From: Escherichia coli | Lineage (GTDB): Bacteria; Pseudomonadota; Gammaproteobacteria; Enterobacterales; Enterobacteriaceae | Assembly (NCBI RefSeq): GCF_003334255.1 | Contig: NZ_QOWU01000237.1 | Direction: 5' to 3' (one strand) | DNA: 458 nt | Shown here: in pieces, positions 1 through 458 of the stretch | How the letters are laid out: each line of letters opens with the position of its first letter | How positions within the stretch are numbered: the stretch's first letter is position 1 | The notes under the pieces: model-generated | Database searches by the model: none | What the model was told of the DNA's origin: nothing | What the model saw: only the letters and a program-made list of their open reading frames with translations | Program-made: the position numbers and the translations under genes

Positions 1-16
1 AATTTGAGAGACTCAC

Positions 17-34
17 GAACAACTTTCGTTGTTC
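17..34 (-). other. Perfect 7-bp hairpin with GNRA (GAAA) tetraloop in the 23S 5' flank
   Basis: Seen in sequence: 17-23 gaacaac and 28-34 gttgttc are perfect inverted repeats around tttc. In transcript sense this is GAACAAC-GAAA-GUUGUUC. It is not followed by a U-tract, so it is not an intrinsic terminator. Inference: a structural element of the pre-23S leader near the region that pairs with the 23S 3' flank for RNase III processing. Confidence 0.5.
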
Positions 35-62
35 AGTGTTTCAATTTTCAGCTTGATCCAGA

Positions 63-75
63 TTTTTAAAGAGCA
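63..75 (-). promoter_or_regulatory. Spacer boxA antitermination element (Nus-factor binding motif)
   Basis: Seen in sequence: reverse complement of 63-75 is TGCTCTTTAAAAA, one mismatch from the rrn leader boxA consensus TGCTCTTTAACAA. It lies immediately downstream (in transcript sense) of a boxB-like hairpin. Established knowledge: rrn operons carry a second boxB-boxA pair in the 16S-23S spacer that supports processive antitermination through 23S. Confidence 0.7.
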
Positions 76-76
76 A

Positions 77-114
77 ATATCTCAAACATCACCCGAAGAT
101 GAGTTTTGAGATAT
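77..114 (-). promoter_or_regulatory. boxB-like RNA hairpin preceding spacer boxA
   Basis: Seen in sequence: 77-86 (atatctcaaa) is perfectly complementary to 105-114 (tttgagatat). In transcript sense the inner part is CAUC-UUCG-GGUG, giving a C(UUCG)G tetraloop with a short bulge. Its position 2 nt upstream of boxA in the transcript matches the boxB-boxA arrangement. Confidence 0.6.
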
Positions 115-148
115 TAAGGCAGGTGACTTTCACTCACAAACCAGCAAG

Positions 149-224
149 TGGCGTCCCCTAGGGGATTCGAACCCCTGTTACCGCCGTGAAAGGGCGGTGT
201 CCTGGGCCTCTAGACGAAGGGGAC
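149..224 (-). tRNA. gltT/gltU/gltV/gltW: tRNA-Glu, anticodon UUC, 76 nt, CCA encoded
   Basis: Seen in sequence: reverse complement of 149-224 is GTCCCCTTCGTCTAGAGGCCCAGGACACCGCCCTTTCACGGCGGTAACAGGGGTTCGAATCCCCTAGGGGACGCCA. It folds as a cloverleaf by hand: acceptor stem GUCCCCU/AGGGGAC, anticodon stem CCGCC/GGCGG with loop CUUUCAC (anticodon UUC = plus-strand gaa at 188-190), T-arm with GGTTCGAATCC, discriminator G, terminal CCA (plus-strand tgg at 149-151). Established knowledge: matches the E. coli tRNA-Glu carried in rrnB/C/E/G spacers. The specific copy cannot be determined from the window; if the source is E. coli K-12 in reference orientation, a minus-strand Glu-type operon would be rrnG (gltW), but that is inference only. 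Confidence 0.95.
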
Positions 225-263
225 ACGAAAATTGCTTATCACGCGTTGCGTGATATTTTCGTG
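224..263 (-). other. Extended imperfect hairpin abutting the tRNA-Glu 5' end
   Basis: Seen in sequence: outer stem 224-231 (cacgaaaa) pairs with 256-263 (ttttcgtg); inner stem 237-244 (tatcacgc) pairs with 248-255 (gcgtgata); 3-nt loop gtt at 245-247; asymmetric internal loop at 232-236. Position 224 is also nucleotide +1 of the tRNA, so the 3' strand of the hairpin in transcript sense runs directly into the tRNA. Confidence 0.5.
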
Positions 264-395
264 TAGGGTGAGCTTTCATTAATAGAAAGCGAACGGCCTT
301 ATTCTCTTCAGCCTCACTCCCAACGCGTAAACGCCTTGCTTTTCACTTTCTATCAGACAATCTGTGTGAGCACTGCAAAGAACGCTTCTTTAAGG
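225..395 (-). other. Internal transcribed spacer, proximal part (between 16S 3' end and tRNA-Glu)
   Basis: Seen in sequence: lies between the 16S 3' terminus and the tRNA on the same strand. From memory it matches the E. coli Glu-type spacer (transcript sense begins CCTTAAAGAAGCGTTCTTTGCAGTGCTCACACAGATTGTCTGATAGAAAGTGAAAAGCAAGGCG...). Boundaries follow from the two flanking RNA genes. Confidence 0.85.
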
Positions 396-458
396 TAAGG
401 AGGTGATCCAACCGCAGGTTCCCCTACGGTTACCTTGTTACGACTTCACCCCAGTCAT
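396..458 (-). rRNA. rrs: 16S ribosomal RNA, 3'-terminal 63 nt (partial; gene continues beyond the window end)
   Basis: Seen in sequence: plus strand 396-458 is taaggaggtgatccaaccgcaggttcccctacggttaccttgttacgacttcaccccagtcat. Its reverse complement ends ...GTAACAAGGTAACCGTAGGGGAACCTGCGGTTGGATCACCTCCTTA, the conserved 16S 3' terminus. It contains the anti-Shine-Dalgarno CCUCC (plus-strand ggagg at 399-403). Established knowledge: this terminus is nearly invariant in Enterobacteriaceae. Mature 3' end placed at 396. Confidence 0.95.

Follow-up and report, generated by a model that had tools for sequence, protein, structure and literature searches.

The DNA examined here is a stretch of 458 nt, referred to throughout as the window. 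Read on its minus strand it runs from the 3′ end of a 16S rRNA gene through a 171-nt spacer and a tRNA-Glu (UUC) gene into 148 nt of a second spacer. A megablast search of 5426 complete E. coli genomes matched the window in 5426 of 5426, with a median of seven matches per genome, and all 458 bases were found at 100% identity in at least 13 chromosomes; the scope of this full-sensitivity search was E. coli genomes only, so a source in Shigella or another Escherichia species is a less likely alternative. In E. coli FORC 064 the 100% match falls between an annotated 16S rRNA and an annotated 23S rRNA gene, flanked by murI and murB (murI-16S-tRNA-Glu-23S-5S-murB), which is the rrnB position. The 23S rRNA gene follows on the same strand, starting 45 nt past window position 1 in FORC 064 and likewise in K-12, so the 23S gene itself is absent from the window. 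The window is almost certainly an internal transcribed region of a Glu-type E. coli rRNA operon read on the reverse strand, most likely rrnB, an assignment based on position in the genomes with 100% identity and not on the window's own flanks. The features, listed from position 458 downwards, are:

396-458, minus strand: 3′-terminal 63 nt of 16S rRNA (Rfam RF00177, positions 1471-1533 of 1533)
225-395, minus strand: spacer 1, between 16S rRNA and tRNA-Glu, 171 nt
349-391, minus strand: 3′ strand of the 16S processing (RNase III) stem, AAAGAAGCGTTCTTTGCAGTGCTCACACAGATTGTCTGATAGA, located by RNAduplex with the rrnB leader
331-348, minus strand: short linker (..GTGAAAAGCAAGGCGT) separating the processing-stem strand from the variable block
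225-330, minus strand: 106-nt variable block (presumed 'spacer loop sequence', rsl), directly upstream of tRNA-Glu
149-224, minus strand: tRNA-Glu, anticodon UUC, 76 nt, with encoded CCA end (ARAGORN)
1-148, minus strand: in-window part of spacer 2, the first 148 of 193 nt leading to 23S rRNA
76-115, minus strand: boxB-like hairpin (AAUAUCUCAAAACUCAUC-UUCG-GGUGAUGUUUGAGAUAUU), directly upstream of the spacer boxA
63-75, minus strand: spacer boxA, TGCTCTTTAAAAA, an exact match to the consensus TGCTCTTTAANAA (0 expected by chance)
1-71, minus strand: 5′ part of StyR-44, 71 of 107 model positions (Rfam RF01830)

A preliminary description of this DNA had divided it into a 16S 3′ end, a tRNA-Glu and two spacer segments in the standard rrnB/C/E/G layout on one strand. 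All of these parts were recovered with ARAGORN and Rfam, on the minus strand, and the annotated context in FORC 064 and K-12 agrees with that layout. The 23S rRNA named in the same order does follow on the same strand, but 45 nt outside the window, and the operon runs from 458 to 1 rather than from 1 to 458, the description having given no strand. It had predicted that BLAST would return a Glu-type rrn spacer and that Rfam and a tRNA finder would return the 16S end and the tRNA, and had named spacers unrelated to known rrn spacers as the contrary outcome. BLAST matched the whole window at 100% identity to a Glu-type rrn spacer of E. coli, both RNA genes were recovered, and the spacers align base for base with those of K-12 rrnB/G/C/E; with the outcomes as predicted and the contrary one absent, its statement that no novel system is present holds. 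The window is a canonical, already described Glu-type rrn spacer, and this main result is of little consequence, since it amounts to a textbook rRNA operon spacer.

Scans for other kinds of feature gave little. A consensus scan found no sigma-70-like promoter in the window and no terminator-like site on the operon strand within it. The one terminator-like site on the plus strand (237-255) was at chance level (1 found, 0.6 expected) and is the spacer-loop palindrome read backwards. Open reading frames were rejected as coding sequences, all being of 33 aa or fewer and lying within the RNA genes or spacers. Rfam matches to SNORD24, ceN33, mascRNA, Tymo tRNA-like, mir-7359 and mir-743 scored far under their gathering scores, overlapped the tRNA or the spacers and were dismissed as chance.

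The 16S end matches the bacterial SSU rRNA model RF00177 with 61 bits (gathering score 50), terminates in the anti-Shine-Dalgarno end GGATCACCTCCTTA at 396-409 (minus strand), and is annotated as 16S rRNA in FORC 064 and K-12. The tRNA gene, on the same strand as the 16S, was also matched by the Rfam tRNA model (152-224, minus strand; 60.1 bits); its sequence is identical to K-12 gltT/U/V/W, and tRNA-Glu is annotated in the matching genomes. ARAGORN found no second tRNA in the window. In an alignment of the window with FORC 064 rrnB and the four Glu-type operons of K-12 MG1655 (rrnB/G/C/E), both the 16S end and the tRNA were invariant across all copies.

Directly 3′ of the 16S gene, RNAduplex pairing of spacer 1 with the rrnB leader gave a near-continuous duplex of ~42 bp between positions 349-391 (minus strand) and the leader segment TTTATCAGACAATCTGTGTGGGCACTCGAAGATACGGATTCTT, which sits directly 3′ of the leader boxA. 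The duplex energy was -103 kcal/mol, compared with -66 ± 6 kcal/mol for shuffled spacer. RNase III cuts this leader-spacer stem, releasing the 16S precursor. The linker at 331-348 (minus strand) is common to operons with and without the 106-nt block. A different type of transcript reported to cross this region is the riRNA, which originates at an internal promoter within 16S, traverses the 16S-23S spacer and ends near its end, with termination occurring in vitro without Rho (PMC5179076); the riRNA internal promoter is located upstream of the window.

Spacer 2 carries the antitermination signals. The spacer boxA is a Nus-factor antitermination signal ahead of 23S; within the 14.5-kb rrnB locus boxA recurs only once, in the leader, 132 nt upstream of 16S. 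The two differ at one base (leader TGCTCTTTAACAA, spacer TGCTCTTTAAAAA), and the leader, with its boxB-boxA-boxC region, resembles the window in having a hairpin before boxA. The leader copy would act ahead of 16S and the spacer copy ahead of 23S. The hairpin at 76-115 is an inverted repeat with 16-nt arms (88% complementary) that is fully paired in the minimum free energy (MFE) fold of spacer 2 (z-score -3.8); we call it boxB-like from its position relative to boxA and from established knowledge of rrn antitermination.

The last 71 nt of the window before the 23S gene match Rfam StyR-44 (RF01830; 81.5 bits, gathering score 54, E = 7e-13), an element missing from the inventory in the preliminary description. 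The match is approximately base for base over model positions 1-71, and the remaining 36 positions at the 3′ end of the model are missing from the window because the match ends at the window edge. Within the segment a hairpin, GAACAACGAAAGUUGUUC, lies at 17-34 (minus strand) and is followed by GUGAGUCUCUCAAAUU, with no U-tract. In the source publication StyR-44 (Salmonella Typhi npcRNA 44) precedes 23S in each of the seven operons (PMC2943607), in agreement with the place of the segment here. An independent regulatory small RNA encoded at 1-71, as something more than a 23S leader, would fit the Rfam score as well as the 109-nt cDNA and the growth-regulated northern signals published for S. Typhi and E. 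coli (PMC2943607). The same paper, however, describes StyR-44 as processed from longer precursors and possibly only a metastable intermediate of rRNA maturation (PMC2943607); the segment also overlaps the boxA region inside the rrn precursor, and no promoter-like site was found in the window. We therefore consider an independent small RNA very improbable; the segment is the conserved leader of 23S rRNA, catalogued by Rfam as StyR-44. Pairing of spacer 2 with the 23S-5S spacer (RNAduplex) gave a strong core of GAAACATCTTCGGGTTGTG with ACAACGCCGAAGATGTTTT, outside the window; for window positions 1-20, a part in an extended stem of 23S was not robustly supported.

Compared with the K-12 operons, the window is closest in form to rrnB (rrsB-gltT-rrlB), which has the same order and the same lengths (171, 76 and 193 nt), shares the 106-nt block, boxA and the boxB-like hairpin, and is identical at 452 of 458 bases. 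At the six substitutions the window mostly has the base of K-12 rrnC/E; just 3′ of the tRNA, for example, it reads TCACCTGCC where K-12 rrnB reads TCGCCGACC. The exact window sequence occurs in rrnB of FORC 064 and of other natural isolates. K-12 rrnC and rrnE, which carry the short allele, have an identical 16S end, tRNA-Glu, boxB/boxA and 23S leader, and the in-window part of spacer 2 is identical to theirs, but they have 20 nt (CTTGCGAAGCAGACTGATAC) in place of the 106-nt block and thus a 16S-tRNA spacer of 85 rather than 171 nt. Such a mosaic of rrnB and rrnC/E positions within a spacer is as expected from gene conversion among rrn copies, a process whose occurrence between the rrn operons of E. 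coli has been measured in experiments (PMC8022953).

The identity, position, pairing potential and distribution of these elements were observed directly, and established knowledge of rrn maturation suggests how they would be used by nucleases and Nus factors. The region would be transcribed from 458 to 1 within a 16S-tRNA-23S-5S precursor initiated at the rrn P1/P2 promoters. The sequence just 3′ of 16S would pair with the operon leader, and the resulting stem would be cut by RNase III. RNase P would free the 5′ end of tRNA-Glu, and RNase E together with exonucleases its 3′ end. The boxB-like hairpin and boxA would load the Nus-factor antitermination complex anew, and RNA polymerase would thereby stay resistant to termination as it transcribes on into 23S. 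Leftover spacer would then be trimmed off, possibly with detectable intermediates such as StyR-44.

The part of the window that does not fit this scheme is the block at 225-330. The preliminary description had assigned every part of the spacers to known processing and antitermination structures; this applies to the processing stem, the boxB-like hairpin and boxA, but not to the block, for which we know of no demonstrated function, so that its statement that nothing was left unexplained was too strong. The window spacer is the long allele, with the block lying downstream of the 16S processing stem and ahead of the tRNA. It is bounded by conserved ..AAGCAAGGCGT and by the 5′ end of the tRNA, an interval that in short alleles is 20 nt. 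In the alignment the block is carried by the window, FORC 064 rrnB, K-12 rrnB and K-12 rrnG, with 20 nt replacing it in K-12 rrnC and rrnE. RNAduplex placed it outside the 16S processing stem, and no Rfam family matched it, even at E ≤ 10. We take the block to be what Harvey et al. 1988 named the 'spacer loop sequence' (rsl); the lengths of 106 and 20 nt given here were measured by alignment. By its title, that paper (cited in PMC4696680) concerns a K-12 subline whose rrnB has lost the spacer loop, and no description of a ribosomal spacer loop was found in the literature searched.

Of the 5426 complete E. coli genomes, 2791 (51%) carry the block, at 4008 places in all, with between 1 and 7 copies per carrier (median 1). 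The other 2635 genomes have zero copies, and all their Glu-type operons carry just the 20-nt allele. Where it is present the block is highly uniform (at least 99% identical in 2775 of the 2791 carriers). No copy lay on a plasmid in the E. coli genome collection and none was matched among 50,697 records of a phage collection; among 72,556 records of a plasmid collection, the lone match was a 1.41-Mb E. coli replicon (CP061244.1). These results do not support the block as mobile DNA: in the E. coli genome collection it was confined to chromosomes and so gives no sign of being a mobile element.

This distribution bears on whether the block has any role at all. A likely explanation is that it is an old indel polymorphism, neutral or selfish, which has been shuffled among operons and strains by gene conversion and recombination and which forms hairpins without function. 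Its presence in about half of E. coli genomes at variable copy number, the mosaic of K-12 rrnB-like and rrnC/E-like positions in the window, the frequency of gene conversion among rrn copies (PMC8022953) and a patchy taxonomic occurrence all agree with this. That the phage collection has no match to it, and the plasmid collection only the one on the 1.4-Mb E. coli replicon, argues against a selfish element. Against a neutral one stands the comparison with other genera, where compensatory substitutions hold helices together across sequences diverged to 67% mean column identity, which is unexpected for unconstrained DNA.

The predicted fold of the block consists of a small 5′ hairpin, a three-way junction that contains the hairpin GCUUUC-UAUUAAU-GAAAGC at 272-290 (minus strand), and a long two-part hairpin at 223-264 (minus strand) whose final two pairs in the MFE fold take in G1 and U2 of the tRNA. 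The fold has a z-score of -2.8. These two end pairs (A-U with tRNA U2 and C-G with tRNA G1) are invariant in five of five species. When block and tRNA were folded together, the MFE structure had a shortened acceptor stem, with GCGU at the 5′ end of the block pairing with ACGC at the 3′ end of the tRNA; such invasion of the acceptor stem, if formed, could bear on RNase P access.

Relatives of the block were sought in 100,044 species-representative genomes, using the 16S end and the start of tRNA-Glu as anchors with a gap of 156-186 nt between them, and only six loci were found. The same architecture, in a different sequence, recurs in the long Glu spacers of four species, Cedecea colo, Tatumella morbirosei, Limnobaculum eriocheiris and Pantoea stewartii (loci recorded alongside the window block in this comparison: L010:238-437, L007:10226-10430, L008:4825-5029, L011:50-256 and L006:206-400). 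One of the six, an Avibacterium locus, was rejected as a homologue on account of an unconvincing alignment. In the five-sequence alignment (mean column identity 67%), 11 of 32 pairs were changed on both sides and 89.8% of cells were paired, as against 30-49% when partners were slid by 1-3 columns, although the covariation comes from five sequences only and the structure tested was derived from the same alignment. Helices 3, 4 and 5 were 90-100% paired, with 9 compensatory pairs, and single-sequence MFE folds independently gave the same layout in four of the five species. On this evidence, which is thin, the block looks like a conserved structured module rather than a random insertion.

A functional reading can be built on these results, in which the block would be a structured RNA module that tunes RNase P processing of tRNA-Glu or yields a stable spacer RNA. 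In its favour are the architecture shared by four further genera, the double-sided changes and their collapse when partners are slid, the preservation of helices 3, 4 and 5, the layout recovered from single sequences in four of five species, the near-identity of the block among carrier genomes, the fold z-score, and the use of tRNA G1 and U2 by the last two pairs of the long hairpin in the MFE structure. Against it, the block is absent from 2635 of 5426 genomes and its carriers have a median of one copy, which means that it is dispensable; K-12 rrnC and rrnE work with 20 nt instead; a K-12 subline has lost the loop from its rrnB, going by the title of Harvey et al. 1988; the covariation involves five species and a structure taken from the alignment on which it was scored; and spacers of similar length occur at only six loci among the 100,044 species representatives. 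Weighing these, we regard a functional module as rather unlikely, and the neutral polymorphism described above as the probable explanation. The stronger form of the functional reading, that the block is a conserved Enterobacterales rrn-spacer RNA module with a function of its own, maintained as a balanced presence/absence polymorphism, appears more doubtful still; its possible roles would be to modulate 5′ processing of tRNA-Glu or to give a stable spacer-derived RNA. The putative spacer fragment, bounded by the RNase III cut ~33 nt past 16S and by the RNase P cut, would measure ~138 nt in the long allele and ~52 nt in the short one. If true, a functional block would be a small addition to the understanding of how spacer tRNAs mature from rRNA precursors. 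The residual value of the analysis is that a heavily studied region still contains a block without an assigned role, whose helices are apparently conserved in distant Enterobacterales.

A metagenome scan with ARATTTCNNGTCCCCTTCGTCTAGAGG for further homologues returned a single unrelated locus. This was on contig Ga0307515_10001540 (L012:2180-2365), where a pair of tRNAs lies outside any rrn operon; judged from sequence, the two resemble tRNA-Ala followed by tRNA-Glu. The match is a chance similarity just upstream of a tRNA-Glu and is unrelated to the block.

Several individual genomes departed from the general pattern. In NZ_CP010438.1, a derivative of K-12 MG1655, the best full-length match to the window (3478058-3478515) reached only 95.9%, the level of rrnG, whereas rrnB of the MG1655 reference differs from the window at 6 of 458 positions, which suggests that this record lacks a long-allele rrnB spacer. 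The pattern recalls the loss of the rrnB spacer loop in the title of Harvey et al. 1988. Ten window matches fell on records of the E. coli collection labelled as plasmids. We presume that these records, like the 1.41-Mb replicon with the block, are chromosomes that were split or engineered, or replicons with a wrong label, and do not represent true plasmid-borne rrn operons. In E. coli IH5 (NZ_CP168269.1) the sole window match, at 4832249-4832325, covered the 16S end only (query 1-77) and adjoins a gene for an Ail/Lom outer-membrane protein. With one match there against a median of seven per genome, the rrn operons in this 'complete' assembly have probably been collapsed or truncated.

What the first reader, a model, noticed from the sequence alone, without database searches (positions are those of the whole stretch)
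17..34. Perfect GAAA-tetraloop hairpin upstream of 23S
A 7-bp perfect stem capped by a GNRA tetraloop is a stable, probably conserved structural element of the 23S leader. It lies between boxA and the 23S processing stem.
Basis: seen in the sequence. Interest (0 to 1): 0.2.

Follow-up and report, generated by a model that had tools for sequence, protein, structure and literature searches.

The report
Branch hairpin in the pre-23S leader
The hairpin is real, and its pairing (not its sequence or GAAA loop) is conserved in the spacer RNA ahead of the E. coli 23S rRNA gene, but it is already catalogued (Rfam StyR-44) and is an ordinary side branch of the long helix that pairs the two flanks of 23S rRNA during ribosome assembly.

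Summary
The window is the reverse complement of E. coli rrnB (16S 3' end, tRNA-Glu, boxA, 23S leader). On the transcribed (minus) strand, window 34-17 reads GAACAAC-GAAA-GUUGUUC (-7.4 kcal/mol), and CAC/GUG extends it to 10 bp. It is the apical stem of Rfam RF01830 (StyR-44), which is present in all seven rrn operons of 5,425 of 5,426 E. coli genomes.

The helix is under selection at the RNA level. Of 74 distinct homologues from Enterobacterales, Vibrionales and Alteromonadales, 73 fold with z < -2. Eight of ten pairs show double-sided compensatory changes. E. coli strains show the series C-G, U.G, U-A at the closing pair.

Stem sequence, stem length and loop are not conserved: only 14 of 74 loops are GNRA. 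The hairpin does not pair with the 23S 3' flank. Its flanks do, and the post-boxA strand and UCUCUCA anneal to the trailer in all 24 precursors tested. This makes the hairpin the third arm of a three-way junction inside an extended leader-trailer helix, not simply an element lying "between boxA and the processing stem".

The element is already known, and interest is low.

The parts
17..34 (-). Hairpin core: GAACAAC-GAAA-GUUGUUC on the rRNA-sense transcript (L001:4425-4442)
   Evidence: Perfect 7-bp inverted repeat (I7). Folds at -7.4 kcal/mol. Pair probabilities >=0.998 with or without the trailer. Covariation shown.
24..27 (-). GAAA (GNRA) tetraloop. It is GCAA in an O157:H7 operon and is not conserved outside a few genera.
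   Evidence: Loop census: GNRA 14, UNCG 8, other 52 of 74.
14..38 (-). Full hairpin arm: CAC-U(bulge)-GAACAAC-GAAA-GUUGUUC-GUG, 10 bp
   Evidence: -11.4 kcal/mol. It matches the inner stem-loop of the Rfam StyR-44 consensus structure. CAC/GUG pair probability rises from ~0.49 in the leader alone to ~0.93 with the trailer.
39..42 (-). 5' junction linker GAAA (part of the UUGAAAC motif that is conserved in most Enterobacterales sampled), unpaired in the E. coli precursor model
   Evidence: Cofold; conservation.
43..64 (-). Leader strand A (AAUCUGGAUCAAGCUGAAAAUU). It pairs over 19 bp with the 23S trailer at L001:7442-7463, which lies outside the window just upstream of 5S.
   Evidence: Cofold. 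Same arrangement in 24 of 24 precursors. 82% of cells paired against 35-44% in slid controls, with compensatory swaps at three positions. Duplex energy -22.5 against -10.6 kcal/mol with shuffled trailers.
63..75 (-). Spacer boxA UGCUCUUUAAAAA (NusB/NusE site of the rRNA antitermination complex). Its last two nucleotides overlap strand A.
   Evidence: The sequence matches the boxA consensus UGCUCUUUA quoted in PMC6614797. A second copy lies in the 16S leader at L001:2378.
5..11 (-). Leader strand B (UCUCUCA). It pairs with trailer UGAGAGA at L001:7434-7440, only 1 nt from the trailer strand of helix A.
   Evidence: A helix-B pairing of 5-9 bp is predicted in 23 of 24 precursors. 70% of cells paired on the naive alignment.
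1..71 (-). Truncated match to Rfam RF01830 StyR-44 (model positions 1-71 of 107). The full element is L001:4388-4496 and ends next to the 23S 5' end.
   Evidence: 81.5 bits in the window and 124.9 bits for the full element, against a gathering score of 54.

Best explanation
The hairpin is a sequence-independent 'leader-leader' helix of the pre-23S rRNA precursor. It forms as soon as it is transcribed, about 25 nt after the spacer boxA. About 2.9 kb later the 23S trailer is made. The two leader segments flanking the hairpin are strand A, directly after boxA, and strand B, UCUCUCA. They anneal to two trailer segments that are almost contiguous (0-7 nt apart in most taxa). The hairpin then becomes the third arm of a three-way junction in an extended leader-trailer helix of about 59 bp. 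The proximal part of that helix, about 28 bp, is the classical RNase III processing stem.

Inferred role: the hairpin compacts the 25-57 nt leader insertion. This keeps that stretch from mispairing and brings strands A and B side by side, so that one continuous trailer strand can zip onto them. Any stable, fast-folding hairpin would do, which fits the free variation in stem sequence, stem length and loop and the common occurrence of very stable GNRA/UNCG tetraloops. After RNase III cleavage the hairpin remains in the released leader fragment, which is detected as StyR-44.

Shown here: the hairpin exists, it is selected at the RNA level on the sense strand, it stays local, and its flanks are complementary to the trailer across 12 genera. 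Inferred: the staple/insulator role and any effect on 50S biogenesis.
For: Identity and context: the window is 100% identical to E. coli rrnB, and the hairpin lies within Rfam StyR-44.

Helix conservation without an alignment: 74 unique inter-anchor segments, 73 with z < -2, median z -4.3, all with >=8 bp. Native 5'+3' arm combinations average -12.6 kcal/mol against -4.8 for 5,402 chimeras, and only 6% of chimeras fold as well as the native.

Covariation on a structure-blind MAFFT alignment of 17 Enterobacterales: 86.1% of cells paired against 67.5% in shuffles (0 of 500 reach the observed value) and 25-58% in slid controls, and 8 of 10 pairs have double-sided changes (RNAalifold agrees).

Within E. 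coli: the only differences within boxA-to-UUUUCGCAAC among the four operons compared are in the hairpin apex. The closing pair runs C-G > U.G > U-A and the loop changes GAAA > GCAA (L065).

Strand: the rRNA-sense strand is more stable in 63 of 74 sequences (p = 1.6e-10), with 67 G.U pairs against 20.

Junction architecture: the E. coli cofold gives 59 intermolecular bp with the hairpin local, and the same topology appears in 24 of 24 leader/trailer pairs. Helices A and B are 82% paired against 35-44% when slid, with compensatory pairs. Strand A binds the trailer at -22.5 kcal/mol, against -10.6 for shuffled trailers and -8.1 for the local partner. The leader insertion of 25-57 nt contains one hairpin in 23 of 24 precursors and lies opposite 0-7 trailer nt in 20 of 24.

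Loop enrichment: 22 of 35 tetraloops are GNRA or UNCG, where about 5% would be expected if all tetraloop sequences were equally likely.

Literature: leader-trailer helices with variable leader-leader helices are a described category (PMC11404451). Function of the 16S leader-trailer helix depends on structure, not sequence (PMC10250234).
Against: No experimental structure probing or mutagenesis of this hairpin was found, so the functional role is inference.

All folds used only leader plus trailer. The 2.9-kb 23S rRNA, proteins and co-transcriptional kinetics were left out.

The comparative set was recruited with a pattern that fixes boxA, AAGCUGA and YUCUCAA. Much of leader strands A and B was therefore invariant by design, and covariation there is limited to a few positions.

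Helix B is short and only 70% paired on the naive alignment.

The sequences are phylogenetically related, so the shuffle controls overstate significance.

Rfam's curated consensus draws a different, local closing helix for the same 5' strand.

The standard literature describes only a ~30 bp pre-23S leader-trailer helix (PMC8782170).
Confidence: 0.6

Rival explanations
1. The hairpin is structured filler with no role in leader-trailer annealing. Selection only keeps this stretch of spacer base-paired so that it is not a target for RNase E, Rho loading or mispairing with nascent 23S rRNA. Its position next to the junction is incidental.
For: Stem sequence, length and loop are all free to vary. 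The hairpin forms equally well with or without the trailer. In some taxa the insertion is much longer or holds two hairpins (Photobacterium and Veronia; Tatumella-1).
Against: The hairpin always occupies the same slot, directly between strands A and B, in two orders whose stems are unrelated. A filler could sit anywhere or be deleted, yet none of the 74 rRNA-spacer variants lacks it.
Confidence: 0.25
2. The hairpin is a functional domain of a trans-acting small RNA. StyR-44 would be a bona fide regulator, and the hairpin would give it stability or a protein or target interface.
For: A discrete ~109-nt RNA is seen on northern blots in S. Typhi and E. coli and varies with growth phase (PMC2943607). 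It rises after tigecycline or ampicillin (PMC3511261) and after carolacton (PMC5615136). The Rfam family scores well.
Against: The discoverers could not exclude a metastable processing intermediate, and the later authors raise the same by-product possibility. The fragment's 3' boundary lies next to the 23S 5' end, and its level would follow rRNA synthesis. The hairpin's sequence is hypervariable, so no conserved seed or loop is available for target recognition. No target is known.
Confidence: 0.08
3. The hairpin is a nut-type boxB element in lambda order (boxA then hairpin). Its GNRA-like loop would be read by a protein of the rRNA antitermination complex.
For: It lies about 24 nt downstream of boxA, and in E. 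coli it carries a GNRA loop, the fold class of lambda boxB (sequence; lambda boxB fold from general knowledge). The role of rrn boxB/boxC is described as unclear (PMC10250234).
Against: The loop is not conserved even among close genera. Enterobacter has GCUCA, Klebsiella has GUUAAU or UUAA, and Citrobacter has GAAUU. Only 14 of 74 loops are GNRA. The distance from boxA to the hairpin differs between orders along with strand A length. boxA alone suffices for complex formation, and no host N protein exists. The spacer already has a boxB-like hairpin upstream of boxA.
Confidence: 0.04
4. The inverted repeat acts at the DNA level, on the other strand, or as a terminator; or its bases really pair with the 23S 3' flank.
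For: The repeat is a perfect DNA palindrome, apart from the loop, and it also folds on the + strand at -6.5 kcal/mol.
Against: The sense strand is more stable in 63 of 74 sequences, with 67 G.U pairs against 20. No U-tract follows, and the terminator scan does not flag it. The probability of any hairpin nucleotide pairing with the trailer is 0.0000.
Confidence: 0.02

Closest known systems
Rfam RF01830, StyR-44 (Salmonella Typhi npcRNA 44; Chinni et al. 2010, PMC2943607)
   Same: This is the same element. The window matches the model at 81.5 bits and the complete E. coli copy at 124.9 bits, against a gathering score of 54. The hairpin is the inner stem-loop of the family's consensus structure. 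It has seven copies per genome, upstream of 23S.
   Different: Rfam closes the hairpin with a local helix (GC.GAAAAUU/AAUUUUC.GC). That helix uses the same 5' strand that, in the precursor, pairs much more strongly with the 23S trailer (-22.5 against -8.1 kcal/mol). The local partner sequence is absent outside Enterobacteriaceae. The Rfam model does not reach Vibrionales or Alteromonadales, which share the architecture.
Leader-trailer (LT) structures of pre-rRNA with variable 'leader-leader' helices (Warner et al. 2023, PMC10250234; Gemler et al. 2024, PMC11404451)
   Same: Local leader helices that are conserved in structure but variable in sequence branch off a long leader-trailer duplex. 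Function of the duplex depends on pairing, not sequence. The duplex is present next to a boxA.
   Different: Those papers dissect the 16S leader experimentally. The pre-23S helix is usually described as ~30 bp (PMC8782170). Here the pairing extends to about 59 bp, up to the 3' edge of boxA, with this hairpin at a three-way junction. In the 16S leader the paired boxC lies 18-19 nt after boxA, whereas here strand A starts 0-2 nt after boxA.
Cyanobacterial 16S-23S ITS 'V3 helix' (Iteman et al. 2000 nomenclature, as used in PMC8461337)
   Same: It is a variable hairpin in the part of the spacer that follows boxA (and the short conserved D4) and precedes 23S. Its basal stem is conserved and its apex is variable, and it is used as a species-level marker. 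It works as the same kind of element. The order of the domains is from my own knowledge; the domain list is.
   Different: It belongs to a different phylum, there is no sequence homology, and it is much longer (~74 nt). Homology with the gammaproteobacterial hairpin was not tested here.
Lambda nut boxB hairpin
   Same: It is a short hairpin near boxA with a GNRA-type loop fold, in E. coli only.
   Different: In boxB the loop sequence is the recognition element. Here the loop is not conserved, the spacing from boxA varies, and no N-like protein exists in the host.

Membership tests
Rfam RF01830 StyR-44 | Covariance-model score at or above the curated gathering score (54 bits) | tested here: met
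   81.5 bits for the truncated copy in the window and 124.9 bits for the full copy at L001:4388-4496.
Rfam RF01830 StyR-44 | Located upstream of 23S in every rrn operon (7 copies) | tested here: met
   The hairpin ends 61 nt upstream of the annotated 23S start in rrnB. The 87-nt segment occurs in 5,425 of 5,426 E. coli genomes, with a median of 7 places per genome.
Rfam RF01830 StyR-44 | Accumulates as a discrete ~109-nt RNA | not testable with these tools
   Literature only: northern blots positive in S. Typhi and E. coli (PMC2943607).
Pre-rRNA leader-trailer structure: leader-leader helix | Leader sequences flanking the local helix pair with the trailer of the same rRNA | tested here: met
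   59 intermolecular bp in E. coli. The same topology in 24 of 24 precursors. Pair counts with controls. Duplex energies compared with shuffled trailers.
Pre-rRNA leader-trailer structure: leader-leader helix | The local helix is supported by covariation and remains local in the full precursor | tested here: met
Pre-rRNA leader-trailer structure: leader-leader helix | The LT helix is cleaved by RNase III and needed for subunit biogenesis | not testable with these tools
   Literature only (Liiv & Remme 1998, as cited in PMC10250234 and PMC8782170).
GNRA tetraloop hairpin as a conserved tertiary-contact motif | The loop is GNRA across homologues | tested here: not met
   The loop is GNRA in Escherichia (GAAA or GCAA), Superficieibacter, Pseudenterobacter, Tatumella, Enterobacter EA-1 and a few others, but in only 14 of 74 distinct homologues.
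GNRA tetraloop hairpin as a conserved tertiary-contact motif | A matching tetraloop receptor elsewhere in the precursor | not tested
   No receptor search was run. The lack of loop conservation makes a conserved docking role unlikely.
nut-type boxB | A conserved loop or stem sequence that a protein reads | tested here: not met
   52 distinct apical arms and many loop classes among 74 sequences.
Intrinsic terminator | G+C-rich stem followed by a U-tract | tested here: not met
   The stem has 2 G-C pairs of 7 and is followed by GUGAGUCUCUC. The scan does not report it.

The most novel reading that the evidence does not exclude
The hairpin and its flanks may form a previously under-described distal module of the pre-23S leader-trailer helix that is built for the antitermination complex. 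In this reading boxA, held on RNA polymerase by NusB/NusE, keeps strand A at the RNA exit channel. The hairpin acts as a staple that sets strands A and B in register. The emerging trailer, 2.9 kb later, is then captured co-transcriptionally. This would be the 23S counterpart of the boxC 'delivery' model proposed for 16S. It would also mean that Rfam's StyR-44 consensus structure describes at most a transient or post-cleavage fold.
Probability: 0.3. Interest if true: 0.45.

Novelty: already known. Interest (0 to 1): 0.2.

Why it matters
For the genome scan this is a true structural RNA element, but it is already catalogued and needs no further attention as a discovery. Two modest points are worth keeping.

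First, the comparative data indicate that the pre-23S leader-trailer pairing in Enterobacterales and Vibrionales reaches the edge of the spacer boxA, about 59 bp in E. coli against the ~30 bp usually quoted. The arrangement fits the idea that the antitermination complex hands the leader strand to the trailer.

Second, the Rfam consensus structure for StyR-44 probably does not represent the precursor state.

The hypervariable apex on a fixed scaffold also explains why this part of the spacer works as a strain- and species-level marker.

Tried and rejected
1. Terminator reading: rejected. There is no U-tract and the scan does not flag the hairpin.

2. DNA-level palindrome or antisense-strand reading: rejected by the strand asymmetry of G.U pairs and fold energies.

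3. Pairing of the hairpin bases with the 23S 3' flank: rejected.

4. Rfam's local closing helix as the precursor structure: disfavoured. The local partner gives -8.1 kcal/mol against -22.5 for the trailer, and the partner sequence AAUUUUCGC is absent outside Enterobacteriaceae.

5. Conserved GNRA or boxB-like recognition: rejected by the loop census.

6. A plain MAFFT alignment across all taxa cannot align stems of different length. I therefore used a subset of 17 sequences of similar length for the formal count and alignment-free tests for the full set. The helix B trailer register is partly misaligned by MAFFT, so its 70% paired value is a lower bound.

7. Literature dead ends. The Condon/Squires 1995 review (PMC239391) is not held. 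One search failed on a term that was too short. No paper was found that discusses this hairpin specifically.

8. Three pattern hits (L082 Holosporales, L108 and L109 cyanobacterial MAGs) are chance matches, not rRNA spacers, and were excluded.

9. I did not use the metagenome scan or build a covariance model, because the evidence was already sufficient.

Full report
WHAT THE WINDOW IS. The 458-nt window is the reverse complement of part of an E. coli rRNA operon. Rfam matches on the minus strand are the 16S 3' end (window 458-396), a tRNA (224-152) and StyR-44 (71-1, truncated). The window is 100% identical to E. coli chromosomes. In strain FORC 064 it lies in the btuB-murI-rrn-murB locus, which is rrnB, with tRNA-Glu in the spacer. 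I fetched the operon in transcript orientation as L001, where locus coordinate = 4459 minus window coordinate. Along the transcript the order is: 16S 3' end; the trailer strand of the 16S leader-trailer helix; tRNA-Glu; a boxB-like hairpin (window 115-76); boxA UGCUCUUUAAAAA (75-63); the hairpin in question (34-17); and then 23S, which starts 61 nt past the hairpin and outside the window.

THE OBSERVATION. Window 17-23 and 28-34 form a perfect 7-bp inverted repeat with a 4-nt loop. On the transcribed strand this reads GAACAAC-GAAA-GUUGUUC. It folds at -7.4 kcal/mol, and the flanking CAC/GUG with a bulged U extend it to 10 bp and -11.4 kcal/mol. Dinucleotide shuffles of the window give such a hairpin 0.033 times per window, or 0.0028 times with a GNRA loop.

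IT IS ALREADY CATALOGUED. The full E. coli element (L001:4388-4496) scores 124.9 bits against Rfam RF01830 StyR-44, whose gathering score is 54, and the hairpin is the inner stem-loop of that model. StyR-44 was cloned from S. Typhi as a 109-nt RNA 'part of ribosomal operon', with seven copies and positive northern blots in S. Typhi and E. coli. Its authors could not exclude a metastable intermediate of rRNA maturation (PMC2943607). Later transcriptome papers report that it rises after ribosome-targeting or other stress, and they also raise the by-product possibility. The 87-nt segment around the hairpin occurs in 5,425 of 5,426 complete E. coli genomes, with a median of seven places per genome, and RefSeq does not annotate it.

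IS THE HELIX CONSERVED? I used the single genome-collection scan with a pattern anchored on boxA, AAGCUGA and YUCUCAA, leaving the hairpin region free. These came from Enterobacterales, Vibrionales, Shewanella and Pseudoalteromonas, plus three chance hits that I discarded. The 74 distinct inter-anchor segments all contain a hairpin of at least 8 bp. Of these, 73 fold better than their dinucleotide shuffles with z < -2, and the median z is -4.3. The stems are unrelated in sequence: there are 52 different apical 7-mers. Joining the 5' half of one sequence to the 3' half of another destroys folding. Native combinations average -12.6 kcal/mol, the 5,402 chimeras average -4.8, and only 6% of chimeras match the native energy.

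On a structure-blind MAFFT alignment of 17 Enterobacterales, the ten E. coli pairs are formed in 86.1% of cells. The shuffle control gives 67.5% (0 of 500 shuffles reach the observed value), and sliding the partner gives 25-58%. Eight of the ten pairs show changes on both sides. RNAalifold independently recovers the lower stem.

Among the four E. coli operons I aligned, the only differences within the conserved boxA-to-UUUUCGCAAC stretch fall in the hairpin apex. The loop is GAAA or GCAA. The closing pair is C-G, U.G (strains MY504 and E69) or U-A (strain D4), which is a complete compensatory series.

The rRNA-sense strand is more stable than the antisense strand in 63 of 74 sequences (p = 1.6e-10) and carries 67 G.U pairs against 20. 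Selection therefore acts on the transcript, not on the DNA palindrome.

WHAT IS NOT CONSERVED. The GAAA loop is not conserved. Loops are GNRA in 14 of 74 sequences, UNCG in 8 and something else in 52. Close relatives such as Enterobacter, Klebsiella and Citrobacter have 4-6 nt loops of unrelated sequence. Among the 35 tetraloops, however, 22 are GNRA or UNCG. That is far above the roughly 5% expected if all tetraloop sequences were equally likely, and it points to selection for a stable, fast-folding cap and not for a recognition sequence.

CONTEXT: THE FLANKS PAIR WITH THE 23S TRAILER. Cofolding the E. coli 23S leader with the 23S-5S spacer gives 59 intermolecular base pairs in four segments:
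- Segment A: L001:4395-4416 with 7442-7463 (19 bp). It starts at the last two nucleotides of boxA.
- Segment B: UCUCUCA at 4448-4454 with UGAGAGA at 7434-7440.
- Segment C: 4459-4463 with 7429-7433.
- Segment D: 4484-4511 with 7399-7427. This is the classical processing stem including the 23S termini, and it corresponds to the ~30 bp helix of the literature (PMC8782170).

The hairpin stays local. Its seven core pairs have probability >=0.998 with or without the trailer, and no hairpin nucleotide has measurable probability of pairing with the trailer.

Thirty-eight fetched loci contain both flanks. From 24 of them, representing 12 genera, I cofolded leader/trailer pairs (all distinct). These covered Escherichia, Enterobacter, Citrobacter, Pseudenterobacter, Tatumella, Mixta, Dickeya, Xenorhabdus, Photorhabdus, Providencia, Vibrio and Grimontia. 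All fold into the same topology, with 56-87 intermolecular pairs.

On an alignment of 20 leader+trailer constructs, helices A and B are paired in 82.3% of cells, against 35-44% when the partner is slid. There are double-sided changes at three helix-A positions: C-G/U-A, U-A/C-G and A-U/U-A. Strand A binds its own trailer at a mean of -22.5 kcal/mol, against -10.6 for shuffled trailers.

The leader insertion between strands A and B is 25-57 nt and holds one hairpin in 23 of 24 cases. The trailer has only 0-7 nt at the same place in 20 of 24, and Grimontia has a trailer hairpin there instead. The hairpin is therefore the third arm of a three-way junction inside an extended leader-trailer helix. 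It is not a free-standing element between boxA and the processing stem.

DISCREPANCY WITH RFAM. The StyR-44 consensus closes the hairpin with a local helix that pairs GC.GAAAAUU with AAUUUUC.GC. That helix uses the same 5' strand as helix A. The local alternative is worth only about -8 kcal/mol, and its 3' partner sequence is absent outside Enterobacteriaceae, whereas the trailer partner is present in all 24 precursors. At most, the local helix is a transient fold that exists before the trailer is made, or a fold of the released fragment. The Rfam model reaches its gathering score in Escherichia, Klebsiella, Enterobacter, Superficieibacter, Serratia, Providencia and Xenorhabdus. It does not hit any Vibrionales or Alteromonadales locus, although those share the architecture.

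HOW IT MOST LIKELY WORKS. The following points are shown: a local helix selected at the RNA level, flanked by two leader strands that are complementary to an almost continuous trailer strand, immediately downstream of boxA.

The rest is inferred. The hairpin folds co-transcriptionally and sequesters the leader insertion. This keeps the insertion from mispairing and brings strands A and B together, so that the trailer can zip onto both once it is transcribed. Sequence independence, length variation and the enrichment of very stable tetraloops all fit a purely architectural role.

The position right after boxA parallels the model for the 16S leader. In that model, boxA bound to NusB/NusE on RNA polymerase keeps the leader strand (boxC) at the exit channel for delivery to the trailer (PMC8632103; PMC10250234). 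The geometry differs here, because strand A begins 0-2 nt after boxA and not 18-19 nt after it.

After RNase III cleavage the hairpin is simply part of the leader fragment seen as StyR-44.

RIVALS.
- Structured filler with no role in annealing (confidence 0.25). This is hard to separate from the staple model without experiments.
- A domain of a trans-acting sRNA (0.08). This is weakened by the hypervariable sequence and by the by-product caveats in the literature.
- A nut-type boxB read by a protein (0.04). The loop census argues against it.
- DNA-level, antisense, terminator or trailer-pairing readings (0.02). These are refuted.

LIMITS. The folds exclude the 23S body, proteins and kinetics. 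The recruiting pattern fixed parts of strands A and B, so covariation there is limited by design. The sequences are related to each other, so the shuffle controls overstate significance. No experimental probing of this hairpin was found.

NOVELTY AND SCORE. The hairpin is already known, both as part of Rfam RF01830 and as an instance of the 'leader-leader helices' described for pre-rRNA leader-trailer structures (PMC11404451). Its closest analogue elsewhere is the variable V3 helix of cyanobacterial spacers (plus my own knowledge of the domain order). The extension of the pre-23S helix to boxA and the disagreement with Rfam's consensus are modest refinements. They may already be implicit in the supplementary models of Gemler et al. 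2024, which I could not inspect. Interest is 0.2.

Noticed in passing
window 76-115 (- strand); 11-mer at window 101-91 and again at L001:4488-4498: The boxB-like hairpin just upstream of boxA (16 pairs with a central internal loop, UUCG loop, -15.8 kcal/mol, z -5.3) contains the 11-mer CAUCUUCGGGU. The same 11-mer recurs 130 nt downstream as the leader strand of the 23S RNase III stem. The 23S trailer could in principle pair with either copy. This may be a duplication or an alternative-pairing decoy.
   Followed up: partly
window 223-264, with a perfect 8-bp/3-nt-loop hairpin at 237-255: A long inverted repeat (ACACGAAAAU...AUUUUCGUGU) encloses a perfect hairpin and lies immediately upstream of the tRNA-Glu 5' end on the transcript (pairs I1, I4, I6). 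The consensus scan flags it as terminator-like, but only on the + strand, which is antisense to the rRNA.
   Followed up: no
window ~349-391 (- strand): The window contains the trailer strand of the 16S leader-trailer helix. It pairs with the 16S leader region that holds boxA (L001:2378) and boxC (L001:2403), and the leader-trailer duplex energy is -95 kcal/mol.
   Followed up: partly
window 67-71; L001:4388: The Rfam StyR-44 model, and hence the cloned RNA, begins at CUUUAAAAAUC, inside boxA. Its 3' end at L001:4496 lies 8 nt before the 23S start. So the fragment's 5' end maps within the NusB/NusE binding site. How that end is generated is unexplained.
   Followed up: no
L006 vs L007 (Enterobacter cloacae); L029 vs L032 (Tatumella morbirosei): Operons within one genome differ. 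The two E. cloacae operons have different 23S trailers, yet both keep helix A. The Tatumella operons carry different hairpins (GAAUAAC-GCGA-GUUAUUC against GAAUGAC-GAAA-GUUGUUC).
   Followed up: partly
L033-L035, L058, L090-L091, L114-L115 (Photobacterium, Veronia): In these Vibrionaceae the slot between the anchors holds two tandem hairpins instead of one. In Veronia and P. ganghwense one of the two is capped by GAAA.
   Followed up: no
L082, L108, L109: Three pattern hits (a Holosporales MAG and two cyanobacterial MAGs) are chance matches with no rRNA context, and they were excluded from all statistics.
   Followed up: yes

Follow-up and report, generated by a model that had tools for sequence, protein, structure and literature searches.

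What is the short U/A-rich motif that stands directly behind a hairpin between the tRNA and the 23S rRNA of an Escherichia coli rrn operon, and does it serve the transcribing polymerase or the RNA that is being made? We addressed this question in the window, by which we mean the whole 458-nt stretch of DNA analysed here, in which the original prediction had read positions 63–114 as a spacer boxB-boxA antitermination module with a one-base variant boxA. The minus strand of the window follows an E. coli rrn operon from the 3' end of 16S rRNA through tRNA-Glu into the tRNA-23S spacer:

396–458, minus strand: 3' end of 16S rRNA, its final 63 nt (Rfam SSU_rRNA_bacteria model positions 1471–1533)
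Between the 16S end and tRNA-Glu, minus strand: 16S-tRNA spacer, 171 nt
149–224, minus strand: spacer tRNA, tRNA-Glu(UUC), from tRNA and Rfam annotation
148–1, minus strand: first 148 nt of the tRNA-to-23S spacer

The module lies downstream of tRNA-Glu, approximately 120–130 nt upstream of the 23S 5' end. The window is matched in 5426/5426 complete E. coli genomes, and those listed at 100% identity carry tRNA-Glu and 16S annotation; one exact match inspected in its genome is flanked by murI and murB and so belongs to the rrnB locus. This rrnB match has the long 171-nt 16S-tRNA spacer seen in rrnB and rrnG, while its tRNA-23S segment (window 120–148 and 20–30, minus strand) reads GUCACCUGCC and CGAAAG, as in MG1655 rrnC and rrnE; MG1655 rrnB (operon L001) differs in that segment, with GUCGCCGACC and CGAGAG. 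The rrn spacers are mosaics, which presumably arose through inter-operon gene conversion. Directly 5' of tRNA-Glu, window 223–264 holds a long nested inverted repeat (ACACGAAAAU...AUUUUCGUGU, with an inner UAUCACGC-GUU-GCGUGAUA), whose 3' arm overlaps the first tRNA-Glu bases and which has a terminator-like score on the non-transcribed plus strand.

The module itself, 52 nt long and without RefSeq annotation, is present at ≥99% identity in 5181/5426 E. coli genomes, with a median of four copies each. An open reading frame scan of the window returned chance frames only (20–33 aa, within rRNA, tRNA or spacer), which rules out a coding explanation for the module, and a promoter and terminator scan was negative for the transcribed strand of the module, on which ground an internal promoter or terminator was rejected. 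The GC-rich hairpin followed by a U-tract that defines an intrinsic terminator was likewise sought, and no terminator-like site was found on the minus strand at 63–115. At a permissive threshold, an Rfam search of the window returned no boxB-boxA family, only StyR-44, 16S, tRNA and sub-threshold chance matches.

The boxA element and the part of it expected to be bound by protein are located as follows:

63–75, minus strand: spacer boxA, TGCTCTTTAAAAA (window 75 to 63), RNA UGCUCUUUAAAAA, identical to the leader boxA at 12/13 positions
68–75, minus strand: boxA nt 1–8, UGCUCUUU, the NusB-NusE contact part by homology, identical to the leader boxA

The single difference from the leader boxA, TGCTCTTTAACAA, is C11→A, with nt 1–10 identical, as had been predicted from a leader reference that proved right and is invariant in all seven MG1655 leaders. 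TGCTCTTTAAAAA, with its one mismatch, is the sole match to the leader boxA in the window at ≤2 mismatches; shuffled windows held a mean of 0.03 such matches, and any match at all in 6/200 shuffles. The rrn boxA core on the transcribed strand, UGCUCUUUA, is matched at 9/9 positions by the spacer element, whose 19-mer is UGCUCUUUAAAAAUCUGGA. BoxA positions 1–11 are predicted to be unpaired, both in the local fold and in leader-trailer cofolds of a window-identical operon (L002) and of 5/7 MG1655 operons; in three E. coli cofolds (L001, L007 and L008), some boxA bases are predicted to pair with the trailer.

All seven MG1655 rrn operons were retrieved and aligned, following the check that the original prediction had proposed. 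The spacer boxA and the next 75 nt are invariant in 7/7 spacers; in the leaders, the boxA is invariant together with the downstream sequence through boxC. In every operon, leader and spacer each contain a single match to TGCTCTTTAAMAA, and there is no third. The block common to all seven operons starts approximately 2 nt before the spacer boxA, and the sequence 5' of boxA varies. For sampling across species, we took one genome per species and anchored each locus on the 23S 5'-end pattern rather than on boxA, because a boxA bait would have made the search circular. The scan yielded 120 loci, nearly all from Gammaproteobacteria, of which 104 were usable. GCTCTTTA occurred at ≤1 mismatch, in sense orientation and 40–350 nt upstream of the 23S anchor, in 77/104 loci; in the controls, it was found in 8/104 loci on the antisense strand, in ~11/104 after shuffling and in 2/75 within 23S (2–11%), corresponding to a 7- to 30-fold enrichment of the core that was confined to the sense orientation. 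Where the original prediction would have been undone by a lack of conservation in related genomes, the motif is therefore well conserved.

Near-identical forms of the spacer boxA occur throughout the Gammaproteobacteria. The exact spacer form, TGCTCTTTAAAAATCT, is found in Escherichia and Citrobacter, Pantoea and Mixta have TGCTCTTTAACAATCC, and Pseudomonas and Pasteurella have YGTTCTTTAAAAA, their leaders having C11. Searches of the loci from the endosymbiont of Pedicinus badii (L116–L119) and of locus L021 gave no recognisable spacer boxA, the best candidate being AGCAGTTTAACCA with four mismatches; in at least one endosymbiont with a reduced genome, the element appears to have decayed. Two loci labelled Tolypothrix campylonemoides (L094) and Pacificibacter marinus (L121) have a gammaproteobacterial-type 23S 5' end despite their cyanobacterial and alphaproteobacterial labels, L094 additionally with Lysobacter-like leader and spacer boxAs, and both are probably contaminant contigs in their assemblies.

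The variant base lies outside the part of boxA that is known to be read by protein. In the crystal structure of NusB-NusE with BoxA, the protein contacts only nt 1–8, and the E. coli numbering used there (G2, C5, U6) agrees with U1 at window position 75 (PMC3177189). Position 11 is A in 33/95 spacer boxAs compared with 4/36 leader boxAs, and 13 operons combine a leader C with a spacer A, these being counts of loci and not of independent events. Since position 11 is outside the contacted core and naturally varies between A and C, we infer by analogy with the crystal structure that C11→A would not impair NusB-NusE binding. The leader boxA also holds an ACA site for MazF that is reported to be cleaved (PMC12541390), and the AAAAA of the spacer variant abolishes this site (leader boxA at L001 416–428, and others). 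Evasion of MazF was considered as a reason for the variant and set aside: ACA recurs 30–40 nt downstream in the same spacer, and 60/95 spacer boxAs of other species retain it.

Upstream of boxA, the hairpin and its loop occupy the following positions:

76–115, minus strand: boxB-like hairpin, arms 76–91 and 100–115, from the MFE fold, covariation and RNAalifold
94–97, minus strand: UUCG tetraloop with a C-G closing pair, not conserved among relatives

The MFE fold comprises an 11-bp lower stem, a 2x2 internal loop and a 5-bp upper stem with C(UUCG)G closure, a 16-bp interrupted stem in all, with five G-C pairs (two in the lower stem and three in the upper). Its energy of −17.9 kcal/mol (z = −3.6) was equalled by 0/200 shuffles; the opposite strand folds more weakly (−14.5 kcal/mol, z = −2.2), as would be expected if the minus-strand RNA were the functional molecule. 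The last hairpin base, 76, adjoins boxA U1 at 75, so that boxA follows the UUCG hairpin with a gap of 0 nt, quite literally as described in the original prediction, whose range of 63–114 placed the element rightly and ended just one base too early to take in the outermost A-U pair (115).

Three different hairpin sequences, all of which fold, exist among the seven MG1655 operons: that of rrnB, rrnC and rrnE (UUCG), that of rrnG, and that of the tRNA-Ile/Ala operons rrnA, rrnD and rrnH. In a set of eleven Enterobacterales Glu-type sequences that aligned without gaps, 98.3% of the cells at hairpin pairs were paired, a value reached in 0/500 shuffles, and 8/16 pairs showed compensatory changes on both sides; sliding the alignment as a control dropped the paired cells to 19–50%, and RNAalifold independently yielded the same structure. 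The tetraloops of this set are UUCG, GUUA, CACG, UCCG, AUCA, UACG, CAAG and UGCG, of UNCG type in 6/11. Across species, a hairpin of ≥6 bp ends 0–3 nt before boxA in 72/90 distinct contexts (median z −2.6), compared with ~33/90 for control windows shifted 15–40 nt upstream and 9–16/90 for those downstream of boxA. The structure of the hairpin is under selection and its sequence is not. A "boxB" in the rrn sense, namely a stable stem-loop directly 5' of boxA for which no consensus is needed, is what we find here, and to that extent the name given by the original prediction stands; relatives differ in the UUCG loop and the features of the lambda boxB are missing, so that "boxB" here is a positional label for a hairpin without a lambda-type loop or consensus. 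In sequence, position, structure and conservation alike, the element has the features that define an rrn boxA with its upstream hairpin.

Downstream, boxA runs into two further features:

1–71, minus strand: match to Rfam StyR-44 (RF01830), 81.5 bits against a gathering score of 54, model positions 1–71 of 107, clipped at the window edge
43–64, minus strand: outermost 5' strand of the 23S leader-trailer helix, AAUCUGGAUCAAGCUGAAAAUU, a cofold prediction, starting at boxA A12

The 5' end of the StyR-44 model falls inside boxA at CUUUAAAAA and the model extends from there towards 23S, covering the last 9 nt of boxA. Like the spacer element, StyR-44 (Salmonella Typhi npcRNA 44) has seven copies upstream of 23S, and over window 1–71 the two overlap; unlike the spacer module, it leaves out the hairpin and boxA nt 1–4. 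Its authors could not exclude a processing intermediate (PMC2943607), and StyR-44 is most simply read as a fragment of the pre-23S leader and not as a separate gene. The match suggests a stable pre-23S leader fragment, the 5' end of which could result from cleavage or mark where a NusB-NusE footprint stops. Within this leader, window 17–34 (minus strand) also contains a perfect 7-bp hairpin with a GNRA loop, GAACAAC-GAAA-GUUGUUC, variants of which in MG1655 affect the loop or closing pair (GAGA in rrnB; CAAU...GUUG in rrnG and rrnH).

Cofolding of the 23S 5' and 3' flanks produced a long, interrupted leader-trailer structure that extends outwards from 23S helix 1. In E. coli, the leader strand AAUCUG-GA-UCA-A-GCUGAAAAUU (window 64–43) is predicted to pair with AGAUUUUCAGC-C-UGA-UA-CAGAUU in the 23S-5S spacer, the partner strand AGAUUUUCAGCCUGAUACAGAUU lying between 23S and 5S outside the window (L001 about 5478–5500), and the predicted helix begins with the last two bases of boxA, from A12 on. 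The same geometry, built from other sequences, is predicted in several lineages:

Pantoea: post-boxA leader strand UCCGG, pairing with CCGGA
Pseudomonas: post-boxA leader strand AAUUCGGAUAUGUGAU; helix of 16 bp
Vibrio and Shewanella: post-boxA leader strand AAUUUGGAAAGCUG(AU)
Halomonas: helix of 19 bp
Xanthomonadales: helix of the same geometry

Of the first 40 nt after boxA, 12–34 are paired with the cognate trailer in 40/45 loci; six loci have four or fewer paired, and five of those six have none. Shuffled trailers paired with a mean of 2–15 of these 40 nt. The median contiguous helix was 13 bp with cognate trailers compared with 7.5 bp with non-cognate ones, an imperfect control in that related species share helix sequence. 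MFE prediction returned no distal helix in a few loci, such as those of Pasteurella (L104 and L106) and L045. The distal 23S helix is thus a predicted one, drawn from MFE folding and complementarity across lineages. The precise geometry and the breadth of this placement of boxA at the helix base might be new; the idea of delivery has been published for both leader and spacer.

The closest known counterpart is the boxB-boxA-boxC set of the E. coli rrn leader, downstream of P2, which has the same order of hairpin, single-stranded boxA and 5' strand of a helix, here for 16S. The leader and spacer elements share boxA nt 1–10, and each boxA is invariant in all seven operons. They differ in the hairpin, which in the leader has a 6-bp GC stem and a 12-nt loop and in the spacer is unrelated in sequence, with its longer interrupted stem and UUCG; in position 11, which is A rather than C in the spacer; and in the helix strand from A12, which serves 23S rather than 16S. 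The GU-alternating boxC of the leader, UGUGUGGG, lies ~18–19 nt 3' of boxA as part of the RNase III stem; sought on the minus strand in window 1–62, it gave no match at ≤2 mismatches. The 16S leader-trailer (RNase III) helix has its trailer strand at window 349–390 (minus strand), where GUGCUCACACAGAUUGUCUGAUAG is complementary to the leader sequence UUUAUCAGACAAUCUGUGUGGGCAC, boxC included; the 16S cofold has 35 pairs, the first of them one base past the end of the leader boxA.

The lambda nutL and nutR sites likewise combine a NusB-NusE boxA with a GCUCUU core and an adjacent hairpin, and act as RNA on the transcribing polymerase. Their order, boxA-spacer-boxB, is the reverse of the hairpin-boxA order of the rrn spacer, and the lambda boxB is a 5-bp stem with a GNRA-like pentaloop read by N and located 3' of boxA, none of which applies to the spacer hairpin; unlike phage lambda, the E. 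coli host has no N protein. NusB-NusE binds rrnG boxA RNA with a Kd of 5–8 nM versus 80–90 nM for nut boxA, which is ~10-fold tighter. Elsewhere, boxB-boxA antiterminator domains are annotated in 16S-23S spacers, for example in cyanobacteria and Taylorella, with a boxA consensus and hairpin sequences that differ from those of E. coli. Their layout, as in cyanobacterial ITS domain maps, is that found here: past the spacer tRNAs comes a hairpin, followed by boxA.

The primary functional papers are those of Berg and colleagues from 1989 and of Pfeiffer and Hartmann from 1997; in the latter, mutation of boxA reportedly lowers downstream rRNA synthesis or antitermination. Current papers place boxB-boxA(-boxC) sets both after P2 and upstream of 23S, and describe boxA as necessary and sufficient to recruit NusB-NusE and thereby NusA, NusG, SuhB and S4, giving an rRNA transcription complex (rrnTAC) that is Rho-resistant and elongates faster (PMC6614797, PMC10250234, PMC8632103, PMC6614801). 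For this reason we regard the spacer element as already known: it has been described since the 1980s and is present in current reviews, and the original prediction was right to call it known rather than novel. What that prediction observed is confirmed; its interpretation is supported as to identity and known status, and NusB/NusE would bind the spacer RNA by homology.

Very probably, we are dealing with the nut-like site in the spacer of an E. coli rrn operon, which would re-anchor the rrnTAC before 23S. On leaving tRNA-Glu, RNA polymerase would make the stable hairpin and then the single-stranded boxA, nt 1–8 of which would be bound by the NusB-NusE(S10) dimer. Together with NusA, NusG, SuhB and S4, the rrnTAC would thereby be re-anchored, or newly built, on the transcript just before 23S, a step that should be needed because co-transcriptional cutting of the 16S stem by RNase III should detach the leader boxA. 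The polymerase would remain fast and Rho-resistant across the 2.9-kb 23S gene, and the RNA immediately 3' of boxA, as the 5' strand of the 23S helix, would be kept at the exit channel until its partner is made ~3 kb later. The hairpin would act as a structural companion and not as a sequence-specific protein site, probably keeping boxA single-stranded and insulated from the variable sequence on the tRNA side, and C11→A relative to the leader would be functionally neutral. Sequence, position, strand, fold, conservation, covariation and complementarity to the trailer were established in the present analysis; Nus binding and the composition of the rrnTAC at the E. coli spacer are carried over from the literature, in which deletion of the leader boxA lowers 30S activity only 2–3 fold and deletion of boxB carries no cost (PMC10250234); by analogy, the spacer element may also be only modestly important.

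A motif so short and U/A-rich might be a chance match in an AT-rich spacer beside an unrelated hairpin, but the number expected per window is far below one, the motif is invariant in all seven operons though its flank varies, the enrichment across the 104 loci is in sense only, and the hairpin shows covariation; the probability of coincidence is negligible. Alternatively, the element could be mainly a device for RNA folding or processing, forming the base of the 23S helix or carrying nuclease determinants of StyR-44, with Nus loading incidental. The start of the predicted helix within boxA would suit such a device, as would the stable ~109-nt RNA that starts inside boxA and the invariant block of the seven operons, which begins 2 nt before it. 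However, conservation falls exactly on the NusB-contacted core (G, then C or U, then UCUUUA); in the folds, this core is left unpaired and free variation is seen in the paired bases further downstream. The same core is kept upstream of 16S, where Nus binding has been demonstrated. Given also that StyR-44 could be a processing intermediate in the view of its own authors, we consider such a device improbable.

More serious is the classical view in the literature, in which the site serves purely to reload antitermination, its sole role being Rho resistance through 23S with none in RNA folding or processing. The rRNA BoxA does relieve Rho-dependent repression of a reporter in a NusB- and NusG-dependent manner, and BoxA mutations lower rRNA synthesis from plasmid operons (PMC6614797, PMC4807359). 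Against this, one study used ChIP and genetics to argue that Nus factors at rRNA mainly do something other than antitermination: strains deleted for nusB or suhB keep a nearly unchanged polymerase occupancy across rRNA, and an rnc mutation suppresses the 16S:23S imbalance seen in nus mutants (PMC4807359). Since occupancy is barely altered in those strains, the antitermination effect may be small in vivo, and the clause of the original prediction that the site keeps the polymerase in its modified state through 23S, which accords with the classical view, is disputed as a statement of the main role. Moreover, co-transcriptional cleavage by RNase III is strongly stimulated in vitro by a stable rrnTAC, going from 3% to >30% (bioRxiv 2026.03.17.712431), and pure antitermination would not require a leader-trailer strand starting at boxA, as is predicted in lineages with differing helix sequences. 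An exclusive role in antitermination is therefore possible but, in our judgement, rather unlikely.

Returning to a spacer nut-like site that re-anchors the rrnTAC, the benefit of the spacer boxA is debated between antitermination and RNA "delivery". In the delivery model, the complex does not let go of the leader or spacer element, and each 5' strand is thereby brought together with its 3' partner at the RNA exit channel (PMC6614801). We infer that re-anchoring follows RNase III cleavage, and likewise how much weight falls to processivity and how much to tethering; the location of boxA at the helix base favours a genuine contribution from tethering. More tentatively, and with the odds against it, the main job of the spacer boxA could be that of a zero-linker anchor for the 23S leader-trailer helix rather than antitermination. 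If this were true, the NusB-NusE-bound core would directly adjoin a distal stretch of helix whose sequence changes in step with that of the 23S-5S spacer throughout Gammaproteobacteria, the rrnTAC would physically pass the 23S leader strand to its partner ~3 kb later, and A11, which is commoner in spacers than in leaders, could tune the junction between boxA and the helix. BoxA at the very base of the 23S helix would provide a concrete geometry for large-subunit delivery, a model that has mainly been studied for 16S, in an element that belongs to the machinery for rapid transcription, folding and processing of bacterial rRNA.

Follow-up and report, generated by a model that had tools for sequence, protein, structure and literature searches.

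A compensatorily conserved hairpin ends at the 5' boundary of tRNA-Glu in an optional spacer block of Escherichia coli rrnB

The stretch of DNA analysed here, 458 nucleotides that we refer to as the window, is the reverse complement of part of the E. coli rrnB operon. Read in the direction of the transcript, from position 458 to position 1 on the minus strand, it runs from the 3' end of the 16S rRNA gene through a spacer to tRNA-Glu (gltT) and on into the spacer that leads towards 23S rRNA. The window is 100% identical to an E. coli chromosome at an operon that lies downstream of btuB-murI in the RefSeq annotation, which identifies the operon as rrnB and the tRNA as gltT. As tRNA-Glu lies at 224..149 (ARAGORN, Rfam), G224 is nucleotide +1 of the tRNA. 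The 16S-tRNA-Glu spacer is 171 nt long (395..225), and the hairpin that is the subject of this work is found inside it (Table 1). The tRNA-Glu genes of E. coli are stated to be located in rrn operons only (PMC4696680).

A scan of the whole window with cmscan against Rfam 15 (E<=1) returned StyR-44, SSU rRNA, tRNA and matches at chance level only, leaving 225-330 uncovered. On the 23S side of the tRNA, the boxB-like hairpin is followed by a boxA, UGCUCUUUAAAAA, at 75-63 (-), and we take the two to be the spacer antitermination module. No boxA (consensus UGCUCUUUAA(C/A)AA) occurs within 223-264, so the hairpin next to the tRNA is not an element of the rrn boxB-boxA kind. A promoter inside the spacer was also considered and rejected: the published riRNA promoter lies inside 16S, and a pattern scan found no promoter-like site on either strand of the window.

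Table 1. Features of the window, numbered along the 458-nt stretch; the transcript is read from the minus strand
Feature	Position	Strand	Basis and remarks
16S rRNA 3' end	458..396	-	Rfam
106-nt optional spacer block (long form), the hairpin being its tRNA-proximal end	225..330	-	Replaced by a 20-nt block in short spacers
P1	321-313/272-265	-	RNAalifold, covarying
P2, variable	within 265-330	-	RNAalifold
P3	290-285/277-272	-	RNAalifold, covarying
Conserved 'AC', can pair with tRNA G+1 (224) and U+2 (223)	263..264	-	Competes with the first two acceptor-stem pairs
Lower stem, 5' strand, ACGAAAAU	255..262	-	Pairs with 232-225 in the MFE structure of hairpin, spacer and window; covarying columns
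Upper stem, 5' strand, AUCACGC	248..254	-	Pairs with 244-238 in the MFE structure
Triloop, AAC	245..247	-	MFE fold
Upper stem, 3' strand, GCGUGAU	238..244	-	MFE fold; repeat finder; per-sequence check
5-nt bulge on the 3' side, AAGCA	233..237	-	Unpaired in the MFE structure
Lower stem, 3' strand, AUUUUCGU, pre-tRNA-Glu leader -8 to -1	225..232	-	Ends one base before tRNA +1
tRNA-Glu(UUC), gltT of rrnB	224..149	-	ARAGORN; Rfam tRNA, 60.1 bits at 224..152
Trailer segment UUGCU, candidate (tentative) partner of the bulge	143..147	-	MFE structure of leader, tRNA and trailer
boxB-like hairpin, 16 bp, arms 76-91/100-115	76-115	-	Inverted-repeat search
StyR-44 (RF01830)	71..1	-	Rfam, 81.5 bits; strong match cut by the window end

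Folded with RNAfold, 263..224 of the minus strand forms a hairpin of 8 + 8 bp, closed by a loop of 3 nt and interrupted on the 3' side by a 5-nt bulge. Its minimum free energy is -14.9 kcal/mol, compared with -5.4 +/- 2.2 kcal/mol for 200 dinucleotide shuffles (z = -4.37), one of which equals it. The arms were picked out independently by a repeat finder, with 223-232 and 255-264 complementary at 10 of 10 positions and 237-244 and 248-255 at 8 of 8. The original prediction, made from the letters of the window, was of a hairpin of about 40 nt in two 8-bp segments at 224-263 that shares the +1 nucleotide of the tRNA, and RNAfold, ARAGORN and Rfam together confirm it. Folding of the 16S-tRNA spacer had been named as a check, and the hairpin is retained both in the MFE structure of the whole 171-nt spacer and in that of the whole window. 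The C263-G224 pair extends the lower stem, and the complementarity reaches one pair beyond the earlier description, to A264-U223, so that G+1 and U+2 of the tRNA can both be captured by the hairpin. A pattern scan of the sense strand finds no intrinsic terminator; there the upper stem and the U run have the bulge between them, and the hairpin leads into the tRNA.

Glu-type spacers for comparison were taken from two sources. A genome-contig scan with a gapped pattern running from the 16S end to tRNA-Glu supplied Pantoea, Tatumella, three Providencia species, Cedecea, Limnobaculum and Avibacterium; it returned 13 loci only and missed E. coli itself, and is not a census. PLSDB, in which nine records had a matching tRNA context, supplied Serratia. 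The architecture seen in E. coli recurs in nine further sequences, which represent seven other genera and four other Enterobacterales families. In every Enterobacterales sequence a two-segment hairpin ends at -1, the 3' strand being the leader up to that position in 10 of 10, and a bulge or internal loop on the 3' side is likewise present in all ten. Eight other Enterobacterales hairpins gave shuffle z-scores of -2.3 to -4.8. Avibacterium (Pasteurellaceae) lacks the hairpin (z = +0.2), and the element is therefore not universal in Gammaproteobacteria.

In a plain MAFFT alignment of the ten sequences the lower helix is 96% paired, with changes on both sides in 6 of its 10 pairs, and none of 500 shuffles reached its covariation score. 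Sliding the partner strand by 1-3 columns in this alignment lowers the pairing from 87% to 24-48%. Given longer segments and no structure, RNAalifold recovers the lower helix together with the pairs to G+1 and U+2. The 'AC' that faces these two nucleotides makes an AU pair in 9 of 10 sequences and a CG pair in 9 of 10, and the two exceptions, G.U and U.G, still pair. The upper stems were misaligned both by MAFFT and by covariance-model realignment and were accordingly checked sequence by sequence; they are 4-8 bp long and fully complementary, and their sequence differs from that of E. coli in every genus except Cedecea, where one compensated pair is changed. An absence of compensatory changes in relatives had been set beforehand as the observation that would speak against the prediction; it is the reverse that was found, in the covarying pairs of the lower helix and in upper stems that are rewritten yet stay complementary. 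The hairpin is thus a real RNA fold, conserved by compensatory change across five Enterobacterales families. Chance as the origin of the fold is excluded by the shuffle z-scores and the covariation.

Two natural variants within E. coli were sampled, from strains 4314 and SOI121: C245U, which falls in the loop, and C227U, which turns the G260-C227 pair into G.U, so that it still pairs. The latter pair, 260-227, is A-U in Cedecea.

The kind of mismatch tolerated in the lower helix shows on which strand the fold operates. There are seven G.U cells in the alignment and no A.C cells, and the fold is therefore one of the sense RNA, not of the plus strand or of DNA. It can be imagined that the upper stem together with TTTTCGTGT constitutes an antisense terminator, or that the repeat is a palindrome for a protein or for recombination, and the pattern scan does mark 237-255 with the tail TTTTCGTGTA (237-264) on the plus strand, at one site found against 0.6 expected, which is not significant. 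We give such a plus-strand or DNA element next to no credence: the seven sense G.U pairs would become A.C mismatches there, with none of the reverse kind, and the terminator is not conserved, the antisense U tract not adjoining the upper stem in P. stuartii, Pantoea and Serratia.

The hairpin belongs to a part of the spacer that is optional. Long Glu-type spacers measure 171 nt and short ones 85 nt; the two are collinear as far as ...AAGGCGT, after which the long form has 106 nt (330..225) and the short form 20 nt (CTTGCGAAGCAGACTGATAC). In K-12 MG1655, rrnB and rrnG have the 171-nt spacer with the block, and rrnC and rrnE the 85-nt spacer without it. We take this exchange of 106 nt for 20 nt to be the polymorphism called rsl ('ribosomal spacer loop') in E. 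coli Glu-type spacers, which involves a 106-nt block and was reportedly described by Harvey, Hill, Squires and Squires in the Journal of Bacteriology in 1988 (170:1235). The features in common are these: the block lies between 16S and tRNA-Glu, is exchanged for one of about 20 nt in other operons, and is operon-specific and variable in presence between E. coli strains. The hairpin described here is the last 38 nt (225-262) of this rsl-type block.

Of 5,426 complete E. coli genomes, 2,791 carry the 106-nt block, at 4,008 places in all, with a median of one copy and a range of 1-7 copies in carriers, and in 2,775 genomes it is at least 99% identical. The short junction is found at 17,602 places in 5,369 of these genomes. 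About 18.5% of E. coli Glu-type spacers therefore have the hairpin and about 81% do not, and 2,635 of the 5,426 genomes (49%) have no copy at all. The number of long-form copies per genome thus ranges from 0 to 7, and 57 genomes are without any short-form junction; this variation between long and short copies suggests frequent gene conversion between rrn operons. A metagenome scan with the 5' half of tRNA-Glu returned mostly soil contigs in which tRNA-Glu lies outside rrn, and the five matches in an rrn context were all of the short form; a metagenome scan with the gapped 16S-tRNA-Glu pattern gave no match. In the E. coli-like, Klebsiella and Salmonella spacers obtained from the metagenome scan and PLSDB, the spacer is 85 nt, the tRNA begins 86 nt after the CCUCCUU of 16S, and the hairpin is absent.

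This distribution bears directly on function. The original prediction held that the hairpin could position or modulate the cleavage by RNase P or RNase E that releases the 5' end of the tRNA. Since the hairpin is absent from most Glu-type operons and from half of the strains, it is not required for release of tRNA-Glu or for positioning either enzyme: the same ~81% of E. coli spacers do without the block, as do rrnC and rrnE of K-12 and those spacers of Klebsiella and Salmonella that were examined. The hairpin is dispensable for tRNA-Glu maturation and can only fine-tune release. A site for RNase E or RNase III within the hairpin was not found in the lists of known rrn sites or in the form of a site detected by RNA-seq. 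Of the proposed processing role, the structure therefore stands and the positioning, as stated, is not supported; that the hairpin helps to position RNase P is unlikely, and any modulation of cleavage would be expected to be inhibitory or delaying.

Most likely, on the analysis given below, the hairpin would do one of two things: delay 5' cleavage or merely package the extra spacer RNA. The reading that we prefer, a possible one to which we hold tentatively, is that it acts as a natural leader-sequestering hairpin which forms first and would delay or gate RNase P in the operons that carry it, while keeping the insert compact. It is suggested by the position of the fold with respect to the tRNA, in which 232-225 correspond to leader nucleotides -8 to -1 and 224 to tRNA +1, with the same arrangement in the nine other sequences. 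Synthetic 'sequestor' hairpins, in which the leader as far as -1 forms the 3' strand, block E. coli RNase P in vitro as well as in vivo (Ender et al. 2021, PMC7897497), and cleavage is restored once the base of such a hairpin opens, the upper hairpin that is left over being no obstacle (PMC7897497). The natural hairpin resembles these sequestor riboswitches in that the leader, all the way to the cleavage site, makes up its 3' strand. It differs from them in that the sequestors are designed, are controlled by a ligand and have continuous stems of 11-15 bp before supF (PMC7897497), whereas the natural hairpin, known here from its sequence, has no known ligand and an 8-bp A/U-rich base that is set off by a bulge.

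According to this reading, the hairpin would be transcribed and folded before the tRNA emerges, and its A/U-rich lower stem would hold leader nucleotides -1 to -8, and potentially G+1 and U+2, in a helix. The stretch so sequestered would be the part of the leader that has to be single-stranded for RNase P and its C5 protein, so that the cut at 224/225 could be made only while the lower stem breathes or is displaced. Displacement might be brought about by completion of the acceptor stem and possibly by pairing of the 3' trailer with the bulge, and the 5-nt bulge would uncouple the weak lower stem from the stable upper stem. An energy evaluation gives -44.1 kcal/mol for the hairpin together with the full cloverleaf and -43.5 kcal/mol for the hairpin extended over G1 and U2; the gap is 0.6 kcal/mol, and the two conformers can therefore exchange. 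A calculation of leader accessibility was noisy and does not separate long and short leaders cleanly, the short form of Klebsiella also being poorly accessible.

We infer an effect on RNase P kinetics from this geometry, and two considerations weigh against it. A mere slowing of maturation accounts poorly for compensatory conservation across five families, and an 8-bp A/U-rich stem may open too readily to matter kinetically. In addition, three pairs midway along the lower stem keep their A-U orientation, being AU in 9-10 of the 10 sequences, which points to a sequence constraint that the leader-sequestering model leaves unexplained.

The remainder of the block, 265-330 (-), also folds into hairpins that show compensatory changes across genera in RNAalifold and that have no match in Rfam. 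The whole 106-nt block is accordingly a chain of stem-loops that covary (P1, P2, P3 and the hairpin), a finding that is in keeping with pure packaging or insulation of the roughly 86 nt of extra spacer RNA, with no specific effect on RNase P. Local folding would then avert mispairing with the 16S processing stem or the tRNA, loading of Rho, or premature attack. The optional nature of the block fits such a role, as does the freedom of the upper-stem sequences to vary provided that pairing is kept. What packaging leaves unexplained is that the 3' strand always ends at -1, that the 'AC' facing G+1 and U+2 is kept, with only wobble-compatible changes, and that the bulge on the 3' side is conserved; we consider pure packaging rather unlikely.

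Two further relationships within the spacer concern the block and its surroundings. A direct repeat on the minus strand links 232-242 with 336-346 (GUGAUAAGCAA / GUGAAAAGCAA); one copy lies in the conserved core of the spacer and the other in the hairpin, in the 3' strand of the upper stem and the bulge. The repeat may hint at the origin of the long form, or at two alternative partners for the trailer. An 8-nt complementarity between 241-248 and 321-328 derives from a shared palindromic ACGCGT, has no counterpart in Cedecea or Tatumella on inspection, and was treated as chance.

A stem with an asymmetric bulge resembles the single-cut RNase III sites of the phage T7 R1.1 type, and with its two stacked 8-bp helices and 3'-side bulge the hairpin might on that account be a secondary site for RNase III, or for another nuclease specific for double-stranded RNA, that shortens the leader before RNase P acts. 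RNase III processing stems are recognised by about two turns of near-continuous double-stranded RNA and a mapped rnc-dependent cut, a combination that the hairpin, with only 16-18 bp interrupted by a 5-nt bulge, does not offer. None of the seven known rrn sites lies 5' of gltT (PMC6212723), and the site detected by RNA-seq in the rrsB-gltT interval, at 4168221, is 21 nt past 16S and about 110 nt upstream of the hairpin. A role as an RNase III site is on these grounds highly improbable.

RNase III is known to cut about 33 nt past 16S, and 3' exonucleases need a single-stranded tail on which to start. The hairpin could therefore be viewed as protecting the 3' end of a spacer RNA of about 138 nt that is cut out of the precursor, either a metastable by-product or a trans-acting RNA. 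Cleavage by RNase P would leave U225 base-paired at the 3' terminus of this fragment, and the block forms a compact domain of several hairpins that is conserved across families. There is also precedent in StyR-44 and StyR-215, which are excised rrn spacer RNAs that are detectable as discrete species and conserved in enterobacteria (Chinni et al. 2010, PMC2943607). Like them, the block is a structured piece of rrn spacer, and StyR-44 lies in the same window, at 1-71. However, StyR-44 and StyR-215 lie upstream of 23S and 16S in all seven operons, whereas the hairpin block lies between 16S and tRNA-Glu, in some operons only, and has no Rfam family. We found no report of the fragment; the Salmonella Typhi screen that yielded StyR-44 and StyR-215 lists none from the 16S-tRNA-Glu interval (PMC2943607), and half of the E. 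coli genomes have no such block. An excised fragment with a protective end is, in our view, decidedly improbable. Another comparison is with Ile-tRF-5X, which derives from the spacer tRNA-Ile of rrn operons. It extends over the first 13 nt of mature tRNA-Ile and is described as forming a stable hairpin (PMC9514646). Both it and the hairpin are tied to a tRNA gene in the 16S-23S spacer, and they differ in operon type and in tRNA; Ile-tRF-5X is moreover a fragment that accumulates, at levels reported to depend on RNase E and to be independent of RNase P (PMC9514646).

Returning to the leader-sequestering hairpin, a candidate for what might open it lies on the other side of the tRNA. The bulge together with A232 (AGCAA, 236-232) is the complement of UUGCU (147-143), the stretch of 3' trailer that comes straight after CCA, and when the trailer is included in the fold, the MFE structure exchanges the lower stem for the bulge-trailer helix in E. 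coli, Cedecea, Tatumella, P. rettgeri and Serratia. The bulge-trailer helix and the lower stem cross, and would have to alternate or form a pseudoknot. Leader-trailer helices in the same register but of different sequence are present in Providencia (GUGCAAU/AUUGCGC, 7 bp), Serratia (AUCGGA/UCCGAU) and Avibacterium (9 bp), and their length is 6-9 bp in Tatumella, Serratia and Avibacterium. When compared by RNAduplex with shuffled trailers, P. alcalifaciens, Serratia and Avibacterium stand out (0.002-0.03) and the other Providencia are weaker (0.07-0.08), and the E. coli bulge-trailer helix is no better than shuffled trailers (0.53). The pairing is accordingly put forward as a tentative lead from modelled folds.

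The long-form block might be a so far unrecognised structured RNA domain with a role of its own, which could take one of two forms and which we regard as quite improbable. In the first, the block would be a co-transcriptional gate: the hairpin would sequester -1 to -8, pairing of the trailer with the bulge (AGCAA/UUGCU) would open it later, and RNase P would cut only once the whole tRNA and trailer had been made. In the second, an RNA of about 138 nt would be freed by RNase III and RNase P, would be protected by its flush 3' hairpin and would act in trans. In both cases the delivery of tRNA-Glu, or of a by-product, would differ between operons that have the block and operons that do not, which would provide a function for heterogeneity among rrn operons.

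The kinds of element involved, namely the sequence block, the spacer helices and leader structures, are already known. What appears, in the literature consulted, to be uncatalogued is the compensatory maintenance of the hairpin across five families, its RNase P-sequestor geometry, and the fact that it rides on an operon-variable block; a conserved structure so far outside Rfam is now documented. If the hairpin gates RNase P, engineered RNase P riboswitch platforms would have a natural counterpart in it, and rrnB and rrnG would mature the same tRNA with different kinetics from rrnC and rrnE; such gating would then be a concrete instance of rrn operons that differ in function. If there is no gating, the hairpin would still be an example of selection that holds a dispensable spacer insert tightly folded.

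A separate observation concerns the other end of the tRNA gene. In the sequence designated 'plasmid 4' of Salmonella Senftenberg NCTC10384, tRNA-Glu is followed, right after its CCA, by an insert of 39 nt (479-517 of the locus) whose last part repeats the tRNA 3' end (AGGGGACGCCA). The insert has the look of a scar or target duplication left by an element for which the end of the tRNA served as attachment site.

Follow-up and report, generated by a model that had tools for sequence, protein, structure and literature searches.

The described systems closest to the locus analyzed here are the rRNA operons of Escherichia coli K-12 MG1655 that carry a Glu-type spacer between 16S and 23S. Of these four operons, rrnG alone is on the minus strand; rrnB, rrnC, and rrnE are plus-strand. 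They occur in two forms. The gap between 16S and the tRNA is 171 nt in rrnB and rrnG (the long form) and 85 nt in rrnC and rrnE (the short form). The spacer tRNA is excised by RNase P and 3' processing enzymes, the stems on which RNase III acts in 16S and 23S processing are built from the ends of the spacer, and boxA, a NusB/NusE binding site, re-loads the Nus antitermination complex ahead of 23S. These processing and antitermination roles are established knowledge of the E. coli rrn operons, and the analysis below concerns the motifs alone. Spacer exchange, or concerted evolution, between rrn operons was reportedly described by Harvey and Hill in 1990. Among the rrn operons of E. coli, rates of conversion are a matter of measurement (PMC8022953), and in Treponema it is the spacer sequence, not the genomic position, that tracks strain classification (PMC3755535). 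It should be noted that the rrn spacer classes, the long insert, boxA, and inter-operon gene conversion are all long established, and nothing reported here constitutes new biology. Operon assignments in the literature are not always reliable; the text of PMC4696680 gives rrnD as Glu-type and rrnE as Ile/Ala-type, and the MG1655 record instead annotates gltV (tRNA-Glu) in rrnE.

The stretch of DNA analyzed here (hereafter the window) is 458 nt long and is, with high confidence, a long-form, Glu-type internal transcribed spacer from an rRNA operon of E. coli (or Shigella), read on the reverse strand. Identity to E. coli rrn operons is 100% over the 458 bases, which is far beyond chance. The RNA-sense strand of the window is the minus strand, and the order on the RNA is the 16S 3' end, a 171-nt spacer, tRNA-Glu(UUC), a hairpin with boxA, and the 23S leader; the whole region would be transcribed within the long pre-rRNA. 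The last 63 nt of 16S rRNA occupy positions 396-458 (minus strand; Rfam RF00177, E 5e-17, covering model positions 1471-1533 out of 1533 at 61 bits, where the gathering score is 50), and these positions are annotated as 16S rRNA in all matching records. A direct reading of the sequence places the 16S 3' terminal GGAUCACCUCCUUA at 396-409 (minus strand) and the anti-Shine-Dalgarno CCUCC at the reverse complement of 399-403.

The tRNA-Glu(UUC) gene, of 76 nt, lies at 149-224 on the minus strand as called by ARAGORN, with an Rfam RF00005 match at 152-224 (60.1 bits against a gathering score of 29), and its 3' CCA is encoded in the gene at 149-151. Between this gene and the Rfam 16S boundary is the 171-nt spacer of the long form (225-395, minus strand), such that the interval 149-395 is exactly the tRNA-Glu gene plus the 16S-to-tRNA spacer. 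The remaining positions, 1-148 (minus strand), are the first 148 nt of the tRNA-Glu-to-23S spacer. Its last 45 nt before 23S lie beyond the window, as judged from an identical genomic copy, in which the same-strand 23S gene ends 45 nt beyond window position 1. The window therefore covers 395 of 440 spacer bases and leaves no room for a tRNA-Ile or a tRNA-Ala. In agreement with this, ARAGORN found no second tRNA on either strand of the window. The preliminary description had placed the spacer in the Glu-type class on the presence of tRNA-Glu and the absence of tRNA-Ile and tRNA-Ala, and ARAGORN and Rfam bear this out, with a single tRNA-Glu(UUC) between 16S and 23S on the rRNA strand. The assignment to the long form follows the 171-nt gap with its 86-nt extra block, as in K-12 rrnB and rrnG.

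Other features were considered for the window and set aside. Weak Rfam matches (SNORD24, mascRNA, ceN33, a Tymo tRNA-like element, and a plastid element) all fell under their gathering scores and were treated as chance or tRNA look-alikes. Coding potential was rejected, as the window holds only three ORFs, of 26-33 aa, and the window has no promoter-like site that could act as an internal promoter. An internal terminator was likewise rejected; a single terminator-like palindrome is present, on the antisense strand only, against 0.6 expected. This hairpin with its T-run, at 237-255 on the plus strand and antisense to the rRNA, is the same palindrome as the tRNA-adjacent hairpin on the sense strand.

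Downstream of the tRNA on the RNA, the 1-148 segment folds better than 200 of 200 shuffles (z-score -3.8). An inverted repeat at 76-115 (minus strand) forms a predicted 40-nt hairpin of -15.8 kcal/mol (z-score -5.3) just upstream of boxA, in a boxB-like position. The putative spacer boxA antitermination motif, TGCTCTTTAAAAA, is at 63-75 (minus strand) and matches TGCTCTTTAAMAA exactly, which none of 200 shuffles did. It conforms to the consensus TGCTCTTTAA(C/A)AA, is RNA-sense, lies between the tRNA and 23S, and has the hairpin before it, all of which is as expected for a spacer boxA judged on its sequence. The segment at 1-71 (minus strand) matches the StyR-44 family, here the 23S leader (Rfam RF01830, model positions 1-71 of 107). 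Its score of 81.5 bits passes the gathering score of 54 with a match that is incomplete, the rest of the model being cut off by the end of the window. StyR-44 is found upstream of 23S in all seven operons and may be a mere metastable intermediate of pre-rRNA processing (PMC2943607).

The feature that separates long from short spacers is a block at 228-329 (minus strand), which was delimited by alignment with short-form spacers and comprises 86 extra bases with diverged edges. Of the MG1655 spacers, those of rrnB and rrnG align with the block, and those of rrnC and rrnE lack it. At its end, abutting the 5' end of the tRNA, a strong hairpin is predicted at 225-262 (minus strand; -12.3 kcal/mol, z-score -3.2). 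The block is probably what older papers call the 'spacer loop', a name that is attributed to Harvey et al. 1988 in a passage of PMC4696680.

To place the window among the K-12 operons, it was aligned with the four Glu-type spacers of MG1655, and no exact match to any of them was found. The tRNA-Glu is identical to all four MG1655 copies (gltT, gltU, gltV, and gltW) and is for this reason uninformative on the operon copy. The closest K-12 copy is rrnB (rrsB-gltT-rrlB), with which the window shares 452 of 458 bases, including the 171-nt gap, the long insert, and the hairpin with boxA; it differs from rrnB by six substitutions, at 381, 375, 124, 121, 120, and 25, and rrnB is on the plus strand in MG1655. 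The rrnG operon (rrsG-gltW-rrlG) is likewise Glu-type and long form, and is on the minus strand as is the window, but it differs at 20 positions, 12 of which lie in the upper stem and loop (89-102) of the hairpin that precedes boxA. In the rrnG version the whole upper stem and loop is replaced and the same fold is kept. Written out, the upper stem and tetraloop are CAGACU-GUUA-AGUCUUG in the window against CUCAUC-UUCG-GGUGAUG in MG1655 rrnG, which is an entirely different sequence. Since both versions share one architecture, the replacement of the stem is compensatory. The short spacers of rrnC and rrnE (gltU and gltV) are furthest from the window, with about 95 differing alignment columns that are mostly indel, because they are without the 86-nt block and have a gap of 85 nt instead of 171 nt. 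Outside the block, by contrast, the 1-148 segment and the 16S-proximal segment are identical to these short spacers at the variable sites, except at position 349 in rrnC. Among the K-12-derived records sampled, the best match was 98.7%, at the rrnB position (H52). Judged by its sequence, then, the window is not K-12.

The distribution of these differences suggests how the allele is built. At all six positions at which the window departs from K-12 rrnB, it has the rrnC/rrnE base, and the whole tRNA-to-23S spacer (1-148) agrees with rrnC/rrnE at every variable site. The allele thus reads as a mosaic, in which an rrnB-type long insert sits within rrnC/rrnE-type flanks. RecA-dependent gene conversion between rrn operons would yield such a mosaic, and it would also place the same allele at different rrn positions across strains and sometimes at two positions in one strain. 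We infer conversion as the source of the distribution described below from the way in which the allele is spread across assemblies. The locus resembles the earlier accounts of rrn concerted evolution (PMC8022953, PMC3755535) in that one allele is found at differing positions and is a mosaic of sister-operon states. It is unlike the Treponema case (PMC3755535) in mechanism, which was attributed there to reciprocal translocation and not to conversion, and which here is read from assemblies.

To determine where the allele resides, 5,426 complete E. coli genomes were searched, a collection that does not take in Shigella records. All 458 bases were matched exactly in only 13 of these genomes, each of which was assigned to a locus by its flanking genes. 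Seven are at rrnB, between btuB-murI and murB-birA (FORC 064, H3, 33-6, 58-3, HL15, SF10, and G6/7). Two are at rrnE, with purH and yjaA-yjaB-metA as flanks (G1/2 and G8), two are at rrnC, with yieP and aspT-trpT-hdfR (HSP425 and AF58), and two are at rrnG, with clpB and kgtP (160-11H1 and E423). With one mismatch, PKF8 and DLI.5a have the window at rrnB, and a Res13 strain has it at rrnG. The search gives the best place per record only, and two of the exact-match genomes were examined for ties, so that further within-genome ties are possible in the other 11. Within FORC 064 only rrnB has the window sequence (0 differences); rrnG is 20 differences away, and rrnC and rrnE are of the short form. 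In G1/2 the exact sequence is present at rrnB and also at rrnE. The rrnE operon of G6/7 is the same as the window apart from one extra homopolymer C inside the tRNA. Exact matches to 180-nt and 80-nt segments of the spacer were not found in a set with one genome per species (100,044 species).

The G1/2, G6/7, and G8 assemblies have 16S genes of 1520-1544 nt, 23S genes of 2860-2907 nt, and a 77-nt tRNA-Glu with an extra homopolymer C. These odd rRNA and tRNA lengths suggest residual indel errors. The tie between rrnB and rrnE in G1/2 could be partly an artefact, because 5-kb rrn repeats can be homogenised or mis-assigned by assembly or polishing and because the lengths in the G strains are odd.

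The operon copy is not readable from the 458 bases, because the identical sequence stands at all four Glu-type positions in different strains; exchange between operons has the same consequence. The window ends inside the operon, and unique DNA is reached no sooner than 1.9 kb beyond it on the 16S side and 3.3 kb beyond it on the 23S side. The preliminary description had left the copy open and called for flanking context, and the presence of the exact allele at rrnB, rrnE, rrnC, and rrnG supports it on this point. It had also expected the slight differences between copies to reveal which one is at hand. This works within FORC 064, in which no operon but rrnB has the window sequence, but it breaks down within G1/2, where rrnB and rrnE are the same, and across strains. 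With probabilities drawn from 13 records, several of them clonal pairs, the single likeliest locus is rrnB (btuB-murI / murB-birA) in a non-K-12 strain, at somewhat better than an even chance, and the remainder is split among rrnE, rrnC, and rrnG.

The rival assignments differ in how much of this evidence they can accommodate. The reading put forward in the preliminary description was that a minus-strand Glu-type operon, if the source were K-12 in reference orientation, would be rrnG (gltW). The logic is sound, in that rrnG is the sole minus-strand Glu-type operon in MG1655 and has the same 171-nt gap as the window; it is the K-12 premise that fails, with 6 differences from rrnB and 20 from rrnG, the latter including the replaced hairpin top at 89-102. 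As no MG1655 operon is identical and the K-12-derived records reach 98.7% at best, and that at the rrnB position, the probability that the window is K-12 rrnG is practically nil. The two outcomes that had been named as refuting this suggestion, a best match to another operon and one to a genome with a different operon orientation, were both observed. By alignment the window is closer to rrnB, and the exact matches are mostly at rrnB (7 of 13), and in FORC 064 and PKF8 rrnB is on the minus strand. A second way to arrive at rrnG is through an operon at that position (clpB/kgtP) in a non-K-12 strain, the spacer of which had been converted to the window allele. Two of the 13 exact matches (160-11H1 and E423) and the one-mismatch Res13 strain are indeed at clpB/kgtP, and where the long insert is present in a single copy it is at rrnG in both genomes sampled. 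However, the operons of 160-11H1, E423, and Res13 are on the plus strand, opposite to the window, 7 of 13 exact matches are at rrnB, and the ordinary rrnG-type allele is 19-20 positions off in MG1655, FORC 064, YSP8-1, and E2865. We consider a converted rrnG unlikely.

A somewhat larger share of the probability, still well short of even, goes to an operon at the rrnE or rrnC position, in which the long-insert allele would have spread to a locus that usually has a short spacer. At every variable site the window sequence on either side of the insert is of the rrnC/rrnE type. G1/2 and G8 have their exact matches at rrnE in the orientation of the window, and HSP425 and AF58 have theirs at rrnC. 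Against this, such cases make up 4 of the 13 records. A single study, with indel errors in its assemblies, supplied the rrnE cases, and G1/2 at least also has the allele at rrnB, while the rrnC cases (HSP425 and AF58) are oriented opposite to the window. A source other than E. coli in the strict sense, such as Shigella or an Escherichia species beyond the collection searched, is very improbable. The rarity of the exact allele (13 of 5,426 genomes) would fit such a source, but E. coli itself has 458/458 matches, and among the 100,044 species representatives scanned for the 180-nt and 80-nt segments there was no other carrier. The assignment to rrnB in a non-K-12 strain is thus the one we favor.

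The strand of the window contributes less than it might appear. The orientation given is that of 8 of the 13 exact-match records, 6 at rrnB and 2 at rrnE, and in both exact rrnG cases (160-11H1 and E423) the operon is on the plus strand of the record. Where a deposited genome record starts and which strand it shows are arbitrary; FORC 064, for example, has the opposite orientation to MG1655, so that rrnG is plus-strand and the other three Glu-type operons (rrnB, rrnC, and rrnE) are minus-strand. Because many records are flipped in relation to MG1655, the minus strand is uninformative unless the orientation of the record is known. Inference of the locus from record position together with strand was considered and ruled out by PKF8, in which rrnB mimics K-12 rrnG. 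The PKF8 record (NZ_CP156813.1) is 4.58 Mb long and has a minus-strand rrnB at 2.58 Mb (2.576-2.581 Mb), near the position of rrnG in MG1655. The caution that results is that spacer sequence plus strand do not identify an E. coli rrn operon copy. Where the 16S-23S spacer is used for operon assignment, strain typing, or assembly checks, reads or contigs must reach the unique flanking genes.

As a side observation on gene context, the 1.19-1.28 Mb region of FORC 064 has an integrase-bearing island that adjoins ssrA, and a P2-like prophage is located between smpB/ssrA and the rrnG region. Because of the island and the prophage, rrnG is displaced by tens of kb from its K-12 position.

The long insert itself is far more widespread than the exact window allele. 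As window positions 228-322 it was found 4,008 times, in 2,791 of the 5,426 E. coli genomes (51%), the number of places per genome having a median of 1 and reaching 7 at most, and in both of the single-copy genomes sampled (n = 2) it is held at rrnG. A listing spread over the matches, with each row standing for about 92 records, suggests approximate counts: a long allele like that of the window, at ≥98.3% identity, in ∼1,900 genomes, only a long allele of ∼96% identity (the rrnG-type distance) in ∼850-900, and short spacers only in the rest. The long insert in the Glu spacer is a presence/absence polymorphism across E. coli. One further reading is that occasional whole-spacer conversion carries the insert to rrnB, rrnC, and rrnE, and to as many as 7 places in one genome, with a biased or selected spread that would make it a functional or self-propagating element. 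We regard this as very improbable. If it were true, for example because the tRNA-adjacent hairpin altered the processing of pre-rRNA or tRNA-Glu, the insert would not be neutral variation.

Lastly, a few matches fell outside the usual chromosomal pattern. Ten places matching the window are on plasmid records, the Nissle 1917 record CP007799 has 21 places and bears the note 'rRNA prediction is too short', and strain IH5 has a single 77-base match beside an Ail/Lom gene. The matches in the plasmid records, CP007799, and IH5 are probably assembly or annotation oddities.

Follow-up and report, generated by a model that had tools for sequence, protein, structure and literature searches.

Two unlike hairpins in the 16S–tRNA-Glu spacer of Escherichia coli rrnB: a probable leader–trailer helix by-product and a predicted arm of an optional spacer block

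Introduction

What do two short inverted repeats downstream of an Escherichia coli 16S rRNA gene represent, in a spacer that is expected to pair in part with the 16S leader? The question was raised by a stretch of 458 nucleotides from E. coli (NCBI RefSeq assembly GCF_003334255.1, contig NZ_QOWU01000237.1), referred to hereafter as the window, which means this stretch at its full length. A previous reading of its letters, here called the original prediction, had pointed to two small hairpins within positions 266–392 and suggested that they may be alternative or transient folds.

The stem at which RNase III processes E. coli pre-16S rRNA was reportedly described by Young and Steitz in 1978. The 17S rRNA carries 115 extra nucleotides at its 5′ end and 33 at its 3′ end, and these ends are complementary (PMC3996153). 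Using truncation and compensatory mutagenesis, Warner, Bundschuh and Fredrick (2023) found the leader–trailer helix (hLT) to be absolutely required for active 30S subunits, the most critical pairs being those of leader positions −113 to −89 with nt 1548–1570, which correspond to spacer +6 to +28 (PMC10250234). In the same study, activity was abolished when the trailer was cut back to nt 1569 or further and was intact when it was truncated at nt 1584 or 1589; covariation was reported for the helix in 1441 sequences, with none for the stretch −99 to −96 paired with 1554–1557 (PMC10250234).

Materials and methods

Coordinates are those of the window unless stated otherwise. The transcribed strand is the minus strand, and spacer position +k corresponds to window position 396 minus k. 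The 16S leader, which lies outside the window, was supplied by the whole rrnB operon of E. coli strain FORC 064 in transcript orientation, in which the operon position equals 3959 minus the window position. The position of the RNase III cut on the trailer was inferred from the 17S ends in the literature (PMC3996153).

RNA folding was performed in three contexts, namely the spacer alone, a cofold of the spacer and a leader that begins at the P2 start, and a 1887-nt precursor running from P2 to the 5′ end of the tRNA. Minimum free-energy folding of a 1.9-kb precursor is unreliable for the body of the 16S rRNA; the leader–trailer helix is independently established.

Long-form spacers in other species were sought in a one-genome-per-species scan for a 16S end followed by 155–185 arbitrary nucleotides and the 5′ end of tRNA-Glu, which returned six loci only. 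The comparison of the first hairpin (H1) across genera rested on a sequence-only MAFFT alignment of five genera with one sequence each. Consensus folds of the five genera were computed with RNAalifold.

Results

Locus and layout of the window

The window shows E. coli rrnB in reverse complement and matches E. coli chromosomes at 100%. In the RefSeq annotation of strain FORC 064 it sits between murI and murB, flanks that identify the operon as rrnB. The transcript reads from the 16S 3′ end through a 171-nt spacer and tRNA-Glu into the 23S leader, with the following features.

396–458, minus strand: 3′ end of 16S rRNA, last 63 nt (...GGAUCACCUCCUUA); Rfam SSU_rRNA_bacteria, 61 bits, model positions 1471–1533, and RefSeq annotation of FORC 064.
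225–395, minus strand: 16S–tRNA-Glu spacer, long form, 171 nt; the same form in K-12 rrnB and rrnG, against 85 nt in K-12 rrnC and rrnE.
149–224, minus strand: tRNA-Glu (UUC); ARAGORN, and Rfam tRNA, 60.1 bits.
76–115, minus strand: boxB-like hairpin of 16 bp, downstream of the tRNA and upstream of StyR-44 in the transcript.
63–75, minus strand: spacer boxA (tgctctttaaaaa), likewise downstream of the tRNA and upstream of StyR-44 in the transcript.
1–71, minus strand: StyR-44/23S-leader region; Rfam, 81.5 bits, cut off by the window edge.

StyR-44, the spacer boxA and the boxB-like hairpin are known antitermination and 23S-leader elements. Rfam gave matches to SSU rRNA, tRNA and StyR-44 elsewhere in the window and to no family within the spacer (225–395) at E values up to 1.

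At the upstream edge of the spacer, positions 392–398 and 430–436 are perfectly complementary over 7 nt, so that the last three nucleotides of the 16S rRNA plus +1 to +4 (UUACCUU) can face AAGGUAA within the 16S rRNA (about nt 1502–1508). This pairing was present in the predicted fold of 16S 1490–1542 plus the trailer, and it may be due to chance or represent a precursor-specific pairing near helix 45.

The two inverted repeats

Both repeats lie where the original prediction had put them, as follows.

272–290, minus strand: H1, GCUUUC-UAUUAAU-GAAAGC, spacer +106 to +124; exact repeat, hairpin with pairing conserved across genera (see below).
377–391, minus strand: H2, AAAGAA-GCG-UUCUUU, spacer +5 to +19; exact repeat, apparently an incidental palindrome inside the trailer strand.

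On the DNA as given, H1 consists of gctttc (272–277) and gaaagc (285–290) around a 7-nt loop. For H2, the arms aagaa (378–382) and ttctt (386–390) around cgc had been named, and they are exact; the stem nevertheless has 6 bp rather than 5 (aaagaa 377–382 with ttcttt 386–391). Counted from the 16S 3′ end (at window 396), the named arm starts at +6 and the extended stem at +5. As both repeats are perfect palindromic stems, they hold on the minus-strand RNA too. Their placing in the 16S-proximal part of the spacer fits H2 but not H1, which lies 106 nt downstream in an optional block nearer the tRNA.

Two perfect hairpins of at least 6 bp with loops of 3–8 nt were found in 266–392, against 0.16 expected from dinucleotide shuffles (P = 0.008). 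A single perfect hairpin of at least 6 bp is unremarkable, with a probability of 0.15 of finding at least one in shuffled versions of 266–392 and an occurrence in 15–21% of shuffled spacers. One explanation to be weighed is that each of the hairpins arose by chance as a palindrome of AT-rich spacer DNA, free of selection at the RNA level. H2 behaves exactly as such a palindrome would, and the joint occurrence of the two speaks against chance as an account of the pair; for H1, the comparison across genera given below also argues against it. Folding energies also set the two apart, since H1 has a ΔG of −5.8 kcal/mol and H2 one of −0.8 kcal/mol.

The arms of H2 pair with the 16S leader

The following features of the spacer bear on its pairing with the leader.

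349–390, minus strand: trailer strand of the 16S leader–trailer helix (RNase III processing stem), spacer +6 to +47; predicted in the cofold and the full-precursor fold, with its partner, leader −89 to −131, outside the window.
362–363, minus strand: inferred RNase III cut between +33 (window 363) and +34 (window 362); from the 33 extra 3′ nucleotides of 17S rRNA (PMC3996153).

One continuous helix was predicted between spacer +6 to +47 and leader −89 to −131 both in the leader–spacer cofold and in the 1887-nt precursor, with pair probabilities of about 1.0 for +14 to +47, in line with the expectation that part of this 16S–tRNA spacer pairs with a leader beyond the window. When the helix is compared with the 17S ends (−115/+33, PMC3996153), the predicted −115/+31 pair leaves the 3′ end at +33 overhanging by 2 nt, as is typical of RNase III. 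The register from +6/−89 to +47/−131 likewise agrees with the critical pairs of the published model, in which the nucleotides of H2 belong to the trailer strand (PMC10250234).

Within this helix, H2 occupies nt 1547–1561, with its two arms next to each other on the trailer strand. The 3′ arm (+14 to +19) pairs with leader −98 to −104 at a probability of about 1.0, and the 5′ arm (+6 to +10) pairs with −89 to −93 at 0.65–0.82. The hairpin itself reached a pair probability of 0.01 in the spacer alone and 0.00 in both the cofold and the full precursor, so that folding of the complete precursor, which had been put forward as a check, went against H2 as a hairpin and in favour of leader pairing for both of its arms. 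The hairpin was predicted once the trailer stood by itself, with a probability of about 0.85 in the free 33-nt trailer and of 0.6–0.8 in the short-form spacer alone, and it returned to 0.00 when the leader fragments −115 to −67 or −115 to −1 were supplied, which represent 17S-like pairs of ends.

Natural variation leads to the same assignment. In K-12 rrnB and rrnG, a natural U15A substitution abolishes H2 (ΔG 0.0) and leaves the leader helix in place, because A15 pairs with U−99 instead of U15 with A−100. An H2-like hairpin is absent from the trailers of Tatumella and Avibacterium, in which the trailer sequence is different and still pairs continuously with a co-varied leader (whole operons; three taxa tested in all). 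Conservation of the H2 pairing was no better than in controls, with 46.7% of alignment cells paired against 28–54% in slid controls, for six distinct sequences.

Two polymorphisms among E. coli rrn operons fall in the trailer strand, U/A at +15 (window 381) and C/U at +21 (window 375). The former overlaps the stretch that lacks covariation support in Warner et al. (PMC10250234).

Beyond the main helix, the cofold of the rrnB variant of the window extended leader–spacer pairing to +51 to +72 (window 324–345), with the boxA region of the leader (operon positions 1883–1890). In K-12 rrnB and rrnG, +62 to +72 formed a small local hairpin instead, and the predicted extension thus depends on the variant.

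From these folds and comparisons, H2 appears to be an incidental, unselected palindrome within an essential helix and no functional structure of its own. It is not part of the published model of the helix (PMC10250234), relative to which it is a weak intrastrand alternative that is not conserved, and it would at most be a fleeting fold of a trailer freed from the leader.

H1 folds irrespective of the leader

H1 had a pair probability of 0.97 in the spacer alone, in the leader–spacer cofold and in the full precursor. Its position is well 3′ of the zone in which leader pairing has been defined by experiment, and the weak, variant-dependent contacts that were predicted further downstream reach about +72. 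Folding of the full precursor thus contradicted the notion of H1 as a fold that competes with the leader, since H1 formed there at the same probability and took no part in leader pairing.

These results bear on the proposal that both hairpins are alternative or transient folds in competition with leader pairing, for example as kinetic intermediates or switches during co-transcriptional folding and processing. H2 does overlap the trailer strand and does fold in the models that lack the leader, and the pairs −99 to −96 with 1554–1557, which flank its loop and roughly cover that loop plus the first two nucleotides of its 3′ arm, show no covariation (PMC10250234), so this short stretch may be open in vivo. 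Yet the leader is made about 1.6 kb earlier and is available when the trailer emerges, and H2 is weak, vanishes with the leader, is not conserved and is broken in functional K-12 operons; H1, for its part, is unaffected by the leader. We therefore regard the proposal as very unlikely for the pair. The description as alternative or transient retains a weak sense for H2, as an unselected alternative, and does not apply to H1, given its constant probability in every context and the covariation described below.

An optional block distinguishes long and short spacers

Alignment of long and short spacers delimited the following feature, inside which both H1 and a hairpin next to the tRNA are found.

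225–330, minus strand: optional long-form block, about spacer +66 to +171, roughly 106 nt.

The 171-nt and 85-nt forms of the K-12 spacer are alike to about +65, save for a few point differences, after which they continue with about 106 nt in the long form and about 20 nt in the short form. Of 5426 complete E. coli genomes, 2791 have the block and 2635 (49%) lack it; carriers have between 1 and 7 copies, the median being one. It is nearly invariant within the species, being at least 99% identical in 2775 of the 2791 carrier genomes. More than four copies per genome would mean that the block has spread, through gene conversion for instance, to operons other than the usual four with tRNA-Glu. 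A coding role was considered and rejected, the open reading frames being trivial (20–33 aa) and mostly overlapping the tRNA.

Homologous long forms were found in Pantoea stewartii, Tatumella morbirosei, Cedecea colo and Limnobaculum eriocheiris; the long form of Avibacterium is not homologous. Two metagenome scans, which gave either nothing or two chance matches inside a transporter gene, and a viral scan, which gave nothing, yielded no further long forms, and a scan of a plasmid collection returned one E. coli record only.

H1 is one arm of a Y-shaped fold found in five genera

The arms of H1 stay complementary across the homologous long forms, with GCUUUC/GAAAGC in E. coli, GGUUUU/AAAACC in Tatumella, CGUUUC/GAAACG in Cedecea, GAUUUUC/GAAAAUC in Limnobaculum and a shortened GAUU/AAUC in Pantoea. 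The six pairs comprise three that are invariant and three with compensatory double changes, and 100% of the cells were paired over the five genera. The sequence of the H1 loop is not conserved across genera, and the same is true of the other loops of the block. Within E. coli, one genome carries the uncompensated H1 variant G123A; otherwise, the two variants inspected were loop changes.

In the RNAalifold consensus of the five genera, H1 is one arm of a three-way junction.

265–322, minus strand: Y-shaped (three-way junction) fold, with closing stem GGGAGUGAG/CUCACCC, arm A GGC...GCC, and arm B identical with H1; RNAalifold, five genera.

This junction has a ΔG of −16.9 kcal/mol. Over the whole fold, 90.7% of the cells were paired, against 36–55% in slid controls, and seven pairs showed double changes. 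Its covariation score exceeded that of all 500 shuffles, a control that can overstate support when, as here, the sequences are few and related. G·U pairs in the closing stem and in arm A place the structure on the transcript strand. The outermost five pairs of the RNAalifold model (columns 15–19/79–83) were rejected, as they contain several unpaired cells and are incompatible with the outer stem of the hairpin beside the tRNA, a stem that has better support.

With three compensatory double changes and complete pairing in H1, and with the whole fold paired well above the slid controls, chance as the origin of both hairpins becomes very improbable. H1 is, to judge from the folding and alignment models, a stable, local and conserved RNA hairpin that is independent of the leader.

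Transcriptional signals were also considered at H1. A weak internal promoter, Pi, has been reported, and the idea that H1 supplies its −10 element by way of the loop TATTAAT was discarded for want of a consensus match. No sigma-70 promoter-like site with −35/−10 spacing was found at H1, and no intrinsic terminator with a GC-rich stem and U-run.

A second conserved hairpin abuts tRNA-Glu

The block contains a further hairpin.

223–264, minus strand: 42-nt hairpin abutting tRNA-Glu, part of the optional block; inverted repeats, ΔG −16.6 kcal/mol.

This hairpin ends exactly at tRNA-Glu, its last two paired nucleotides being nucleotides 1–2 of the tRNA. Its outer stem (223–232 with 255–264) has 10 pairs, four of them with double changes, and was paired in 100% of the cells over the five genera. 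Its place at the RNase P site suggests that it could affect the 5′ maturation of tRNA-Glu. In the intermediate cut by RNase III, the predicted probability of the tRNA acceptor stem was 0.3 with the long form against 0.1 with the short form, values too small and too dependent on the model to bear on a possible insulating role of the block.

On the plus strand, antisense to the rRNA, positions 237–255 carry a terminator-like stem and T-run, which is the mirror image of this hairpin. The site is not significant, with one plus-strand terminator-like site found against 0.6 expected in shuffles.

Discussion

H1 and H2 are different and unrelated things. In the explanation that we consider probable, H2 is a by-product to which the leader–trailer helix gives rise, and H1 is a real arm of a self-contained, discardable and optional block that plays no role in the 30S subunit. 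In the precursor and in 17S rRNA, the arms of H2 would pair with leader −89 to −93 and −98 to −104 within the helix that is the substrate of RNase III, and the hairpin would fold only if the 33-nt trailer lost its leader fragment, shortly before YbeY and 3′ exonucleases removed the trailer. The Y-shaped junction and the hairpin next to the tRNA would together fold the block of about 106 nt into a compact, self-contained domain, and by folding on itself the block may spare the helix upstream and the tRNA downstream from the extra spacer RNA. Selection would then keep the pairing of the block such that this RNA avoids competing with the leader–trailer helix or the tRNA cloverleaf; the role of the block would be insulating or neutral. 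Once freed by the RNase III cut at +33 and the RNase P cut at the tRNA 5′ end, the block would presumably be degraded. The original prediction thus finds partial support, being right about leader pairing, weakly right about H2 and wrong about H1.

The conservation of the block also raises the alternative that it has, together with H1, a specific function, which could lie in the 5′ maturation or yield of tRNA-Glu, in providing an entry site for RNase III or RNase E, or in the release of a stable trans-acting spacer RNA, for instance a sponge. The compensatory changes that the Y junction, H1 and the tRNA-proximal hairpin show in five or more genera are what such a function would lead one to expect, as is the constant inclusion of tRNA nucleotides 1–2 in the outer stem of the last hairpin, which abuts the RNase P site. 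The block moreover has local structure worth about 34 kcal/mol, which exceeds what a random spacer would show, and is kept nearly unchanged in about half of E. coli genomes. It is, however, missing from two of the four K-12 tRNA-Glu operons and from the other half of the genomes, it is dispensable for 30S activity (PMC10250234), its loops vary in sequence, it has no Rfam family and neither a promoter nor a terminator signal, and a search of the literature for such a role found nothing. On balance we deem a specific function unlikely. A stronger version, in which the block is a mobile RNA module that enterobacterial rrn operons have conserved for a separate function in tRNA-Glu 5′ maturation or as a stable regulatory RNA, would explain why the fold has been kept across genera even though ribosome synthesis can do without the block, and we hold it to be decidedly unlikely. 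The explanation that we prefer remains a discardable block whose pairing is maintained.

An optional block of the 16S–tRNA-Glu spacer, which rrnB and rrnG have and rrnC and rrnE lack, was reportedly described by Harvey and colleagues in 1988 as 'rsl'. Our block appears to be comparable, and it is probably this very spacer loop. Like rsl, it is optional by operon; here, about 106 nt are replaced by about 20 nt, the block is polymorphic between strains, and H1 lies inside.

A second comparison is offered by the intervening sequences (IVS) of enterobacterial 23S genes, which are optional structured insertions of about 100 nt that occur sporadically among operons and strains and are removed in processing, being excised by RNase III with fragmentation of the rRNA. 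These IVS are not known to have a function. The block is likewise optional, structured, variable between operons and strains, and removed in processing. It differs in its setting, as IVS sit inside mature 23S rRNA whereas the block belongs to a spacer that is in any case thrown away, and the block is not known to contain an RNase III site. The boxB–boxA elements of the spacer are similar to H1 and H2 in being small hairpins of the 16S–23S spacer of the same transcript; H1 and H2 differ from them in that neither has an adjacent boxA, the boxA- and boxB-like elements being downstream of the tRNA.

The term 'rsl' stands for the ribosomal spacer loop, a sequence found in rrn operons of E. coli (Harvey, Hill, Squires & Squires 1988, J Bacteriol 170:1235, cited in PMC4696680). 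In the literature consulted, which extends to that paper by its title, no description of the Y-shaped fold or of its homologues in other genera was found, nor was a role for the block in tRNA-Glu maturation or as a stable RNA. About 57 nt of trailer were kept by Warner et al. (PMC10250234), and the optional block consequently falls outside their covariation study.

The findings matter little for a region that is among the best-studied transcripts in biology, and H2 requires nothing beyond the known, essential leader–trailer helix. What is added is modest, namely that the long-known rrnB/rrnG block has a covariation-supported Y-shaped domain in common with Pantoea, Tatumella, Cedecea and Limnobaculum. 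This cross-genus fold is a small addition and not a new kind of element, the remainder being already known or ordinary. Should the block turn out to serve a separate function, it would provide an example of operon-specific heterogeneity in rRNA–tRNA processing.
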